Shown: piece by piece, positions 1 to 64,000 of the stretch
Layout: every line of letters starts with the position of its first letter
Position numbering within the stretch: the stretch's first letter is position 1
IMG/VR virus record: IMGVR_UViG_3300014208_000005
Span: 1 to 64,000 of that record
DNA: 64,000 nt
Origin: a virus
Direction: 5' to 3' (one strand)
Translations under genes and position numbers: made by a program
The notes under the pieces: model-generated
Database searches by the model: none
Told to the model about the DNA's origin: nothing
The model's input: only the letters and a program-made list of their open reading frames with translations

Positions 1-13
1 AAGCCCAGCAGGA

Positions 14-760
14 ATGTATTACTACGATGCTGTTAACAATAGGATAAATATCCTTAACGAAGAACAAAGCTCTCCTGTAAGTGAGCTAAAGGGCTTTAGC
101 AGCTATCTGAAGCAGATGGGTCTTACCGGAATCCGCAAGACAGATTCCTCGTTAACCGGATTAGGTGTTCATGGAGTTTATGACTCAAGATTTAATCGTC
201 TTATCTGGACATTTAATGATCATGGTTATGCTGATGAGTTCACAATTTCTTACAATGAACTATTACAGGCGTTTGAATCGTTTTATTCATTTAAGCCTCA
301 GCAGTATTTAAAGTTTGACGACTTTATTTATTCAACAGACCCATCAGATAAGTCTCTATGTTACCTCCACAATGCTGGTAACTATGGAGAGTTCTATGGC
401 AATTACTATGATTCAGAGATAGAGATTCTTGTGAATAAGGATCCTTACAGAGTTAAAGCTTTTACTAATCTTGAATATGTTTTAAACACAATCCCAGAAG
501 CTAATAGAAATTTTGAGACTTTACGTGTTTACAACAACTACCAAGATACTGGATCAATAGCATTAACAAGTTCTAACACTAATAAAAGAATGAGACAACA
601 TAGAATTACTATTGGTCGTAATAATAATAGTGATGCTGTGTCAGATAGAATTAGGAGTGAGTATGCTTTAGCCAGATTGTCTTATGACAATTTTGCGTTA
701 CCTAACTTGAAATTTTCAATTTCTAATATTGTAACATATTATATGTCAAATAGTTTGTAG
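14..760 (+). CDS. C-terminal part of crAss-like tail protein (tail stabilization/nozzle-type); gene probably starts before the window
   Basis: Beta-rich Y/N/D-rich sequence (GVYDSRFNRLIWTF, TISYNELLQAFESFYSFKP, NYGEFYG) directly before the cargo/RNAP genes, as in crAss-like gene order. Confidence 0.6.
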   Translation: MYYYDAVNNRINILNEEQSSPVSELKGFSSYLKQMGLTGIRKTDSSLTGLGVHGVYDSRFNRLIWTFNDHGYADEFTISYNELLQAFESFYSFKPQQYLKFDDFIYSTDPSDKSLCYLHNAGNYGEFYGNYYDSEIEILVNKDPYRVKAFTNLEYVLNTIPEANRNFETLRVYNNYQDTGSIALTSSNTNKRMRQHRITIGRNNNSDAVSDRIRSEYALARLSYDNFALPNLKFSISNIVTYYMSNSL

Positions 761-788
761 CCCTTCTTGAATTAATACCTTATTTTCC

Positions 789-819
789 TTGCAGAAACTT
801 CTAAAATTCACTATCTTTG
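789..819 (+). promoter_or_regulatory. Bacteroidota primary-sigma promoter (-33 TTG / -7 TAnnTTTG)
   Basis: TTGcagaaacttctaaaattcacTATCTTTG; same spacing as four other copies. Confidence 0.75.
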
Positions 820-856
820 TTTTTTGGAAGTTTTTCCTGTTAATACCAATTTAAAA

Positions 857-1942
857 ATGAGAAAAAAGAATTATCCATACCGAATGATTTACGGAATGCC
901 AATGTTTGAATACGGCGGAAGTTACTTCGGAAATTATGGAAACAATACTGTTGATGATCCTACTACCATTACTAAGATGCAACCTAAGAAAGCTGGAATA
1001 ATTCCATCAGGAACTCCTGCTCCACAGACCATGAATAAGATAGATCCTAGTCAGGATACTTATGGAATTCTTAGTGGAGGTAATAGTAACATTTCAAATA
1101 ATGGTTATGTCAATCAAGGACTTAACTTAGCAACTGGATTAGTCAATTCTTTTGCACAACAGAATGCATCTAAAGGAAATGTTGCTATGCAGAATAGTGG
1201 AACTCAGCAAGCTGTTGATATGGTTGCAGGATCAGTTGTTCCAGGATACAATCTGCTGTCAGGAATTGGTAAATGGGCACAAGGTGATTATGCTGTCGTA
1301 AACAACGACTCTAATTCCGTTGATTATGGGATGCTTGCAGATAAAGACAAATACAACTTCGCAAGTACTGCATCAGGATTCATGGGTCCGAACAACCTAA
1401 TATCAGGTATTTCTGGAGATGGATGGACTGCTTCACAAAGGGCTGAACATATTGAAGGGAAATACAAAGATCAGCGTAATGCTAATAGGAACAGATTAAA
1501 TGCTCAAAATAGGCAACGTGATATTAATCAAGGTTTAGGAAGTAGGTTTTGGGATCAGAATCAAACTATGATGCAGGCTGCTTACGGCGGAGCATTACCA
1601 GTATTAGGAGAAAGCTATGCTGATGGAGGATATCTCGATAGATACGGAGCATCACGCCAAGATCTTCCCCAGATAACTAATTACAATTCAGGACATTCGT
1701 TGTTGGAAGATGGTGGAGAATTAGAACAACAACCACAAGTAAAGGGTTCAATGATCACGAAATACAATGAGGGTGGTACTCATCAGGAAAATCCTAATGG
1801 TGGAGTTCCTGTTGATTCAAGAGGTAATAAATCTGTAACAAGTAATGCTAGACCTATCGCCAGTACTGAGGAAGGGGAGCTTAGTTATTTTAGTAAGAAG
1901 AATGGAAAGTCGTTTGTATTCTCCAATAAAATTTTTGTGTAA
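857..1942 (+). CDS. Putative virion cargo/ejection protein, G/N/Q-rich, with repeated xxxGG motifs
   Basis: ORF track 824..1942; ATG at 857 preferred because it lies downstream of the promoter; FEYGG, AAYGG, YADGG, LEDGG, YNEGG, HQENPNGG motifs. Confidence 0.6.
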   Translation: MRKKNYPYRMIYGMPMFEYGGSYFGNYGNNTVDDPTTITKMQPKKAGIIPSGTPAPQTMNKIDPSQDTYGILSGGNSNISNNGYVNQGLNLATGLVNSFAQQNASKGNVAMQNSGTQQAVDMVAGSVVPGYNLLSGIGKWAQGDYAVVNNDSNSVDYGMLADKDKYNFASTASGFMGPNNLISGISGDGWTASQRAEHIEGKYKDQRNANRNRLNAQNRQRDINQGLGSRFWDQNQTMMQAAYGGALPVLGESYADGGYLDRYGASRQDLPQITNYNSGHSLLEDGGELEQQPQVKGSMITKYNEGGTHQENPNGGVPVDSRGNKSVTSNARPIASTEEGELSYFSKKNGKSFVFSNKIFV

Positions 1943-3291
1943 TGAAAAGACAATCTAAAAGAAGTTATGCCGATCAGGCAAAATTCATAGTCCGCAAGTT
2001 CAAGAAACGTTTGGGAGAAAACTTTGAACGTTCTGATCCGATGGCTGAAAAAGAAATGCAGCGTCAGCTAGATGAACTGGCTGAACGTCAGGAAGAAGCA
2101 AAGCAAAGAATAACTGAACAGCAATTCCAAGAAATGCCTGATCAAATGGCTTACGGCGGATGTTTACCAAAAATGTGGGCCGGTGGTGATGTTTATGTTG
2201 ACATGTTAAAAAATCAATCTGAATTTGTTCAACCATTGCCGAATACTATTGAGAATTACAATCCTTATTTCAATCAACGTGCTGCCAGCTATGATAGAAA
2301 CAATAATGATCTAGTATCAATGTCATTAATCAGAGCAAATTCTGGGTTTATTCCAAGGCAAGCAAATAGATATCTTAGGGGTGTGCAGAATTCTGGAAAT
2401 GGTTACAATCTAACTGCAGATCAATTTAGTAATTCTGATGGAGCACAAAAGATGCCAATTATTCAACCAAACATTAACTCTCAAAATACATCTCTAACTT
2501 CTCCTTACAAAGTTGGTAATAATATTCCAGACGATCCTCAACAGCAAGAACAGTCTTGGTGGTCACAAATTCCAACTGAAACTAAAATTGGTGCTGGAAT
2601 TCAAGCTGCTGGAGCAATTGGTGGATTAGCGATGAGTGCATTTAACAAACCAAAGAAATCAACATTCAATCCAGTAGCTGCACCCAAACCTAAGTTCATT
2701 GATAATGATGAACAATTGGCTCAAGCTACAAGAGCTTACAGGGGGAGAATGTCAGATATGCGTTATTTATCTCCGTCACAATACATGGCTGCGATGGGTA
2801 GCATGGCCGCTCAGGAAGCTGCTACAAAGGCAGGCATTGTTGAAAATACCGCTAACACTAATGCTGGAATTGAGAATCAATTTGGTTGGCAAAAAGCTGC
2901 TTTACAGCAAGCGAATGAGCAAGGTCGTTTAGGAGTTGAACAATACAATAATGCTAATGAGCAAGGTTACTTGGGAAATATTTCGCAAGGCTTATCTAAC
3001 ATCAGCAATGTTGGTGCTGGATTTATGAAAGACGAATTATCAAGAAAAGCACAGCAGGATGCATTAGGTTTTCAAACTCAACCTGGTTATGGAATTACTT
3101 GGGTTGGAAACAGACCGATTAGAACTGTAATGCCAGCTCCTGGATTTGAGTATTACACACATCCTAAGACTGGTAATAAAACGTGGATGATAAATGGTCA
3201 ACCTGTTGATCCTAAAGAATACAATGCTAAGTTAAAAGAATATTGGGATACTCACAGATACGAGGAAACTAACCCTAAAGAAAAGAAGTAA
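1942..3291 (+). CDS. Putative virion cargo/ejection protein
   Basis: 449 aa, Q/N/A-rich, hydrophobic G/A segment IGAGIQAAGAIGGLAMSAF; MAYGG and MWAGG motifs; translationally coupled. Confidence 0.6.
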   Translation: MKRQSKRSYADQAKFIVRKFKKRLGENFERSDPMAEKEMQRQLDELAERQEEAKQRITEQQFQEMPDQMAYGGCLPKMWAGGDVYVDMLKNQSEFVQPLPNTIENYNPYFNQRAASYDRNNNDLVSMSLIRANSGFIPRQANRYLRGVQNSGNGYNLTADQFSNSDGAQKMPIIQPNINSQNTSLTSPYKVGNNIPDDPQQQEQSWWSQIPTETKIGAGIQAAGAIGGLAMSAFNKPKKSTFNPVAAPKPKFIDNDEQLAQATRAYRGRMSDMRYLSPSQYMAAMGSMAAQEAATKAGIVENTANTNAGIENQFGWQKAALQQANEQGRLGVEQYNNANEQGYLGNISQGLSNISNVGAGFMKDELSRKAQQDALGFQTQPGYGITWVGNRPIRTVMPAPGFEYYTHPKTGNKTWMINGQPVDPKEYNAKLKEYWDTHRYEETNPKEKK

Positions 3292-3292
3292 T

Positions 3293-5296
3293 ATGTACCA
3301 ATTACAACCTACACAATATCAGTCGATGTTCAGCCCGCTGGACATTGGAGCAATTTCTCAAGGATTAAGAGAAAGTCAGCAACGATCAGATGCTGCTAGT
3401 CAAGCATGGGCGCAAACTTCCTCAGGGTATTACGACGATTCTACTTACGATCCTGCGATGAAAGAAAAATTCATGCAGAATCTTAATGAGCAATACGATA
3501 AATTAAGGACTAGTTATTCAGGAGACCTCGGAGCCGCAACCTCAGATTTGATGGGGTTGATTGGTGGTTCCAGGAGAGATCCTTACTTAAACCTTAATAA
3601 GGTAGCCTTAGAGAAGCAGAAAGAACGTGATGCTCTTAAGAAACAATTCGGTGCGAAAGCGTTAGTCTTTAGTGATCTTAAGAAGGGTCTTACAGATGAA
3701 GAAGGTAATTGGAGGAAACAAGATGACTTTAATTACGAAGTTGTTCAAGACCTTGAGAGAGATAAAAAGTTAGCAACAATAATTGATCAGTCTTTGAAGA
3801 AGGTTTCCAGAGAAGGTGGTCTTTACAATGATCCTCGTTATCCTGGAATTTTAACAAGAAAGACTGAATTCAGTGAGGGAATGTTACAGAAGAAAAATGA
3901 AACTATCTATCAGGAATATTTGGACACACCTGAAGGACAACTACATTTGAGGATTCTTAAGGATTTAAATAAAGATAAAAATCCAGAAGCATCATTAAAA
4001 GCTTATGTTGATAATGCAATATCTAATAGGGTTTCACCAATAAGCATTTCTTATCAAGACACTCATTTGCCCAGAGAAACAAGAGGAAGCGGTAATACAT
4101 TTAACCCAAATGTTTATTCTCCACTAAAGTCAACTCAAGCACAAACAATTAAATCTTCTGTTTTCAAGTCAGTTGAGGATGTTAGAACTAATGCTTTAAG
4201 TAAAAATGCAGAGCCTGAAATTAAAGAATATTCAAATTACTTGATAACTAAAGTAAAGAACGACTCAGAATTAACTAATATTAAAAAGATAATTGATTAC
4301 ACAGCAAAACAATTAGGGATGAGTGTTGCTGGAACTACTGGTAATCTAGAATTAGAAGGAGTTGGTAAAAGTAAATCTCTTGAAGGTAATAAAACTTATG
4401 GATACACAACACCAGAAGGTGTTTATGTAGCTCCAGATAATTCTAATGTTGAAAAAGCAGATCCTGTTAGAAGTGCAAGAGTTTCTAATTTAATTAAAGA
4501 TATTAAAAGATACAATGATATTTTTAATAATAAATTAACTGAAAATCTTCCTCATAATGTTATTGATGACTTTGAAACATTAGATCCTAGTAAGGGAGTT
4601 GATGCTGATAATACACGAGACTTAAATACTCAAGTTATTGCACTTAACGGATTAATAAAAAAATACCATTCTTCCGATTTTACTTATTTAACCGGACCTT
4701 ATTCAGAACCATCAGTTATTGGGAACATTAAAAAGAAGCTTAAAAAGCAAGATAAAAATTTTAATGATGAGGATTTAAAAGCATTTGAAGATTCTGGATT
4801 TGAGTACTCTGGGCATTCAGTTAATGGTGATAGATTTAAAATGATTTTGAAAGATAAGTTTGGAAGAGAACATCAAATCACTCCTAACAGTGCTGAGGCG
4901 GCTATTTCGTTAGCGGAATCTACTAAGGACATTAGAGCAGAAAGGGTTGCTGTTGGAAGTACTATTGATTTTGTTCCTAATAGCAATAAGTATTTTGCTA
5001 TGAGAAATGGAACTATGGAGCCAATTGAATTTCCAAAAGGACTTACTGTTAATGGAAATGAAGGTGCTTATCAGATAATGGTTAAAGACAAACCAGTAAG
5101 CATTGAAACTTATGTCAATTATTTGAATTCAATAGGACAACCAGAAGAAGTAATCAATAATTATTTAAGAGCAGTGTCGCAGTATTACTCAGATGGAGAT
5201 ATCAATAGTTTAAGTAAAAAGGCAGCCTTAATGCGTGACGATTATGATGTGTTTAAATTCCTTGAAAATAATAGAGTAATAAATCTTTCCCGCTAA
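3293..5296 (+). CDS. Putative virion cargo protein preceding the RNAP
   Basis: 667 aa; N-terminus YQSMFSPLD; position immediately before the giant RNAP gene. Confidence 0.55.
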   Translation: MYQLQPTQYQSMFSPLDIGAISQGLRESQQRSDAASQAWAQTSSGYYDDSTYDPAMKEKFMQNLNEQYDKLRTSYSGDLGAATSDLMGLIGGSRRDPYLNLNKVALEKQKERDALKKQFGAKALVFSDLKKGLTDEEGNWRKQDDFNYEVVQDLERDKKLATIIDQSLKKVSREGGLYNDPRYPGILTRKTEFSEGMLQKKNETIYQEYLDTPEGQLHLRILKDLNKDKNPEASLKAYVDNAISNRVSPISISYQDTHLPRETRGSGNTFNPNVYSPLKSTQAQTIKSSVFKSVEDVRTNALSKNAEPEIKEYSNYLITKVKNDSELTNIKKIIDYTAKQLGMSVAGTTGNLELEGVGKSKSLEGNKTYGYTTPEGVYVAPDNSNVEKADPVRSARVSNLIKDIKRYNDIFNNKLTENLPHNVIDDFETLDPSKGVDADNTRDLNTQVIALNGLIKKYHSSDFTYLTGPYSEPSVIGNIKKKLKKQDKNFNDEDLKAFEDSGFEYSGHSVNGDRFKMILKDKFGREHQITPNSAEAAISLAESTKDIRAERVAVGSTIDFVPNSNKYFAMRNGTMEPIEFPKGLTVNGNEGAYQIMVKDKPVSIETYVNYLNSIGQPEEVINNYLRAVSQYYSDGDINSLSKKAALMRDDYDVFKFLENNRVINLSR

Positions 5297-8200
5297 TGAC
5301 TAAAGATTTTAATAGTTATTTAACAGAACAAATAGATCCCATTACTGGAGTTGCTAAAGTTAAGCCTACACATTTACTTTACGACCAGCCTTTTAGTTTT
5401 AATGAGCCATTACAACGTAGTGCTACTCCAGATCTAGAATCTTATCAACCTTACTGGGGTGACCAAGCTGTTCCGTCTGACGATTTTGTAAATTTAGAAG
5501 ATGAGAGAGCAAAACGTCAATCGGCATCAGAAATTTGGTTAAGGTCAGCAAAGAATATGGGTCTCTATGCAGGCACTACATTCCTTGATAATATTGTTGG
5601 GACGGTCGTTGGCTTAGGAAATCTTGCTGTGGGAGGTGATGACAATAAGACTTCATTAGATGACTTCACAATGAATCCATTTACAGAATGGATGGTAAAG
5701 TTACAGAAAGATTATGAAGCACCTGTTTACAGGACGAGAGAAGAAGCAAACAATGTTTGGAGTGGAGTTGTACCTTTCTCGGAAGGTTCTTCTAAGTTTT
5801 GGGGAGACATGGTTCTTAAGAACTTTGGTTTCACATTAGGTTCAGTTGCTGCTGGTGTTCTTACCGGAGGTGCTTTAATGTCTGGAGCTAAAGGATTAGT
5901 TGGTAAACTTGGTAAAGGTTTAGTTGGACAATTAACTAAAAGCGGAAAAACAATTGAGTCAATTGAAGAAGGAATTGCTGCTGTTAAAGCTGGACAGATT
6001 TCAGCGTCGCAGCTTACAGGAGATTTATTAAAGTCTTACAAATCATTAAAGAATTATTCTACAGTTGCACAGATTGTTGGTTCAGTTGCAGGCTCTGCTG
6101 CTGAAGCTAGATTTGAAGCTGTTAACGCCGCTAATCAATACAAAGAACAAGAATTTCAAAAATATGATGAGCAATGGATGCAATCTTTGCCCTCTGTTCA
6201 ACAGCAAGAAGAAGCAGCTCTCGCTGCGAGTAATCCTGAATTGTTTGAATTAGCACCTACAGGTGATGGATCATTCACACGTGTTTTAAAACCTGAAGGT
6301 CAAGGAGCATTAGAACAAAGGATTAAATACCGTTATGATTCTGGAAAAACCAAAATCGAGGAATCTGCAAAGGGTGTTGGTAATCTTACTTGGGGTCTTA
6401 ATATGGCAATCTTAAGTGCAAGTAATTTTGCACAGTTTAGGAACGCCTTTACGGGAGGATTCAAAACAGCTAAGACTGCTAAGAATGTCACTGGGTCAAT
6501 AGAAGAAGGATTTAATGTTGTTAAACCTACAACACGTATTGGTAAAATAGGCAAGGGATTACAGACCACAGGTAAAGCATTCAGGAATGTCCTTACAGAG
6601 GGTGAAGAAGAGCAACTTCAGCAGTTTGCTTCCACAGACTCTCAATCATTCTACTCAAGACAGATGGATCCTAATGCAGGAGAAACTGTTGATAACTTCA
6701 TTAATGGATTCAATGATGGAGCTAAAGAAGCTTGGGGTTCTGCCAGTGGTTGGCAGCAATTCTTTGTTGGAGGTATTACTGGTTTAGCTGGAACTCCTAC
6801 GTTAGGGACAACTAGCAAAGGGAAGACCGGAGTAGTGTGGGCTGGTGGAGCATGGGGAGATTACAAACAGAATAGAGATTTAAAGAAACAAACTGATAAA
6901 GCTGTTAAAGCTGTCAATGATGCTATTGCTACACCGGAATTCAAGAAAATGTACTCTGCAGCAGTTCGTCATACTTCCTATGAGATTGATAAAAACACTG
7001 CTTTAGAAAATGAAGATCCGTTTGGCTACAAGAATGCTGACTTTAATCAGTTAGTTAATTCCGTTGATGCTTTCCAGAAAATTGGGAAACTTGACGATTT
7101 GTTGGATGTGTTTAAAGGAATGAAGTCTGCTTCTGAAGAAGAGATTGTAACATTGTTTCCACATTTAAAAGGTAAGACGTCAGACGATATTCGTGAGTTT
7201 GTTAATGAGCGTTCTGACAAGATGGTTAAAACCATTAATAACATTGCTAAGCTTAAAGAAGCTGTTGATGGACGTTTTACTTCTGCACCTCAGAATGTGA
7301 AAGATGAGTTGTTGCATTACTCCGCGACAATCAATGATGTTGAAGAACGTCAAAAAGAAATAGTAAATGATTTGTCGGATTTTATTGGTTCAGACGACAT
7401 CAACGACAAAGAAGGTCGGAAAAATATTAAGAAAGCAATCGAAGAAAAAACTGTTGCTGATCCTAGGAAAGATGAGTATTCACAAAAACTAAATGACTAT
7501 TCAAAATTAGCAAAAAGAAAAGAAGACTTTGTTGAACTTTACAAGAAGTATTCTACTGAAGAAGGACAACAAACTTTAGATAAGAAGTTATCGAAAGAAG
7601 AAAAGAAAGCTGTTCAAACAGCTGAAGATATGTTGTTTTCAGTTAATGACGACAAGCTAATTAAGAGAAAGTCAGATGATAAAGTTTTTAAGCTTAAGGT
7701 TAATAAAGAAACTAAAGAGAGAGAATTACATGAGGTTGATGAGCTAGGTGAAATAGTCAAGGACTCTGAACCTGAAGTATTTTCAGCTGAAGAGTTTAGG
7801 ATGAATAAGTTAATGGATGAGTTTGATCCTCATAAGATTGACGAAGTCAATCCTTTCTCAGAAGTTTCAAGTGAAGAAGTTGAAGAGCCTGAAGTTTTAT
7901 CACAACCAGAGGAACCTGTAATTCCGGAAGAAGTCGTTGAAGAAACTTTAACACAACCAGAAGAAACAATTGAAGAACCAAAACCAGTAAGAACTCCAAA
8001 ACACAATAAAGGAAGTCGTACTTCAGAAAGTGTTTTTACAACGTTAGCTGGGTCTGAATTATCAGGACCACTTGAAGACTTACCAACTTACAATGAAGCA
8101 TTACAGTGGGGTGAAGAACGTGCTGTTAGCACAGATCCAGATGTTCAACGCTATTACAACTGGGTTCGTAATAGTAAAATAGCAGACGAAGGTTACAAAG

Positions 8201-11200
8201 GACGTGTGCTTACAGGTGAAGAATTATTTGGTGCACAATGGAATGATAGACTAAGGAAAGCCTCACAAGAAGTAATGCAACGTGCTGAAGAAGAAGGTGT
8301 TGAAATTACGCTTGAAGAAGTAATGCGCTTGCTTTCTGAAACATTGTACGTTGCTGTTACTAAAGACGGTCAATATGTGACTGAGGACGGAACGACTGAT
8401 GTTATTGATTCTAATAAACTGCTGTACACAACATTACCAACACCTAAGTTAGAAAATCTTTTAGGAAGAACTAAAGTTAAAGCCTCGGAAGACCCTGAAA
8501 ATCTAAAAAGAGCGCAGGAAGCTTATCAACCTATTTACAATGAAATTAAAAAGCGTAAGCAAAATTTATCTGATGTAGTAACTGTAACAATTCCAGGTAA
8601 AACAACTGGAGTTCAGAATTATGGGTTTGAGGAGAGGAATCTTAGGATTGCTTTAGATGATCATAAAGTTGAATTACAGGTAATTACAAATGAGAGTGGA
8701 ACTGTAACGTTTACTCAAACTAATACTAATGATGTCGTTCAGGCAACATTTGCAGGTAAAATTGGAAGACCTGTTGCTTTAGATTTAGAAAATCACAACG
8801 CTTATTTGCTTACGGGATTACCTTTGTCGGATGAAACAAAACAGTTAGTAATTGACTTGTTTAATCTTTACATCATTCAGAAAGAGCGTCTTGGAACTGG
8901 AAGAGCTGATACTGCTTTAAAAAATAAAGAAGGAGTTCCAATTGGAGTTGGCATTCTTGAGTATTTACAATTCCTACTTGGTAATCAATTCATTACGGAT
9001 TGGAAATTCTTTACACCAAAAGGAAGATACGGAGACTTTTTATTAATTAAAGATTTACAAGGCAACTCTCAGGAAATTAAAGTCAATACAATCGTTAAAG
9101 ACTCCGCAGGCAACTATGTAACAACGTTAAGCGAAGATAAAATAACGTTTAACGGACGTGAGTTTAATGGATTTGAGGATTTCATCACACAAATAATGAA
9201 CGAGTGGAAGAATCCTGTTAATTCTAATAAGCTTAATCACGACTTTGATTCTGAAGAGCAGAGAAGAGTTTCTGGTTACAAACCATTATTGGTTGTTAAG
9301 TCAATAGATTTAGCCAATGCAAGTGTTGAAATTGATGATCAATACAACAGACCTTACGGCTATCACGATTACTTGTTAAACAAAGAAAACCCAAAGATAG
9401 TATTAGATATTAATCCTAATAAACAACGTGCTTATCAAGAGACAAACAACCCTAAACGTTCTATTCTTAAGTTTAATCAGAACTTAAGATTTGAGTACGA
9501 TAGGATTGATGAGGTTAAAACAAATGAAGATACTACTGTCGAAGAATTTGCTGGAAACCGTCGTGCAACACATCTTGTAACAACAGAGGAAGACATTGCA
9601 GAAAGACGGTTATGGTTTGTAAAAACTTATCCTACTGTTCCTTTAGGAGTTATTGAGGGTTTAATTGATGGTAACAATTGGGGACAGTTTAAAAATGGTG
9701 CAGTCGTAGTTTCTAGACATGCAGAAGTTGGGACTGTTTATCATGAGGCTTGGCACGTAGTCACACATCTTTATTTAACGCCTGAGCAAATTCAAAAGCT
9801 TTACGACGAGTACGCTGAGAAGAACAATATTGTTAAGGAAGCGTGGTTTACTGAAGATGGGCGATTAACTCAAGCTGGAGTAAAGATTGAAGAGGCTTTG
9901 GCTGATGAATTTATGGATTACAAATTGGGTAAGCCTAGCGGTTTGCTTAAGAGCCGTAAACAGCAATCATTCTTTCATGAACTCTGGGATTTTATTAAAA
10001 AGTTCTTAGGATTTAAGCAAGATGAAATTGCAGACATTTTTAGGAAAATTGACAAAGGGTATTATGCCAACAAGAAACAAGTCATAGGTATTGCAGGGAA
10101 AAGTAATAGGGTTAATAAAGGATTAGGTTTAACAGAGGCGCAAGCAATTCAGTTAAATCGTTCTTTAACTTCAATTGTAATGTCTTTCATCTTTGATCCA
10201 GCATTTCCTCAAAGAGTTTCTTCTTTATTTTCAGCAGAACCTAATCCAGAAGTATTAAAAGGTGCTTACGATTATGCTAAGAAATACATTAAGAGTGTTG
10301 CAGACAAGAACCCAAATGTCTCTGTAGTTCTTAATGAAATCTTAACAGAAGAGAAATTCAAAATTGCGAGAGAAGAACATGCGAAGTTCTTAGAGAAGAC
10401 TTTAGGATTAGAAGTTACAAATGAGGAGTCTGAAACTCAGAATGATAAGATGCAATTAACTAAAGAAAGTGGTCTTAAAAAGTCATTCAAAGATAGTATT
10501 CCTCGTAACATGAAACTATTGTTAAGCAGCCTTACATCTTTGCAGAAGAACGCTGATGGTCAGTTGGCTGTGAAACCTAATGATTTAAGCTTACCAGAAG
10601 TAATGGACTTTGGTCTGTTATTCAATGTCTTAGGCAATAAACTCGCTGGGTCTGATAGTTTGGAGATGATGGTTGAGCGCTTACAGGATCCAAAGTTAAT
10701 GGAAAGCTATCCTGAGGTTGATAGGCTACTTAAGCGTTTAGCATTAGTTAGTGGAAGTGTTCCTACAGATGCTACAATGCAGTTACAGGAAGAATTCTTC
10801 CAAGCATTCTCTCGTAATTATTACGAATACCAGATGGACATTATCAACAAAGGAACTGATATTGTTTCGTTTGATGCTACTGCTAACAAGATTGCTCAGA
10901 GAACAAAGGATGCTTGGTCTAACAACATCGGCAAAATAAAGGCAGACTTCGATAAATTTTACACAAAGCCAAACGAAGAAGGTGAATCTTTTTATGATTC
11001 TAAAGCCTTCCTTAAAGCTTTTCCTGTAATAACTAAGGAAAATGTATTTGAGTTTTTAAGTAAGATTGGAATTACTTACAGCGATGATAACAAGAATGTT
11101 CTAAAACTTCTGAATGAAAAGCCTGGAGATTTTGCTTATTTTTTAAAGCAAGTTACAGCAATTCACAATCAGATTATTAAAGGTAAGGAAGGCAAGTACC

Positions 11201-14200
11201 CCGTAATCTTTGATAAGATGCTTGATACCAAGACATTTAAGATGTCTGGTAATATTAACTACTTGGCTAATCTTGAGGTTGAAAGTAATCCAGACTTCAT
11301 TGAGAATTCTCACTTTGATATTAATGGCGAGAACAAATACAATCTTGGTTACAATTCATTTCAATCATTGATTGTTAACTCATTTAACAACGTTGACAAT
11401 CGTGATCAACTTTTAATAAAGTGTCCGTTCTTAAATTCAGATGACGCCGCTTACTTACGTAACTCGTTGTTACTTAAGGTTGATGGAGTTCTATTTGACA
11501 AAAATGGAAACAAACGTTTTACAGAAATTAAATTGACTTTCGACGAAGGTTCTAAGGAAGGAACGTCTAATGAAACAGAGGAATTTGTTGCATTAAAATC
11601 ACCTGATAAATTACGTAAGCGTTTGAATTCATTCTTCGACGACGGCAACTATTATGTCTTAAGACCGGGTGATAATGAATTAGAGAGAATGATTAATATT
11701 GGCTTTTCGTTGATTGCAGATGAAGCATTTGTCAATGGAACTTACGATGATCATTTCTACGGTTATCTTACAGATGAATTGAACCGTATTGTTGAGTACA
11801 AGTTTGATCGTCCTGAAACTATTCATCGTAACACTAAGTTGTACGACGGAGTTTTCATCTCCTTGATTTCAGAAGGCAAAGGTTCATTAGCTGCAGACCT
11901 TAGAGCATTACTAGAAACGCTTAAGAACACTGATGATAAAGAAGAATCGCAGTCTTTGATTGATGCATTTGTTGGTAACACAACAAATAAAGAATTATTT
12001 GGTAAAGATATTCGTAAGTTCTTAGGGACAGAGGTTAACGTTCTTTATGAGAACATGCTTAAGAACAGTCTTATTGTTAAGAATGAAAACGGTTCTCTTA
12101 AGGCTTACGGAATTTCCATTGCTGATGAGAACGTACTTAATAACGAAGAAAGTTTTAAACAGCATTTGTTAAAGTTTGTCACAAACGATAAAACATGGGT
12201 AATAGAACAGACTAAGTTATTTATTGGAGACCCAATTCAATTTAAATCCTTAGAAGACCAATTTAAGCGTCATTCTTCCTTAGTCTCTACGAAGAGAACA
12301 ATGAATGATGATCAGCACATTAAGCGTTGGATGGATAGAAACATGCAACGTGAGGACGGGAGAACTCATGAGGCGTCAGAATATGCACATCAAGGAACTA
12401 TTCTTACAGCAACCTTTGAAGACCAATTAGAAGGCTTAAAAGATGAGGCTTTGAAAGCCATTAAGGATGTCTTAGGTCCAAAATCAGATGCCTACAAGAA
12501 GCTTAATAAAGCTGATGCTCAGGGAATGATTACTTTAGATGAGTTTCGTTGGATGATGTTTAAGAGTGGTCAATGGTCGTTTGGCAAGAATTCAATGGAG
12601 GAATTGTACCAATGGGAAATACAGACTGCTAAAGGTGAAACTAAACCTAGGAATAAAGACATCGACGGAAAGTATTACTTTATTGAGAAGCAACCAAAAC
12701 TTAAGTTTAAACCGCAGAAATTGCAGTACTATGGCCCATTAGCGGAAACTGGTTACACCAACATCATTTTTAAGCTCTCTGTTTATCCTTTGACTCCAAG
12801 TCTCTGCGCTCAATTTCCTAAATTAAAGAAATTGAATGAGACGTTGATGTCTAAAAAAATAGGGATTGCAACGTTTGAAAGCGGTAATAAAATTGGTTAC
12901 AAAATTAAAGACGGAAAAGCAAATTCGTTAGATTCGTCTGACTTAATGACCCAAAACACCTATTCCAAATATTGGGGTATTCAGGTTGATAGCACGGCAA
13001 AAGAAAAGTTAAGAGTTGTAAGCGGAACTCAGATGATGAAGCAGGTTATTGCGAATCTTTACGATTCAGGCAACCCTTTACACAAAGATTTTGAGACCTT
13101 ACGGAATGAATACATCGAGCTTAATAAACAACGTATTGAGAATGGGAAGATAAACTTAAGGAATAAACTTGGACTTAAGCTTGAAGGCGATAACTATGTC
13201 GTTGAGGACATTGAGAAGTTTAAAAAGACTTTGATTGATGAAGCAGAGAAGCGTGGTTTCTCTGATAATATTATTGACGGTCTGTCAATGATTACATCTG
13301 ACAACGGTATTGATACCCTTGTAAATAGGGAGTCAGTTGAAAATGTCTTATTTTCCATTGCAGACCATTTAGTTATTTCGCAAAAACGTTTTGGTAATTT
13401 TGCAGTGCAGGCTTCCAGTGTACTTATTGATGAGTCGTTGAAGTTCTACAAGGCTGGTAAAGAGAGTGTTCTTGGAAATGAACAAACGCTAGCTGCTGAG
13501 ATTATGATTTCCACATTATTCAAAGAGTTTCCTAATCTCACTGTTGAAGACATTGAAAAATTACCAAACGGCAAGAAATTGTTAAGAATAGTTGGCTTTA
13601 GGATTCCTACGCAGTCAACAGGTTCTATTGATGTAGTTGATGTTAAGAAATTCTTACCTCCGTCAATGAACGATATGGCTGTAATGTACAAGGAGATTGT
13701 TGCAAAGCAAGGCGGTGACTTTGACTTTGATAAGTTTAACATGTACTTCTCCAATTACTACGTGTCTCCAAATGGTCCAACTTACATTGAATTTGGAAAC
13801 GAAAGCAAATTACAAAAAGATTACGAGCATTATCTTAAAAATAAACGTAAGTCTAAAGACCAAAGATTGGCTGAAGCTCTAGTTGAAGGGTTTGAGGATG
13901 AGGGGGCTATGGCTTATGATGAATACAAACAAAAAGCTATTGAAAATCGTGTTAAAGAAATTCAGCAAGATATCTTATTACACTCTGCAAATCTAAAAAA
14001 TCTGATTTCTCCTGTTGATTCAAAGAACTTAAAAGCATCGGCTGCAAGAGTTACTTGGATTGTTGAAGGAAAACCAGACTTAAAAGGTAAATCTGTTGAA
14101 GTGTGGTACGAAAAACACATTGAGAAAGCACCATTACATGAATTATTATCTTCAAAATTTAACGACGGTATTGCAGACAGATTTTTAAGTGGTAATGCTG

Positions 14201-16173
14201 CTATTGGGATTGGAGCACTTCATGCGACCTTTGCAATCTTATGTCAACATCATGAAGTTGAATTTGTGCAGGAATCAATTAATCTGTTGCACAATCAATC
14301 AGACACAGGAGTAAATATTGGTGCCTCTAAGAACGTAATTGACCAAAACATCTCAGACTTATTTAATGAGTGGTTAACAGTTTTTGTTGATGCTCCTAAG
14401 GAACCTCACATGAGTAACTTAGGAGTTACAATGCAGAATGTTAATACAGCGTTGTATTTAACGTTGGCTGGAGTAGAACCGACAACGATTGGAATGTTTC
14501 TTAATCAGCCTATTATCAGGAAATATCTTGAGGCTCAAGAAGTTCAGGAGTCGATGGTTGCTGAGGAGAATAACTTCGCTAAAACAAAGTCTCCAGCTAA
14601 GAAACGCCAACTCTTAATTTCAAACGTTAAATTAGCATTTCAAAGTGGTGTTGCAATAACTAAGAAACAGCGTGAAGACTATGAAGCAAAAACGTTTACT
14701 CTCGATGAACTTGAGGAGAACATTCTTAATAAAGAAAAGAATGTTGAGTTTGTCTTACAGCAAAATCAGTTATTAGATGACTTCCTTGCTTACCAACAGG
14801 CTGCACGAAAAATATCTAAAGCGATGAACGCCATTAATATGGACACCAATGGTGCTGGAAAGAATGTGAGTGAGCTTTTGATAAAACTGCACAATGCTGA
14901 GACATTGGTTAAAGAAGAACACCTTGAATCTGAAGAGAGTTACATTAAGGGCTTTTCTGACATTCTGGGAGCGACTGTTGAGGATGGCAACGTAGTACCA
15001 GCGGCTGATAAATCATCGTTCCTGAAGCCTTATTTCGAGGCTGTGCATGATTTTAAACGTTACTTTGAACCTTTTGTTAGAATTCTTAGAGATAAGGAAA
15101 TGTTAAAGGGGTTAAACAAGTGGATTGAGATTCTGTCTGGAGAAGGTGTTAGTCAGGAGAGGATAATAAGAGTCTTAGATGATTACAAAAAAGACCTCTT
15201 TAGCTACCTCGTAACAACGTCTAAATTCTCTGTCAACGGAGTCGAGTTTGACATTGAGAATGAAAGAGAACGTCTGTTTTACCACTCTGAAAACAACATT
15301 GCTAAGACTCTTTTAAGATTAAAGAAGAAGTACCCAGACAATCGACTTCTTAAGAGGTTGTACCCAATTTTCCCAGGTAATCGTAAATTCTACTACAGTT
15401 CCAAGATTGCTAAGGGTTATGGCCTCAACTTCTACTCTGTTAAGGATGGTATTGAGCAAGATGCTTTAGTTGATGATTGGAGACAGTTAATGGAAAATGG
15501 TAACGACGGTTATGATTTAATTAAAGCATGTATTGCACAGACAGGGTTGAAAAACAGTCCGTTAGCATTCTGGCAATTAATTCCTGCAGAAATCTTCAAT
15601 GAAATTATGTCTGCTGTACTTGTTAAAGATGATGTAACAATTGCGAATGGTAATAAATACAGGAGTAATTACGACGATCAATTCTCATTGCAGAATCATA
15701 AAAATAAAGACATTGTTAAAACAAAGAGCGACCTTAAAAGAATATATCATAATCATACTCAAGCCAATGAAGAGACTGGAATTGTTCCAAACATTCCAAT
15801 TCCAAAAATGGCTGAAACATCAGTAAGAATTATTGAAGGGCCTAAATTAGAGAAGACTTTCAAGAATGTTAGTCGAAGATTTGTAGCGATTATTGATTAC
15901 AGAGAGAGGAGAGCATTACAGAAATGGTATTCAGATCCAGTATTACCTGAGGATGAAGATGTTGTAATTGAAAACGAGGAAAGTGTAGTTGATAACGCAG
16001 AAATTGATAGGAAATCGACTGAAACTGTTGTACCTTTGCAAAATGAAGAAACAACAAAGAGTGAAAATTTAGGAATGTCTGTAGGAGAATTTATGAAGAC
16101 ATTGTCTAAAGACGAAAGAGAACAACTTAGGAGCATGGTAAATAATGATGAAATTGAATTTAACTGTAAGTAA
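5296..16173 (+). CDS. Giant virion-packaged DNA-dependent RNA polymerase polyprotein (crAss-type) with N-terminal hydrophobic helices and zincin-like domain
   Basis: 3625 aa; RIPTQS...GGDFDFDK catalytic DxDxD motif (13717-13731); DAQGMITLDEFR; HEAWH...EEALADEF zincin motif (9742-9756). Confidence 0.9.
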   Translation: MTKDFNSYLTEQIDPITGVAKVKPTHLLYDQPFSFNEPLQRSATPDLESYQPYWGDQAVPSDDFVNLEDERAKRQSASEIWLRSAKNMGLYAGTTFLDNIVGTVVGLGNLAVGGDDNKTSLDDFTMNPFTEWMVKLQKDYEAPVYRTREEANNVWSGVVPFSEGSSKFWGDMVLKNFGFTLGSVAAGVLTGGALMSGAKGLVGKLGKGLVGQLTKSGKTIESIEEGIAAVKAGQISASQLTGDLLKSYKSLKNYSTVAQIVGSVAGSAAEARFEAVNAANQYKEQEFQKYDEQWMQSLPSVQQQEEAALAASNPELFELAPTGDGSFTRVLKPEGQGALEQRIKYRYDSGKTKIEESAKGVGNLTWGLNMAILSASNFAQFRNAFTGGFKTAKTAKNVTGSIEEGFNVVKPTTRIGKIGKGLQTTGKAFRNVLTEGEEEQLQQFASTDSQSFYSRQMDPNAGETVDNFINGFNDGAKEAWGSASGWQQFFVGGITGLAGTPTLGTTSKGKTGVVWAGGAWGDYKQNRDLKKQTDKAVKAVNDAIATPEFKKMYSAAVRHTSYEIDKNTALENEDPFGYKNADFNQLVNSVDAFQKIGKLDDLLDVFKGMKSASEEEIVTLFPHLKGKTSDDIREFVNERSDKMVKTINNIAKLKEAVDGRFTSAPQNVKDELLHYSATINDVEERQKEIVNDLSDFIGSDDINDKEGRKNIKKAIEEKTVADPRKDEYSQKLNDYSKLAKRKEDFVELYKKYSTEEGQQTLDKKLSKEEKKAVQTAEDMLFSVNDDKLIKRKSDDKVFKLKVNKETKERELHEVDELGEIVKDSEPEVFSAEEFRMNKLMDEFDPHKIDEVNPFSEVSSEEVEEPEVLSQPEEPVIPEEVVEETLTQPEETIEEPKPVRTPKHNKGSRTSESVFTTLAGSELSGPLEDLPTYNEALQWGEERAVSTDPDVQRYYNWVRNSKIADEGYKGRVLTGEELFGAQWNDRLRKASQEVMQRAEEEGVEITLEEVMRLLSETLYVAVTKDGQYVTEDGTTDVIDSNKLLYTTLPTPKLENLLGRTKVKASEDPENLKRAQEAYQPIYNEIKKRKQNLSDVVTVTIPGKTTGVQNYGFEERNLRIALDDHKVELQVITNESGTVTFTQTNTNDVVQATFAGKIGRPVALDLENHNAYLLTGLPLSDETKQLVIDLFNLYIIQKERLGTGRADTALKNKEGVPIGVGILEYLQFLLGNQFITDWKFFTPKGRYGDFLLIKDLQGNSQEIKVNTIVKDSAGNYVTTLSEDKITFNGREFNGFEDFITQIMNEWKNPVNSNKLNHDFDSEEQRRVSGYKPLLVVKSIDLANASVEIDDQYNRPYGYHDYLLNKENPKIVLDINPNKQRAYQETNNPKRSILKFNQNLRFEYDRIDEVKTNEDTTVEEFAGNRRATHLVTTEEDIAERRLWFVKTYPTVPLGVIEGLIDGNNWGQFKNGAVVVSRHAEVGTVYHEAWHVVTHLYLTPEQIQKLYDEYAEKNNIVKEAWFTEDGRLTQAGVKIEEALADEFMDYKLGKPSGLLKSRKQQSFFHELWDFIKKFLGFKQDEIADIFRKIDKGYYANKKQVIGIAGKSNRVNKGLGLTEAQAIQLNRSLTSIVMSFIFDPAFPQRVSSLFSAEPNPEVLKGAYDYAKKYIKSVADKNPNVSVVLNEILTEEKFKIAREEHAKFLEKTLGLEVTNEESETQNDKMQLTKESGLKKSFKDSIPRNMKLLLSSLTSLQKNADGQLAVKPNDLSLPEVMDFGLLFNVLGNKLAGSDSLEMMVERLQDPKLMESYPEVDRLLKRLALVSGSVPTDATMQLQEEFFQAFSRNYYEYQMDIINKGTDIVSFDATANKIAQRTKDAWSNNIGKIKADFDKFYTKPNEEGESFYDSKAFLKAFPVITKENVFEFLSKIGITYSDDNKNVLKLLNEKPGDFAYFLKQVTAIHNQIIKGKEGKYPVIFDKMLDTKTFKMSGNINYLANLEVESNPDFIENSHFDINGENKYNLGYNSFQSLIVNSFNNVDNRDQLLIKCPFLNSDDAAYLRNSLLLKVDGVLFDKNGNKRFTEIKLTFDEGSKEGTSNETEEFVALKSPDKLRKRLNSFFDDGNYYVLRPGDNELERMINIGFSLIADEAFVNGTYDDHFYGYLTDELNRIVEYKFDRPETIHRNTKLYDGVFISLISEGKGSLAADLRALLETLKNTDDKEESQSLIDAFVGNTTNKELFGKDIRKFLGTEVNVLYENMLKNSLIVKNENGSLKAYGISIADENVLNNEESFKQHLLKFVTNDKTWVIEQTKLFIGDPIQFKSLEDQFKRHSSLVSTKRTMNDDQHIKRWMDRNMQREDGRTHEASEYAHQGTILTATFEDQLEGLKDEALKAIKDVLGPKSDAYKKLNKADAQGMITLDEFRWMMFKSGQWSFGKNSMEELYQWEIQTAKGETKPRNKDIDGKYYFIEKQPKLKFKPQKLQYYGPLAETGYTNIIFKLSVYPLTPSLCAQFPKLKKLNETLMSKKIGIATFESGNKIGYKIKDGKANSLDSSDLMTQNTYSKYWGIQVDSTAKEKLRVVSGTQMMKQVIANLYDSGNPLHKDFETLRNEYIELNKQRIENGKINLRNKLGLKLEGDNYVVEDIEKFKKTLIDEAEKRGFSDNIIDGLSMITSDNGIDTLVNRESVENVLFSIADHLVISQKRFGNFAVQASSVLIDESLKFYKAGKESVLGNEQTLAAEIMISTLFKEFPNLTVEDIEKLPNGKKLLRIVGFRIPTQSTGSIDVVDVKKFLPPSMNDMAVMYKEIVAKQGGDFDFDKFNMYFSNYYVSPNGPTYIEFGNESKLQKDYEHYLKNKRKSKDQRLAEALVEGFEDEGAMAYDEYKQKAIENRVKEIQQDILLHSANLKNLISPVDSKNLKASAARVTWIVEGKPDLKGKSVEVWYEKHIEKAPLHELLSSKFNDGIADRFLSGNAAIGIGALHATFAILCQHHEVEFVQESINLLHNQSDTGVNIGASKNVIDQNISDLFNEWLTVFVDAPKEPHMSNLGVTMQNVNTALYLTLAGVEPTTIGMFLNQPIIRKYLEAQEVQESMVAEENNFAKTKSPAKKRQLLISNVKLAFQSGVAITKKQREDYEAKTFTLDELEENILNKEKNVEFVLQQNQLLDDFLAYQQAARKISKAMNAINMDTNGAGKNVSELLIKLHNAETLVKEEHLESEESYIKGFSDILGATVEDGNVVPAADKSSFLKPYFEAVHDFKRYFEPFVRILRDKEMLKGLNKWIEILSGEGVSQERIIRVLDDYKKDLFSYLVTTSKFSVNGVEFDIENERERLFYHSENNIAKTLLRLKKKYPDNRLLKRLYPIFPGNRKFYYSSKIAKGYGLNFYSVKDGIEQDALVDDWRQLMENGNDGYDLIKACIAQTGLKNSPLAFWQLIPAEIFNEIMSAVLVKDDVTIANGNKYRSNYDDQFSLQNHKNKDIVKTKSDLKRIYHNHTQANEETGIVPNIPIPKMAETSVRIIEGPKLEKTFKNVSRRFVAIIDYRERRALQKWYSDPVLPEDEDVVIENEESVVDNAEIDRKSTETVVPLQNEETTKSENLGMSVGEFMKTLSKDEREQLRSMVNNDEIEFNCK

Positions 16174-16175
16174 TC

Positions 16176-19100
16176 ATGGCGGTCTGTAAAATTACAAAAA
16201 CATCTAATAAAGAATTAGAAGGTTTAATTGATGAGCTTGGTCAGACTGAGGGGCTTAAAGCTTTTCTTTCTGTTGAATTTTCTGCAATACCAATTAAGGG
16301 TAATGAGTCTTTGTACGAACGTTCAAGATTACTTAAAACTAATGGAGAACCACGTAATTTTAGTTTTGAAGATGCTCAAAGAATTTCTGCCACATTACGA
16401 GAAAATCATCCAGAATACAAAATTAAAGTTTCTAAAAGCTTTAAAGGGTGGCAGATACAGTTTGGAGAAAAAAACAATTTATTTGCTCAGGAACAACTTA
16501 CATCAAACGAATCTGATAAGATTTCATCTTTAGAGAATAAGTTATTAACGTTTCTATCTCGAATTGGAATTACAGTCAATTCTGTTAAGAAACTTAAAGC
16601 CAAAGATAAAGATGGTAATGAATTAGATGCTATTGCTGTAGCTAGAATTATGCAACGAGTGATTGATGTTGTTGAAGGAAAAGCTAAAGCTGATACTCTT
16701 GGTGAAGAAACAGCACACTTTTTAGTTGAATTGCTTGGAGATCATCCTTTAGTTCAAGCGATGTTACGTGAAATTACTGGCTATGATGTTTACGCTGAGG
16801 TCGTTGCGGAGTATTCTGGAATTGAAGGATATGACGATTTAGCTTTAAGAAAAGAAGCTGTAGGGAAATTGATTGCTAAGATTTTAGTAGCTAAAGAACG
16901 TGGAGAAGTATTGCCTCAAAGAGCAATGGCTTGGTGGGAATTGTTGTGGAATTGGATTAAACAGAAGTTCTCACGCATTTCTTCTAGCGAAATGAAAGAA
17001 GCTTTGAGTCCGTTTGAAGTAGCTGCAGAACGCATCTTAACAGGTAATACGTCTGATTTAAGTTGGGAAAATATTGGCGAGAATACCCCAATAGAACTGT
17101 TCCAAATACCTCAAAGCGTTATTGACTACAAAAAGAAAGTCTTAGAAAAGCTTAATGAGAAATTAGTGTCGTTGGATTTAAAGACTCAATCATACGTTCG
17201 TGCCTCAGATAACAAGAAAGTTATGAAGCGTGTGACTGATAATATTAAAAATTATTATCGCTTTTTATTTAGATCGAATGATCTTACGGATGAGGGTACT
17301 TTACAATACGCTCATGCTGGAATTGTAATACACAAAGTATTTGAGGTAACGATTGGTAAAAATACCAGAAAAGAAATATTTAAATACAGTGATGTTATTG
17401 AAGAAGTTGAGAAGCAATTGCGTGAAATTGAGGAATTTAAAGATAAACCTGAAGGATATTTTGCGGGGATCGTTAGTTTAGAGAGCTTCCAGAAAGTAAT
17501 AAAACCAACGATTAAAGGAATTGTAACGCAGGTTAATGAAGTTGAGGAGAGAATTGCTAAGACTCAAGGACTTACGGAGGAAGAGCGTCTAGAAAACAAG
17601 CCCACTTATCTAACAGAAGTGTCGTTGTACGATGCTAAAGAAGATATTGCAGGAACGGTTGACTTAATTGTTGTTCATTCAAATGGTGCAGTTTCAATTT
17701 TTGACTGGAAATCCTTAGCGTTTGACACTGTTGGCAATAAGACAGCTAAAGAAGTACCTTGGTACAAAAGAGGTGCTTGGGAACAGCAATTAGCTGCTTA
17801 CAAGAATATGCTTAAAGAGCAGTACGGAATTACAGAATTTGCTTTAAGCAGAGTTATTCCAATCAATGTTCAATTCTGGAAAGCAGGGAAGCTTGAAGGT
17901 CAAGTGAGTAAATTACAGTCTGGTTTTAGCACTGTTGACCCAAACTTACAGCCTGTACCACATGTCACAGAAAGAACTGATGATAAGAGGATTAACGCTC
18001 AACTTGAGAAATTAGAAGCTCAACGTAAGACTTTGTTAGATGCTCACTTAACTAACAGAAAGGATAAGAAAATCCTTGAAGCATTAGACAGAGTTGATGC
18101 AACAATCAGGGCATTACAACTGAATAAGGACATTGATTTTGTTGCGGAGCAGATTAGTAACATTAATGTTAAGATTAAGAAAGCTGAGCATGAGATTGAA
18201 TCGGTTGACGCTGAAGGTAAACCTAATCCTAATTACATTGGAATTCATCAACTTAACGAGTACCGTGAGTATTTAGATTTGTTGGATGAGTTTGCAACGA
18301 TTGGAGTTGAAAGCACAGAGGATCCAGTTATTAAAGCTAAATACAAAGCTTTGAGTTATGATAGGACTGAATCATTAGGAATCATAAGAGTTAAGGTTCA
18401 CGACGCAATTCTGGCTGCAACTGGGATTGACATTAATAAGCCTGCTAAAGAGGCAACTTTCTTAGGTAAGATTTTTAATCGTGTTTCTCAGTACGATAAT
18501 CCTTTCCTAAAAGCTATGAGCAAACTCATCAGAGGTAACTATGATGCATCTCAAGAGTCTTCTGAGAAAGTTCATGCAAAACTTGAAGAATTAGATGCAA
18601 AACTGGAAGAATGGGGTAAAGCTAACGGAATGAGTAAGTTTGAAACATTCAAGTTATTCTACAATGAAGAAACTGGAATGCTTCATAGGCGTCTTAGTAA
18701 GAAGTATTATGAAGATTTAGAAACGGCTAAAAAGAAGAATGATTCTGCTTGGCTCATTAAAAACACTCAGGTAGGACGTTTCTCAGAGTCGGCTGACAGT
18801 GATAACACTTACTTAGATTATGTGGGGGAGGCTAAAGTTAAGTTTGAAGATGCACGTAGGAAGAAAGAGGAAGACTTACACAAATCTTATGATGGATTTG
18901 GTAAAGAGGGAGAAAGGAAGATTGCTGGATTTATGAGAACGTTTGATAAGAAACACAATATTAAAAATCATCCAGATGCTGCTTACAATCCTGATAATTA
19001 CTTTGTTAGAATACGTCCGGAAAACAATGATTACAACACACAGGAATGGACGTTCATAAACAAACACGAAGCTCTTAAAAATTATTATGATTACCACACA

Positions 19101-21173
19101 GAGTTAATGGAAGAGTTGAACACCTTAGTTGATGTTCACATTGATCAGCATTTTGTAGCAAACATTCAGAAAACTCTGATTGACAATGTTGCTCAAGGAG
19201 GGGGGTTTATTCCTAAGAACATGTTGTCGTCTTTATTGCAAACATTGCAGGTTCATGATGATGATAAATATCGTGGAGTATTGGGGAATGACAAAGACAA
19301 TAAAAAAATACCTTTGATGTATTTCCACCCAATTCGTGAGGCTCTTAACTCAAAAGAGAAAGAGGAAGCTAAAGACTACATTCGAGGTCAAAAAAATAAA
19401 GACGGGTCGGTAAGATTTACTGAAGGGACGGCTGCGTTTGATGAGGCATTGGCAGACAGAATAAAGAACGACGAATACAAAAAAGGACGTAAGAATAAGA
19501 GTATTGACTTAAGTAAGACAACATTGCTGTTTGCTCACTCTGTTTACACACACAGTTCATTTGCAAATACTGAGGATTTAATTAAAGCGATGAAGGCTTT
19601 AATGGCTGGGAACAAACAGAAACAGCTGGAAACGACTAAGGAGGGGAAATTAAAGGAAAACATCTTCACGAAGAAGGTTTCAGAAGTAATGGGAATTCCT
19701 AAGGGTGATGTAGAATCATTTGATAAGTTTATGGATTTGTATTGGTACGGAATTTCAGGAGGTAACTGGGAAAAGACTGTTGAACTATTTGGACGACAGA
19801 TTTCACTTAATAAAGCGTCTCAACAGTTGATGCGCTACATCTCATTTAAAGCCTTAGGTTTAGCGCCATTGTTAGCTATCGGTAACTTAGTTGGAGCGGA
19901 ATCAATGGCTTTCCTTAAAGCTACAGAGGGAATTCATTTTAAGACGTCAAATTTAGTGAACGCTATTAGAAGAATTACAACACGAGATGCAAAATACGTT
20001 GCATTTGCGGGATTCTTTGATCCTCATGCACCTAATATGACTTTAGAAGATGCGCGTAAGTTGTCAGCTTCACAACTATCTAAATGGGCTACTTCTGATA
20101 ACATGTTTATTCTTCACCGTTCTGGCGATCAATTAGTTGATAAGCATGTACTAATGGCTATGGCTGAAAACTACGGATTTGATCCTTCAGACGGTAAGAT
20201 AAAATTACTTACAAAAATTGCAGATAAATCTGTTAAGTCTTTAATTGAGTCTGCTGTGTTAACTGATAAAGGTTTGGAAATACCCGGATTTACAGACAGA
20301 TTTAAGGAAGAACAAATTAAGCAGGAGTTTAGAGATTTTAAATTCAAGGTTAAGAATCAGCTTAATTTAATCAAAGGTTCTATTCCAGTTGAAGATAGAG
20401 ACTTAAGTAATAGCACATTACTGCTATCGTCTGTAATGATGTTTAAGCACTGGATGCCGGGGTTAATTAGAGCACATTACAAGGACTTTAAGATTGATGA
20501 TGAAGGTGAGGCTGATGTTGGACGTTTTTCTGTAATGATTGGTGAGTTCACGGCTAAGGGATTCTTACCAAAAATGGCTGCGTTTAAAGACCTGTTATTG
20601 GAAGTAAGCTTATGTGGATTTTACAAAGGGAATGTTAACGAAGCAGTTACAGAAAGTTATTACAAGAAATACATTGATGAGTTTAGACTTTCAAAAGATC
20701 CAAAAGCAGATAACTTTCTGTCTTATGATGATTTTAAAGCCTTAAGATTAGCAAAATTTAGAGCATCAGCAGCTGAGATACGGTTGTGGATTGTATTTAT
20801 GATGATGGTTATGGGTGCTAGAGGAATGATTCCAGACGACAAAGAAGACAACACTAGAAAACCAGCGTTAATTCTTTACAGAGCGTTAAATCGGTCGTTG
20901 TTAGAAGTCTCCTTCTTTATTGACCCATCATCCATGATGCAGGTGACATCAAATCTAATGCCTCAGATTCGTATTATTACTGATGTTATGAAGCTTACTA
21001 AAAACACTGCCTTAGTTGGCTATGATTTAGTTACCGGGAATAAGCCTAAAAAAAGTCAGAAAACACGTCGTCCATTCTACTATTCAAGTACTATGGTTCC
21101 AGGTCTTAATAAGGGAATAGACTTTTGGGATGCTTGGGATACTTATGTACCTAATGGTTTCTGGAAGAGATAA
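16176..21173 (+). CDS. Large RNAP-associated virion protein with degenerate zincin-like and PD-(D/E)XK nuclease domains
   Basis: 1665 aa; TLGEETAHF...EAVGKLIA; IAGTVDLIVVHSNGAVSIFDWKS...QQLAAYKNML. Confidence 0.7.
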   Translation: MAVCKITKTSNKELEGLIDELGQTEGLKAFLSVEFSAIPIKGNESLYERSRLLKTNGEPRNFSFEDAQRISATLRENHPEYKIKVSKSFKGWQIQFGEKNNLFAQEQLTSNESDKISSLENKLLTFLSRIGITVNSVKKLKAKDKDGNELDAIAVARIMQRVIDVVEGKAKADTLGEETAHFLVELLGDHPLVQAMLREITGYDVYAEVVAEYSGIEGYDDLALRKEAVGKLIAKILVAKERGEVLPQRAMAWWELLWNWIKQKFSRISSSEMKEALSPFEVAAERILTGNTSDLSWENIGENTPIELFQIPQSVIDYKKKVLEKLNEKLVSLDLKTQSYVRASDNKKVMKRVTDNIKNYYRFLFRSNDLTDEGTLQYAHAGIVIHKVFEVTIGKNTRKEIFKYSDVIEEVEKQLREIEEFKDKPEGYFAGIVSLESFQKVIKPTIKGIVTQVNEVEERIAKTQGLTEEERLENKPTYLTEVSLYDAKEDIAGTVDLIVVHSNGAVSIFDWKSLAFDTVGNKTAKEVPWYKRGAWEQQLAAYKNMLKEQYGITEFALSRVIPINVQFWKAGKLEGQVSKLQSGFSTVDPNLQPVPHVTERTDDKRINAQLEKLEAQRKTLLDAHLTNRKDKKILEALDRVDATIRALQLNKDIDFVAEQISNINVKIKKAEHEIESVDAEGKPNPNYIGIHQLNEYREYLDLLDEFATIGVESTEDPVIKAKYKALSYDRTESLGIIRVKVHDAILAATGIDINKPAKEATFLGKIFNRVSQYDNPFLKAMSKLIRGNYDASQESSEKVHAKLEELDAKLEEWGKANGMSKFETFKLFYNEETGMLHRRLSKKYYEDLETAKKKNDSAWLIKNTQVGRFSESADSDNTYLDYVGEAKVKFEDARRKKEEDLHKSYDGFGKEGERKIAGFMRTFDKKHNIKNHPDAAYNPDNYFVRIRPENNDYNTQEWTFINKHEALKNYYDYHTELMEELNTLVDVHIDQHFVANIQKTLIDNVAQGGGFIPKNMLSSLLQTLQVHDDDKYRGVLGNDKDNKKIPLMYFHPIREALNSKEKEEAKDYIRGQKNKDGSVRFTEGTAAFDEALADRIKNDEYKKGRKNKSIDLSKTTLLFAHSVYTHSSFANTEDLIKAMKALMAGNKQKQLETTKEGKLKENIFTKKVSEVMGIPKGDVESFDKFMDLYWYGISGGNWEKTVELFGRQISLNKASQQLMRYISFKALGLAPLLAIGNLVGAESMAFLKATEGIHFKTSNLVNAIRRITTRDAKYVAFAGFFDPHAPNMTLEDARKLSASQLSKWATSDNMFILHRSGDQLVDKHVLMAMAENYGFDPSDGKIKLLTKIADKSVKSLIESAVLTDKGLEIPGFTDRFKEEQIKQEFRDFKFKVKNQLNLIKGSIPVEDRDLSNSTLLLSSVMMFKHWMPGLIRAHYKDFKIDDEGEADVGRFSVMIGEFTAKGFLPKMAAFKDLLLEVSLCGFYKGNVNEAVTESYYKKYIDEFRLSKDPKADNFLSYDDFKALRLAKFRASAAEIRLWIVFMMMVMGARGMIPDDKEDNTRKPALILYRALNRSLLEVSFFIDPSSMMQVTSNLMPQIRIITDVMKLTKNTALVGYDLVTGNKPKKSQKTRRPFYYSSTMVPGLNKGIDFWDAWDTYVPNGFWKR

Positions 21174-21194
21174 AACCGAGGTCAAATTTTTTAG

Positions 21195-21227
21195 AAAAGG
21201 GGTTAGCTATTAAACTAACCCCTTTTT
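21195..21227. terminator. Bidirectional rho-independent terminator between the convergent blocks
   Basis: AAAAGGGGTTAG-ctattaaa-CTAACCCCTTTT perfect stem with A/T tails on both sides. Confidence 0.9.
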
Positions 21228-21238
21228 GTTTTACTCTC

Positions 21239-21382
21239 TCATTCCCATAAAATTTCCATTGCATCGTCATACCCTTCCCAATTATCAACTCCAGCACTTT
21301 CTAAAGCCGTTAGCTTTTCATTGTCCGCAATTAGTTGATAATATTCTGATGCTCTAATTGTAATCATTTCATTCTCTTCCAT
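21239..21382 (-). CDS. Small conserved phage protein (GVDNWEGY motif)
   Basis: MEENEMITIRASEYYQLIADNEKLTALESAGVDNWEGYDDAMEILWE; internal ATG of ORF 21239..21487. Confidence 0.65.
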   Translation of the reverse strand: MEENEMITIRASEYYQLIADNEKLTALESAGVDNWEGYDDAMEILWE

Positions 21383-21386
21383 TTTA

Positions 21387-22532
21387 TTACTCTCCGTATT
21401 TAAGTAAGAACTCTGGTGAAACACATTTAAATGAAATTCTATTTCCTTGAAATTTTCCTGTAAAAACATCGTCGTAAATATCAACACAAGGACGAATTAC
21501 AATTCCTTCTCTTAAAGCGTCAGCATTTAGTTTACTCTTGTCTGTGCTTAACTTAACGTAGTATTCCACATCAGAGTTTAAAGAAATTTTTGAGATGAAC
21601 GGAACTGACTTAAGTTTAAGTTCAATTAAAAGCTGAGTTAATTCGTCGTAAGATAAGTACCGTCTGTTCTTAATGTCAAATCCATTAAAGAAATAAACAT
21701 CATGTTCTTCAAGTTTGTATTTATTCTTCTGAATTCCAGGACCAATTAACTCTCCTTGTAAAGCGATATTATCTGGTAATATTTCATTAAGATTGTACTT
21801 TCTCACAACCTGCCACCAGTTACTATCATCCTCATCTTCTAATTCAAGATTTCTCGAACAAACTCCAAATTTACCATTCACTTTAAAAACAGACATTGAT
21901 GAACCATCAAGTTTTTCTGTAACATTACATTCAATTCCTTCATGTTTCTTTAAGTAAGAGCCTAAAACCTGCACCCTTGTTTCATCAGTTTTAGGAAAAT
22001 AAGAAGGCCATATTTTCTGTTTCTTAACTTGCTTTGGTAAAATCTTTGTTATCAGCCTTGCTAGTAGTGGAAAGTTTTTTAAACGACGTCTTAAGAAAAT
22101 TGGAAACCATGAAGGATAAATAAACTTGTCTTTTTGTTTAGTTGAAGAGATGTATTCAGCAGGTTCCCATTTAACTATTCCAAGTACGTCTGTTACATCT
22201 GTTCCAACAGACAACGGTTGAATGAGTTTTCGACTCCTGCCTAATACGTATTCCGGAGGCAGTATTGACATTTGAAAACAAATGCCTTGTGAAATCTGAC
22301 CTTTAAGTCTTATTGTTTTAATTCTGTATTTCTTATCTCTAAGAAACTCAAATTTCTCCGTTTCTGGTAAAACAGAATCAATCTCACAATAAACGCATTT
22401 ATCTCCTACTTCAAAATCACCTTTCTTTACTACAACCTTCCAACCCAAGACAGACGCAACTAAAATTGAATCTGCACCAGGAATTGGGTTTAATTCTTCT
22501 ATTATTTGAATTGTTGCTAAGTTTCTCGCCAT
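21387..22532 (-). CDS. RNA ligase, DRB0094/Rnl2-like family
   Basis: N-terminal OB-type domain (ATIQIIEELNPIPGADSI, GDKCVYCEIDSVLP); motif I TEKLDGSS, LQGELIGPGIQKN, REGIVIR, SFKCVS; start placed at MARNLA. Confidence 0.9.
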   Translation of the reverse strand: MARNLATIQIIEELNPIPGADSILVASVLGWKVVVKKGDFEVGDKCVYCEIDSVLPETEKFEFLRDKKYRIKTIRLKGQISQGICFQMSILPPEYVLGRSRKLIQPLSVGTDVTDVLGIVKWEPAEYISSTKQKDKFIYPSWFPIFLRRRLKNFPLLARLITKILPKQVKKQKIWPSYFPKTDETRVQVLGSYLKKHEGIECNVTEKLDGSSMSVFKVNGKFGVCSRNLELEDEDDSNWWQVVRKYNLNEILPDNIALQGELIGPGIQKNKYKLEEHDVYFFNGFDIKNRRYLSYDELTQLLIELKLKSVPFISKISLNSDVEYYVKLSTDKSKLNADALREGIVIRPCVDIYDDVFTGKFQGNRISFKCVSPEFLLKYGE

Positions 22533-22555
22533 TTTGACTTGTTTTTCTGACCTGT

Positions 22556-22617
22556 GACGCACGATCTTTTAAAAGTTGACATGTAGTGTCACTCTTAAGA
22601 CCGTGTTCCACAGCGTC
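22556..22617 (-). promoter_or_regulatory. Long stem-loop in the 5' leader of the RNA ligase gene
   Basis: Minus strand cacggtctt-aagagtgaca-ctaca-tgtcaactttt-aa-aagatcgtg, closed by gacgc/gcgtc. Confidence 0.55.
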
Positions 22618-22623
22618 TTGTTT

Positions 22624-23016
22624 CTAACTTATTAATTCTCTTATTGCTTCAATATCCTTCTTAACTTCAGGCAGATACTGTGAATCTCTTATTGCTCTAC
22701 TTGCGTGCCAAACTAACTCCTCACTGTAAGGCGGTTTTGAAATCCTCCCTATGTCACCAGCTGTTAATCCACTGTAATGATACAAAAAGTAAAACAACAT
22801 GTGTCTCCTGTAAACAATCTCATCTGCTTGACTTGGGTCAAAGAAATCCTTTAATTCTTTACCAAAGTGCTTACAAATGACAATTGTTATCCTTTCGACA
22901 GACGGTAATTTTTCAAGAAATTCATTTACAGTTTCCTCTGTAGCTTTTAGTATTGCTAATTGTAGTTCTTCAGAATAGTAATCAGGTATTTTGTAAGTTA
23001 CTGTTTTTGGCTTCAT
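22624..23016 (-). CDS. DnaA domain IV-like helix-turn-helix protein
   Basis: IVYRRHMLFYFLYHYSGLTAGDIG...LVWHASRAI resembles the DnaA C-terminal pattern R-Q-x-AMYL...SL..IG...TVLHA..KI. Confidence 0.55.
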   Translation of the reverse strand: MKPKTVTYKIPDYYSEELQLAILKATEETVNEFLEKLPSVERITIVICKHFGKELKDFFDPSQADEIVYRRHMLFYFLYHYSGLTAGDIGRISKPPYSEELVWHASRAIRDSQYLPEVKKDIEAIRELIS

Positions 23017-23231
23017 TTACAAAGATTCATTTTTGTTTCTTCTCTATTATGATACCTTAAATGTTGTGGGATGTCTAACTGCTGTTCTAATTCAAATAAT
23101 TCATATTCTAACCTCTCTTCACATGTGTCGTAATCGCATAACATACCATCAACATGAGCACACCCCCTCTGTTTATACAAGTTACAATGTCTCACTGGAT
23201 CGTTTGAAATTTTACACATTTTTGGCTTCAT
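23013..23231 (-). CDS. Small Cys/His-rich hypothetical protein
   Basis: DPVRHCNLYKQRGCAHVDGMLC; coupled overlaps. Confidence 0.55.
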   Translation of the reverse strand: MKPKMCKISNDPVRHCNLYKQRGCAHVDGMLCDYDTCEERLEYELFELEQQLDIPQHLRYHNREETKMNLCK

Positions 23232-23580
23232 TTAGTAGTCTTTCTGTGAATTGTTCTATTTGATAAACACTTATGAATCTGCACTTATTCAGGAGCTGCC
23301 CCTCTTCGTCATTATCATCAACTAAATAATCAAATTTATCATCGACGTAAGACGCTTTGTGAGTGTAGTTCATAAAGTGGTAAGAGATTCCAGCCTTTTT
23401 AGCAAATTCATACAATGGCTCATTCATGTTTTTATCTGCCTTAAACCATGTGTATTTAGAAGGGTCTTCAAAACGTGTTGTTACAATTTCAACATAATGT
23501 CCATCCTTAATCCACTTTAAAGCTTCTTCTTGATTGTGTTCATACTCAAAGGAGTCATCCCAGTCAATGGCAATTCTCAT
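23212..23580 (-). CDS. HAD-superfamily phosphatase-like protein
   Basis: Motif I IAIDWDDS, motif II IVTTR, motif IV YLVDDN. Confidence 0.65.
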   Translation of the reverse strand: MRIAIDWDDSFEYEHNQEEALKWIKDGHYVEIVTTRFEDPSKYTWFKADKNMNEPLYEFAKKAGISYHFMNYTHKASYVDDKFDYLVDDNDEEGQLLNKCRFISVYQIEQFTERLLNEAKNV

Positions 23581-23885
23581 ACCTCAACGTTGTAAGTTCC
23601 GTTAGTTAGCTGTGTTGTAAGATTATTAGTATTATTAGTTCCGCAAGTAATCCAAGGTTGAGGATAAGTAGGATAAATAGGTAAAGGATTAGTTAGCGGA
23701 CGAACCCAGATATCTTTCCAGATGTAAGGCGTCTGCCAATTGTTAATAATCGTGTTAACCTCTAAAGTAAAGTCTTCCCAAAGTCCATTTGGCAATAACT
23801 GTTCCAAAGTACTGAAAAACTCGTCAAGTTTAACTCTTGAGTCAAGCTTAATTGTTTTATTTGTTGTATCCAATTGTATTTTCAT
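23577..23885 (-). CDS. Hypothetical protein
   Basis: 102-aa ORF with ATGA overlaps to both neighbours. Confidence 0.6.
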   Translation of the reverse strand: MKIQLDTTNKTIKLDSRVKLDEFFSTLEQLLPNGLWEDFTLEVNTIINNWQTPYIWKDIWVRPLTNPLPIYPTYPQPWITCGTNNTNNLTTQLTNGTYNVEV

Positions 23886-24754
23886 ATTTCTGTTAAATTA
23901 AAACTGCTTGGATAAATCTTCATATCTTTTAAATCTAAAAATTTACTCATTATCTCAGGCTCGTAAAGATTGACTTTGATATTATGACCGTCTTTAAGTA
24001 AATAAGGATAGAAATTAGCACCAAAAGCTATTTTAGATTGATTTTCAGGCAACTGTGTTATTAGATATTTCCAATCTATTTCTTTCTTAATTGCTCTTCC
24101 TTGAACCCCATAAGGCAATAAAACAAAGTAATCAACTTTACTTTCCCAAGAATCATAAATTCTCCTGAAATCATTTATTGAATCATAATCAGAAATAATA
24201 ATATGAAAATTTAACCTTACATTGTAGGTTGAGTAAAACTGTGCTGCGGACTGCCAAAAGGGTTGTAAATGTGGATGGCAACTGACGGCTACTCCTCCAC
24301 AATAATTGATTGTTGCATTGATTAAATCTTTTTGTTCTTTTGTTAATTCAACAAACTGTCTTGTGTTTATTGCTCCAGACCACATCCCATTTGTTGTGTA
24401 GTTAGGACAAATATCAAGTTCTTCTTTTAAAACTCTTAACAATTCAATAAAGTCTGGATGTGAAGTAGGTTCCCCACCTCCAAGAGCAACTTGGAAAGGT
24501 CTTTCGTTTGAAGACATTGGACCAAAGAAGTTCCTCACTTTTGAAATAATATTTTTGTAGTGTTCTTCCTTAGAACTGTTCATGTAACAATAAGGACAGT
24601 TACCTTCACAATTTCCAGTTACTTTTAAATCATAAAATTCTGGGTATTTTAGTTCTAAGATTGGTTTAGAAGAGTCAATGGCAAAACGTAAAGTCTTGCC
24701 ATTGCACCATATTGCTCTGTAATTTGATTCTTTTTCTATTCTTGTTTTTATCAT
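23882..24754 (-). CDS. Radical SAM protein
   Basis: CxxxCxxC (CEGNCPYC), ALGGGEPTSHPDF, NYTTNG. Confidence 0.9.
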   Translation of the reverse strand: MIKTRIEKESNYRAIWCNGKTLRFAIDSSKPILELKYPEFYDLKVTGNCEGNCPYCYMNSSKEEHYKNIISKVRNFFGPMSSNERPFQVALGGGEPTSHPDFIELLRVLKEELDICPNYTTNGMWSGAINTRQFVELTKEQKDLINATINYCGGVAVSCHPHLQPFWQSAAQFYSTYNVRLNFHIIISDYDSINDFRRIYDSWESKVDYFVLLPYGVQGRAIKKEIDWKYLITQLPENQSKIAFGANFYPYLLKDGHNIKVNLYEPEIMSKFLDLKDMKIYPSSFNLTEI

Positions 24755-24755
24755 G

Positions 24756-25139
24756 TTATCCCAAATGAAACCTTTCTACATCATATCCAAAAGCATCTTG
24801 AATAAAATCAAACATCCAATATGGAATGCTATTATCAAAAGCTCCACGAATAATTATTCCTTCATTCCTATTTGAATGATAATAAGTTTCGAACCCATTT
24901 AATGCTTTAGAAGGTTCTCCTAGATAAGGTTCGTCAAATACTTCATTAAATGTGTAAGATGTGTTGTGTATTTTATTATGTAGGCTTATTGCTTCAGATA
25001 ATATTTCTCTAACTAGTTCTACAGATTTGTCTTTACCTAAAACAAATAATTCTGTGCTGCTATTAGTAATTACATCAATAAAGGAATGTGGTTGGATTAC
25101 AAAAAATGTATTCTTCTTATCCGTCTCTAGTCGCTTCAT
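24756..25139 (-). CDS. Radical SAM-associated ITNSST-motif protein 2
   Basis: HSFIDVITNSSTELFV near the N-terminus; DNSIPYW near the C-terminus. Confidence 0.65.
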   Translation of the reverse strand: MKRLETDKKNTFFVIQPHSFIDVITNSSTELFVLGKDKSVELVREILSEAISLHNKIHNTSYTFNEVFDEPYLGEPSKALNGFETYYHSNRNEGIIIRGAFDNSIPYWMFDFIQDAFGYDVERFHLG

Positions 25140-25557
25140 GGTCTGTAGAATAAAGATAACTTAAAAGCTTATTTGCTAATTCTGAATGTATTTCATTTTT
25201 AGCTCTTAAACAAAGAGTTGATGAAGGAGAATAATAATCACAACAACTAGTATCTTCTTCAGCTTTCTTCATCCATTCTGGTTTTACTGTTTTTCCAGTT
25301 AAAATATCATCAATAAGTTGTTTTAAATCTGTTCCTTCTGGGAATTCTTCAAATTCACTATAAACATAATTTTCTTCTGCAAAAACCCCAGCGTAAAACA
25401 AATCATCAAACGTTTCTGTCCTACTAAAAGTTTTAAGCATTTCATTTACTAATTCTTTAACAGCCTGTAATGAACCTTCAGAATAAGTAAAAATAACAGT
25501 TGATGAATTAGTAATCAAATCAACTGAACTGTGTAATTTAATTTTAATTGTTTCCAT
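25117..25557 (-). CDS. Radical SAM-associated ITNSST-motif protein 1
   Basis: HSSVDLITNSSTVIFT near the N-terminus. Confidence 0.65.
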   Translation of the reverse strand: METIKIKLHSSVDLITNSSTVIFTYSEGSLQAVKELVNEMLKTFSRTETFDDLFYAGVFAEENYVYSEFEEFPEGTDLKQLIDDILTGKTVKPEWMKKAEEDTSCCDYYSPSSTLCLRAKNEIHSELANKLLSYLYSTDHEATRDG

Positions 25558-25563
25558 TTTTAT

Positions 25564-26262
25564 TTACCATTTTATCTGAGCATCAGCTCCATTCATTTGT
25601 AATAATAGTTTATTTGCTTGTGTAAAGTGCTTACAACCAGTGAATAAGTCTTTTCCGTAACATCCCGAAGCTGGGTGGCCTGCTTCAAGAATGTGATGTG
25701 CTGTTTCACTTATCAATGGTTTGTAAGCTTTAGCTTTATTTCCCCAGAGCATCCAGATTAATCCTGAATGCCCCTCATTTAAAGCTGTTATTACAGCTCG
25801 TGTGAAGAAAGTCCATTGTTCGAGATGACTTTCTGGACTTTTCTCTCTGACTGTTAAAGCTGTATTCAATAGTAGTACTCCCTGATGTGCCCAATTAAGT
25901 AAATCTGGCTGCAAGAAATGTTCAAAATCAAATCCTCCGTAACAATCATCCTCAACTTCAGCCTCAATTGCTTTTAAAGATGGTTGTGGGATTATTGTGT
26001 CTTTAGGATTAGCAAAAGCTAACCCAGTCGCGGAATCAGCGTTAGAGTAGGGGTCCATCCCCACGATTACACACTTTACAGAATCAAAAGGAGTTTCAAT
26101 AAATGCTTTAAACACATCTTCTTTTGCTGGGTAAACATTAAACTTACTCCTTTCTGAAGCAATGAATGTCCCCAGAGCGCCAAACTCCGGGGACATCACA
26201 GTGTTCCTTAAACGTTTAAACCATTCTTCACCAAATAATCTTCTCCCAATTTCTTCCGTCAT
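25564..26262 (-). CDS. ung: Uracil-DNA glycosylase, family 1
   Basis: VKCVIVGMDPY, ATGLAF, WAHQGVLLLNTALTV, LWG, GHPAS. Confidence 0.93.
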   Translation of the reverse strand: MTEEIGRRLFGEEWFKRLRNTVMSPEFGALGTFIASERSKFNVYPAKEDVFKAFIETPFDSVKCVIVGMDPYSNADSATGLAFANPKDTIIPQPSLKAIEAEVEDDCYGGFDFEHFLQPDLLNWAHQGVLLLNTALTVREKSPESHLEQWTFFTRAVITALNEGHSGLIWMLWGNKAKAYKPLISETAHHILEAGHPASGCYGKDLFTGCKHFTQANKLLLQMNGADAQIKW

Positions 26263-26675
26263 TTCTTTTTATTCTCCTCCCAATGCTCGTTTCCTTCAGC
26301 ACATTTTTTACAGAGTGTTGTTATCCATCCTTTAGTCTGTCCGATATTCTCTTTTGAACCACACTTCTCACATGTTTCGTAAGATTCTCTTTCTGCATCG
26401 TCAATTAAATCATGTTGATAATCATCAGCCCCATTAACATAAAATCTTAATCCTCCAAACTTTTCCTTAACTTGACACGCAACTACTTGCGGATGTTTTT
26501 CAGGATTTTCGTCCGTGTGTTTTTGTAACTTGTTACAAAGTTCATCAATGATTTGGAACCACCCGTCATCATGCTCGAAACCCCAACACATTGCAGTTGA
26601 GATCATTGGAGCATGTCTGTCTCGAAATATCTTAGGATACTTCTCACAGAGTTTATTGTCTAATTCTTCTGTCAT
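26259..26675 (-). CDS. Conserved phage hypothetical protein (QVKEKFGGLRFY family)
   Basis: GWFQII...QVKEKFGGLRFY...TCEKCG...GWITTLC. Confidence 0.7.
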   Translation of the reverse strand: MTEELDNKLCEKYPKIFRDRHAPMISTAMCWGFEHDDGWFQIIDELCNKLQKHTDENPEKHPQVVACQVKEKFGGLRFYVNGADDYQHDLIDDAERESYETCEKCGSKENIGQTKGWITTLCKKCAEGNEHWEENKKK

Positions 26676-27421
26676 ATTTCGATTATTTCTTTATTATCGG
26701 GTTTATCGTAAAGTTCAACATCTTCAGGAATAGTTACATCTAAATCTAATTCTAACTGTTTTCTTCTCTCATCTGCTTTAAATAGGATCTTTCCTATTAA
26801 AGTATCTTTAGTAATGTTGTGAAATCGTAGTATTTTTTCTTTGTATTTCTCTGGCATCTTAGAATATTGACCATTTTTGAATAAGTCAATTATGTCAGAG
26901 TACTCTTCAGGAACGTTGTATTCAACCATTACCAACTGCTTATCTTTGTCTAATAGCCGACTGAAAAGTGGGTATTTCAACATTGAATGTTCAAACTGTT
27001 TGTAATCGTCAGTATTAAAGAACCTGTAGAGTATTATTATTTTGTTGTTTGTTGTTATAAATGTGTTAACAAAGTACTGCTGCCATTTAAAAACTCCACG
27101 ACTATCACCAATCATAGGTGTTATGAAAAATGAACTTTTAGTTCTAGGCATTGTGTGCGCTTGAAAACAAGTATCATTTATTTGGTCAATTTCAGAAATA
27201 ATGTAAGTGTGTAACATCTCATTTACTGTTACAAATACTTTATTGTATTCTTGTAACGAAATGAAAGGAATACCGCTTACGTTTATTTGAGATATTTTCT
27301 TCTTATCACGGATTATTTCTAAAGGAAAAGCATCAAACGTAAGTCTTATTGACCTTCCATCTAATACTTCTATCAGTACTCTGTTATCAGCATTCAGGTG
27401 TACTATTTCCTTTGTTATCAT
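26672..27421 (-). CDS. Hypothetical protein
   Basis: 249-aa ORF in operon. Confidence 0.6.
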   Translation of the reverse strand: MITKEIVHLNADNRVLIEVLDGRSIRLTFDAFPLEIIRDKKKISQINVSGIPFISLQEYNKVFVTVNEMLHTYIISEIDQINDTCFQAHTMPRTKSSFFITPMIGDSRGVFKWQQYFVNTFITTNNKIIILYRFFNTDDYKQFEHSMLKYPLFSRLLDKDKQLVMVEYNVPEEYSDIIDLFKNGQYSKMPEKYKEKILRFHNITKDTLIGKILFKADERRKQLELDLDVTIPEDVELYDKPDNKEIIEI

Positions 27422-27773
27422 TATTATTTAATGATTTTAGTTTATCTGCCCATTCTGATACACAGTGTTGGCAGATTGAGATTTTTACTGGTTTGTTTAT
27501 TGTAGCAGTTACTGATGGAATTTGAATCTTAATTAACATTCTAAAACTATGGTCATACCTATCAAGATTCAAATAATGCTCAGTTCTTCCTAGTGGCTTT
27601 TTACAAATTCTGCACTTCCTGGTTTTACCGTAATTTCTAGATTTGTCAATCCATGTTTTTCCATCAAGCCAATCTTCAATAAAACCTTTCCCATTAGCTT
27701 TAAAGTAAGCTGATTGATTTGTAGCCTTTGGAGTAGAAGTCAACTGGGTAGTCGTATTTGTCGTTCTGCTCAT
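27387..27773 (-). CDS. Zn-finger hypothetical protein
   Basis: CRIC...CQHC pairs. Confidence 0.5.
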   Translation of the reverse strand: MSRTTNTTTQLTSTPKATNQSAYFKANGKGFIEDWLDGKTWIDKSRNYGKTRKCRICKKPLGRTEHYLNLDRYDHSFRMLIKIQIPSVTATINKPVKISICQHCVSEWADKLKSLNNNDNKGNSTPEC

Positions 27774-28653
27774 GCCATTTAAATTCTTCTATTAGTTCGT
27801 AAACTCCTTTGATTATGTGACCATTTCTTAATTGTCCTCCCATCATTGATAATGAGTGTAATTGATCTTCTACTCGCCAAATAAATGGCTCTTCCCAATC
27901 GTTAATTACGATGAAATCAAATGGTAAGACTTTGTAGTCAGGATACAGCGTCTGCAAACCTGCTCTGTAAAGGGCTGCCTGTAAGTAATAACGCCATTTA
28001 ATGAATTCCCTCTCAAACGACAATGTTGATTCAGAAGACGTTTTTAAATCCCAAGGTTTGATTGTTCTGGCTAAGTTATTAAAAATAACGCCATCAAGTA
28101 ATCCTTTACACTTCGTTCCTTCCAATTCAAAATAAATCTCCTTTTGGAATTCTCCACTAGGTGCAAAATAGGGCCATGTAAATTCGTTATTTAATAAACG
28201 TGATTGGTAGTTAATCGCGCGATTAAAGTCGTCGTTTGTAATGATTATTTTATCTCCGGCTTTAGCTATTTCGTGTAGAAACGCATCACATTCCTCGTGA
28301 AATTTTCTTAAAGCTGTTGCATTAAGAAGAGATTTATTATAACCAGACACTTCACGCGCTTTAAGGATTATTTTATCATGATCATTCAGAGTGTAATCAG
28401 CTGGTAACTCATAATTAAGATAGGCATCAAGCCACTTCAACATCTCACCACCAGGTCTTTTAATTACTGTCTGATAAAACTTCTCATCAAATTCATCTGC
28501 TGAAAACATCAAACAATCAACTAATGAGCCAAAACTCAAAGCTGATGATTCTTCTTTTTCTGTAGCGATTAGATTTCTTGGATGTACTGAGAGTTTTGAT
28601 AAGCGCGAGTAACTTAGTCCTTTAGCATTTTTGTATTCTTCAAATTTAGTCAT
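27700..28653 (-). CDS. PD-(D/E)XK exonuclease (RecE/exonuclease VIII-like)
   Basis: LSYSRL, ALSFGSLVD, CKGLLDG, WDLKTS, YYLQAALY. Confidence 0.8.
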   Translation of the reverse strand: MTKFEEYKNAKGLSYSRLSKLSVHPRNLIATEKEESSALSFGSLVDCLMFSADEFDEKFYQTVIKRPGGEMLKWLDAYLNYELPADYTLNDHDKIILKAREVSGYNKSLLNATALRKFHEECDAFLHEIAKAGDKIIITNDDFNRAINYQSRLLNNEFTWPYFAPSGEFQKEIYFELEGTKCKGLLDGVIFNNLARTIKPWDLKTSSESTLSFEREFIKWRYYLQAALYRAGLQTLYPDYKVLPFDFIVINDWEEPFIWRVEDQLHSLSMMGGQLRNGHIIKGVYELIEEFKWHEQNDKYDYPVDFYSKGYKSISLL

Positions 28654-28831
28654 AAATAATTAGATTTTTTAATGTTTTTATCTTTTCACGAAACTTGTAA
28701 CCCTCCTCAACTCTGTTAGATTTCCACCCATGAACTCTAGCCATTCCTGCTAATTCAGTCAGTTCATCTCCTAAAAGTTTAATGTAATTATCATAAGTCT
28801 CAATTAATTCATCCATTGCATCTGTCATCAT
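28646..28831 (-). CDS. Hypothetical protein
   Basis: 61-aa coupled ORF. Confidence 0.55.
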   Translation of the reverse strand: MMTDAMDELIETYDNYIKLLGDELTELAGMARVHGWKSNRVEEGYKFREKIKTLKNLIIYD

Positions 28832-29094
28832 ACTTTATCATTTTGAATTAATATTGATTGTTCTTCTTTCCATTTATCTTCAGCCAAAATACGGTATTTT
28901 TCTCTGGTTTTAGTTGACCAACGATTTTTTCGATTCTTTTTTAGAACCTCTCTACGTTTAGTAGCGTGAATAATATTGAATGTTAATTTTCTAAAAGCTT
29001 TAACTCCAGCTGTACCAGTGTAAATAACGTATTGTCTAAGAGTAATATTTCCATTTTGTAAAAATTGTTGAACAATATCTGAAGTATTTACCAT
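28828..29094 (-). CDS. Basic hypothetical protein
   Basis: 88-aa ORF. Confidence 0.5.
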   Translation of the reverse strand: MVNTSDIVQQFLQNGNITLRQYVIYTGTAGVKAFRKLTFNIIHATKRREVLKKNRKNRWSTKTREKYRILAEDKWKEEQSILIQNDKV

Positions 29095-29144
29095 TCCGCT
29101 ACCATCAATTTTTGTAATTAGTTCTGTGTTGTCTGCTCATTAAT

Positions 29145-29181
29145 AAAAAAGACAGGAGTTCATAAACTTAGAAATCCTGTC
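29145..29181 (-). terminator. Rho-independent terminator after ferritin
   Basis: Minus strand GACAGGA...TCCTGTC followed by TTTTTT. Confidence 0.65.
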
Positions 29182-29203
29182 AGAAAGACTTGTCATTACG
29201 ACA

Positions 29204-29692
29204 TTAAACTAACCCTTCAACCTTGTTATCAATCAATGCTAATCCCGGCGTAGTTGTTCCAGCTATTGCTATGAAGTCTAAAACAGATTGAACTTTGTCT
29301 TCCTCTTCAATCTGTTCAGTTAACATTGGTAGTAAAAACGCCGAAGTGATAAAATCAGACTCACGCATTGCGAGTTCGTAAAGAGAGCCTAACGCCTTAG
29401 AAGTCTTAACTTCAGTTTCCATTGTTTTTGTAAATAGGTCAAGAATTCCTGTGAATTCACACTGAGGTTCGACTTGCGTTGTAAGTAAGAATTTCTCATT
29501 ACGGTCTGCAATGTAGGTTGCGATAAGCATTTTATGCTTCATCTCATCTTCTGCTGCTTTGTAAAACCACTTAGCACAGCCTCTGTATTCTCCAGCATCA
29601 CACCATGCAGCCATTTGCAGGTAAGTCCTGGCATTCTTCTCTTCGTGATTTAATTGCTCATTAAGAGCTTTAAGGATTTTCTCTGCTAACAT
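29204..29692 (-). CDS. ftnA: Non-heme ferritin
   Basis: ALNEQLNHEEKNARTYLQMAAW, AEDEMKH, EQIEEE ferroxidase-centre pattern; 162 aa. Confidence 0.88.
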   Translation of the reverse strand: MLAEKILKALNEQLNHEEKNARTYLQMAAWCDAGEYRGCAKWFYKAAEDEMKHKMLIATYIADRNEKFLLTTQVEPQCEFTGILDLFTKTMETEVKTSKALGSLYELAMRESDFITSAFLLPMLTEQIEEEDKVQSVLDFIAIAGTTTPGLALIDNKVEGLV

Positions 29693-30459
29693 TAAATAAA
29701 CCTCCCAAATCTGTCACGTCTAGCGCTGCTTTTAGTTACAGGCTTTGCTTTTTCTGTCTTTACTGTGGTAATACTTTCAATACTTTTCTTCAAATCATTA
29801 AGACCGTCAGATAATTTTGAAATACCGCTTGTAATGTTTGTTAATGTTTCTTTGCTGATTGTTACCGTTTCTTCCTCCTTAATTTGTTCACCAATTACTA
29901 AGATGTCATCTGATTTGAAAGAATTACATCCAACAAATACCGTTTCTTTCGTTATTGTAACTTTGTATTCAAATAAATGAGTTAAAAGACTTTGAACTGG
30001 TGAGCATTCTTTTTTGTAAATTGCTGCGAATTCATCGGAAACAGGACATGCAGTAAAGGTTCTTACAGAAGAATCATAAACCCAGGAATACTTGTAACCG
30101 AATTTATCTGGTGCAGTTGAGCCATCACAATCTGCATTGTTTGTGCAAAAATAAACTCTGCCAGCTGTTACACAAATTCTTCCTTCAACATTTTGTTTAC
30201 AAATCCTCCCTTCAAACTTAGTTCCGTTAAGTTCAGGATGTTTAAGCACGTTGTTAATAGACATTGTGACAAACTTCTTCTCCTTAGTCGATTCCTTCAC
30301 ATTTTTCAATATTGTTATCGCGTTACACAACTGAAAGAACAGTTTAAAAGGGACATTTTTATCATTAATCCTTACAGTCTTGGCTGTTTTGTCAATGTGA
30401 ACAATGTAAGGACGAGCACTCTTATCAGAATGATTTTGTAATGTTAATTTTTTTTCCAT
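29692..30459 (-). CDS. Hypothetical protein
   Basis: DKFGYKYSWV motif; C-terminal RRDRFGRF. Confidence 0.6.
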   Translation of the reverse strand: MEKKLTLQNHSDKSARPYIVHIDKTAKTVRINDKNVPFKLFFQLCNAITILKNVKESTKEKKFVTMSINNVLKHPELNGTKFEGRICKQNVEGRICVTAGRVYFCTNNADCDGSTAPDKFGYKYSWVYDSSVRTFTACPVSDEFAAIYKKECSPVQSLLTHLFEYKVTITKETVFVGCNSFKSDDILVIGEQIKEEETVTISKETLTNITSGISKLSDGLNDLKKSIESITTVKTEKAKPVTKSSARRDRFGRFI

Positions 30460-30461
30460 TG

Positions 30462-31661
30462 TTAAATTGCGTTAATTTCATTAATTTCATTATCTTGTTC
30501 TTCAATCTTTTCTTTACGATTCTTTGAGAAAAATTCCACAACTTCTTTACGCATTTTAGCCCATTCTTCATCTGTTTTCGCAGCGTAAGTCGAGGAGTGA
30601 TACATTGAACCATTTACCATATCTAGTGCTGAATGCACGAAATACTGTAAGCAACGAATTGCACCATTTCCACTATGGTCAAAAGCGCCAATGAACATCG
30701 GATCCACAAAGCAATTAAACGTCTCTGTTCCACTTCCTTGATAACCCTTAATGTAGGTTAATCCTCCGCAATGTAATCCTGAAACACACGACTGGCTTGA
30801 GTTGCAATTTACTTTTGCCCAATCTGAAAGTCTAATTAAACACCCAACTTTAATGAAATGCCTTTCATCGGCGTATCCATTACTTCCTTCACAGAAGAAA
30901 GCATCTCCACCTTGATGCATCATTGGTGGTTCAAACAAACGTTCTTCAGCAATTTCCGGCAATTTTGTTAAAACAATTCCTGTGTCAGGATCAATTGTCT
31001 TTTCATAACGATCAATGACAATCTTATTACCATCAGCATCAAGAGCGTATTTCGTCGTTATTTCTAATGCAGCTTTGTACGTATTTAACAACCCCTCTTG
31101 CGTAATAGAAACGTCCTTAACTGAAGCGTACTTCACCGCAACATCGTGTGACAATCCTTGTTCATCCATTAACTTTGAAACTTTATCATTGTTGACAAAG
31201 TCTGTGTTAATGTAATTTGCAAACATTTCTGAAAATTGTTCCCTGCCTTTTTTATCCTTACCTCTAAGGACGGGATTCCTTAACCAACGAGTCCACAGTT
31301 TAACCAAAGGCATGAAATCCACACCTTTCTCTGCAGATTCAATAATCCTGTCTGCAAGAGACTTAGGCATTGCAATTGACGAAGTTACTCCTTCATTTTT
31401 AAGATAGAACTTCTTTGTGTGGTTGTTAACGACAATGTAGGGGCACTTTGTTTCCACTAATTCCTTAAAAGATACGTGTGTCAACTTCTCAAACTGTTCC
31501 AAAATTGGCTTTAACTCATCAAATTTCTTCACTTTATCTGCTTTTACTTGCAGCTTTACCATCGCATCATAGCGATCTTTATCAAACGTCACTACGAATT
31601 GTTCCTTTCCGTAGGAGCCTGAAATCACGTCGTTTTCGACATTAATGTTAATTACACTCAT
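30462..31661 (-). CDS. rIIB: rIIB-like protein
   Basis: PLVKLWTRWLRNP, ITQEGLLNTYK, CVSGLHCGGLTYI; downstream of rIIA-like gene. Confidence 0.8.
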   Translation of the reverse strand: MSVININVENDVISGSYGKEQFVVTFDKDRYDAMVKLQVKADKVKKFDELKPILEQFEKLTHVSFKELVETKCPYIVVNNHTKKFYLKNEGVTSSIAMPKSLADRIIESAEKGVDFMPLVKLWTRWLRNPVLRGKDKKGREQFSEMFANYINTDFVNNDKVSKLMDEQGLSHDVAVKYASVKDVSITQEGLLNTYKAALEITTKYALDADGNKIVIDRYEKTIDPDTGIVLTKLPEIAEERLFEPPMMHQGGDAFFCEGSNGYADERHFIKVGCLIRLSDWAKVNCNSSQSCVSGLHCGGLTYIKGYQGSGTETFNCFVDPMFIGAFDHSGNGAIRCLQYFVHSALDMVNGSMYHSSTYAAKTDEEWAKMRKEVVEFFSKNRKEKIEEQDNEINEINAI

Positions 31662-31698
31662 GTTTGTTGTTTTTTAATTAGCTAATTAATTAATTCTG

Positions 31699-31729
31699 CA
31701 AAAGTACGAAATTTATTCCGTTTCTGCAA
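31699..31729 (-). promoter_or_regulatory. Bacteroidota-type promoter driving rIIB-ferritin
   Basis: TTGcagaaacggaataaatttcgTACTTTTG on the minus strand; shares TTGCAGAAAC with the promoter at 789. Confidence 0.75.
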
Positions 31730-34415
31730 CTTTTTCTTCTGTTTTCTTTATTGTTAATTCATCTGGAATTGAGAATTTATCCAACCCAACTTCCTGTAAA
31801 AGAACTCTTATCAATCTTTCTGCTTGAGACGTTAATGTTTTAGCCTCATCATACCTTCTTGGAACGAAGTAACTGACTTCATTAAACAACTCCTTCACTG
31901 GCTCAGAATATTCAAGCAATAAGTTGCATTGGTTTACAACAGTCATATCTAAAATAGAAGCATTTTTAACCAATTCTGTCCCAAATAACTCTTTCGACTT
32001 TTCAGCGATTGCTTTTTCATCCTCGGAATTATCTGTAACAAATAGTTGAAACTCTCCGTATTTTATCAACTGCTGTAACAACTGTGATTCAACGTCGTCA
32101 TCTGTTAACTTACGTAGTTTTAACGTCTGAGTAAACTTATTTGAGTATTCAATAAGGTAATCGTAAATTTCTGCAATCCTATTGTCAATTTGTGCGTAAT
32201 TCTTAAAGAAGTTAATTGATTGATTCTCTGTGATTTGTTTTGCAACAAATCTTGCCGTAAAGTATTTTTTTACATCTTCGTCCACTGTAATACAACTGTC
32301 ATTAAGTTGATAAAAGAAGTTACTGATGTGTGTTCCTATTGATTTAAAATGTTTCTCATTCTTCTTTGATATCTTTACTATTCTTATTTCCTTGTTGTAC
32401 CAACTTATTTGTTGCAAACCTAACGTCCTACACGCTGCCTGCAACATCTCAGAATCTTCCTGAAATCCAAAGTAAACTTTACTTTTCCACGATAAAACCG
32501 TCGATGTTTTCTCCTCAACCTTATCCCAAATCAGTTCATACCTCGTCGCGTAACTATGCGAACTTACTCTTGGAGTAAAGAAAACAATTTCTCCATTAGC
32601 TTTCCTTAATTCCTCAAGCGAGGCAGACTCTTTTGCAATGACTTCCTCAACCTTACGTTCTTCCTCCTCTGCTGTGACTTTAAAATCCTCTGGAACTTCT
32701 ACTGCGTCATAATCAAGACACTCAGACGAATTTTTGATTAATTCAAGAATCCTAAGCATTTTAGCCCTTTTCTCCTCAAACTTTTCAGTTACCTCTTCTT
32801 TCAACGTCTCTGCCGTTTTCTCCAGAAGTTCATCCAGTTTCTTATCAAGGTCTTCCAATTCAAGAATGACAAAACTCCTACGATCTTCTAATTGAGTTTG
32901 TAAGATGTATTGGTCTTTAACATTAGATGCCTTATCATCAGACAATTTAAGATAAACCTTATTTCCTGCAAAATGTCCCCAACTTTCTACTACCGACCTG
33001 TCAACTTTTTTGACGTAACCTCCAGTTGATTTAACGTATTCATTTTTGTAGGTTACCTCTCTAGGATACATTCCCCAAAACATGTCTCCGGGATTCTTAA
33101 ACTTAATCGTCTTATCTTCAGAGAATATCGGAATGATGTTCGACTTGTCAATCATTTGAGCTAACTCGTAAAGAGTACTCCCGCGTTGAATGTAGCCTAA
33201 GGCAGAGTTCGCTTTCTCAATCCATTTCAAAAAGTCTTTCTCTTTTAATTCCTTGTTGATAATTTCAGCTGCCTCATTGGCGACGTTTTTAGTTATCGAT
33301 AAAAGATAAGCCTTAGTGTCATCATTCCAAATCACTTGTTCTCTGTTAGGCGTAACAGTAACTCCTTCGTTAATAAGGTATTCTTCTCCGCTTTCTGTTT
33401 TTCCGACAGAACGCATCTGAACTTTTAATCCTACCTGACCATAACGCTGTTCTAACTCAAGTTCTTTATAATTAATCTCATTGTAACAAATTCCTACGTT
33501 ACTTGTTTTATCTTTTACAACGACTAAGTGTGGGCGAGAATAATGTGAATTGTTTGAGATTATTAAATTGTCTGAGTTGTAAAGAACACTCGCCTTAAAA
33601 TAATGTTCTCTTTTATTACCCCCTTCATCAACGATGTAAAACCTCACATTTGGTAAGTAAAGTAATTGAGATTCAACGGCGTTAATGAATTTGTGTTTGT
33701 TGAGTTTCTTAACAGGGGTGATAATCTCAGTGAAATTCTTTAGAGTTGTCTTCTCATAATAGATTTTCGACCCATTGGTAAGAGTAATAAATTTATTCTC
33801 TTCCTCTGTGTCAAGATTAAAAGGCCCAATTAAATCATCGATTTTCTTAGAGTAAATGTTAAGCTTGTAGAGTTGACCATTGTAGGCTGAAATCATTGTG
33901 TAAAATGGAGTCATTGTTGATAAGGGACTTTTCTGACCAAGTCCGAAACTTCCCATGAACTCTTTGGTATTCCTTTTTGTTGAGTACCCTAATTGCAATA
34001 CTCCTTCCATCCTCCCATTACCAATTCCAACTCCATAATCTCTTACAACAAACTCATCACAGAATCCACTTCCTGCTTTTTCTCTGTACTCTAACTCAAC
34101 GTTAATGTGTTCAGTGTCAAGCCAATCTAAATTGTAGTATTCACGTTTGAACTTACTGTCCTCAAACTCCTTACCGTGCTTAACAATGAAGTAATCCTCT
34201 TCCTTTGATTTGCCCGTGAGAATCTCAATCGCAATCTCCTTCTCACGCTGTGAATCTACTGCATTAGATGTCAACTCCCTCACAGTCGATTCAATAGGCA
34301 TTGAGTAAGCGTAAACCTGAAGAATGTCAAAGACAATATCAATTGAATTAGAATTTATCTCCTTCTTAATTCCCCTTGAACCCTTTGTACTATGTGTTAT
34401 TGGCTGTAGCGACAT
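31713..34415 (-). CDS. rIIA: rIIA-like protein with N-terminal GHKL/HATPase domain
   Basis: VRELTSNAVDS, VRDYGVGI, YSTKR, GSFGLGQKS, VTPNREQV. Confidence 0.85.
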   Translation of the reverse strand: MSLQPITHSTKGSRGIKKEINSNSIDIVFDILQVYAYSMPIESTVRELTSNAVDSQREKEIAIEILTGKSKEEDYFIVKHGKEFEDSKFKREYYNLDWLDTEHINVELEYREKAGSGFCDEFVVRDYGVGIGNGRMEGVLQLGYSTKRNTKEFMGSFGLGQKSPLSTMTPFYTMISAYNGQLYKLNIYSKKIDDLIGPFNLDTEEENKFITLTNGSKIYYEKTTLKNFTEIITPVKKLNKHKFINAVESQLLYLPNVRFYIVDEGGNKREHYFKASVLYNSDNLIISNNSHYSRPHLVVVKDKTSNVGICYNEINYKELELEQRYGQVGLKVQMRSVGKTESGEEYLINEGVTVTPNREQVIWNDDTKAYLLSITKNVANEAAEIINKELKEKDFLKWIEKANSALGYIQRGSTLYELAQMIDKSNIIPIFSEDKTIKFKNPGDMFWGMYPREVTYKNEYVKSTGGYVKKVDRSVVESWGHFAGNKVYLKLSDDKASNVKDQYILQTQLEDRRSFVILELEDLDKKLDELLEKTAETLKEEVTEKFEEKRAKMLRILELIKNSSECLDYDAVEVPEDFKVTAEEEERKVEEVIAKESASLEELRKANGEIVFFTPRVSSHSYATRYELIWDKVEEKTSTVLSWKSKVYFGFQEDSEMLQAACRTLGLQQISWYNKEIRIVKISKKNEKHFKSIGTHISNFFYQLNDSCITVDEDVKKYFTARFVAKQITENQSINFFKNYAQIDNRIAEIYDYLIEYSNKFTQTLKLRKLTDDDVESQLLQQLIKYGEFQLFVTDNSEDEKAIAEKSKELFGTELVKNASILDMTVVNQCNLLLEYSEPVKELFNEVSYFVPRRYDEAKTLTSQAERLIRVLLQEVGLDKFSIPDELTIKKTEEKVAETE

Positions 34416-34716
34416 TTTTTGATATTATTTTCATTATTTGATTGTAGTATTTAAGTCTGTCATCGTCTGGAAGATAATCAGCTGTTACTTTTAAACAGCA
34501 ATGACCTCCATAACAATACCAAGGTTTATGATACCCTTTAGCAGTCTTATCTCCTGAATCTTTCCTGGCAGCTAATACTCCATACTCACTTAGATTGTAA
34601 AGATGTAAATTGTGATCAACCCTTCTTACAACTCCAAAGTTCATATTATTTTTGTACCCAGCATTAGTGATGACTAAATCACCTATTAATAATTCTTTTC
34701 CAGCTAAATCATTCAT
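34390..34716 (-). CDS. Hypothetical protein
   Basis: 108-aa ORF, DLAGKELLIGDLV start. Confidence 0.55.
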   Translation of the reverse strand: MNDLAGKELLIGDLVITNAGYKNNMNFGVVRRVDHNLHLYNLSEYGVLAARKDSGDKTAKGYHKPWYCYGGHCCLKVTADYLPDDDRLKYYNQIMKIISKNVATANNT

Positions 34717-35003
34717 ACTCTGTCTGTGTCAATGTATTGTTTTTTAAATTCGTAATAAGCCTGTTGTTTGTCCTTATTTAATTGATCGACTGTGAGTTTA
34801 ACCAAGTATTCTGGATGAAGTTCTTGTAAAATTAACAATTCTCTATGCCAACCAGTTTTGTGATTAAGGTACCCCATGTCATAAACCCACCACATGTTAC
34901 CGTCTTCATTTTTAATTAGAAGAAAAACATTACTCGGTTGATAATCTCTGGATTCTCTGTCAATAACTAAATCACCACGTTTAAGCATCACCACACAACT
35001 CAA
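34713..35003 (-). CDS. Hypothetical protein
   Basis: Coupled ORF. Confidence 0.5.
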   Translation of the reverse strand: MSCVVMLKRGDLVIDRESRDYQPSNVFLLIKNEDGNMWWVYDMGYLNHKTGWHRELLILQELHPEYLVKLTVDQLNKDKQQAYYEFKKQYIDTDRV

Positions 35004-35304
35004 TCATTTTGTTAGACAAGTACTCAAAGACATCATTATCTGTGTCTTTTCTCCATGTAATTGAGTTCACATCTTCCAGTATTTTTGTTGCATCTAAAAC
35101 TGCAATGCCTTGCGGTGTGTCAACTAAGATACTTGTGACTTCAATTTCAAACGACGGTTTTACTGGGGCAGTTGCTCCACCACCAGATAGCGGTGTTTCT
35201 CCGAGACCATCATTGTAAAGACCCTGAACTCTAAATGTAGTATTTCCTATTAAAATATCCTCAGTGATTAAATCATAAGGGTTTCTCCAGATTGCTTCCA
35301 TCAT
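34981..35304 (-). CDS. Hypothetical protein
   Basis: Coupled ORF. Confidence 0.55.
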   Translation of the reverse strand: MMEAIWRNPYDLITEDILIGNTTFRVQGLYNDGLGETPLSGGGATAPVKPSFEIEVTSILVDTPQGIAVLDATKILEDVNSITWRKDTDNDVFEYLSNKMIELCGDA

Positions 35305-35741
35305 AAGTTGTATTTAGCCTTAATTATTTTAATAACTTCTAAACATTGTTTCTGATTTCTCGGTAAAAATAAATCACAAACATCATCAGCGTCGATTAAA
35401 GATTTCTTGAACAGCTTAAATCGGAGCGGGAAACTCTCGTTAAGTAACCCTTTGGTCTCAATAATAACTGGGTAATTTTCCAATCGAAAGTCTGGTTTGT
35501 AAGTTATTGGTCTTACCTTCTCACCGTTGTAAGTAAACCCCGGAAATACCTCATAAGATTTTCCTTCGTACTTAAAAGGTGTCTTTAACAACTCTAATTG
35601 CTTGTACATAAAGACTTCAAGCTTGGAGTTGAATTTCGTGCCTTTGTAAGTAAGTTTTACATTGCCAAACTTGTTGGCAACGTTAGGTTTACGTTTTATT
35701 TTCCTAATTCCAGTAACCCTCTTCATAACAGAACTCAGCAA
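35301..35741 (-). CDS. PD-(D/E)XK endonuclease, DUF1064-like (putative resolvase)
   Basis: NKFGNVK..YKGTKFNSKLE, ITYKPDF, IIETKG. Confidence 0.75.
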   Translation of the reverse strand: MLSSVMKRVTGIRKIKRKPNVANKFGNVKLTYKGTKFNSKLEVFMYKQLELLKTPFKYEGKSYEVFPGFTYNGEKVRPITYKPDFRLENYPVIIETKGLLNESFPLRFKLFKKSLIDADDVCDLFLPRNQKQCLEVIKIIKAKYNL

Positions 35742-36105
35742 GCATTCTTATTTCATCTTCTCCAATTTCTGTGTAGTCTGCTAATTCATAATAAATGTTT
35801 TCTGCTTGTTCTTCTGTGAAACCAAATTCTTCTACTATTTGATCGCTAAAAGAAAGTTCATCATATTCTTTAAAGTAAGTCACTATTAGCCTTGCAGTAT
35901 CCAAATCTTCTTTCGTTAATTTGTAAGATTCTTTTGGTGTTTGTGGATAACTTTTCAGAGCAGTTTCAATGCAAAGTGTTGTCCAGACTTTTGGTCTAAA
36001 CTCTTCACTAAAAACTAAATTCATTACTGTTCCATTCAACCCAGGTCTAGCTGGGTATTGTTTTTCCTGTTTAGTTATCTCTAACCAAGGATTGTTTTCA
36101 TTCAT
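35704..36105 (-). CDS. Hypothetical protein
   Basis: 133-aa ORF. Confidence 0.55.
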   Translation of the reverse strand: MNENNPWLEITKQEKQYPARPGLNGTVMNLVFSEEFRPKVWTTLCIETALKSYPQTPKESYKLTKEDLDTARLIVTYFKEYDELSFSDQIVEEFGFTEEQAENIYYELADYTEIGEDEIRMLAEFCYEEGYWN

Positions 36106-36502
36106 ATTTCGTTTGTTTTATTGTTAAAGTTTGTCCAAAACACCAAGGAGAAACATAAATTTCATTATCATCTTCGTCATAAGTACATGGCATTTGTTCA
36201 AACCCTTCTCCAATTCCATCACTAAGCTGTCCAGATGTGTAATCCATCAAAACATCTAATTCATCTTCAGTTAGTTCTTCTTTTGATTCATAGTTAACAA
36301 CTGTTTCGAGTATTTCTACTTCGTTATTATTTCTGTACTCAAAATGCATGAAACCGTTAGTTACTCCTTTCTGAACTAATAGAACTTCCTCGTCTCCAAA
36401 ATATTCAGAAAACTCTTCATCGCAGCCTATGTGATTTAATAATTTTAAATTATTAGTTCCAGATACTTCTCCAGAAACTCCTCTTATTTCAATATTATAC
36501 AT
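36098..36502 (-). CDS. Hypothetical acidic protein (GQLSDGIGEGFEQ motif)
   Basis: 134-aa ORF. Confidence 0.6.
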   Translation of the reverse strand: MYNIEIRGVSGEVSGTNNLKLLNHIGCDEEFSEYFGDEEVLLVQKGVTNGFMHFEYRNNNEVEILETVVNYESKEELTEDELDVLMDYTSGQLSDGIGEGFEQMPCTYDEDDNEIYVSPWCFGQTLTIKQTKYE

Positions 36503-36504
36503 AT

Positions 36505-36690
36505 TTAGTCTTCATTAATGTCTCTAATACTTGTGATTTCAATCAACTGAAAACCATCTTTGTTGTATCGCTCATTAATTATTTCACGAGCTGTTGACTC
36601 ATCAAAAGCTTTAACAACAATGACATTTTTAGTTGGTTGATTTAGTGATTTGTATTGTATTCTCGCAATAAAGCGTTTAGGTTCTATCAT
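36505..36690 (-). CDS. Hypothetical protein
   Basis: 61-aa ORF. Confidence 0.5.
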   Translation of the reverse strand: MIEPKRFIARIQYKSLNQPTKNVIVVKAFDESTAREIINERYNKDGFQLIEITSIRDINED

Positions 36691-36976
36691 AGAGTTTAGT
36701 TATTTCAGTGATGCGAGCAGCCATTTCTGGTAAAAGTTTTTTAGAGTATTTCTCATAAAGAATTTTTAAATCTTCATCGTCAAGAGTAATTGATACTTCT
36801 CCTAAGCCCTCACTAAAGGACATTCCACGAATACCTGGACAGGATGCTCTTGCAAGTAAATAAAATGATATTCTATCTCTGTAGTCATACATTCGATCTT
36901 GCTGTTCTTCTTTAATAGACTTGTCATTTTTTAACTTCTCTTCGTATTTTTTTACAAATTTCAAAATGTTGCTCAT
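36677..36976 (-). CDS. Hypothetical protein
   Basis: 99-aa coupled ORF. Confidence 0.55.
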   Translation of the reverse strand: MSNILKFVKKYEEKLKNDKSIKEEQQDRMYDYRDRISFYLLARASCPGIRGMSFSEGLGEVSITLDDEDLKILYEKYSKKLLPEMAARITEITKLYDRT

Positions 36977-37956
36977 AGTAAATTTCTTAGTAATTGTTTA
37001 GCTTTGCCAACATCCCTGTATTTATCAATGTAATCAGAGATATCTTTCACACCTGTTTCTATCGGCAGGAAAAAATAAGGAATTCCATGCTGTAAGGAAA
37101 ATAATTGTGCGTACTTTACCCCAGCGTCATCGTTATCAAAGAAAATGTACATTTGTTTGTACCTTCCTTTAAACTTCTCCCAGACTTTCTCAGGAATCCA
37201 CGATACTTCATTATTAGGAGCTACTGCCGGATAACCTAATTGTTTCAAGCACATTACATCCTTTAACGACTTCGTGATAATTAATAGGTCGTTGATTTTG
37301 GGGATGTTATCAATGCCTTGAACAACTGTGTTATCAATATTGCTGTACCATTTCTGTTTGCTTAAGGGTTGGTAAATCTTACGTAATAAACGTCCATTAT
37401 GATAATAATAATCGTAAGAATAACTAGTCCCAGCAGCGAAAAACATTACATCATTTATCCAGAAATGAGATACAGGCCTTACTTTGTATTCTTCTAATGT
37501 TGTCTTAGAAATGCCGTATTTCTCATACCAATATTCTTTATCATTTAACATCCAGTTTCTGACTTTAATCTTAATAACTGTCCGGCGCGAATGTTTATCA
37601 AGACCCACGTTATCGAATGTGCAATCCGATACAGAATTCTTGTTTACATTAAGGACATTTGTTACTAGATTAAAGTCAGATGCTACCATGTCGAACGTAT
37701 CTCTGTAAGAGATGCCATATTTCTTCATTAAGTAGCCCCAGATGTTAGTTCCTGGATCACTTGAACCAAAGTCTTTGTAAAGCAAATACCCTCCAAAATC
37801 GCTTATTCTGCAACTTGGCTTACTTTCTTTCCGTAAGTCACTTTTAAAGAATGTGTCAACTTTTTCAAAGTTTGGACAATATCTTTTGAAAAGTTCTGCT
37901 TCGGAAATGTTATCAAGTATTTGCTCTTTGGTTATCATTTTGTGTCCATGAATCAT
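36973..37956 (-). CDS. dnaG: DNA primase (crAss-type, TOPRIM)
   Basis: LYKDFG, KIYQP, LLIITKSLKDVMCL, FFDNDDAG, KDISD. Confidence 0.85.
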   Translation of the reverse strand: MIHGHKMITKEQILDNISEAELFKRYCPNFEKVDTFFKSDLRKESKPSCRISDFGGYLLYKDFGSSDPGTNIWGYLMKKYGISYRDTFDMVASDFNLVTNVLNVNKNSVSDCTFDNVGLDKHSRRTVIKIKVRNWMLNDKEYWYEKYGISKTTLEEYKVRPVSHFWINDVMFFAAGTSYSYDYYYHNGRLLRKIYQPLSKQKWYSNIDNTVVQGIDNIPKINDLLIITKSLKDVMCLKQLGYPAVAPNNEVSWIPEKVWEKFKGRYKQMYIFFDNDDAGVKYAQLFSLQHGIPYFFLPIETGVKDISDYIDKYRDVGKAKQLLRNLL

Positions 37957-37975
37957 CGGTTACTTTATTAGTCAG

Positions 37976-38773
37976 TTACGACCACTCACTCTTTTGTTCT
38001 GCTGAAGGTTCAGCGTCTGGTGTTGCTTGTGGTTCAGTTGGGACGAATTCCTTGAGTTGGTAGGAAATAAAACGGTTCTTCTTAGCAACCTTGAATTCCT
38101 TCATCCAATTCGTAAGTCCTGTGATATTCCAAGGCTCATGATGGCTTGTGTAAATACCAGCGTAAACTTTACCTTCTTGAACACGAACTTCAATCATTGA
38201 CCTTACGATATTGTCTTTAAACAGCGTTAGAATATCACGAAGTTCTTTCACATTTCCTCTGATCAACGCTGACCAGTCATCAATAGATACTTCATCACCA
38301 CTACCAGCATTAACCCAAGCACGAAGGAACTTAATAAGTTCGATTTCGCCTTCTCTTGCCACATGCTGTCCGTTAGTTTTCCACCAGGAAGCTGCTGGTT
38401 GTTGGCCTGCTGCAACACTGCAAATAGAACCAAAACTGTTAACAAATACGGTAGTAGTACCATCTTCCTTACCTTTTAATTTGTCTGAAATGAAAATTGA
38501 TTCCTTTTGAATTAACTGTTTTTCGATGCCTAATTCTTCAAGAGATTTATCAGGACCACCTACAACAGGTTTTTCCGGTAATACTGATTGACACCAGATA
38601 TCAATCCTTGTTTTCTCTCCTAAGTATTCAGGTTCTTTTTGTGCATTAACTCCTAATGCAATGAGTTGTTCTTGTGTCGGATTTATTGCTACCACTTTAA
38701 ATGGTGCAATTCCGTAAATTGTTCGGAAACTTTTAGTTACTTCTACGTTTCCAGTGTTACCTTTAACTGCCAT
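37976..38773 (-). CDS. Putative single-stranded DNA-binding protein
   Basis: VVAINPT..., acidic tail ending in an aromatic residue (EWS); lies between primase and ATPase. Confidence 0.5.
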   Translation of the reverse strand: MAVKGNTGNVEVTKSFRTIYGIAPFKVVAINPTQEQLIALGVNAQKEPEYLGEKTRIDIWCQSVLPEKPVVGGPDKSLEELGIEKQLIQKESIFISDKLKGKEDGTTTVFVNSFGSICSVAAGQQPAASWWKTNGQHVAREGEIELIKFLRAWVNAGSGDEVSIDDWSALIRGNVKELRDILTLFKDNIVRSMIEVRVQEGKVYAGIYTSHHEPWNITGLTNWMKEFKVAKKNRFISYQLKEFVPTEPQATPDAEPSAEQKSEWS

Positions 38774-38775
38774 AG

Positions 38776-39129
38776 TTACGCTGTTGCTGTTAAATCATCA
38801 ATAATAGTGTACTTCTTAGTTCCTTTAGTTGCGCGTTTTCCTGTTTTGTATTCCATTCCTAAATCAGATAGTGCATTAGTCAAATCATCATATGTAATAT
38901 GATAATTCTCACACACTTCTAAAAACTTCTTTTCTCTTTCTGTAAGTTCTTCTGGTTTTTCTGCTGTTTCAGCCTTCATGAATTTCATTTCAATCAAAGC
39001 CATTCTCATTTGTTGATTACTTAACCCGTAACGCGAAGCAAGCTGGGGTAAAGTCATCCCCATTCCACGCGCGATAGCTACCTGCTGTTTACTTAATGTA
39101 ACAGTCATAGATACATTACCTTCTGTCAT
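38776..39129 (-). CDS. HTH DNA-binding protein
   Basis: GMTLPQLASRYGLSNQQMR. Confidence 0.55.
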   Translation of the reverse strand: MTEGNVSMTVTLSKQQVAIARGMGMTLPQLASRYGLSNQQMRMALIEMKFMKAETAEKPEELTEREKKFLEVCENYHITYDDLTNALSDLGMEYKTGKRATKGTKKYTIIDDLTATA

Positions 39130-39146
39130 GTTAGTTGTTTTTATGT

Positions 39147-39875
39147 TTAGTTTTTAAATATTAGCTTCCAATCAGCTTCAATGTCTTTACCCTTAAGGTG
39201 TTCAACGCGAGCACCGCAAGCAACTTCATCTGAAGCAATAAAATTTATTCTTAATTCTCCTTCTTCTGTGCGATACATGTAACCAATTGCATCAGCATTA
39301 GCACATGTAATGGATTTAATCTTTCCTGTTAAATCCAATTCTTTAGCTGAAATTTCCTTACCTTTCCTTTCAATGGACTTATCTTTCAGATGTGCCACAA
39401 GAATCAGATGATCTGTAACTGTAGCCATTCTGTCAATCCATTTCTTAAATGAAGTCCTGAGCCACAAATACCCAGCTCCATTAGGTAAACTTAAAACAGA
39501 TTCCCATTTCTCTTTAGGCAATATTTGCCCCTGAGGATTTCTGTTAAAAGCTTTACCTACTAAGCTATTCATGTAAGTTTCTGTAGCTTCCCATTCACAC
39601 CAGTCTTCTAATTTTGATACTGTGTCGATAGTGACGTATTTGTAAGGTTTTCCAGCTTTAATAATTCCTTGACCAACTTCCCCTAATTCCGTAAGACTAT
39701 TCACTTCAACTTTTAATGCTGTAACAAACTTACTTCCTTTCTCTAAGTCAATTATCAGATTATTTTCAAGTTGACTCATGAAAGTAGTTTTGCCCATTTT
39801 AGGCTGTGAGTAAATAATTATTCTTCCTGGATTTTGAGTTGTTGGTTCAATTACTTTTGTTGGTAATTCAATCAT
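39147..39875 (-). CDS. AAA ATPase (AAA_24/Sak4-like)
   Basis: YSQPKMGKTT, IIDLEKGS, VTIDTVS, GAGYLWLR, ILVAH. Confidence 0.8.
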   Translation of the reverse strand: MIELPTKVIEPTTQNPGRIIIYSQPKMGKTTFMSQLENNLIIDLEKGSKFVTALKVEVNSLTELGEVGQGIIKAGKPYKYVTIDTVSKLEDWCEWEATETYMNSLVGKAFNRNPQGQILPKEKWESVLSLPNGAGYLWLRTSFKKWIDRMATVTDHLILVAHLKDKSIERKGKEISAKELDLTGKIKSITCANADAIGYMYRTEEGELRINFIASDEVACGARVEHLKGKDIEADWKLIFKN

Positions 39876-40957
39876 TGTACTTTTTTAATTTTTATTATTC
39901 GTTGATATTCTTCCGACGTCATCAAATCTGCTTGGGGGAGTTCCCTGAACAAACCCGCCTCACCTAAGTAGCTGAGTCCCAATGAGATATTACTACTACC
40001 GTCTCTTGACTTTAGTATCCTTAATCCTCTAAACCTGTCTTGTAATTTCTTAATGTCATACCCTCGATAAGTTCCTAGTTGAAACATAAAAGGATTAGTT
40101 AAAGTAATTACGTAATGAGCGCTCATTGTAACGTCGCTGGAATCAGCAAAATCATCCAATCTTGGATCAATGTCGCTTGAATTAATCCTGTCAGTATTAG
40201 AATTTCCTCTATTCAACTGCTGAACAATAATAGTTGTTTGATAATAATCATTAGTAAATGAAATAGAATCTTCAACAATTTTGTCAATAGTTTGTTTGGT
40301 GTTCATTCCTTGTTGTGATCGTGCTAACTTTATGTGGTCGAAAATTACAAAAGTGTAAGTATTAGGTTTATTTGGAATGTACCTATCAAAAACTTGAATT
40401 GTCTTTTGTTGACCATCTTCCATTATTGTTATTGGATGACGCTCTTCCTTACCATTATTAAGATAGTAACCCTTTAATAATTTTGATATTCCTGTTGGGT
40501 TATTGGACCCTAATATTGTAGCAACATCTTCAAACTCTTCAAAATACTTCCTAACTTCTAGTACCTTATCATACACTTCTTGACTTATTCTATTAGACCC
40601 CCTTGAGAGTACGTAATTAACATCGCAGAGTATTCCGTACTCCTTAAATAACCTGCGACAGATTCCTTTTGTCATTAAAATATCAGAATGCATTTCCATT
40701 GAAAAGATAAACATTTTTAAATTAATATCTTCTCCAGCAGCTTTTCTCCTTAAATAATCATCGAATGGAGAGTAACACATTGAACTCATTGTGAACGATG
40801 TTTTACCAGCCCCAATATTTGATGCAATGCAATAAATTGTACTTGGCTGCACTCCTGGAACATATTCAGAGAGCTTGGGGTAACTCATGTTTAATCCTCG
40901 GTTGCCTCCAAGCCTACCCCTGTCAATATTAGTAACAACACTATCAAAAATTGACAC
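39872..40957 (-). CDS. dnaB: DnaB-like (SF4) replicative helicase
   Basis: Walker A GAGKTS, FSMEM, IFDHI, VQQLNR, ILKSRDG. Confidence 0.85.
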   Translation of the reverse strand: MSIFDSVVTNIDRGRLGGNRGLNMSYPKLSEYVPGVQPSTIYCIASNIGAGKTSFTMSSMCYSPFDDYLRRKAAGEDINLKMFIFSMEMHSDILMTKGICRRLFKEYGILCDVNYVLSRGSNRISQEVYDKVLEVRKYFEEFEDVATILGSNNPTGISKLLKGYYLNNGKEERHPITIMEDGQQKTIQVFDRYIPNKPNTYTFVIFDHIKLARSQQGMNTKQTIDKIVEDSISFTNDYYQTTIIVQQLNRGNSNTDRINSSDIDPRLDDFADSSDVTMSAHYVITLTNPFMFQLGTYRGYDIKKLQDRFRGLRILKSRDGSSNISLGLSYLGEAGLFRELPQADLMTSEEYQRIIKIKKVQ

Positions 40958-40960
40958 CTA

Positions 40961-41206
40961 TTAACCTCCTTTTTTTAAATCATAAATAATTCCTTCTCCT
41001 TTACACAATTCCTTACAATCAAATCCAGTTGCATCAGACAACCTTTCAACAATGTCTTCCGTTAGCTTATTAAATGCGTGAAAGTTTTTAAGGATGTTTA
41101 CAACCTGTTCTTCCATGCATTGTTCTATCTGATGATTGTAGGATTGAACAATAGAGTTATTTGGTAAGTTATCTTTAAGTATTTGTTGCGTTATTTTGTT
41201 CATCAT
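40961..41206 (-). CDS. Hypothetical protein
   Basis: 81-aa ORF. Confidence 0.5.
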   Translation of the reverse strand: MMNKITQQILKDNLPNNSIVQSYNHQIEQCMEEQVVNILKNFHAFNKLTEDIVERLSDATGFDCKELCKGEGIIYDLKKGG

Positions 41207-41269
41207 ACCACTTTCCTTCCTTTCTGCCGGTCATCTCTCCCGGCTGGTTAAATATGCGTTCTTTCTTAA

Positions 41270-41386
41270 TTAAACTCCCCCTGGTTTTGGCGGATTACAT
41301 GGACGTCCACTTGGCCTACTATTAGGACGACATTCTGCCATTTGCACAGTACTTTGTGCCAATATTTTTGGTTTTGTATAAATCAT
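41270..41386 (-). CDS. 38-aa peptide MIYTKPKILAQSTVQMAECRPNSRPSGRPCNPPKPGGV (RiPP-precursor-like; not in ORF track)
   Basis: Manual translation; ATG 10 nt after the upstream stop; YxKPxI leader-like motif, Cys/Pro/Gly-rich core. Confidence 0.55.
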   Translation of the reverse strand: MIYTKPKILAQSTVQMAECRPNSRPSGRPCNPPKPGGV

Positions 41387-41396
41387 ACCCGGTTGG

Positions 41397-41747
41397 TTAA
41401 ATTAAATTATCATCAATATAATCAGATAATAATTCTCTGGCTTCTTGTAATTTTATTATTGAAGCTGTAAGTCTTTCATCAGCTCCAATTTCTTCAATCT
41501 CATGCATGGCTTTTGTAATTGTAATCTCAGATGAATGACATTCAGTAAGATTGCTTCTTCTTGGCACGCCAGATGCGGTGTTATTGTTAGCCGCTATTAA
41601 TGTAACGGTAAATGAAATATTCCACATTGGTATAAATTCGACTTTATTTGAATCGTCAAACCATACCGGGAGTAATCCATCATGATGTGGAATGATTGAC
41701 GATGCTGCTCCTTTTCTACCATTTACGGTAACTTTTATTTTTTCCAT
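41397..41747 (-). CDS. Hypothetical protein, probably a chimera of two small genes
   Basis: Junction LIAAN/NNTASG; C-terminal half PRRS...ADERLT. Confidence 0.55.
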   Translation of the reverse strand: MEKIKVTVNGRKGAASSIIPHHDGLLPVWFDDSNKVEFIPMWNISFTVTLIAANNNTASGVPRRSNLTECHSSEITITKAMHEIEEIGADERLTASIIKLQEARELLSDYIDDNLI

Positions 41748-41788
41748 ACTACTTTTTTCAGTTTTTATTTTTTAGCGGGACGTTAGCA

Positions 41789-42025
41789 TTAATTTGCCCT
41801 CGCACCCTCAAAAGTTGTATAGAACGTATCAATAACTACTTTCACGTCATCCATTTTGCCAATCTCTCGTTTAAGTTCTTCGATTGCTCTCTTTTCAGCA
41901 TCCGCTTTACCTTCTTTCTTGTTGTTAGCTTCAATTATGTAACGGTAAGTTTCGCTACTTTTCCAAGGTTCATTTTCGGAGTTGTCGGTAAAGCTAACCG
42001 TACATTCAGCATAATAAGTTTTCAT
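41789..42025 (-). CDS. Hypothetical protein
   Basis: 78-aa ORF. Confidence 0.55.
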   Translation of the reverse strand: MKTYYAECTVSFTDNSENEPWKSSETYRYIIEANNKKEGKADAEKRAIEELKREIGKMDDVKVVIDTFYTTFEGARAN

Positions 42026-42275
42026 TTCGTTATATTTTTACAGGTTCGCTTGCTTTTTTACCTGTGTGACACAAACAACCGACCCCTAGTGCTATCTGCT
42101 GTAATCTTTGATAATTATCTTTATTCACCCAATAAAAGTTATTGGTGAAATACTTTTCTTTAAATTTTACTCTTTTCATAGGTTTGTTTTTAACTCACCG
42201 CCCGGCACAAGATTAGGTTATTCTCATTTTAGCATTCAAATAATCCGATTCATAAACTTTTGGAATTTCTTTCAT

Positions 42276-42491
42276 TTAAACCTCCATTCCATCAGGGTAT
42301 TTAGTTGATAAGGGCCTGTAATCTTCGTTTGCAGTTTTACCACATTTTTTACAAATCATTTTGGGTATTACTTGTTGATGAAAATAACTGTCATCATAAC
42401 CACCTTTTGTCTCAGTATTACCACAATGTTCACATTCATAAATTGCTCTAAAATCTCTTCTGTTTTGTGATGTAATTTTTCTTATTCTCAT
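42276..42491 (-). CDS. Zn-ribbon protein
   Basis: RRDFRAIYECEHCG...CKKCGK. Confidence 0.65.
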   Translation of the reverse strand: MRIRKITSQNRRDFRAIYECEHCGNTETKGGYDDSYFHQQVIPKMICKKCGKTANEDYRPLSTKYPDGMEV

Positions 42492-42493
42492 TT

Positions 42494-43102
42494 TTAAATG
42501 TTTTTAGTAAATTCTTCTGGTTGAACAAATTCTTCTGTTTTTATTTCTTCAAGGTAGGTAAGAACCATGTGCGTTTTATTACCAGCGTTATCCTCTTTAC
42601 TTAGGAAATAGTGACTCCTAACTAAGTAACGATAGCCGTCTTTAGCACACGTACTGATGTAATATTTCGCCGCTTTCATTACATCTTCCTTAGTGTATTG
42701 AGGGTATGTTGTGAGTAACCACGTCATATTTTTCACAGCCATTTCACGGTCGCCGATACACCCAGGTTTCTTACCTTTAAATAATTCCCTGTATTCATCA
42801 ATCCACTCTGTAATACCCATGTCAGTTGAGCTATTCAACAACTCAAGAAATTTCTGACGTACTTCGATATCTTTTGGTGGATGACTTCCGGTGATTTTAA
42901 TCCACCCGTCTTCCTGAAGCAAGTCATAAATTTCATTAATGTAAGTTGTTGAATAGCCAAATAACTTCATTACCAACCTCTCTGCCAATTTGTATTCTTT
43001 CTTATGAATTAACAATAAAAGTAAGTATTGGTCTGGCATTAAAGTGGAGTTGAGCATTGAATCAACATTAACCTGTAATGTGATTTTGTAAGTTTCGCTC
43101 AT
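42494..43102 (-). CDS. Putative replication-associated DNA-binding protein
   Basis: wHTH-like N-terminus (LLQEDGWIKIT) and DnaD-like C-terminus (YTKEDVMKAAKYYI). Confidence 0.45.
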   Translation of the reverse strand: MSETYKITLQVNVDSMLNSTLMPDQYLLLLLIHKKEYKLAERLVMKLFGYSTTYINEIYDLLQEDGWIKITGSHPPKDIEVRQKFLELLNSSTDMGITEWIDEYRELFKGKKPGCIGDREMAVKNMTWLLTTYPQYTKEDVMKAAKYYISTCAKDGYRYLVRSHYFLSKEDNAGNKTHMVLTYLEEIKTEEFVQPEEFTKNI

Positions 43103-43505
43103 ATTGTGGTCTTGTGTCTATTGTAAAGTATTTGAGCCAGTCTCTTGGTCCTACAGAGTGTGTAAGATTTCCATCATCCCATTGATTATCCTTTAATACT
43201 AAATTTTCTCCGTCTGATTGATCCATTTTACAAATCAATTCATATGTCTTTCCTTTAGTAAAAGCAATATCTCCATCTTCCATCCTCAAATCTTTACTGC
43301 AAAGATAATAAATTGGACCGTCTTCAATGAAAAATTTCATCCAACCATTATTACTTAAAACGTGTCCTCTTCCTTGGTCGTTAATTAACGTGCATTCGTG
43401 AGTTCTTTCACTTGTTACTTTATACTTTTGTCCTGTGGTAAATCTTTGTTCACCATTATCCATAAACAAATCCTTTGTGCAAATCATGTATTTTTTCATA
43501 TCCAT
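43068..43505 (-). CDS. Protein with two tandem SH3-like repeats
   Basis: ICTKDLFMDNGEQRFTTGQKY...WMKFF / LCSKDLRMEDGDIAFTKGKTY...WLKYF. Confidence 0.6.
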   Translation of the reverse strand: MDMKKYMICTKDLFMDNGEQRFTTGQKYKVTSERTHECTLINDQGRGHVLSNNGWMKFFIEDGPIYYLCSKDLRMEDGDIAFTKGKTYELICKMDQSDGENLVLKDNQWDDGNLTHSVGPRDWLKYFTIDTRPQYERNLQNHITG

Positions 43506-43726
43506 GTTTTTTCTGTTATGTAAACTTCATCTAAACTCGTTTCCAATTCTTCAATTTCAAATCCCAATGATGCCCATTCTGTAAGTTCATCCATTGTGAT
43601 AGCGTCTTCAGGAAATTCCGCTTCCAAAAGTTCGTGTAAATCTTCAATATTAACTGGCTTTCCGTACATTATTCCTATTAGCTGTACGTCAAGATCCACT
43701 AATGAAAGTCTAGATGTCATTTCCAT
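43496..43726 (-). CDS. Acidic hypothetical protein
   Basis: 76 aa, D/E-rich. Confidence 0.55.
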   Translation of the reverse strand: MEMTSRLSLVDLDVQLIGIMYGKPVNIEDLHELLEAEFPEDAITMDELTEWASLGFEIEELETSLDEVYITEKTWI

Positions 43727-43984
43727 TGTTTTTAGTTTTAAGGTTTAAAAATAAGATAGTATTCTATCTCTTTAATTATCTCCTCTTTGTTAATGAGTTC
43801 TTCTTTTAGTTTACTGACCCAGCCCTGTAGCTTTATTTCAGGGACAGCAATTATGGTTTCTATTTCTGACATTAGTTAAGATTTACAAACATGAAAAATT
43901 TTGCATTGAATACTTCATCGTCTGTTAAAGGACTTGAAGTTAATTTGAAGTAAGTAAAGATGTTTTTAAATGGTATTTTCCAGT

Positions 43985-44206
43985 TCATTTTTCTTTCATC
44001 CTTTCTTCTAACATTAAATCTGCAATTCTGTAAGAGCTAACTATCGTAGTATTATCATCTATTCCGAATCCTTCAGAATTAGATAACATTCCGGTTAAAG
44101 CTGCTGCTGCAAAATAATCTCGTAAGGACATTCCAGTATTTAATTTCCCTGTTGCAGGAGAACTAACTGGAAACGCTGATGGATTTAGGATCTCTGATTT
44201 ACTCAT
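43985..44206 (-). CDS. Conserved phage protein (GMSLRDYFAA family)
   Basis: AFP...GMSLRDYFAAAAL...SYRIADLML. Confidence 0.75.
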   Translation of the reverse strand: MSKSEILNPSAFPVSSPATGKLNTGMSLRDYFAAAALTGMLSNSEGFGIDDNTTIVSSYRIADLMLEERMKEK

Positions 44207-44420
44207 CTTTATCTGTTTTTAATTGTTCTTCTTGACTCATTTTAACTATGTAATCGTAACCTGAAACTAATTCCGCAACAACTGTTTTAAACTCTTCTTT
44301 TGGAATTTGAAAACCAGTTAGCAGAAATATTTCAAACGTTTGAAGTTTACCTGTTAAAGTGTGATACCAATGATAACTTCCTACATCAGACTTTGTAAAT
44401 TCTGAGTATTTAACATCCAT
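44199..44420 (-). CDS. Hypothetical protein
   Basis: 73-aa coupled ORF. Confidence 0.5.
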   Translation of the reverse strand: MDVKYSEFTKSDVGSYHWYHTLTGKLQTFEIFLLTGFQIPKEEFKTVVAELVSGYDYIVKMSQEEQLKTDKDE

Positions 44421-44628
44421 CTTCTTCAGTTTTTGGTTGTGGTGGTAAAGCCCAATAGTAACTACAAGAGCCTTCTATTGGACCAGTGTTTTCAGACGGA
44501 CGTTCATCCAATCTAGGAGAACTTGAGAAATAAGATTGCCTGAATTCTGAGGGTGCTACCACAAAACGATAGCACCCATTTCTTACAGGACATTCATGGT
44601 CCGCGCATTTCGAGATATCCGGAGCCAT
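44410..44628 (-). CDS. Conserved small Cys-rich phage protein
   Basis: DISKC...CPVRNGCYRF...RQSYF...CSYYW. Confidence 0.65.
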   Translation of the reverse strand: MAPDISKCADHECPVRNGCYRFVVAPSEFRQSYFSSSPRLDERPSENTGPIEGSCSYYWALPPQPKTEEDGC

Positions 44629-44631
44629 TAC

Positions 44632-45057
44632 TTAGTCGTGTTTAACTGTGAAGTAAATCTCCTCAGGATAATGTCCTCCAAAAACCCATTCTGCTACAGA
44701 ACATAGCCAAATGTTCTTATGCAATTGATGAACTAAGTAGTTGCCTCCGGAAGAGTGTGTTGCGACGTAAACTAATCCTCTGCGATTCCAGATTTCGTAA
44801 ATCTCATGATCATTTGAGATGTTTAATGTGACAAAATTACGTCCGCCAGATAGCATCTCAAGAACGTCATCGGCTCCTGCGACCATTTGCAATGCCCCAT
44901 GTAAGCCTGGCCATTCTGGAATCACTGCGTACCAACAGCCATTAGATTCTTTCTCAAAAGACATCGTTGCTGTCAGACATTTGGTGCCTTCTGGAATCCT
45001 GGCTAAAGACAGTTTAAATAAGATGTAATACCATGTACGTTTAAGGAAGTCTTTCAT
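44632..45057 (-). CDS. Hypothetical protein (DUF6717-like)
   Basis: WYAVIPEWPG..LQMVAGADDVLE...WLCSVAEWVFGGHYPEEIY. Confidence 0.6.
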   Translation of the reverse strand: MKDFLKRTWYYILFKLSLARIPEGTKCLTATMSFEKESNGCWYAVIPEWPGLHGALQMVAGADDVLEMLSGGRNFVTLNISNDHEIYEIWNRRGLVYVATHSSGGNYLVHQLHKNIWLCSVAEWVFGGHYPEEIYFTVKHD

Positions 45058-45059
45058 GA

Positions 45060-46244
45060 TTACTTCTTCTCAGGAACAAGCATTAAAGCTGAGCCGACAC
45101 CATATTCATATTCTAATTTCCAATTGTAATCATTGTTTAACCAGAAAGCTTTACCATCGAGCCTTCCTCCTCCTCTGATAGAAATCATCACGTTTGTTGC
45201 ATTTGAGCCTCCTATTTGTGCGAATGCTCTTTTAGCTTCAAATTCTACTCGTGTGTCAACAGCTTTACTCTTAGGTTCCTTAAGCCAGGGAAATGCGCCT
45301 TCAAGTTTACTTTTCCATTCTGCGCAAATATTGTTGTAACAGCCAATTAAATCTTCCTTGTTACATTCACCTGTAACCAAGTTGACTTTAGGTAAGAATT
45401 TACTTCTCTGCTCTGAGTTCATCGCAATAATCCCATTTCCCAGGATTTCCATCGGGATAATAATTGTTTCGTTTGTTTTCATTTGTTTTGTGTTTAAATA
45501 GTGTTTGTTTAATTGTTCAAGTGTTACCTCAACGTACTGTTCAAGATTATCCATTCCTAAAGAGAACTTTGAATTGGACATTCCTAATCCATCAATGTTA
45601 TTAAAATAGTAGTAATGGTCTGTTCCGTTTCCTAACCATCCATTAGTACTTATTCTTGTTTTAACCTTCCTGATAAACTTCTCAAACCCATCTCTGTTAG
45701 TATTCTTGTACCTCCATTTTTCTGGGAAAGTTGTGTTTTCATTGTTGTTCATAATTGTTTCTGTTTTATTACCTGTTAATAATCTTTTCATTTCGTCGTA
45801 AGAATGTGTTATTTTTAAGTCCCAACATTCAAAAAACTCATCTCTGTTCCATCCAATATTAGGAATTCCTCTTGTCCAATAATTACTATTTAATGGTTCG
45901 GATAAGTTGTACCCAAATTTATCTGCTAATTTAACTAATTCGAGACGTTCTTCAATACTTTTACAAACACATCCTTCTCCTTCTTTAAATTCGTATTTCT
46001 CCATTTTTGGTAGGTGTTGAGTTAGTTTTTGTTTGAATCCTTCGATTGATAATTGGTAGTCACATCTTGATAGTTCGGTAAACCCCCAAGCATTTGTCCA
46101 CACAAATGGCATGTTAATCTGTCTTCCACTGATAGTCAATATGGATGTAAATCCACATTCTTTAGCCAATGTGCTTAGTTCTTCAAATTGTTCGACTGTT
46201 TTACAATAAACTCCTTCAAAGAGTCCTGGTTTCCATTTTTCCAT
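45060..46244 (-). CDS. Multi-module hypothetical protein
   Basis: 394 aa; two CK(T/S)xE modules and internal Met codons preceded by A-rich tracts. Confidence 0.6.
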   Translation of the reverse strand: MEKWKPGLFEGVYCKTVEQFEELSTLAKECGFTSILTISGRQINMPFVWTNAWGFTELSRCDYQLSIEGFKQKLTQHLPKMEKYEFKEGEGCVCKSIEERLELVKLADKFGYNLSEPLNSNYWTRGIPNIGWNRDEFFECWDLKITHSYDEMKRLLTGNKTETIMNNNENTTFPEKWRYKNTNRDGFEKFIRKVKTRISTNGWLGNGTDHYYYFNNIDGLGMSNSKFSLGMDNLEQYVEVTLEQLNKHYLNTKQMKTNETIIIPMEILGNGIIAMNSEQRSKFLPKVNLVTGECNKEDLIGCYNNICAEWKSKLEGAFPWLKEPKSKAVDTRVEFEAKRAFAQIGGSNATNVMISIRGGGRLDGKAFWLNNDYNWKLEYEYGVGSALMLVPEKK

Positions 46245-46270
46245 GATTTTTAAGATTTAAAAATTGTTAA

Positions 46271-48127
46271 TTAATGATTCCAATTTTTCCCGATAACACT
46301 ATCTACCTTAATATCAAAGGATTTAATAATGAGTTTAATAGTTTCTTTCATCGTATTTTCTTGTATTATTTTCCATTCTTCAGCAAAATTTTCTGTAGTT
46401 TCCGAAACAATTGAATCATGCACTGTTAGTAAAATTCTTACAGGGTAGCCATTCAGATCAATTTTTTCCTGTAAATTTATTAAACACTGCTTCAGAAGAT
46501 TTCCATTTGAGCTTTGAGGAACATAATTTTTAGCTGCTCTTTCTGTTTCTCCAATAGTTTTAAAATTGTTTGGGTCTAAGTTTGGAAACCAGCGAATTCT
46601 TCTGTAATAGGGATCACTGCGTATTCTTCCATTCTCAACTGCGGTTTTGGCTAATAAGTTTAAAAACTCTTTTACTTTGGGAACTACAGCAAAGAATTGG
46701 TTTATTATTTTCTTAGCCTCTAAAGGAGTTGTTTGTAAAACGTCACTCAGTTTAAATTCAGATAAACCGTAAGACAACCCGAATGAAATGGTTTTAGAAA
46801 CGTAACGATAAGTTAAATCAGGTTTCATTGGAAATGGATCTCTAACCTTCTCTATTGGAATCTTAAAAACTTTTGAACAAAGTTCTGCATGAAGGTCCTT
46901 GCCGGATTTAAAAATTTCCAGCCATAGAGGATCCTGAGAATATTCTGCAATTAAAGCCAATTCAAACTGACCAACATCACTTGTGACTAAAACCTTACCT
47001 TTCTCAGCAATAATTGCACTCATGATTTTTTCAGCCAATTCTCCGTGTGACGGGAGCTGCTGGCAATTTGGGCGTGACATTGAAATCCGCGCTGAGCCTG
47101 AAAGTATTTGCCAAATTTCAGGATGGATTCTACCTGTTTTAGGATTAATAAAAGATAAGAATTCTCTGCCAAATGTTGTTGACAACTTTAAATTCTTTGA
47201 CAACAGAATTAATTCTTTTATGATACCGTGATTCTTTAAACGTTGTAATGTTTTATCTGAAACGTCATCAACAAGTATCCCTATTGTATTTAATATCTCT
47301 TTTTTCTGTGAATTTGATGCCCAATTAATAGATGTTAAATTCTCTTCAAAATTAAACAAATTTAATTGATTGTTAATTAAAGGTTGTAGTTTTACATTTG
47401 TTTTAGCCAATTCTACTACATGTTCATCTAATCTCTTAGTCGTTTCTGTAACAGTCTTTTCAGTTAATTCTGCAACTTCAATCCATTTCTCAGAATCAAT
47501 TAATAATCCTTCATAAGTCATTTTCATGAAAACTCTTGCGACTCTATTCTCCAACTCAAGAACCTTTCCTAATTCCCACTTATCAATTTCTTTTAACTGT
47601 TCTTTTCTTATCTGATGTAAATGTGCTACATCTTTGGCACAGTATTTAATAACTCTCTCTGTTAATCCTTGCCGATGGATAAGTCCTCTATCATCTTTAC
47701 TAATTTCAATTCCTAAATATTTCTTACTTACGTCATTCAATCCTAGGTTCCTCTTATCAGAGTCGAAACCAGCAGACAAAATACATTCAGCGAGAAATGA
47801 GTCATAGATGTTTTTAATGTTAATTCCATTATGATAAAGCCACTTACCGTCGAAAGCAAAATTATGATAAAGCGTCAACTTACTTTCCAATAAGTGTTTA
47901 ACTTGAATGATTGGAACGGTTAAAGCATCTATGACCCATTGGTTATCTTTATCACCTAATTGTAATGTTAATAGAGTGTTGTTAAAGACGTCAAAGCCTG
48001 TAGTCTCTGTATCGACGCCAATGCTATCTTTATTTTCCCAATACTCAAACAATTCATTTAGTTCTGATGATACTTTTATTTTGTTTTCATCAAACGACAA
48101 AGATTGTTTTGTAACAACATAAATCAT
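46271..48127 (-). CDS. polA: DNA polymerase family A with 3'-5' exonuclease
   Basis: ExoI DTETTG, ExoII HNFAFD, ExoIII YCAKD; motif A SDVGQFEL, motif B RYVSKTISFGLSYG, motif C TVHDS. Confidence 0.92.
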   Translation of the reverse strand: MIYVVTKQSLSFDENKIKVSSELNELFEYWENKDSIGVDTETTGFDVFNNTLLTLQLGDKDNQWVIDALTVPIIQVKHLLESKLTLYHNFAFDGKWLYHNGINIKNIYDSFLAECILSAGFDSDKRNLGLNDVSKKYLGIEISKDDRGLIHRQGLTERVIKYCAKDVAHLHQIRKEQLKEIDKWELGKVLELENRVARVFMKMTYEGLLIDSEKWIEVAELTEKTVTETTKRLDEHVVELAKTNVKLQPLINNQLNLFNFEENLTSINWASNSQKKEILNTIGILVDDVSDKTLQRLKNHGIIKELILLSKNLKLSTTFGREFLSFINPKTGRIHPEIWQILSGSARISMSRPNCQQLPSHGELAEKIMSAIIAEKGKVLVTSDVGQFELALIAEYSQDPLWLEIFKSGKDLHAELCSKVFKIPIEKVRDPFPMKPDLTYRYVSKTISFGLSYGLSEFKLSDVLQTTPLEAKKIINQFFAVVPKVKEFLNLLAKTAVENGRIRSDPYYRRIRWFPNLDPNNFKTIGETERAAKNYVPQSSNGNLLKQCLINLQEKIDLNGYPVRILLTVHDSIVSETTENFAEEWKIIQENTMKETIKLIIKSFDIKVDSVIGKNWNH

Positions 48128-48693
48128 TTTCCTTTATAAAGTTTAATAATCTCTTCCATTTCATCATTACAAAGAGCAAAGGATGGAAATTTACTATCGT
48201 AAAGGCCATCAAAAGCAAGGTTTGTAACGTTGAGTTTTAGGGTATTCTTAAGAATTTCAATAAATGCTAATGATTCCGTCATTGTCAGTTTTCTTTTGTC
48301 AATTGTAATCTCATGTTTATCATTTATTGTCAATCTCATTTCATCATGTTTAAACTTAAGATTGCTATTCATGATTTCATAAACCCTATCTACTTTAGGT
48401 CTCTTTACAACCGGCTTTTCAACTGTTACTGGTTCTAAGCAGAAATACGGAATGTTAAACATACCTCTTGATGGATGTTGCATATGTATTCCAAATTGCA
48501 TCGACATAAGTAGAGAATCAGTTATTGTTAAAACTTCACCAATCATATCTGCTATTCTTAGGTCAACACTGCATGCACACCCATTTTCTCCAGTAACAAA
48601 ATTCCGTGTAATTCTTACCTTATCTCCATCTTTAATCTTATTAAGCTCAATCCATTTCTGTTGTAACTTAACAAATATGTCTGTTTGTGTCAT
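48124..48693 (-). CDS. KWIELN-family paralog 1
   Basis: MTQTDIFVKLQQKWIELNKIKDGDKVRITR...PYFCLEPV. Confidence 0.7.
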   Translation of the reverse strand: MTQTDIFVKLQQKWIELNKIKDGDKVRITRNFVTGENGCACSVDLRIADMIGEVLTITDSLLMSMQFGIHMQHPSRGMFNIPYFCLEPVTVEKPVVKRPKVDRVYEIMNSNLKFKHDEMRLTINDKHEITIDKRKLTMTESLAFIEILKNTLKLNVTNLAFDGLYDSKFPSFALCNDEMEEIIKLYKGK

Positions 48694-49235
48694 TTTACTA
48701 ATTTTTTGTAAGCATTAACTATTTGACTTGCTTCGTCTTTTGTTAACAGAGTATTATTATCTTGATATGGATTTGAGAATCCTATGTGAAGTAAATCGGT
48801 CTTTAAGAAATGTGTGAGTGTTTCAACAAATTCTTTAGCATTTGTTTTGTTTAGTTTGACTCCATCAACAAAACTTATTGTTCCACTCTCACTAATTATT
48901 ACGGTTAACTCTCCGTGCTTAAACGTTCTACTAGACGAACAGATTGAAACTTTTCTCATTTTAACCGTTGGTTTTCTTACAGTAACAGGTTCTAAAACAA
49001 AGTAAGGATAGAAAAATCTATTTGATAAGAGTATTCCGTATCCATTAGGGTTCGATAAGCCTTTAATTTTTAAAGTTTTGTTTTTAGTATCATTCATTGG
49101 TTTACCCCAAGGCATTGCCCAACCATTTTCATGGCTTTTGGAAATCCTTAGAATTTTTACATTATCACCAATTTTTATTTTATTAAGCTCTATCCATTTC
49201 TTTTCGAGGGCTATGTAAATGTTGTTTTCTGTCAT
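48690..49235 (-). CDS. KWIELN-family paralog 2
   Basis: LEKKWIELNKIKIGDNVKILR...PYFVLEPV. Confidence 0.7.
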   Translation of the reverse strand: MTENNIYIALEKKWIELNKIKIGDNVKILRISKSHENGWAMPWGKPMNDTKNKTLKIKGLSNPNGYGILLSNRFFYPYFVLEPVTVRKPTVKMRKVSICSSSRTFKHGELTVIISESGTISFVDGVKLNKTNAKEFVETLTHFLKTDLLHIGFSNPYQDNNTLLTKDEASQIVNAYKKLVK

Positions 49236-49248
49236 TGTTTATGTATTA

Positions 49249-49288
49249 AAAAAATGAAAATTAGGGCACCATATTTCAGATGCCCTAA
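49249..49288 (-). terminator. Terminator-like hairpin
   Basis: Minus strand TTAGGGCA-tctgaaatatgg-TGCCCTAA followed by ttttcattttt. Confidence 0.6.
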
Positions 49289-49295
49289 CTTAAAG

Positions 49296-49757
49296 CTAAG
49301 ATACCAGCTTTTTAATTTCAGCGATGTGTTCACGTGTGATAGCACTTCCTTCAACCGTAATGTTGAAAGAGTAAATACCGAACATCGAAGACAGGTCTTC
49401 AAAAGCTTTAATAGCCTTCTTAGCGTCAGTCTTAGTTAATTTACAACACCCACATTGGATTGTTGTTCCTTCAGCCATTACTTCTCTTCCTGCGCCAATA
49501 GCAACCGTTTTAGGTTTATCTGGCATGATTTCAATTGCAAAATAAGGAACATTTGCCCCGTTTGTTACAATGGTATTAGCTCTGATTTCCAGAACCTCAA
49601 ATTCTCTTCCAACATAGCTGTTAACAACTGCACCAATTCCACATCCTTGTTCACCGCTAACCCAATTCCTAGTAATTTTTACTGTGTTACCTGCTTTTAA
49701 TCCCGTGATTTTCACGAATTCTTTTTGCATTTCTGCGTAGATCTCTTGTGTCGTCAT
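49296..49757 (-). CDS. KWIELN-family paralog 3 (divergent)
   Basis: MTTQEIYAEMQKEFVKITGLKAGNTVKITR...PYFAIE. Confidence 0.7.
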   Translation of the reverse strand: MTTQEIYAEMQKEFVKITGLKAGNTVKITRNWVSGEQGCGIGAVVNSYVGREFEVLEIRANTIVTNGANVPYFAIEIMPDKPKTVAIGAGREVMAEGTTIQCGCCKLTKTDAKKAIKAFEDLSSMFGIYSFNITVEGSAITREHIAEIKKLVS

Positions 49758-49769
49758 GACTTTTTAATT

Positions 49770-49964
49770 TTAATTGTTAATAATTGATTTTGAAATTTCA
49801 AACTTGATTTTATTTTGTGTTAATAATGATTTAAATAATGTAATTGCATCTTTGTCTTTAGTTCTTATTGTTGCTGGTTCTCTGATATGAACTTCAAACA
49901 GTTCATCTGTTTTATCCATTTTCAACGCTTTGCGGTTGCCTGGATCTTCAAATATGGATTTCAT
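49770..49964 (-). CDS. Hypothetical protein
   Basis: 64-aa coupled ORF. Confidence 0.5.
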   Translation of the reverse strand: MKSIFEDPGNRKALKMDKTDELFEVHIREPATIRTKDKDAITLFKSLLTQNKIKFEISKSIINN

Positions 49965-50449
49965 TTCTTAATAAGTTCAAATTTGTCAGCATTATCACCT
50001 GCAATCTTATCAAATTCTTCTTGTGTTATCTTTTTAAGATCTGATACTAAAACAGGATAGGTGTAAAGATTACCATCTTCCAAACAAACTAATATTGCTG
50101 ATTGATTTGTACTTCCTGATTGTGTAGATTTGGCTAAAATGTAAGTGTACTTTTTGCTAGAAAACCTCTGTCCCATTGAGTAAAATACTTCTTTCTTAAC
50201 AGGTTCTAAACAGAAGTAAGGAAGGATTGGTCCAGATTTAAGGTTAATACCACAGTCCATATTATTTTCTAATTTGTTGTCAATCGTGAAGGTTCTTCCC
50301 GTGTAATCTATGTCATTAAAGTGTGAGGTGCATCCACCTTCTCCTTCCTTAAATATTCTAATGACTCTTACTTTATCTCCATTTTTAACATTGTTTAACT
50401 CAATCCACTTTTGCTGTAATTTTACGAAAATTTCTTGTTGTGTTGTCAT
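49961..50449 (-). CDS. KWIELN-family paralog 4
   Basis: LQQKWIELNNVKNGDKVRVIR...PYFCLEPV. Confidence 0.7.
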   Translation of the reverse strand: MTTQQEIFVKLQQKWIELNNVKNGDKVRVIRIFKEGEGGCTSHFNDIDYTGRTFTIDNKLENNMDCGINLKSGPILPYFCLEPVKKEVFYSMGQRFSSKKYTYILAKSTQSGSTNQSAILVCLEDGNLYTYPVLVSDLKKITQEEFDKIAGDNADKFELIKK

Positions 50450-50676
50450 AATTTTTTACCGTTTTTAATGATTAATTTACCTGAATAATATGCTTTGACG
50501 ATTCCGTCATAAATGTTTACTGGATTTGACGCTAATGTTTCGATTAAAATCATTGCATCATCCAGTGTCTGTACTTTGTCGTAAGTCAAGGTTGTCCGAA
50601 AGTCCTTCAGATGAGATCGGTTTAAAAGATACACTGTCAACTTCTTTAAATTTGAGTTCTTTTTTTTCTTTACCAT
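50446..50676 (-). CDS. Hypothetical protein
   Basis: 76-aa ORF. Confidence 0.45.
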   Translation of the reverse strand: MVKKKKNSNLKKLTVYLLNRSHLKDFRTTLTYDKVQTLDDAMILIETLASNPVNIYDGIVKAYYSGKLIIKNGKKL

Positions 50677-50842
50677 AACATGTTTCTTTTAAGTGAGTGA
50701 TGAGCGATTGATGCTTATTTTTAAAGGAGAGAAATTCAACGCCTGTAAAACCTTGCGGCAAATAGTAATTGATTTCTCTCCTGCCCCTACTAACTAAAAC
50801 TGTAATAACAACATTATCAATTTCTTTGGTTATTGATTTCAT
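50558..50842 (-). CDS. Hypothetical protein
   Basis: 94-aa ORF overlapping the next gene. Confidence 0.4.
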   Translation of the reverse strand: MKSITKEIDNVVITVLVSRGRREINYYLPQGFTGVEFLSFKNKHQSLITHLKETCYGKEKKELKFKEVDSVSFKPISSEGLSDNLDLRQSTDTG

Positions 50843-50844
50843 TG

Positions 50845-51552
50845 TTATGTGATTAATTTAAATTCATTTATGTGTATGCTAAATAACGTATTTAGCTGTT
50901 TCAATGGAATTTTTTGGTAATCCCAACATTCAACTCCAATTGACCACGATTCTCCGGCAACACCATTATTTCCATCATTTAGTTGAATCAGGTGTAACCT
51001 ATCACCTCTACCGCTGTCTGAAGTGTGAACTTTCGCCAAAACATATTCAACTCCTTTTCTTGAGAATCTGCTTCCAATCTTGTAAAACTTTTCTTCTTCA
51101 ACTTCAACTTTTTCAAGGACGAAATATGGATAGTACAGACTTTCTTTTGTAGATATTTCCTCCTCGATTTTATTAACAGTAAGAACCTTACCAATAAACT
51201 TATCCATTTCTCGTACCCAATAACCATTCCATCCGTTTTCAAAACTTTCGGCTTTCCTTAAAACCCTAACCTTATCCCCAACTTTAATATTGTTGAGTTG
51301 AATCCATTTATCATGTAGCTGTTTATGTATTTCTTGTTTTGTCATTGGTTTTTCTTTTATTAATTTCACAAATCCATTAGTTAATAAAGCAATGGATTTT
51401 TGGTTAACAACCACATTCCAAGGAGCTTGGATTATTCCAGGAATTCCTTTGTACCGATTATTAGACTTGTCACAGGTAGCAGCATCCCAATTTACCAATT
51501 CACCTTCATGTTTAGTAAAATTTTCTACGGTTATTTCTAATAGTTTTGACAT
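50845..51552 (-). CDS. KWIELN-family paralog 5 (domain internal, from Met at 51345)
   Basis: MTKQEIHKQLHDKWIQLNNIKVGDKVRVLR...PYFVLEKV. Confidence 0.7.
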   Translation of the reverse strand: MSKLLEITVENFTKHEGELVNWDAATCDKSNNRYKGIPGIIQAPWNVVVNQKSIALLTNGFVKLIKEKPMTKQEIHKQLHDKWIQLNNIKVGDKVRVLRKAESFENGWNGYWVREMDKFIGKVLTVNKIEEEISTKESLYYPYFVLEKVEVEEEKFYKIGSRFSRKGVEYVLAKVHTSDSGRGDRLHLIQLNDGNNGVAGESWSIGVECWDYQKIPLKQLNTLFSIHINEFKLIT

Positions 51553-51595
51553 AATACTGTTTTTGTTTAAAGTGTGTTTTTTTATTTGTTAATTC

Positions 51596-51768
51596 TTATC
51601 AGCCAATCCTGCTTACAAATTTCTTTTCCGGAAATTTATCACATAGCAATGATTATTACTAAATAAATAAAGCAGGAATAAAGAACATTAAGGCTGATAA
51701 AAATAAAGATTGGGGTAAGGGTGTAAAATTATGAAAAAACAAAAACACCCTCAACTCCCCATATCTTT
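51596..51768 (-). ncRNA. Putative structured intergenic RNA (long hairpin plus multi-branch domain)
   Basis: Complementary pairs aaagat/atcttt, tgggg/cccca, agggtgt/acaccct; ttatcagcc/ggctgataa, tcctgctt/aagcagga, tagtaat/attgcta, aaatttc/gaaattt. Confidence 0.55.
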
Positions 51769-51780
51769 AGTTAAGCCGTC

Positions 51781-52824
51781 TTAGACAGCTTCTATTTTTT
51801 TAATTGCTCTTTCGATGGTGTTAATATCACATTGCCCCAATGTCTTACTATTTGAAACAAATAAACACACTCCAAGCTCTTCTGCTTCTTTGAAAGTTAG
51901 TACTAGTTGTTTTAAACGCTCCAGTGAATACTCCCCAAAACCATCAATGTGTGTATTTTCTTTTGAAATAATAACGTCAAAAGCGTCGTGAGTACAATTT
52001 GCACTGTAAGAATAAATTCTAACAGGAATTTCTGTTACTTCTTCAACTTTCTCAAGACATTCAAATCTCCATGACCATCCGGAGTCTAGTAAGATACAAG
52101 GAGTATCATAGTCAATATTTGCTACGGTCATAACTTTTCCAGTGTAATCTGTCTGAAACTCTCTGAGAACCTTTACCTTACTCCCAACTTTAATGTCGTT
52201 TAATTCAATCCATTTCTTAAACAGTTGTTGATAAATTTCTTTTTGTGTCATAATTTTTGTTGTTTTAGGTTGAAAATACTTTTCATAGTATTTACAAAAT
52301 TGTTTGTAAGAATAGAATTTCTTGAATTTACTACTGTTTGTGCTACCACTTCCGTACATAAATCCTCTTGGATCATTAATTAAGATAATTGTATCTTCTT
52401 TGTTTGTTTTCCAGAAGTTAGATGGATTTATTACATAATTTGAACGATCTTCAAGCCAGTGTCCTTCCATCCTATTAACTACACTCATCGCTTCTTCCAA
52501 TGTTTTAACTGTAACAGCAAACATTTCTCCTTCCTTTGGTAATAAATCTTCTGGTAGGTAAAGATCTTTAAACTGTTCTATTGAGATTATTTCACAATCA
52601 TGGGAATGTGCTGATTTGTAATAAGATATTTCGCAATGAGAGAAATTATTTGGTTTTCCTGAAGAATCATTTAGGTTGATTCCATGAGGTGTTGGATATC
52701 TTCCATAATAGAAAGTTTCATCGGCTGCTCCAGCATGAAATCCAAGTCTTCTCAAAATTTCTCTTACGTAGGTTTCATCTTCAGCAGAATGACATTCAAC
52801 TACGTGTGATTTATTATTTGTCAT
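51781..52824 (-). CDS. Multi-module protein containing KWIELN-family domain (paralog 6, from Met at 52251)
   Basis: MTQKEIYQQLFKKWIELNDIKVGSKVKVLR...FECLEKV. Confidence 0.7.
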   Translation of the reverse strand: MTNNKSHVVECHSAEDETYVREILRRLGFHAGAADETFYYGRYPTPHGINLNDSSGKPNNFSHCEISYYKSAHSHDCEIISIEQFKDLYLPEDLLPKEGEMFAVTVKTLEEAMSVVNRMEGHWLEDRSNYVINPSNFWKTNKEDTIILINDPRGFMYGSGSTNSSKFKKFYSYKQFCKYYEKYFQPKTTKIMTQKEIYQQLFKKWIELNDIKVGSKVKVLREFQTDYTGKVMTVANIDYDTPCILLDSGWSWRFECLEKVEEVTEIPVRIYSYSANCTHDAFDVIISKENTHIDGFGEYSLERLKQLVLTFKEAEELGVCLFVSNSKTLGQCDINTIERAIKKIEAV

Positions 52825-52832
52825 AATTTTTA

Positions 52833-53138
52833 TTATTTATTGTTTCTAATTGTGTAAAGATATTTCAAATCATCATTTAAATTAACACGATACACATTTG
52901 AAAGTTTTAATATCGTGTCATAAACTGTGATGTAGTTAGCATCCGCGTTAATTAAGACTGAGTTATCTGGAAGGATAACCTCATAGTTTTGAGTAACTAT
53001 TTCTGATTTAGGTTCTTCCAGAGGTTGAAGTACGGATGGAGTTAATGCCCATCCAATAGCAATTCCAATAACAAATGCCATTGAAATGAAAATATTGTTA
53101 AATTTTTCTTTGAAAGACACATATTTTAGCTGCTTCAT
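52833..53138 (-). CDS. Single-pass membrane protein
   Basis: IFISMAFVIGIAIGWALT hydrophobic segment. Confidence 0.6.
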   Translation of the reverse strand: MKQLKYVSFKEKFNNIFISMAFVIGIAIGWALTPSVLQPLEEPKSEIVTQNYEVILPDNSVLINADANYITVYDTILKLSNVYRVNLNDDLKYLYTIRNNK

Positions 53139-53163
53139 GTTTTAAAGTTTTAAATTGTTAAAA

Positions 53164-53278
53164 AAGAAACTCCCTTTTCTAATTAGAACTAGCTATTGTT
53201 TCAGTGTAACATCTTGCTAACTTTCGGCTACGAATTTCACGCATGTTACATCTTAATTAGAAAAAGAAAGAGTTTCTT
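53164..53278 (-). ncRNA. Putative structured intergenic RNA / extended terminator
   Basis: aagaaactc/gagtttctt, ttttctaatta/taattagaaaa and tgtaacat/atgttaca nested stems; followed by a T-run on the minus strand. Confidence 0.55.
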
Positions 53279-53285
53279 ATTTCTT

Positions 53286-53504
53286 TTATGCTTTTACAGG
53301 TTTTAAGATGTTTACAGGAAATTCTCCAGATTTAATTAACATTATGTCAGCTTGAATTGCAGCTTCTCTTTCAGTTGAGAAAGAATGACTCCTGTTACCT
53401 TTAACTTCAGCGTAAAACAGTTCCTTAAATCCTTTAGTAGTGTAATAAGCCTGTTTTTGGATGAAGTGATAGGTACGTTTAGTTAATTTTGGTAATGCTC
53501 TCAT
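53286..53504 (-). CDS. Small AP2-like DNA-binding protein
   Basis: SFSTEREAAIQADIMLIKSGEFPVNILK resembles the AP2-domain C-terminus. Confidence 0.5.
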   Translation of the reverse strand: MRALPKLTKRTYHFIQKQAYYTTKGFKELFYAEVKGNRSHSFSTEREAAIQADIMLIKSGEFPVNILKPVKA

Positions 53505-53506
53505 AG

Positions 53507-53653
53507 CTAGTAGCGTATTTCTTTCATGTACTGATGTCTTCCACCACCGTAAGCTTCAGGACAGTGTTTAGATGACACACACGACGACGTTGAGATGACA
53601 AATGCAAACAGTAAGGCTGTGAGCAAAATGTAAATTGAGATGAGCTTTTTCAT
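53507..53653 (-). CDS. 48-aa putative lipoprotein (not in ORF track)
   Basis: MKKLISIYILLTALLFAFVISTSSC|VSSKHCPEAYGGGRHQYMKEIRY; signal peptide with lipobox-like TSSC. Confidence 0.6.
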   Translation of the reverse strand: MKKLISIYILLTALLFAFVISTSSCVSSKHCPEAYGGGRHQYMKEIRY

Positions 53654-53685
53654 GGTTTTTAAGTTTTTTATTGTTTTTAATGGTT

Positions 53686-54027
53686 TTATTCTACATTATA
53701 AGCAAGAGCTGTAATAGGTTCGAGAATTTTCCAGACATCTTTCCACGAGTATTTATGATAGAGTTGAAGACCTAAGCTTACCCCTTCACCTGCTCTGTAA
53801 TAGGCTACCTTTTTAACAAGCATTTGAATGATGCCTGAATTGATGAACATTTCAGAATTAGCGTGACCATTAGTATTAAAAATCATTTGTTCTGGGTTAT
53901 ATTTTGTTCCACTGTAAAATGCCCCGAGCTGCATTAGTCTGTTGTTGACTTTTTTGAAGTATTCCTTATCACTAAAATCGTGACAAATATTCTGTTCAAC
54001 AATTGTTATTTTTATTGTTTTATTCAT
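53686..54027 (-). CDS. Hypothetical protein
   Basis: 113-aa ORF with A-rich leader. Confidence 0.55.
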   Translation of the reverse strand: MNKTIKITIVEQNICHDFSDKEYFKKVNNRLMQLGAFYSGTKYNPEQMIFNTNGHANSEMFINSGIIQMLVKKVAYYRAGEGVSLGLQLYHKYSWKDVWKILEPITALAYNVE

Positions 54028-54054
54028 GATTTCTAAGTTTTAAAATTGTTTGTA

Positions 54055-54110
54055 AAAATAAAAAATAAACAGCAGGTCTGTCTTAACGACACGTTTGAAA
54101 CCTGCTGTTT
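54055..54110 (-). terminator. Terminator-like hairpin with structured loop
   Basis: AAACAGCAGGT...ACCTGCTGTTT 11-bp stem followed by attttttattttt on the minus strand. Confidence 0.65.
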
Positions 54111-54139
54111 AAAAGAATGCGCTTACTAGAGAAGCTCCT

Positions 54140-54322
54140 TTAATGCTTTACTCTTATTTTCCTCACCATCTGCTTCCTCATTCTGCGGTTAGGTTGGATT
54201 TGAATTTTACCCTCCTTAATCGCCTGTTGCAGTTTATTATCCTCTTCAGATAATGGGTTGTCACAAAATGGTGGGATTTCACGAATGTGTTTCTGAGAAA
54301 TGACTTTCTTTCTTGATTTCAT
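54140..54322 (-). CDS. Basic hypothetical protein
   Basis: 60 aa; PNRRMRK. Confidence 0.5.
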   Translation of the reverse strand: MKSRKKVISQKHIREIPPFCDNPLSEEDNKLQQAIKEGKIQIQPNRRMRKQMVRKIRVKH

Positions 54323-54714
54323 AATTTTAGGTTTTTAGGTGATATTTAATTTTTACATTCTGGAACAACGTTTGTGTACGTTTGACCGTCTTCAGAGGAG
54401 TAAGTAAGTTCTGTTGTTTGGTTTTTAGTTACTAACTTTCTCAGTAAACCACATTTAACACACTTAGCTTGTATTCCTACTTTGTGTCCTCCCCACGACA
54501 TCCAACTATGTCTGGTTTTATTATTTGTGATTCTCATGAAATAGTTGTTTGCGTGTGATAATGTTGGCTGGAATGTTGTAAACCTTCTGTTTTTCAGACT
54601 TAGTTTTCCAGCCGTCACCTAATAGCGAACGCATTTGCATTCTGTATTCAATCTTAGCTGCTTTTACAGGATTTTCTTCTCTGATTACTGTTAAAGTCAT
54701 TTTACACCTCCTTT

Positions 54715-54930
54715 TTAAAACGTTAAGACTTTTGTTAAATGATACCCGCAATGATTTGTAAGGAAGTCAATCTTTCCACATGAACCATTACCGAGGTCAT
54801 TCTTCCTTGTTTTACAATCTTTACTTAAGACTCTGATGAGTTTTGAATTGGAATCAATTCTGATGTCATTCTTTTTGGAGAGTGCGTTAAGCACTTCATC
54901 CACCGTGTGTTGATGTTTACGTGTTTTCAT
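54715..54930 (-). CDS. Conserved small phage protein
   Basis: DLGNGSCGKIDFL motif; A-rich leader. Confidence 0.55.
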   Translation of the reverse strand: MKTRKHQHTVDEVLNALSKKNDIRIDSNSKLIRVLSKDCKTRKNDLGNGSCGKIDFLTNHCGYHLTKVLTF

Positions 54931-54935
54931 GATTT

Positions 54936-55109
54936 TTAAAATTTAAATAAGTGAGTAAAACTGTAAGCTATGCAATAAATTGCGATAAGCTTTAAGACTA
55001 ATTCGTAAAGTCTTTGCCATATTGCTTTGGTTGTCCATCTTGAGACTAAAACCCATGACGATAAAGCAATGACTAAGATGTAAAATAAAAATGTTGTTAA
55101 GTTCATCAT
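54936..55109 (-). CDS. 57-aa two-helix membrane protein (not in ORF track)
   Basis: MMNLTTFLFYILVIALSSWVLVSRWTTKAIWQRLYELVLKLIAIYCIAYSFTHLFKF; ATGA-coupled. Confidence 0.5.
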   Translation of the reverse strand: MMNLTTFLFYILVIALSSWVLVSRWTTKAIWQRLYELVLKLIAIYCIAYSFTHLFKF

Positions 55110-55256
55110 TCAAAGTTTAATATTGTGTCACATTTAATTGAATCAATTGTAATGATTTGTTCTTGTGTTACAATTGTGGCCGAGACTTTTGATTTGGATT
55201 TATTGTCAGGAGTAAAACTGTAACACAAGAACACTAAGAATGCTAATAATATGTGG

Positions 55257-55349
55257 TTACCCATCAAGTTCATATCCATCAACCAGATAAGCCATGAGTA
55301 ATACGGCACAGATAAGAATAGTAATACCTGAAATTATGATTATTGCCAT
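55257..55349 (-). CDS. 30-aa membrane peptide (not in ORF track)
   Basis: MAIIIISGITILICAVLLMAYLVDGYELDG. Confidence 0.45.
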   Translation of the reverse strand: MAIIIISGITILICAVLLMAYLVDGYELDG

Positions 55350-55482
55350 AACTTTAAAGTTTAAGATTCGTTTGAAATTTCTTTAAGAACAGCTATTGCT
55401 TCGTAAATTGCTTTACAAGCAGCACAATCATGGTCTTCGCAGAGTTGGGTTTCCAGTAAGGTAATGACATCTTGGATTGTTT

Positions 55483-55890
55483 TCATGTTCTTGGAGGATC
55501 AAAGAATAAGTGACCATGTATTTTTGTACCGCTATCATCATACCACCCATCTCTTAAATAAATTTGAGATCCGTGATTTGTAGGGTTAATATTGTTTGAT
55601 AATTCTTCTTTAAAGACAGAAAATGCCCATTTATCATTGATGTGACATTCTGAATTGGTTCCTCCAGCCACAATCTTTGTAACAATGTTTTTCTTTACTT
55701 CTGGTTTTGGCTCGTAAGGACGCAGAACTATTTTTTCACTGTATCTACATTCAAATCCCTTACCTTCTGGACATCCTTTATCTCCATTATTCGCAAAGAA
55801 ACATCCTTTACAGGACATATTCTCAACTTCAGGCACAGCTTCAAATTCTACGCCTAATATTTTTATTTTTTCACCTAATTTTAGTATCAT
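55483..55890 (-). CDS. Cys-rich hypothetical protein
   Basis: SCKGCFF...CPEG..FEC. Confidence 0.55.
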   Translation of the reverse strand: MILKLGEKIKILGVEFEAVPEVENMSCKGCFFANNGDKGCPEGKGFECRYSEKIVLRPYEPKPEVKKNIVTKIVAGGTNSECHINDKWAFSVFKEELSNNINPTNHGSQIYLRDGWYDDSGTKIHGHLFFDPPRT

Positions 55891-55895
55891 GATTT

Positions 55896-56120
55896 TTAAG
55901 ATTTAATGGTTAATACCGATGCTTTTTTACGTTCGTGATTATATTTAAAGAGGTAATCCGGATGAGTTAAGTTAATAAGTTCATCCACATTAACGCGGTC
56001 AAATTTAAACTTATCCCAAAGGACATATTTAGGCACTATTTCGTTCGTCATTTTACGAACAATATCAAAGAACATTAGCTTTGAGTGAAATTCGTTGAAT
56101 GTTGTTTCTGGGATTATCAT
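55896..56120 (-). CDS. Hypothetical protein
   Basis: 74-aa coupled ORF. Confidence 0.5.
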   Translation of the reverse strand: MIIPETTFNEFHSKLMFFDIVRKMTNEIVPKYVLWDKFKFDRVNVDELINLTHPDYLFKYNHERKKASVLTIKS

Positions 56121-56299
56121 ACAAATACAAATTTAAATGTGGTTAAATTTCCTGTTTCTTCGAGTAAGTTTACAACTTTACCAGCAACATCATAAGGCCA
56201 ATTTTTAAGAGCCTTTAAATAAAATCCTTTTTCTTTGCCGGAGTAACACGCATCATAATCACATGCTCTTGCTACTGTAATGAATTGTTTCTTTGTCAT
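56117..56299 (-). CDS. Hypothetical protein
   Basis: 60-aa coupled ORF. Confidence 0.5.
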   Translation of the reverse strand: MTKKQFITVARACDYDACYSGKEKGFYLKALKNWPYDVAGKVVNLLEETGNLTTFKFVFV

Positions 56300-56541
56300 G
56301 ATTCAATTGTTAATGTTCCATGAAAGATTTCAAAATGATCGCTCGTCCAATCACTGTCGTTGCTTGCAAGAAACCCTCCGCTGCTTGAACATAGGGCAAC
56401 ACCTGTTAATTGAGTATCAGAAGATTTTGTGCACAGAATGATTGTTTTACCATTGGATTTGGAATTTGCGTAAAGTTCTCCTTGTTGAAAACGTGTTGAA
56501 TTGTGATGAGGAAATGTCCTCTCTATTGTTGTTTTTATCAT
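56296..56541 (-). CDS. Hypothetical protein
   Basis: 81 aa; ends FEIFHGTLTIES. Confidence 0.55.
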   Translation of the reverse strand: MIKTTIERTFPHHNSTRFQQGELYANSKSNGKTIILCTKSSDTQLTGVALCSSSGGFLASNDSDWTSDHFEIFHGTLTIES

Positions 56542-57128
56542 GATTTTAAGAATTTAGAATTCAATTAACAATTTACCAACACATTCAAAGAACTTTTCGC
56601 TTACAAATTTGTCAGTATTTATTGTGTGATGTTCACCTATTTCAGCTGGATTACTGTATTTAATGATGAATGTTAATAAAGAATGATTTTCAACCACACG
56701 CTACCCACCACTTGTTTCAATTTAACTTATGCAGTTCAGACGATTTTATTCTCCTGCCTTTGGGTTAAATCTTTGTGCCTAAGCCTTGTCCGTTGTTCAT
56801 TCGTTTTTACTTAAAGATTTTATCGTGAATTTCTTTCACAGTTTCGTGAGACACTGTAGCGCCAGTATCCGATTTTTCCGTCTTTAAGTGTGATAACTCT
56901 CGCTATTCCAGAATCTGCATCGTTATTCCATATGATGTAATCCCATCCGAATAATTTATGTTTTAGTTTGTACATAATTAAATTCTCCTATGTTAGTTGT
57001 TGATATTAAAATGATATCAAAATAGTATTAGTGCTATAAAATGCCAATGAGTATTGATTTACAGGGAGTTATGAGGGAAAAGTGTCACAGAATAAGGGAT
57101 AAATGTACCTTTAAACCTATTAGTGTTC

Positions 57129-57419
57129 TTAAATACTCCTAAGCTCTTCTTTGACTTTATTCCAATATCTGTCATCAAAATATTGAATAACAATATCTGC
57201 ACTTCCTGCCTTTAGTATTTCATCCACACAAATTAATGCACATTGTTTTATCTTACTTTGAGCAAATGAACTTTTGATGTTATCTATAAAAGGGTCTAGA
57301 AGATTCTCATACCAGTAGAATAATTCTAATGCTTTTTCTTTTGGTGTTATTGTATTCATTTCATTCTTCATATATATACTTTCTTTTAGTGCTGTATAAT
57401 GCTGTGAGTATTGATACAT
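57129..57419 (-). CDS. Conserved phage protein (TPKEKA...KQCALICVDEIL family); true start probably internal
   Basis: TPKEKALEL...KQCALICVDEIL...YWNKVKEEL. Confidence 0.6.
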   Translation of the reverse strand: MYQYSQHYTALKESIYMKNEMNTITPKEKALELFYWYENLLDPFIDNIKSSFAQSKIKQCALICVDEILKAGSADIVIQYFDDRYWNKVKEELRSI

Positions 57420-57423
57420 ACTT

Positions 57424-57713
57424 ACGTGAGACGTTAGTAACGTGACGCGTTAGTATTGGGGATGATATATATCACCCTAATCTGTGATAAATATCACATT
57501 GTATTGTGACAAATGTCACATAATCAGTGCGGACAATCAATCAGTTAACTTGTATAAAATCAACAAGTTACTATTTTAACTGTGCGGACAACTATTTTGA
57601 ATAGTCTTTTGAGTGGTGTAAATCACTACTACAATCCCCCCTACAAGCAAAATGTTAATTGTTTGATAATGAATGACGTATAAAAATATTTACCCCTACA
57701 AACAGTACTACAA
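57424..57713. repeat. Array of short direct and inverted repeats (putative protein-binding sites)
   Basis: Tandem 16-mers; three TGTGA-N6-TCACA-type palindromes at 22-bp period; GTGCGGACAA x2 and CCCCTACAA x2, each pair 55 bp apart; two WATCAANNNNTTR matches. Confidence 0.7.
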
Positions 57714-57780
57714 CGGTAATAATCAACCCAAGTAAGATGGATTAGGTATTTTTGTGTAATGTAAGTATGTTAGTTGTATA

Positions 57781-57823
57781 AAAAACAAGGAAAGCAAGAT
57801 TCCCCGATTATGGAGAACCTTGC
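57781..57823 (-). terminator. Terminator after gene 57850..58272
   Basis: Minus strand gcaaggttctcc-ataatc-ggggaatcttgc followed by tttccttgtttttt. Confidence 0.6.
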
Positions 57824-57849
57824 AATCCGAGTAAGCTGGAAGTGATGAA

Positions 57850-58272
57850 CTAGCTGGTAAGCGGCTCAACTACTTCGTCCGAAACAACGGCTTTCTTTGG
57901 GGTTGCCGGTTGAACGGTTGTCTGACCTTCAGTGTAAACCCAACGATGGTTCGCTGTTACTTCTGAACCATCAGCTGCGGTGAATGTGAATTCATCGACC
58001 TCTGTGTAAACGAGCTGTCCTGGGAGTTGTGTGCCGATGAGAGACTTTGCAACCTCTTCATTCGTAACACCAGCCAAAGGAATTGAACCCGTTGGAATCT
58101 CCAAACGCTGAAGACCATTGGCGGAAATCCTTAACTTCGGAGCAGCGTCCTGAATAATTGCACTGAAAAACTCAACACCTGTGGTGCTGTTTGTTGCTTT
58201 GCGAATTCCTGTAATCTGTGACATGTGTTTGTGTATTAAGTGATTAATAAAAATAATAAGCCTAACAATCAC
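57850..58272 (-). CDS. Hypothetical beta-rich protein (possible OB-fold); start probably at MSQITG
   Basis: Higher GC than neighbours; own terminator. Confidence 0.6.
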   Translation of the reverse strand: MIVRLIIFINHLIHKHMSQITGIRKATNSTTGVEFFSAIIQDAAPKLRISANGLQRLEIPTGSIPLAGVTNEEVAKSLIGTQLPGQLVYTEVDEFTFTAADGSEVTANHRWVYTEGQTTVQPATPKKAVVSDEVVEPLTS

Positions 58273-58331
58273 TACGATTGGTTTGCTTAAAGATTAGTGG
58301 TAGTTAGATGTTAATGCTTTTAAAAGGAAGA

Positions 58332-58541
58332 TTACTCTTCCCATTGGAACTTTCTGAGCCTTGTTTTAGGATGACTGTCTTTCCAAAATGCCCAAATCCA
58401 ACTAGCATCTTCCACCTCACCACTGCTGTCGTAGTACTCTCTGGTAATAGTGAACCAATACAAGCATGATTGAAAAGGTGTATCAAAGCCAATATCAATA
58501 CGAATGGCTCTATCTCTACGTGTTTGAAATAAGATTTTCAT
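58332..58541 (-). CDS. Hypothetical Trp-rich protein, first gene of the minus-strand block
   Basis: 69 aa; A-rich leader. Confidence 0.5.
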   Translation of the reverse strand: MKILFQTRRDRAIRIDIGFDTPFQSCLYWFTITREYYDSSGEVEDASWIWAFWKDSHPKTRLRKFQWEE

Positions 58542-59229
58542 GGCTTTGTGTTTTTAAAGTTGAAGATTAGTCGTAGTTAAATGTTCATTTCCAAATTACT
58601 CAAAACGCTGATAATCAGCTCCCTATTATGGTTAACAGTTACTGTTGATCATGCTGTTAACGTAACTGTTGTTTGATACTATTGCTAACGACGGATTTTA
58701 AAGCGTTCTAAGAGCACCTGACTTAAAGTGATACAATTGTACCTCTTTGATGAGATCGTTCAACTGAGATGAGATAATGCAGTTTTAAGGGCATTCTATC
58801 ACACTGAGACAACCTAGTGAATCGTCAGTGATTTAAAAACACCCTTAAAACTACACAACGAAGTTCAAACTAAAGCAATGGGGGTACAACCCAATCGCCA
58901 ATGGTTAGCCGGGGGTAGATGGTAGATAGTCACTGAGCACGTAAATTTATCATGAAAAAAAATTATAAAATTTTTGAAAATTTACCTCATATGCAGTTTT
59001 TTAAATGTTTGGGGACCCAAGGGGGGACTATTATTATCAACAATTAGAAACAATCATCCTGGTAAACTGTTTTTATTATTTATTAATAATTCTTAATTAT
59101 TTCCTTATTTATTGATATTTATTCTTTATTATTAATACGTGTATCCTATATACGTCAATTACTAAAATTAGTTTTCTCGGTCGTGTTTAAATTATTGTTG
59201 CTGTCTTCCAGCCCATTAGAGTTTTCTCC

Positions 59230-59260
59230 TTGACTTATGTTTAGAAATGTTGTATCTTTG
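59230..59260 (+). promoter_or_regulatory. Bacteroidota-type promoter
   Basis: TTGacttatgtttagaaatgttgTATCTTTG. Confidence 0.8.
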
Positions 59261-59282
59261 CACGACAAACTAAATTAAAGTC

Positions 59283-59546
59283 ATGGTTCAAGTAAACGAT
59301 TACATCTGGTACAAAATTTATCCTAAGGGCGTTAAAGACGCCATCATTGAGTCTGACATATCCTCCTCTGGCATTAGTACTATCTACCCTATTTCCAAAC
59401 CGTACACAAAATTCCTCAACGGATTCATCAAGAAAATAGGTCACCTGCCCAAGGAATGTGACTTTAAGACTCATTTCGTTGTGTATTTTGTTGATTACAA
59501 GAATGCTCCTAAAGAAATTCCCCTTATTGAGGAATCGGAGGATTAA
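59283..59546 (+). CDS. Hypothetical protein
   Basis: 87 aa, directly downstream of a promoter. Confidence 0.55.
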   Translation: MVQVNDYIWYKIYPKGVKDAIIESDISSSGISTIYPISKPYTKFLNGFIKKIGHLPKECDFKTHFVVYFVDYKNAPKEIPLIEESED

Positions 59547-59608
59547 TTTTATTCCCATTGATTTCCAGTTAATTAAGTGTAAGCAACAAAAAATATTTTG
59601 AAATTTAT

Positions 59609-59639
59609 TTGGAAAAATGTTAAAAATGTCGTATCTTTG
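59609..59639 (+). promoter_or_regulatory. Bacteroidota-type promoter of the endonuclease gene
   Basis: TTGgaaaaatgttaaaaatgtcgTATCTTTG. Confidence 0.75.
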
Positions 59640-59658
59640 TAAAAAAAAAAATACAACT

Positions 59659-60315
59659 ATGGTTTATTTCATTCAAGAAAATTTAACTGGAGCAGTAAAG
59701 ATAGGATTTACTGATAATATCAAGAGAAGATTAACTAAAATGCAGGCGGACAATTCTAATCGTTTAATAGTAATTAGAACAATAGATCCGGCAACACGTG
59801 TAGAAGAAAGAAAGTTGCAATATTATTTTGATTATTTACACATTACCGGAGAATGGTATTTATTTGACGAGCAAATGCTTACATTAGATGTAGCAATGTT
59901 AAACATTACTAATGTTAAAAAATCTGCTGGGAAACTTACCAGACGAAAGAAGGAGTATGAACTTAAATTTCTAGATGTTATAAATCAGATTAGTGTTGAT
60001 AAAGATGTGTTTATTACTATGAAATATCTAAGCCACTGTTTGAGTTTAAGTAAATTTAAAAGCTCTAAGTATTCATCAGACATAATAAGAGATAGGATGA
60101 ATCAGATAAATATAAGTAATTTCGGAACAGACAGCAGGCAAGAATTTAATAATTACTACAAATTTAGTAAATATTTTTATCCTGGTGTGAAATGGGCAGA
60201 AGTATGTTCAAATGTAGGTGTTGCAAAAGGTTCTTATTATAGAGTACGTAGATTTTTGTCTAAAAATTATGAGCGATACCAAAAAATAAATGAAGAAAAA
60301 CTTGACTTGGCTTAA
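59659..60315 (+). CDS. T5orf172/GIY-YIG-like (putative homing) endonuclease with C-terminal HTH
   Basis: MVYFIQ...AVKIGFTDNIKRRL..MQ...EERKLQ...ITGEWY; start moved to Met15, downstream of the promoter. Confidence 0.8.
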   Translation: MVYFIQENLTGAVKIGFTDNIKRRLTKMQADNSNRLIVIRTIDPATRVEERKLQYYFDYLHITGEWYLFDEQMLTLDVAMLNITNVKKSAGKLTRRKKEYELKFLDVINQISVDKDVFITMKYLSHCLSLSKFKSSKYSSDIIRDRMNQINISNFGTDSRQEFNNYYKFSKYFYPGVKWAEVCSNVGVAKGSYYRVRRFLSKNYERYQKINEEKLDLA

Positions 60316-60332
60316 AATATGTTGTATCTTTG
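60302..60332 (+). promoter_or_regulatory. Bacteroidota-type promoter for the packaging/structural operon
   Basis: TTGacttggcttaaaatatgttgTATCTTTG. Confidence 0.8.
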
Positions 60333-60374
60333 CAGAGGAGTATTTTTAACATTAACATCTAAAAATTAACAAAA

Positions 60375-60698
60375 ATGGACGAAGTAACAAAGACAATGGA
60401 AGAGTCTGCACAACCTGTCACAGAGACTGGTTTTAGTAGCGCGCCGTCAGCAGAAGTGATTAAACAACAAGAAGACATCAGCGAAAAGTGGACTCCAGCG
60501 CAACTACGAGCTGCACGTAAGAAGTACATTAACGATAAGAAGGAAGACATCGAGATTCTTGCCGTCGATGTGCAATTCCTGCGTTTACAAGTGGAGCATT
60601 ATCATTTGACGAAAGACATCAGCAAAATTAACGCGGAGATTGAGGAGATGAAGAAATTAAAAGAAAGTGAGAGTTTTAAGGAGTCAATCAAGATATGA
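60375..60698 (+). CDS. Coiled-coil hypothetical protein
   Basis: 107 aa. Confidence 0.6.
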   Translation: MDEVTKTMEESAQPVTETGFSSAPSAEVIKQQEDISEKWTPAQLRAARKKYINDKKEDIEILAVDVQFLRLQVEHYHLTKDISKINAEIEEMKKLKESESFKESIKI

Positions 60699-61003
60699 AA
60701 ATTTGGATGTGGGTTGTAACATGGTGTATTATATCTACAATACAAATACCATGTCCAGAGAAATCATATGTAGATAAGTTTGGAATAAAACACGATCCAG
60801 CAGCAACATGTTTAGTCTATCATTGTAAAATAGAATATGATTGTACTCACGAAAAACAATTTATGAATAGAGATTCGGCAAAGATGTTTTTAAAGGAAAT
60901 TTCAGATGAATCTAAAAGAACGTCAGTATTAGCAAGAATACAAATAGATTCAATACTATTAGGGCAAGAGAAATACATTAAGTATGAAGATAAAGACAGA
61001 TAA
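60695..61003 (+). CDS. Cys-rich putative exported protein
   Basis: Hydrophobic N-terminus, several Cys. Confidence 0.5.
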   Translation: MKIWMWVVTWCIISTIQIPCPEKSYVDKFGIKHDPAATCLVYHCKIEYDCTHEKQFMNRDSAKMFLKEISDESKRTSVLARIQIDSILLGQEKYIKYEDKDR

Positions 61004-61301
61004 AGAGAAGTATTTTCACCAGGCCTTAGGAATAATCCAAGCGTTTCCCCCTTACAACAAACTCACGACGAAGGAATTACAAGTCTTAGGGGAGTTAATG
61101 AGGCACAAGAATAACGGCTACAGACCGTTGTTGAATAACGAAACGAGACGCCTAATCGAGGCCGATCTTAAGATTGCTCCAGAAATCCTACGAAACAACC
61201 TCTCAGCATTAAGAGCTAAAGGATTGTTGGTTGACAACGAAATTCCAGAGAAGTATTTAGTTAAGTATTTACAAAATTTTGATTTTCAATTTGAAGAATA
61301 A
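60984..61301 (+). CDS. Winged-helix DNA-binding protein
   Basis: LTTKELQVLGEL...RRLIEADLKIAPEILRNNLSALRAKGLL. Confidence 0.6.
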   Translation: MKIKTDKEKYFHQALGIIQAFPPYNKLTTKELQVLGELMRHKNNGYRPLLNNETRRLIEADLKIAPEILRNNLSALRAKGLLVDNEIPEKYLVKYLQNFDFQFEE

Positions 61302-61498
61302 TGACAACTCCAAAAACAATACACTACATCTTCAATGAGTTACAAGAGGCAGTTCAATCTTACCACATGTGTCTTGACAGACTTGAGAAGTGGGAAAGCA
61401 TGTATCCTCAATACAGATTTGATATTGATTTAATGACGTCTGGAATTAAACGTAGCCCAACTGTAAGGATAGCAATTTACAAAAACAATAAGAAATGA
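61301..61498 (+). CDS. Hypothetical protein
   Basis: 65-aa coupled ORF. Confidence 0.5.
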   Translation: MTTPKTIHYIFNELQEAVQSYHMCLDRLEKWESMYPQYRFDIDLMTSGIKRSPTVRIAIYKNNKK

Positions 61499-61845
61499 TG
61501 GCTGACGATTTTCAACTTTACGACACAAATTTACACAGACCTGATCCAGAAGTAGTGTGGACAAAGCCTAAACCGTATGTTAAGAAACTTTATATACCTA
61601 TTGATGACGCCATTGAATATATCAGAAATGTTCAAACGCAAGGTAGGAGTGGTATGTTTGGTCACAGATTGTTCATAGATTATGGGGTGAATACTGACAA
61701 TCAACACACAATAAATTGCTGGATGAATATGTATTTGAAACACAGTTGTAACCCGCAGAAAGAATACTTTAACAAGTTACAAAAAAGAGTTTTGGATAGG
61801 CGAGACTATTACATTTACAAAAATTCTGGAATAAAGCTATTCTAA
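61495..61845 (+). CDS. Hypothetical protein
   Basis: 116-aa coupled ORF. Confidence 0.55.
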   Translation: MMADDFQLYDTNLHRPDPEVVWTKPKPYVKKLYIPIDDAIEYIRNVQTQGRSGMFGHRLFIDYGVNTDNQHTINCWMNMYLKHSCNPQKEYFNKLQKRVLDRRDYYIYKNSGIKLF

Positions 61846-61846
61846 A

Positions 61847-62083
61847 ATGCACAAACCACAGAACCAAAAAAAGCTAAGGGAAATCGCAAATAAACACGGG
61901 ATATCTTTAGCAACTGCTAATGAGATCATTGGATGTCAGTGGGAATTTGTGAAGCTAATGATGAACACCATTAAACCTTTGGACCAAGACTACCCTGTGA
62001 TTAATGTAATCCATTTAGGTAAGTTCCTGATAACTAAGAAGAGAAAATTTATGTTAAACAAATTTAGGTCAAATAAAACATGA
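61847..62083 (+). CDS. IHF/HU-like DNA-binding protein
   Basis: LREIANKHGISLATANEII...VINVIHLGKF; IHF-like genes near the terminase are typical of crAss-like phages. Confidence 0.65.
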   Translation: MHKPQNQKKLREIANKHGISLATANEIIGCQWEFVKLMMNTIKPLDQDYPVINVIHLGKFLITKKRKFMLNKFRSNKT

Positions 62084-62337
62084 TATGCGTTGATACTAAG
62101 TTCTTTAGCCACTTGATAGAGTGTCTTGAGACGCAAAAAAACATACATCTGAAACCTTACAAAGAGAAAGTACTCTTACAGGATAAGATTGATAAGACAG
62201 TGACTCAATGTAAGCAGATTGTTGAAGATGAGATTGCAGAGGAGAAAAAATCAATTAGGAAGAAGGCACTGCATGTTCCACCTGATTCATCCTTGTTTAA
62301 CGAATCTGTAATTGGTCTGGAAGGGTTTGTGGAATGA
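62080..62337 (+). CDS. Hypothetical protein
   Basis: 85-aa coupled ORF. Confidence 0.5.
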   Translation: MICVDTKFFSHLIECLETQKNIHLKPYKEKVLLQDKIDKTVTQCKQIVEDEIAEEKKSIRKKALHVPPDSSLFNESVIGLEGFVE

Positions 62338-62537
62338 AGAAATACACAGAAGTGTTTGTTTCACAGGATGATTGTGGACATTGGTACGTGGTTCCGAAAG
62401 AACTGGAAACTCAATGGTCTTCAGACATTTGGAATGACACTATGGCTGACTCTGGAGAATTTGATGAGAAGTACGGAAGGTTTAGAACTGGAGGAGACAT
62501 TAATCTGGTTCAATTATTTAAAGAGGTTGAAGAATGA
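62334..62537 (+). CDS. Small conserved phage protein (QDDCGHWYVVP)
   Basis: 67-aa coupled ORF. Confidence 0.55.
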   Translation: MKKYTEVFVSQDDCGHWYVVPKELETQWSSDIWNDTMADSGEFDEKYGRFRTGGDINLVQLFKEVEE

Positions 62538-62791
62538 AGACATACAACAGAAGAGTGTGGTTAAATAAGAAAACATGTGATTCAACTGGGTCACTAGTAG
62601 CATTCGACGGAGAAGTTACAGATTTAGATTCAAAAAATAAGTATCAACAGACATTCTTAGAAATAGCCGATTGTAGAACTAAGATAAGGCTTCACAGAAC
62701 TTCTGATGACTCTCGTGAGGATTTCATAAGTAAAATGAAGCTGTTGGAGAAGGAAATAAAACTATTCATAGATTATTTAGAGAAACACTAA
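62534..62791 (+). CDS. Small conserved phage protein
   Basis: RVWLN...LEIADCRTKIRLH...FISKM. Confidence 0.6.
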   Translation: MKTYNRRVWLNKKTCDSTGSLVAFDGEVTDLDSKNKYQQTFLEIADCRTKIRLHRTSDDSREDFISKMKLLEKEIKLFIDYLEKH

Positions 62792-62797
62792 ACAGGA

Positions 62798-63337
62798 ATG
62801 AATTTATTCACAATAGACAACCAAAAAGTAACCTACAGTCCTGAAGCTCTTACGATTAAGGAATTTAAGACCTTATGGGATAGGGACTCTTCTAAACATA
62901 AGGAGGCCGCAACAGAGGAATTGTCGTATGTGTTCTTCCTAAGTGATTTTAAGTCGCCGTACATGTCTTACGATAAGGAAGCACGAGAGAATAAGGTTAT
63001 TTCTGATGTGATGTCTAAGAAAGGATGGAAGGCAGACCTTAAGGTAAAGGAAGCGTGTGACAAATACGAAGAGTTGCAGACAACGCCTTCTATGGGCCTA
63101 CTAAAAGACGCTGAGTGTGCTCTTGATAAGATACGTCATTACTTCCGTAATGTTGACGTAACTGACGACGTTGAAGGAACTATAACAAAGACTCTTATCT
63201 CTAATGTTGAAAAACTTGGCGGAGTTATTAAGGGTTTGTCGATGCTGAGAGAGATGGTTGATAAAGAAGTGTCTGAGAGTAAGAGAATGAGAGGTGGTGG
63301 TACACAGGGATTAAGGGAGAAACCTAAAACTAGATGA
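62798..63337 (+). CDS. Conserved crAss-like protein upstream of TerL (possible small terminase)
   Basis: IKEFKTLWDRDSSKHKEAATEELSYVFFLSDFKSPY; ATGA overlap with terL. Confidence 0.55.
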   Translation: MNLFTIDNQKVTYSPEALTIKEFKTLWDRDSSKHKEAATEELSYVFFLSDFKSPYMSYDKEARENKVISDVMSKKGWKADLKVKEACDKYEELQTTPSMGLLKDAECALDKIRHYFRNVDVTDDVEGTITKTLISNVEKLGGVIKGLSMLREMVDKEVSESKRMRGGGTQGLREKPKTR

Positions 63338-64000
63338 GGAAAACAAGAGACGAATTAATAGTTGTTGCAGAACCTTGGGACAAACTTCATGAGAATCCTG
63401 TAAGGAACACTAAACATGATTATTTAAAGTTCATAAACTCAGCCGTGTTTTCAGAAGAAGCACGGCATTTTCTTAGATACGGGTATTACACAAGTGCTCA
63501 ATACGGAACTAAGGATTGGACTGATTATTGGGATGAACAGGAAGAACGATGTTTAGAAGGGTATTCTGTTGGAGGCGTAAGAATAACTGGAAGACATTAT
63601 TTTTTCCTCAATTTCTCGATGTTAAAAGCACGCCCCATTGACCCGGTAACAGGGTTGGAGAAGGATTCTAAAAAAATTATTACCTTCCCACGTTTTCTAG
63701 ATCATCAGTATTACTTGTTTCATGAGATTGAGGAGTGTTTTGCTGAGGGGCCTTACAAAGGACAGTCGTTGATAGGTATGATTATCGCGAAGGCTAGACG
63801 TAAAGGAATTTCTTTTGTCAACTCTGGAGGAATTATTTCATACAATTACAACTTCATTCCAGCCTCCCTAACTACCATCGCTGCCTACGAAGCAGTCCAC
63901 TACAATACATTATTGAATGGGACGCACTTTGTTCTTAATCATCTAAATAAAAACACAGACTGGGCTAAAAGACGTCAACGTGTTAATAGACGAGATCATT
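63334..64000 (+). CDS. terL: Terminase large subunit (5' part, truncated by the window end)
   Basis: Manual translation: YWDEQEERCLEGYSVGGVRITGRHYFFLNF...IIAKARRKGISF (Walker A-type); open to the window end. Confidence 0.85.
   Translation, partial: MRKTRDELIVVAEPWDKLHENPVRNTKHDYLKFINSAVFSEEARHFLRYGYYTSAQYGTKDWTDYWDEQEERCLEGYSVGGVRITGRHYFFLNFSMLKARPIDPVTGLEKDSKKIITFPRFLDHQYYLFHEIEECFAEGPYKGQSLIGMIIAKARRKGISFVNSGGIISYNYNFIPASLTTIAAYEAVHYNTLLNGTHFVLNHLNKNTDWAKRRQRVNRRDH

What the first reader, a model, noticed from the sequence alone, without database searches (positions are those of the whole stretch)
23882..25557. Radical SAM enzyme with two dedicated partners sharing an N-terminal H-S-x-x-D-x-I-T-N-S-S-T motif
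Seen: three tightly coupled genes. Both upstream proteins are otherwise dissimilar yet share HS(F/S)(I/V)D(V/L)ITNSST (about 25053-25070 and 25498-25515). They are followed by a short radical SAM protein (CxxxCxxC, GGGEP) with no obvious C-terminal SPASM Cys cluster. The module sits between UNG and HAD/RNA ligase, near a ferritin. Knowledge: radical SAM enzymes install protein modifications (glycyl radicals, formylglycine at Ser/Cys) and make modified nucleotides. Inference: the ITNSS motif is the modified site or the catalytic loop of an uncharacterised heteromeric enzyme, i.e. an undescribed phage maturase-substrate system for anaerobic nucleotide or DNA modification or anti-defence. I know of no assigned function.
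Basis: partly seen in the sequence, partly recalled or inferred. Interest (0 to 1): 0.75.

Follow-up and report, generated by a model that had tools for sequence, protein, structure and literature searches.

The report
Phage radical SAM enzyme with tagged partners
A divergent crAss-like phage carries a widespread but unnamed two-part cassette, a radical SAM enzyme plus small acidic proteins that all begin with an invariant Asn-Ser-Ser tag predicted to enter the enzyme's active site, and relatives of the same pair sit in bacterial and archaeal NLR-like immune operons.

Summary
Three translationally coupled minus-strand genes encode two ITNSST-motif proteins (146 and 127 aa) and a 290-aa radical SAM (rSAM) enzyme. 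The two small proteins are distant paralogs (27% identity), not unrelated.

- **Coupling:** of 80 viral contigs fetched through the enzyme alone, 79 carry 1-6 motif proteins beside it. No other gene family is shared.
- **Size and status:** about 2,760 clusters at 50% identity. No Pfam, PHROG or NCBIfam model matches the motif proteins, and they have no relative in GenBank phages.
- **Structure:** alone, the 146-aa protein folds confidently except its invariant N-terminus. With the enzyme, that N-terminus is predicted to pair with the enzyme's N-terminal sheet and enter the barrel (score 0.70, best control 0.00).
- **Enzyme class:** the fold is nearest to the peptide maturases SuiB and SkfB, but the SPASM cysteines are lost.
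- **Cellular relatives:** bacteria and Asgard archaea keep the SPASM domain. They also have a small protein with an N-terminal FVSNSSS tag beside the enzyme. In 45 of 52 loci the pair sits in a four-gene operon with a SMEK-nuclease/NACHT (Avs2-like) protein.

Best reading (0.55): a protein maturase and its tagged substrates, used in phage-host conflict. The chemistry is unknown.

The scan had already noted this cassette in other phage genomes, and the STAND cassette elsewhere.

The parts
25117..25557 (-). ITNSS-family protein A, 146 aa, pI 4.5. It has an N-terminal tag, a globular alpha/beta body and a conserved C-terminus ending HEATRDG.
   Evidence: ORF. At least 210 metagenomic homologs. 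AF2 gives pLDDT 84, with residues 1-18 below 50. No Pfam, PHROG or PADLOC model; the only NCBIfam row is a weak sub-cut-off one.
25498..25533 (-). Tag HSSVDLITNSST in A (residues 9-20).
   Evidence: Coordinates. Asn-Ser-Ser is 100% invariant in 180 family members. Residues 7-26 form the predicted interface with the enzyme.
24756..25139 (-). ITNSS-family protein B, 127 aa, pI 5.1, a paralog of A. It belongs to the subfamily ending (R/E)xHLG.
   Evidence: BLASTP against A gives 27% identity, E 5e-8. The same A-then-B order and 23-nt overlap are seen in L001 and L002. The family HMM hits it at 1.2e-20.
25053..25088 (-). Tag HSFIDVITNSST in B (residues 18-29).
23882..24754 (-). Radical SAM enzyme, 290 aa, derived from the SPASM class but without auxiliary-cluster cysteines.
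   Evidence: PF04055 scores 36 bits against a cut-off of 29.5. At least 931 homologs at 60-75% identity. AF2 pLDDT 94. Foldseek best hits are SuiB, SkfB, BlsE and EpeE. hhalign gives 99.9% to cellular rSAM/SPASM relatives.
24587..24610 (-). CEGNCPYC, the CxxxCxxC ligands of the radical SAM [4Fe-4S] cluster (residues 49-56).
   Evidence: Invariant in 119 homologs.
24467..24481 (-). GGGEP, the SAM-binding 'GGE' motif (residues 92-96).
24386..24406 (-). PNYTTNG, a family-specific invariant loop (residues 117-123) lining the predicted tag-binding cavity.
   Evidence: Invariant. Residues 118-120 are in the predicted interface. The loop is also kept in cellular relatives.
23900..23968 (-). Remnant of the SPASM/twitch hairpin, LYEPE...YPSSF (residues 263-285). 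Y264 and S283 stand where cellular relatives have Cys.
   Evidence: hhalign alignment. Cellular relatives score PF13186 SPASM at 27.7 bits against 21.5. Residues 264 and 283-285 are in the predicted interface.

Best explanation
The cassette is a protein-maturation system.

1. The radical SAM enzyme recognises the N-terminal segment of each ITNSS-family protein.
2. The strand x-I-K-L-H-S-x-x-D adds to the enzyme's own three-stranded N-terminal sheet. In this it acts like a leader peptide.
3. The following I-T-N-S-S-(T/S) loop enters the barrel over the [4Fe-4S]/SAM site.
4. A 5'-deoxyadenosyl radical then abstracts a hydrogen within or next to the invariant Asn-Ser-Ser and installs a post-translational change.
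5. The products are 1-6 fast-evolving acidic proteins per phage, each with a different globular body. They probably act in host takeover or in conflict with host immunity.

**How firm each step is.**
- Shown: the genes, the motif, the obligate co-occurrence, and the kinship with cellular rSAM/SPASM-plus-tag pairs in STAND operons.
- Predicted only: binding and insertion of the tag.
- Inferred: that the tag is modified, and the biological role.
- Unknown: the chemistry.
For: **Coupling in both directions.**
- Of 31 non-duplicate loci fetched through the motif protein, 27 have the enzyme within 5 kb.
- Of 80 loci fetched through the enzyme, 79 have 1-6 motif proteins on the same strand. In the one exception, a 100%-complete genome, the two lie elsewhere in the same record.
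- Across 71 non-redundant loci only these two families are shared (71 and 70 loci). The next family is in 9.

**A tag pattern.**
- Mean identity among the paralogs is 16%, yet Asn-Ser-Ser is 100% invariant, Thr 98%, Ser(-5) 97% and Asp(-2) 91%.
- The enzyme is far more conserved, at 50% mean identity.

**Structure predictions.**
- AF2 of A alone gives pLDDT above 90 for residues 20-140 but below 50 for residues 1-18, the invariant part.
- Complex prediction scores 0.70, 0.72 and 0.70, against a best control of 0.00 from 3 controls.
  - That mark was reached by 58 of 80 solved complexes and 2 of 110 mismatched pairs.
  - The runs agree in at least 79% of contacts, and the partner's pLDDT is at least 71.
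  - Caveat: my own alignments were used and SAM plus a 4Fe-4S cluster rode along, so those counts hold only roughly.
- Partner residues 7-26 make the interface. Residues 8-13 pair with enzyme strand 20-25, and residue 15 touches A90 beside the GGE motif.
- Barrel-lining residues touched are 88-90, 118-120, 153-156, 182, 184, 243-247, 264 and 283-285.
- Invariant residues are enriched in the interface: 16 of 33 for the enzyme (p 8e-6) and 13 of 19 for the partner (p 2e-6).

**Enzyme class.** The best solved folds are the RiPP maturases SuiB (E 5e-11) and SkfB, then BlsE and EpeE.

**Deep conservation of the pairing.**
- Enzymes at 26-35% identity that keep SPASM, from bacteria and Asgard archaea, each have a motif-bearing ORF beside them. 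In bacteria it is about 132 aa and lies just upstream, starting MKIKxDFV(S/T)NSSSTSF.
- The small-protein bodies are not detectably homologous to the phage ones: hhalign aligns only the first 32 columns.
- One Asgard copy fuses the tag to leucine-rich repeats.
Against: - No modification has been observed. The complex is a model's confidence, not a measurement.
- A tightly bound non-substrate subunit would give the same co-occurrence and the same predicted interface.
- The phage enzyme has lost the auxiliary clusters used by most peptide-modifying SPASM enzymes, so its chemistry may differ from that of its cellular relatives.
- No invariant non-cluster Cys is available as a hydrogen donor, which argues against epimerase-type chemistry.
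- The partners are folded proteins of about 145 aa with conserved C-termini and a P-x-W, so they are more than carriers of a tag.
- Two incomplete viral records (22% and 60% complete) have a motif protein without a detectable enzyme.
Confidence: 0.55

Rival explanations
1. The ITNSS proteins are subunits or adaptors rather than substrates. The invariant N-terminus plugs into the enzyme and completes or gates its active site. The variable bodies then direct one catalytic subunit to different targets, such as a nucleic acid, a nucleotide or a host protein.
For: - Extreme invariance of six residues is more typical of a catalytic or structural element than of a leader peptide.
- There are 1-6 interchangeable paralogs per enzyme.
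- The bodies are confidently folded.
- The predicted interface fits this reading as well as the substrate reading.
- In the KpAvs2 operon the small accessory protein Avap2 is a binding partner of the STAND protein, not a known substrate (PMC11564622).
Against: - No other conserved gene or candidate target travels with the cassette.
- The nearest solved folds are peptide maturases that bind a substrate strand in the same manner.
- The tag is disordered in the protein alone, as expected for a segment that is threaded into an enzyme.
Confidence: 0.25
2. The motif is an autoprocessing or intrinsic catalytic site of the small proteins, for example Asn-Ser or Ser-Ser cleavage or a pyruvoyl-type cofactor. 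The radical SAM enzyme works beside it in the same pathway on a small molecule such as a nucleotide or cofactor.
For: - Asn-Ser and Ser-Ser are classic self-cleavage junctions (general knowledge).
- Earlier first-reader notes on other phages raised the same idea.
- The window's neighbours include UDG and an RNA ligase, and L001 and L002 have CoaE-like, dUTPase and PNKP genes nearby.
Against: - Those neighbours are not conserved across loci.
- The tag is predicted to enter the enzyme.
- The motif proteins match no enzyme fold: best Z 3.7, Foldseek E above 0.8.
- NCBIfam matches to QueE, NrdG and MoaA are far below their cut-offs.
Confidence: 0.12
3. The association has no function: a chance motif, or simply neighbouring phage genes.
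For: None beyond the absence of any experiment.
Against: - 79 of 80 loci are coupled in otherwise unrelated genome contexts.
- The pairing is kept from phages to Alphaproteobacteria, Acidobacteriota, Verrucomicrobiota, cyanobacteria and Asgard archaea.
Confidence: 0.01

Closest known systems
SPASM/twitch radical SAM peptide maturases with their precursors: SuiB-SuiA, SkfB-SkfA, CteB, EpeE/YydG
   Same: - These are the best structural matches (SuiB 5v1q E 5e-11, SkfB 6efn E 2e-9).
- A substrate strand is predicted to add to an N-terminal sheet of the enzyme and the next residues to enter the barrel.
- One enzyme serves several paralogous partners with a conserved recognition segment.
- Cellular relatives of the enzyme carry a true SPASM domain.
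   Different: - The phage enzyme has no auxiliary-cluster cysteines; Y264 and S283 replace them.
- There is no winged-helix RRE domain, only about 35 residues with three strands.
- The partners are folded acidic proteins of 100-300 aa, with the tag at the N-terminus ahead of a globular body. They are not short leader-core peptides.
- No Cys, Trp or Lys is present in the conserved site, so the known thioether or Lys-Trp chemistries cannot apply.
KpAvs2-Avap1-Avap2 defence operon of Klebsiella pneumoniae (Bechon et al. 2024, PMC11564622)
   Same: - It pairs a STAND/Avs2 nuclease with a radical SAM protein (Avap1) and a small protein of about 130 aa (Avap2). The role of the radical SAM protein is unknown.
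- Cellular relatives of the window's pair sit in an analogous operon with a SMEK-nuclease/NACHT protein that matches Avs2 models.
- An Avap1-type enzyme aligns to the phage enzyme at 97.8% probability, E 8.5e-13.
   Different: - Avap2 is DUF6375 and lacks the Asn-Ser-Ser tag. hhalign gives 0.7% probability.
- PF19902 is absent from five genomes that carry the SMEK-NACHT cassette.
- That cassette has a second small protein of about 121 aa.
- The phage cassette has no STAND gene at all.
Glycyl-radical-enzyme activases (PFL-AE, NrdG) and anaerobic sulfatase maturase (anSME/AtsB)
   Same: They are radical SAM enzymes that act on a loop of a full-length protein. PFL-AE is likewise small and lacks auxiliary clusters, and it appears among the fold matches (3c8f, E 5e-6). 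anSME oxidises a Ser or Cys.
   Different: - The tag has no conserved Gly and no RVxG-type motif.
- The tag has no (C/S)xPxR motif.
- NCBIfam scores are far below cut-offs: NrdG 18 against 126, and sulfatase maturase is not listed for the phage enzyme.
- anSME needs two auxiliary clusters that the phage enzyme lacks.

Membership tests
Radical SAM superfamily (PF04055) | CxxxCxxC cluster motif, GGE SAM-binding motif and a partial TIM-barrel fold | tested here: met
   - C49, C53 and C56 and GGGEP 92-96 are present.
- PF04055 scores 36 bits against a cut-off of 29.5.
- The AF2 model has pLDDT 94, with 138 PDB matches at E<=1e-3; every listed match is a radical SAM enzyme.
SPASM/twitch subfamily of radical SAM enzymes | C-terminal Cys-rich domain that ligates one or two auxiliary [4Fe-4S] clusters | tested here: not met
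   - There is no PF13186 hit and no Cys after residue 168.
- Y264 and S283 align to SPASM cysteines of the cellular relatives.
- Those relatives do meet the feature: PF13186 27.7 bits against 21.5, TIGR04085 31.8 against 27.
- The phage enzyme is therefore a derived, cluster-less offshoot.
RiPP maturase-precursor systems | Short precursor with a leader and a core, and an RRE (PqqD-like) leader-binding domain | tested here: inconclusive
   - Leader-like strand pairing is predicted.
- No RRE or PqqD domain was detected.
- The partners are folded proteins with a median of 144 aa.
- It works like such a system, but I do not file it as a RiPP system.
Glycyl radical enzyme / activase pairs | Conserved Gly in an RVxG-like loop of the partner protein | tested here: not met
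   No Gly appears among the three commonest residues at positions -9 to +11 of the tag in 180 members.
Anaerobic sulfatase maturase / formylglycine system | (C/S)-x-P-x-R target motif and two auxiliary clusters in the enzyme | tested here: not met
   The tag is I-T-N-S-S-(T/S) with no Pro or Arg. The phage enzyme has no auxiliary-cluster Cys.
KpAvs2-Avap1-Avap2 type operon | Avs2 STAND gene adjacent, and a small partner that is DUF6375 (PF19902) | tested here: not met
   - There is no STAND gene beside the phage cassette.
- The ITNSS family against an Avap2 sequence gives 0.7% probability.
- PF19902 was not found in five genomes that carry the related cellular cassette.
- Only the radical SAM component shows distant similarity.
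7-deazaguanine (QueE), NrdG or viperin-type nucleotide-modifying radical SAM enzymes | Family-level score over the curated cut-off, and pathway partners nearby (FolE/QueD/QueC, NrdD, a kinase) | tested here: not met
   - QueE scores 17.6 against 260, NrdG 18 against 126 and viperin 25.6 against 180.
- PADLOC pVip hits cover only residues 44-125.
- No such partner genes are conserved across loci.

The most novel reading that the evidence does not exclude
A radical SAM enzyme writes a previously unknown post-translational mark on an N-terminal Asn-Ser-Ser tag, and this tag-enzyme pair is a shared currency of phage-host conflict.

- Phages use it to mature batteries of fast-evolving acidic effectors.
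- Bacteria and Asgard archaea wire the same pair to SMEK-nuclease/NACHT (NLR-like) sensors, and in one case to a leucine-rich-repeat fusion.
- The mark would then either arm or restrain an immune receptor, and phage copies could act as decoys or antagonists.
Probability: 0.3. Interest if true: 0.85.

Novelty: new variant of a known kind. Interest (0 to 1): 0.72.

Why it matters
- **Scale.** The cassette is large and unnamed: about 2,760 clusters at 50% identity for the tagged proteins, and 220 viral contigs with the enzyme. Genome sizes range from about 17 kb fragments to 500-kb jumbo phages. The close ITNSS form is missing from cultured-phage databases.
- **A testable gap in radical SAM chemistry.** The substrate site is defined to six residues. 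It has no Cys, Trp, Lys or Gly, and the enzyme has shed its auxiliary clusters.
- **A concrete lead for an open question.** What the radical SAM accessory proteins of Avs/NLR-like immune operons do is unanswered; Avap1's role was left open in PMC11564622. Here a candidate substrate lies next door.
- **A cultured entry point.** Vibrio phage D479 carries a member of the wider family.

Tried and rejected

- Complex prediction was unreachable three times before the same request ran.

**Searches that found nothing useful.**
- blastn and tblastn of the region and of A and B against 50,697 phage records gave no match.
- The enzyme gave only distant hits there, at 23-37% identity.
- Pfam, PHROGs and PADLOC gave no family for A or B, and NCBIfam gave none for B.
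- The one weak NCBIfam row was A residues 101-145 against T4 RnlA (TIGR02308), E 4.6e-5, 22.7 bits against a cut-off of 242. I treat it as unexplained and probably compositional.
- A profile search of solved-structure sequences gave nothing below E 0.05.
- Fold searches of the A model gave no clear match: Foldseek best E 0.85, VIA-align best Z 3.7.
- The protein atlas returned only virus-only 'hypothetical' clusters.
- A search for longer, fused forms of 414 aa or more found none, which is weak evidence.
- Ten longer family members of 211-320 aa have no Pfam domain in their extra parts.
- Literature searches for the motif, for phage radical SAM maturases and for SMEK plus radical SAM found no description.

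**Ideas considered and dropped.**
- QueE, NrdG or viperin-type nucleotide chemistry.
- Glycyl radical activation.
- Formylglycine formation.
- Identity with Avap2/DUF6375.

**Not tried.** Protein B could not be sent for a second complex prediction because the cap is one job.
Full report
**What is in the window.**
- Three co-directional minus-strand genes are packed without spacers.
  - A is 25117-25557 (146 aa), B is 24756-25139 (127 aa), and the radical SAM enzyme is 23882-24754 (290 aa).
  - A and B overlap by 23 nt. One nt lies between B's stop and the enzyme's ATG. The enzyme's stop overlaps the next start.
  - HSSVDLITNSST is residues 9-20 of A.
  - HSFIDVITNSST is residues 18-29 of B.
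- The enzyme has CEGNCPYC at 49-56 and GGGEP at 92-96, with no Cys after residue 168.
- Upstream is a UDG-family gene. Downstream, after four small ORFs, is an RNA ligase.
- The record is a complete 93,940-bp virus genome with direct terminal repeats, and it holds only these two motif genes.
- Its 1,665-aa protein is most like proteins of crAss-like Bacteroides phages, at 27% identity. The phage is therefore a divergent crAss-like virus.

**Correction to the observation.** A and B are paralogs: 27% identity over 112 residues, E 5e-8. In the family alignment they also share a P-x-W and a C-terminal Glu.

**The two families travel together and alone.**
- Metagenome searches found at least 210 relatives of A and at least 931 of the enzyme. 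Many share contig lengths.
- IMG/VR loci fetched through the motif protein show 1-5 motif-bearing ORFs in tandem, usually directly upstream of a 275-313-aa radical SAM gene.
- The reverse test is the stronger one. Of 80 loci fetched through the enzyme alone, 79 have 1-6 family ORFs on the same strand, mostly upstream and some downstream.
- The exception is a complete genome in which the two lie apart.
- Clustering all same-strand ORFs of at least 70 aa in 71 non-redundant loci gave only two shared families: the enzyme (71 loci) and the motif proteins (70 loci, 174 ORFs). The next family is in 9 loci of near-identical phages.
Other loci have dUTPase, PNKP, CoaE or an endonuclease instead.

**Size and status of the family.**
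- A profile of 76 motif proteins finds 2,760 clusters at 50% identity with E<=1e-3, and 1,612 with E<=1e-10.
- The protein atlas lists only virus-only 'hypothetical protein' clusters.
- No Pfam, PHROG or PADLOC model matches A or B. NCBIfam gives only one weak sub-cut-off row for A.
- No GenBank phage record holds a relative of A or B.
- In 180 unique members:
  - the consensus is I-K-I-(H/Q)-S-x-x-D-x-I-T-N-S-S-(T/S)-x-(I/L)-(F/Y);
  - Asn-Ser-Ser is 100% invariant;
  - the tag starts 11-22 residues from the N-terminus;
  - the median length is 144 aa and the median pI is 4.66.
- Mean pairwise column identity outside the tag is very low, 16% overall. The enzyme keeps 50%.

**Structure.**
- AF2 of A with a 150-row alignment gives a confident alpha/beta body (residues 20-140, pLDDT above 90). 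The invariant residues 1-18 stay below 50.
- The body has no clear match in the PDB.
- The enzyme model is excellent (pLDDT 94). It shows three short N-terminal strands followed by the barrel.
- Its best solved relatives are SuiB, SkfB, BlsE, EpeE, viperins and CteB. PFL-AE ranks lower.

**Predicted complex.**
- Enzyme plus A, with SAM and a 4Fe-4S cluster riding along, scored 0.70, 0.72 and 0.70. The best of 3 controls scored 0.00.
- That mark was reached by 58 of 80 solved complexes and 2 of 110 mismatched pairs. The runs agree in at least 79% of contacts and the partner's pLDDT is at least 71.
- The counts hold only roughly, because my own alignments and small molecules were used.
- The interface on A is residues 7-26, plus helix residues 31-43 and residues 134-135.
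- Residues 8-13 pair with enzyme strand 20-25, with the lowest-error contacts at R23 with H9 and S10. Residue 15 touches A90 beside the GGE motif.
- The tag is surrounded by the family's invariant barrel residues: N118, T120, G154-A156, N182, H184, G245, Y264, S270 and S284.
- Invariant residues are enriched in the interface on both sides, p 8e-6 and p 2e-6.
- This is a model's confidence, not a measurement.

**Deeper relatives.**
- A scan of one genome per prokaryotic species found enzymes at 26-35% identity over nearly the full length. They occur in Alphaproteobacteria, Acidobacteriota, Verrucomicrobiota, cyanobacteria, Chloroflexota and Asgard archaea.
- hhalign confirms the kinship: 99.9% probability, E 9e-35, over 250 columns. 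The PEFxD, FQVAxGGGxP, PNYTTNG and YPxSF motifs are kept.
- These cellular enzymes are about 345 aa and carry a SPASM domain. Phage Y264 and S283 align to their SPASM cysteines, so the phage enzyme is a cluster-less derivative.
- Almost every bacterial locus has an ORF of about 132 aa immediately upstream that starts MKIKxDFV(S/T)NSSSTSF. In Asgard loci the motif ORF lies downstream.
- The phage-family HMM does not detect these proteins. hhalign aligns only the first 32 columns, at 21.7% probability.
- What is conserved with the enzyme is thus the tag, not the body. One Asgard copy fuses the tag to leucine-rich repeats.

**Cellular context.**
- In 45 of 52 cellular loci the pair closes a four-gene operon:
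  - a protein of about 889 aa;
  - a protein of about 121 aa with no known family;
  - the tagged protein;
  - the rSAM/SPASM enzyme.
- The large protein has a SMEK N-terminal domain (PF21941, E 3e-42) and a NACHT-type NTPase that matches PADLOC Avs2 models (E 1.5e-21). SMEK is cited as a nuclease domain of short-Argonaute systems in PMC10810196.
- An earlier follow-up in this scan described this cassette on other DNA and pointed to Bechon et al. 2024. I read that paper (PMC11564622):
  - KpAvs2 needs a small accessory protein, Avap2 (DUF6375), which binds it.
  - A radical SAM protein, Avap1, is needed against some phages.
  - The role of Avap1 is unknown, and it did not look like a viperin.
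- The cassette found here is analogous, not the same:
  - PF19902 is absent from five of its genomes.
  - Avap2 shows no similarity to the tagged proteins.
  - Avap1-type enzymes are only distant relatives, E 8.5e-13.

**Interpretation.**
- The best-supported reading is a maturase with tagged protein substrates (0.55).
  - The tag is invariant, disordered alone, and predicted to thread into the active site.
  - One conserved enzyme serves a variable number of diverged partners.
  - The enzyme descends from the peptide-maturase class.
- A non-substrate subunit or adaptor model fits most of the same data (0.25).
- An autoprocessing or parallel-pathway model is weaker (0.12).
- The chemistry cannot be named.
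  - The tag excludes thioether, Lys-Trp and glycyl-radical chemistries, and formylglycine formation by its canonical motif.
  - The loss of auxiliary clusters argues against oxidations that need them.
  - The lack of an invariant free Cys argues against Cys-donor epimerisation.
- The biological role is inferred from three things: the acidic, fast-evolving, copy-number-variable partners; the placement in early or replication-type modules; and the STAND-linked relatives. Together these point to conflict with host immunity, in an unknown direction.
- The phage family is much commoner than the cellular cassette. The enzyme's relatives turned up in 58 of about 185,000 species genomes, six of them the phage-type pair on short contigs that are probably viral. 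Exaptation of a phage pair by defence operons is therefore plausible but untested.

**Side observations.**
- In three loci the enzyme gene is interrupted exactly at the third cluster cysteine by an intein-like insert. It shows C-F-V-G-D-T at one edge and V-H-N-C at the other, and a separate 291-aa ORF lies between the halves.
- Vibrio phage D479, a cultured 258-kb phage, carries a 401-aa relative of the enzyme. A 132-aa protein starting MKIRNGFVSNSSSSSF lies 1.4 kb upstream. This gives an experimental handle.

Noticed in passing
L070:3446-5711 (also L072 and L088): The radical SAM gene is split at the third Cys of CxxxCxxC by an intein-like insert. The N-part ends ...CPYC-FVGDTRI... and the C-part begins ...VLVHN-CYQDS. 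A separate 291-aa Cys-rich ORF with no Pfam hit lies between the two halves. This could be a split or degenerate intein with a free-standing endonuclease.
   Followed up: partly
L180 (Vibrio phage D479, OZ195776.1): 1119-1517 and 2878-4083: A cultured jumbo phage carries a 132-aa protein with the cellular-type tag (MKIRNGFVSNSSSSSF) and a 401-aa relative of the enzyme (family HMM E 2e-17), with a homing endonuclease next to it. Both are annotated as hypothetical proteins.
   Followed up: partly
L133:5975-7393 (Promethearchaeota MAG) and L122:2265-5333: In Asgard and other archaeal loci the tagged protein lies downstream of the enzyme. One copy is fused to leucine-rich repeats (473 aa). Another locus has a 1,023-aa LRR protein next to the enzyme.
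   Followed up: partly
L123:4246-4608 and equivalents in 45 loci: A second small protein of about 121 aa, with conserved ...DLK.EY..YY.VEY..., always lies between the SMEK-NACHT gene and the tagged protein. It has no Pfam or PADLOC match.
   Followed up: no
window 25117-25260 (A residues 101-145): The C-terminal third of A gives a weak NCBIfam match to T4 RnlA-family RNA ligase at the same profile positions (E 4.6e-5, 22.7 bits against a cut-off of 242). A true RNA ligase gene lies 2.6 kb downstream. This is unexplained and may be compositional.
   Followed up: no
window 25117-25139; L001:6440-6462; L002:6446-6468: The 23-nt overlap between the A-type and B-type genes is kept in distant loci. 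The conserved C-terminus of A (HEATRDG) and the N-terminus of B are therefore encoded by the same bases.
   Followed up: no
window 22624-23016: A 130-aa protein has a sub-threshold match to the DnaA C-terminal helix-turn-helix (PF08299, E 1e-5, 25.9 bits against 31.5).
   Followed up: no
window 16176-21173: The N-terminal part of the 1,665-aa protein is weakly similar to proteins annotated as 'putative RNA-polymerase subunit' in crAss001-like phages. The protein is 27% identical over 93% of its length to a hypothetical protein of uncultured phage cr108_1.
   Followed up: partly

Follow-up and report, generated by a model that had tools for sequence, protein, structure and literature searches.

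A putative terminator hairpin with a large, anti-start-like loop in the early gene block of a divergent crAss-like phage

Genes surrounding the hairpin-containing spacer

The window analyzed in this study covers the initial 64 kb of a viral record of 93,940 bp with 123-bp terminal repeats. Its layout is that of the crAss-like phages, with giant plus-strand open reading frames (ORFs) of 3,625 and 1,665 residues encoding virion proteins and a long minus-strand block extending from 21.4 to 59.6 kb. This block contains the gene for a family A DNA polymerase (positions 46271 to 48127) that is 26 to 30% identical to the polymerases of crAss001, cr111_1, and IAS virus. The phage is a divergent member of the crAss-like group, and its host would belong to the Bacteroidota. 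Boxes of the Bacteroidota −7 promoter type (TATCTTTG) are present upstream of the plus-strand late genes.

The structure under study, designated hairpin 1, is located in a 228-bp spacer of what appears to be the early and replication gene region of the minus-strand block. Upstream of the hairpin, a 347-aa ORF (51781 to 52824, minus strand) encodes an N-terminal domain followed by a paralogue module and terminates at a TAA codon (51783 to 51781). Downstream, a 235-aa ORF (50845 to 51552, minus strand) is preceded by a 40-nt leader that is A-rich and predicted to be unstructured. Both ORFs belong to a paralogue array sharing a 96-nt module, present in five copies with 60 to 74% DNA identity. The module matches SH3_15 at a subthreshold score, as does the 235-aa member of the array. 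In both genes, the onset of the module coincides with an in-frame ATG (positions 52251 and 51346 for the 347-aa and 235-aa genes, respectively, minus strand) preceded by a start-like context, which suggests gene fusion with a retained start codon or internal initiation.

Structure of hairpin 1 and resemblance to a terminator

The first-pass annotation had described a GC-rich interrupted stem with a 20-nt loop at positions 51705 to 51768. Our folding analysis confirmed this structure, the best fold being one pair wider (51704 to 51769, minus strand). The 21-bp stem comprises segments of 7, 5, and 9 pairs separated by bulges of 1 and 3 nt. The minus-strand RNA extending from 51780 to 51695 has a minimum free energy (MFE) of −26.5 kcal/mol (z score, −4.95), and none of 200 dinucleotide shuffles was as stable. 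The ΔG of the element was also computed as −25.7, with the stem beginning 11 nt past the stop codon. The fold of the plus strand is weaker (−22.6 kcal/mol). The pattern of the inner stem occurs once in the window, versus zero expected occurrences. The loop (51725 to 51744, minus strand) is U-rich (15 of 20 residues) and, as annotated, is perfectly complementary to a start-like sequence, which we verified on the plus strand. The ATG of that sequence (position 51731) indeed opens an ORF of only 17 codons (51731 to 51784, plus strand), with its start inside the loop and its body inside the 3′ arm, and this ORF is probably not a gene. Searches with the Rfam 15 covariance models returned no match at the gathering score in the window, and the region from 51450 to 51900 gave only chance-level scores, far below threshold.

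An A-rich run precedes the stem, and a U-tract (51689 to 51703, minus strand) abuts its 3′ side. The tract begins with five U residues followed by A and U, with 6 U among the first 8 nt. Its tail score is −4.85 on a TransTermHP-style measure, which ranks it among the best 0.4% of genome positions. Since this extra U-run is present only at the 3′ side of the minus strand, hairpin 1 is strand specific, as an RNA signal should be. Hairpin 1 therefore shares with Rho-independent terminators a stable GC-rich stem-loop on the transcribed strand, an immediate 3′ U-tract, and a location at the end of a gene, in the orientation of that gene and 11 nt beyond the TAA codon of the 347-aa ORF. It departs from them by the size of the loop, which is 20 nt versus 3 to 8 nt (up to ~13 nt in common finders). 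A terminator scan restricted to loops of 3 to 8 nt did not report hairpin 1, because its loop exceeds the size accepted by the finders.

About eight gene-oriented elements composed of a hairpin and a U-tail follow stop codons in the genome. Textbook cases are located at 21194 to 21227 (plus strand), 49258 to 49291 (minus strand), and 57794 to 57823 (minus strand). Other members of the set are located after a stop codon at 78404 to 78435 (plus strand), at 29151 to 29181 (minus strand; 7-bp stem, 17-nt loop, and U6 tail), at 54066 to 54111 (minus strand; apical region of ~20 nt), and at 53164 to 53278 (minus strand; a 115-nt long-stem structure of −31.5 kcal/mol with an apical region of ~100 nt). 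The last element encloses an inner hairpin, ends with a U-run, and is located directly ahead of the leader of a 101-aa gene. Long-loop terminators as a habit of the lineage were unsupported in 80 distantly related crAss-like loci, since an excess of T-rich tails was found only for loops of 3 to 8 nt (7.2% versus a background of 4.1%), loops of 13 to 20 nt being at background (4.1% in both cases).

On balance, we consider it somewhat probable that hairpin 1, with its atypically large loop, is a terminator or attenuator of the Rho-independent type, or the hairpin at the 3′ end of the 347-aa gene's transcript. Structure, position, orientation, tail, and sibling elements were directly seen, and from these we infer that transcription may actually terminate at the U-tract. 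Hairpin 1 is real and, so far, does not rise above a known kind of element. Under this model, the GC-rich 21-bp stem would fold in the nascent RNA once the polymerase had moved past the stop codon, the U-tract following the stem would favor RNA release, and the hairpin would also shield the 3′ end of the mRNA. Should hairpin 1 act as a terminator and nothing more, it would help to delimit the transcription units of a very divergent crAss-like phage and would indicate that the punctuation hairpins of this phage can bear unusually large loops.

Termination at this site cannot be complete, since no recognizable promoter separates hairpin 1 from the essential genes located downstream. Over the 8 kb of early and replication genes from 47864 to 56000, the minus strand contains no TAnnTTTG box. 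The polymerase gene and the other downstream replication genes therefore need read-through or an unrecognized promoter, and this stretch is probably transcribed by read-through or from a promoter of a non-host type. Four to five of the elements composed of a hairpin and a U-tail are located in or beside the promoterless stretch. In the crAss-like phage phi14:2, the virion polymerase transcribes the early genes, for which no promoter motif is recognizable, and the host polymerase transcribes the middle and late genes (10.1101/2020.03.07.982082).

Between hairpin 1 and the gene that follows, the remainder of the spacer is predicted to form a multibranched RNA fold, designated domain 2 (51590 to 51704, minus strand), with an MFE of −34.3 kcal/mol (z score, −5.74). 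None of 200 shuffles was as stable. The outer stem of domain 2 (13 bp) associates the U-tract of hairpin 1, as the 5′ strand, with a complement located downstream. Because this stem uses the U-tract of the terminator, domain 2 would form in read-through RNA only. The strength of the fold suggests that the region beyond the U-tract is transcribed and that a read-through RNA exists and refolds. Some polymerases would probably read through hairpin 1, as essential replication genes are located downstream with no recognizable promoter in between, and the U-tract of the resulting RNA would be recruited into the pairing of the adjacent domain 2.

Complementarity to the start regions of phage genes

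The plus-strand ATG at position 51731 scores 5.5 bits on a start-context matrix derived from the genome's own genes, which outscores 61% of the true starts and ranks among the best 0.9% of the 3,211 ATGs that are not starts. The 10-nt core complement of the loop, AAAATTATGA, has seven copies in the genome versus ~1.2 expected. In three genes, with starts at 50449, 52824, and 54322, it matches the start context exactly, which bears out the earlier proposal that phage genes have the same start context as the loop complement. A further copy is found at 52251, where the paralogue module has its internal start. These four copies are the ones on the minus strand, and each coincides with a start or start-like site at most 2.6 kb from hairpin 1. 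In the start region of the 347-aa gene (52815 to 52834, minus strand), 10 nt are exactly complementary to the loop, and 16 of 20 in the ATG register. The internal in-frame start-like site (52242 to 52261, minus strand), at the boundary of the paralogue module, contains the same 10-mer. The start region of a 162-aa paralogue gene (50440 to 50459, minus strand) is complementary at 17 of 20 positions in the ATG register and matches the loop region at 23 of 29 positions overall (P = 0.007 versus shuffles), and that of a 60-aa gene (54313 to 54332, minus strand) has 12 to 13 nt exactly complementary to the loop.

The mean pairing energy of the loop with phage starts was better than that of 99% of the shuffled loops (P, ~0.01 to 0.02), and 30 start regions reached −8 kcal/mol with the loop versus 15.6 expected (P = 0.017). 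The duplexes are AU-rich and weak (−10 to −12 kcal/mol). Of the composition-matched shuffled loops, 14% had an exact anti-start match at least as long as the best one of the native loop (12 nt; P = 0.14). The excess of complementarity is therefore test dependent, with P values of 0.01 to 0.017 by duplex energy versus 0.14 by longest exact match, in tests that were designed post hoc, the matches having already been seen. Pairing of a loop with a linear RNA is beyond the model of RNAcofold, and the output of that program was left unused for this purpose. Overall, the anti-start signal is suggestive, not established. An apparent excess of the U5-CAU motif among spacers was dropped as an argument, the other copies being located inside unlisted ORFs, where they encode Lys-Phe-Phe. 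Inverted duplication of the 5′ end of a paralogue was considered as the origin of the loop and left no sign, because the local alignments to neighboring gene starts stop at a start-like core of 14 to 29 nt.

The large loops of other spacers were analyzed in the same manner. The first 11 bases of the loop of the element at 29151 to 29181 (minus strand) are perfectly complementary to positions −13 to −3 in the leader of a 113-aa gene (53686 to 54027) located 25 kb away (P, ~0.04 against shuffled loops). Two other large loops displayed no anti-start signal (P = 0.13 and 0.66).

Domain 2 contains a 21-nt segment (51632 to 51652, minus strand) that is complementary at 19 of 21 positions (90%) to the start region of a 94-aa gene (50839 to 50859), with a predicted duplex energy of −18.8 kcal/mol. 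When 37 spacers across the genome were screened on both strands against 122 start regions, this was the highest-scoring anti-start match. The 228-nt spacer supplied 4 of the best 15 matches of this screen. Upon shuffling of the spacer, the probability of a maximum score of at least 15 was 0.013, and two targets with scores of at least 13 were obtained in none of 300 shuffles. The four targets of the spacer with scores of at least 11 are not independent, because one start context is common to all of them. One 19/21 pair per 9 kb, somewhere in the genome, is close to the chance expectation, and the 51632-to-51652 segment is buried in local helices of the predicted domain 2 fold. The two 21-nt arms form an inverted repeat (50839 to 50859 and 51632 to 51652) that flanks the whole 235-aa cistron, one arm being the start region of the 94-aa gene. 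The repeat could reflect long-range RNA pairing, the trace of a cassette, or chance, a DNA-level origin being possible since the arms flank the entire cistron.

Alternative functions, known systems, and relatives

These matches raise the question of a dual function, in which the single-stranded loop of a terminator hairpin would pair with neighboring starts sharing the AAAAUUAUGA context and lower their translation, domain 2 adding a second anti-start element. The targets of the loop would be the 347-aa gene and its internal start, the 162-aa paralogue, and the 60-aa gene, and that of domain 2 would be the 94-aa gene. Either a stable 3′ fragment or the mRNA that includes the hairpin would carry out this pairing, and the target could be on the same polycistronic RNA (in cis) or on another molecule (in trans). 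We regard this as possible but rather unlikely. It draws on the overrepresentation of AAAATTATGA and the clustering of its minus-strand copies at start or start-like sites, on the rank of the loop complement among non-start ATGs, on the pairing energies, on the presence in the same spacer of the best anti-start match of the genome, and on the second large loop, with its antisense match in the 113-aa gene leader. However, the loop is of low complexity and its longest exact match is no better than those of shuffles, its duplexes are weak, the seed segment of domain 2 is buried in predicted helices, the two further large loops were null, the tests were post hoc with a 19/21 pair per 9 kb close to chance, and the minus strand has no promoter box of its own for such an RNA between 47864 and 56000. 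The earlier proposal of an antisense small RNA (sRNA) is supported in part. Its anatomy holds, and the excess of complementarity varies with the test. The proposal overlooked the stop codon 11 nt ahead of the stem and the strong U-tract behind it, and no promoter box specific to such an RNA was found. If hairpin 1 is a terminator, the match between its large loop and gene starts would reflect a U-rich composition and a single CAU, with no functional role implied. Counting against this reading, several tests put the anti-start content of the spacer above chance.

A fuller version of the pairing scheme is a little more doubtful still. The 228-nt spacer would be a two-domain regulatory RNA built on a terminator, its loop and the 21-nt stretch of domain 2 being antisense to five nearby sites of the same operon, with the loop at 29151 to 29181 belonging to the same system. 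Processing of the transcript is improbable as the main function, hairpin 1 and domain 2 being cut or bound in the read-through transcript by an RNase III-type factor of the host or phage that would set mRNA ends and half-lives without termination. The near-coaxial 21-bp helix with bulges has the size of an RNase III substrate, the two abutting domains (z scores of about −5 and −5.7) occupy 180 of the 228 nt, other strongly structured spacers are found in the operon (53164 to 53278 and 22533 to 22623), and long read-through transcripts are needed with no recognizable internal promoters. However, the size criterion is permissive and the rules for RNase III sites are loose, so the fit carries little weight, and a processing site would not require a strong oriented U-tract, which is a sign of termination instead. 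It is highly improbable that the function resides in the plus strand or in the DNA, as a 17-aa gene or antisense transcript expressed from the boxes at 51541 to 51573 or as an inverted repeat with an A-tract spacer acting as a protein-binding or origin-type site. The context of the ATG at 51731, better than that of most true starts, and the two plus-strand upstream matches, a TAGTTTTG box (51541 to 51548) and a TTGACA-16-TAAAGT match (51546 to 51573), are in keeping with such a function. Against it, promoter-like matches of this type are no commoner than in shuffles, the 17-codon ORF has its body within the stem and is without detectable relatives, the plus-strand RNA folds less stably, the asymmetry of the U-tail suits the minus strand, and the hairpin 1 site is not repeated elsewhere, as regards a DNA site.

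Comparison with known systems places hairpin 1 closest to the Rho-independent terminators of Bacteroidota and their phages, with which it shares the GC-rich stem after a stop codon, the preceding A-rich run, the U-tract, and membership in a genome-wide set. It differs from these terminators by a loop of 20 rather than 3 to 8 nt, by two bulges, and by a U-tract that doubles as a strand of a second structure. In phage lambda, the 3′-end hairpin of sib/tI adopts a different, larger structure according to whether transcription stops there or continues, and in the early mRNA of phage T7, structured intercistronic hairpins cleaved by RNase III set the mRNA ends. Hairpin 1 has no sequence similarity to the lambda or T7 sites, and its extended structure is located beside the stem rather than extending it.

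Precedents for pairing at start regions are also available. The terminator loop of OxyS kisses the start region of fhlA in E. coli (discussed in PMC11979758). The likeness to hairpin 1 is an exposed terminator loop complementary to a translation initiation region. OxyS is an sRNA in its own right, dependent on Hfq, whose loops are short and make two kissing contacts, whereas hairpin 1 has no separate transcript or chaperone assigned to it, its loop is much larger, and its pairing is AU-rich. The mRNAs of Bacteroidetes lack Shine-Dalgarno (SD) sequences and use A-rich leaders instead, and the sRNA GibS of Bacteroides thetaiotaomicron represses translation by pairing at SD-less start regions (PMC7366714). 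The same bacterium produces sRNAs derived from untranslated regions and from within operons, some of which share a terminator with the parental mRNA (PMC7366714). GibS resembles the scheme considered here by its occurrence in an SD-less phylum and by regulation through pairing at A-rich start regions, but it is expressed from a promoter of its own, has a conserved 5′ seed that is single stranded, and is unrelated in sequence to hairpin 1. In phage phi14:2, two intergenic noncoding RNAs outnumber most mRNAs and have no known role (10.1101/2020.03.07.982082). GibS, OxyS-fhlA, and the phi14:2 RNAs were taken as precedents for a dual function. Bacteroidota have A-rich unstructured start sites and their riboregulation is little known. 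Pairing of the loop with gene starts, if real, would provide an example of phage-encoded RNA control of translation in this phylum. If the spacer were a two-domain regulatory RNA, RNA-RNA pairing would let a crAss-like phage tune or silence the translation of its own early genes in hosts from a phylum that has neither SD sequences nor Hfq.

Relatives of the locus were sought by several routes. DNA searches and tblastn with both flanking proteins against a phage collection detected nothing, as did scans of viral contigs seeded with the 347-aa protein, the 235-aa protein, the polymerase, or the alignment of the 347-aa protein with P0002, the only homologue of that protein found. The latter alignment also gave no match in metagenome contigs. 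The closest polymerases are 76% (P0004), 73%, and 69% identical to that of the window phage. A polymerase alignment led to the 80 crAss-like loci mentioned above, with identities of at most 53% (58% over one partial match), none of which carried homologues of the genes surrounding hairpin 1. A pattern scan for the same stem with any loop was negative in viral contigs, and its 25 matches in metagenome contigs were rejected as unrelated palindromes.

A scan of genome contigs identified a 4,688-bp contig (L107; DYTA01000095.1) encoding a crAss-like polymerase 73% identical to that of the window phage. L107 ends 1.2 kb short of the position of hairpin 1, and its upstream genes already differ. It is binned in a metagenome-assembled genome labeled Nitrosospira multiformis, the rest of which contains nothing related, and is probably a mis-binned phage fragment. 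A suspected tRNA in this contig was not confirmed. L107 also contains an ORF with Gly/Ser/Tyr-rich repeats (138 to 440). In the window, several small early-region genes share a leader of ~20 nt directly 5′ of the ATG (49754 to 49773, 54024 to 54043, 54927 to 54946, and 55887 to 55906). This shared leader may be a conserved translation or promoter signal, and a similar ~20-nt leader is present in L107 (1445 to 1470), ahead of a gene unrelated to the leader genes of the window.
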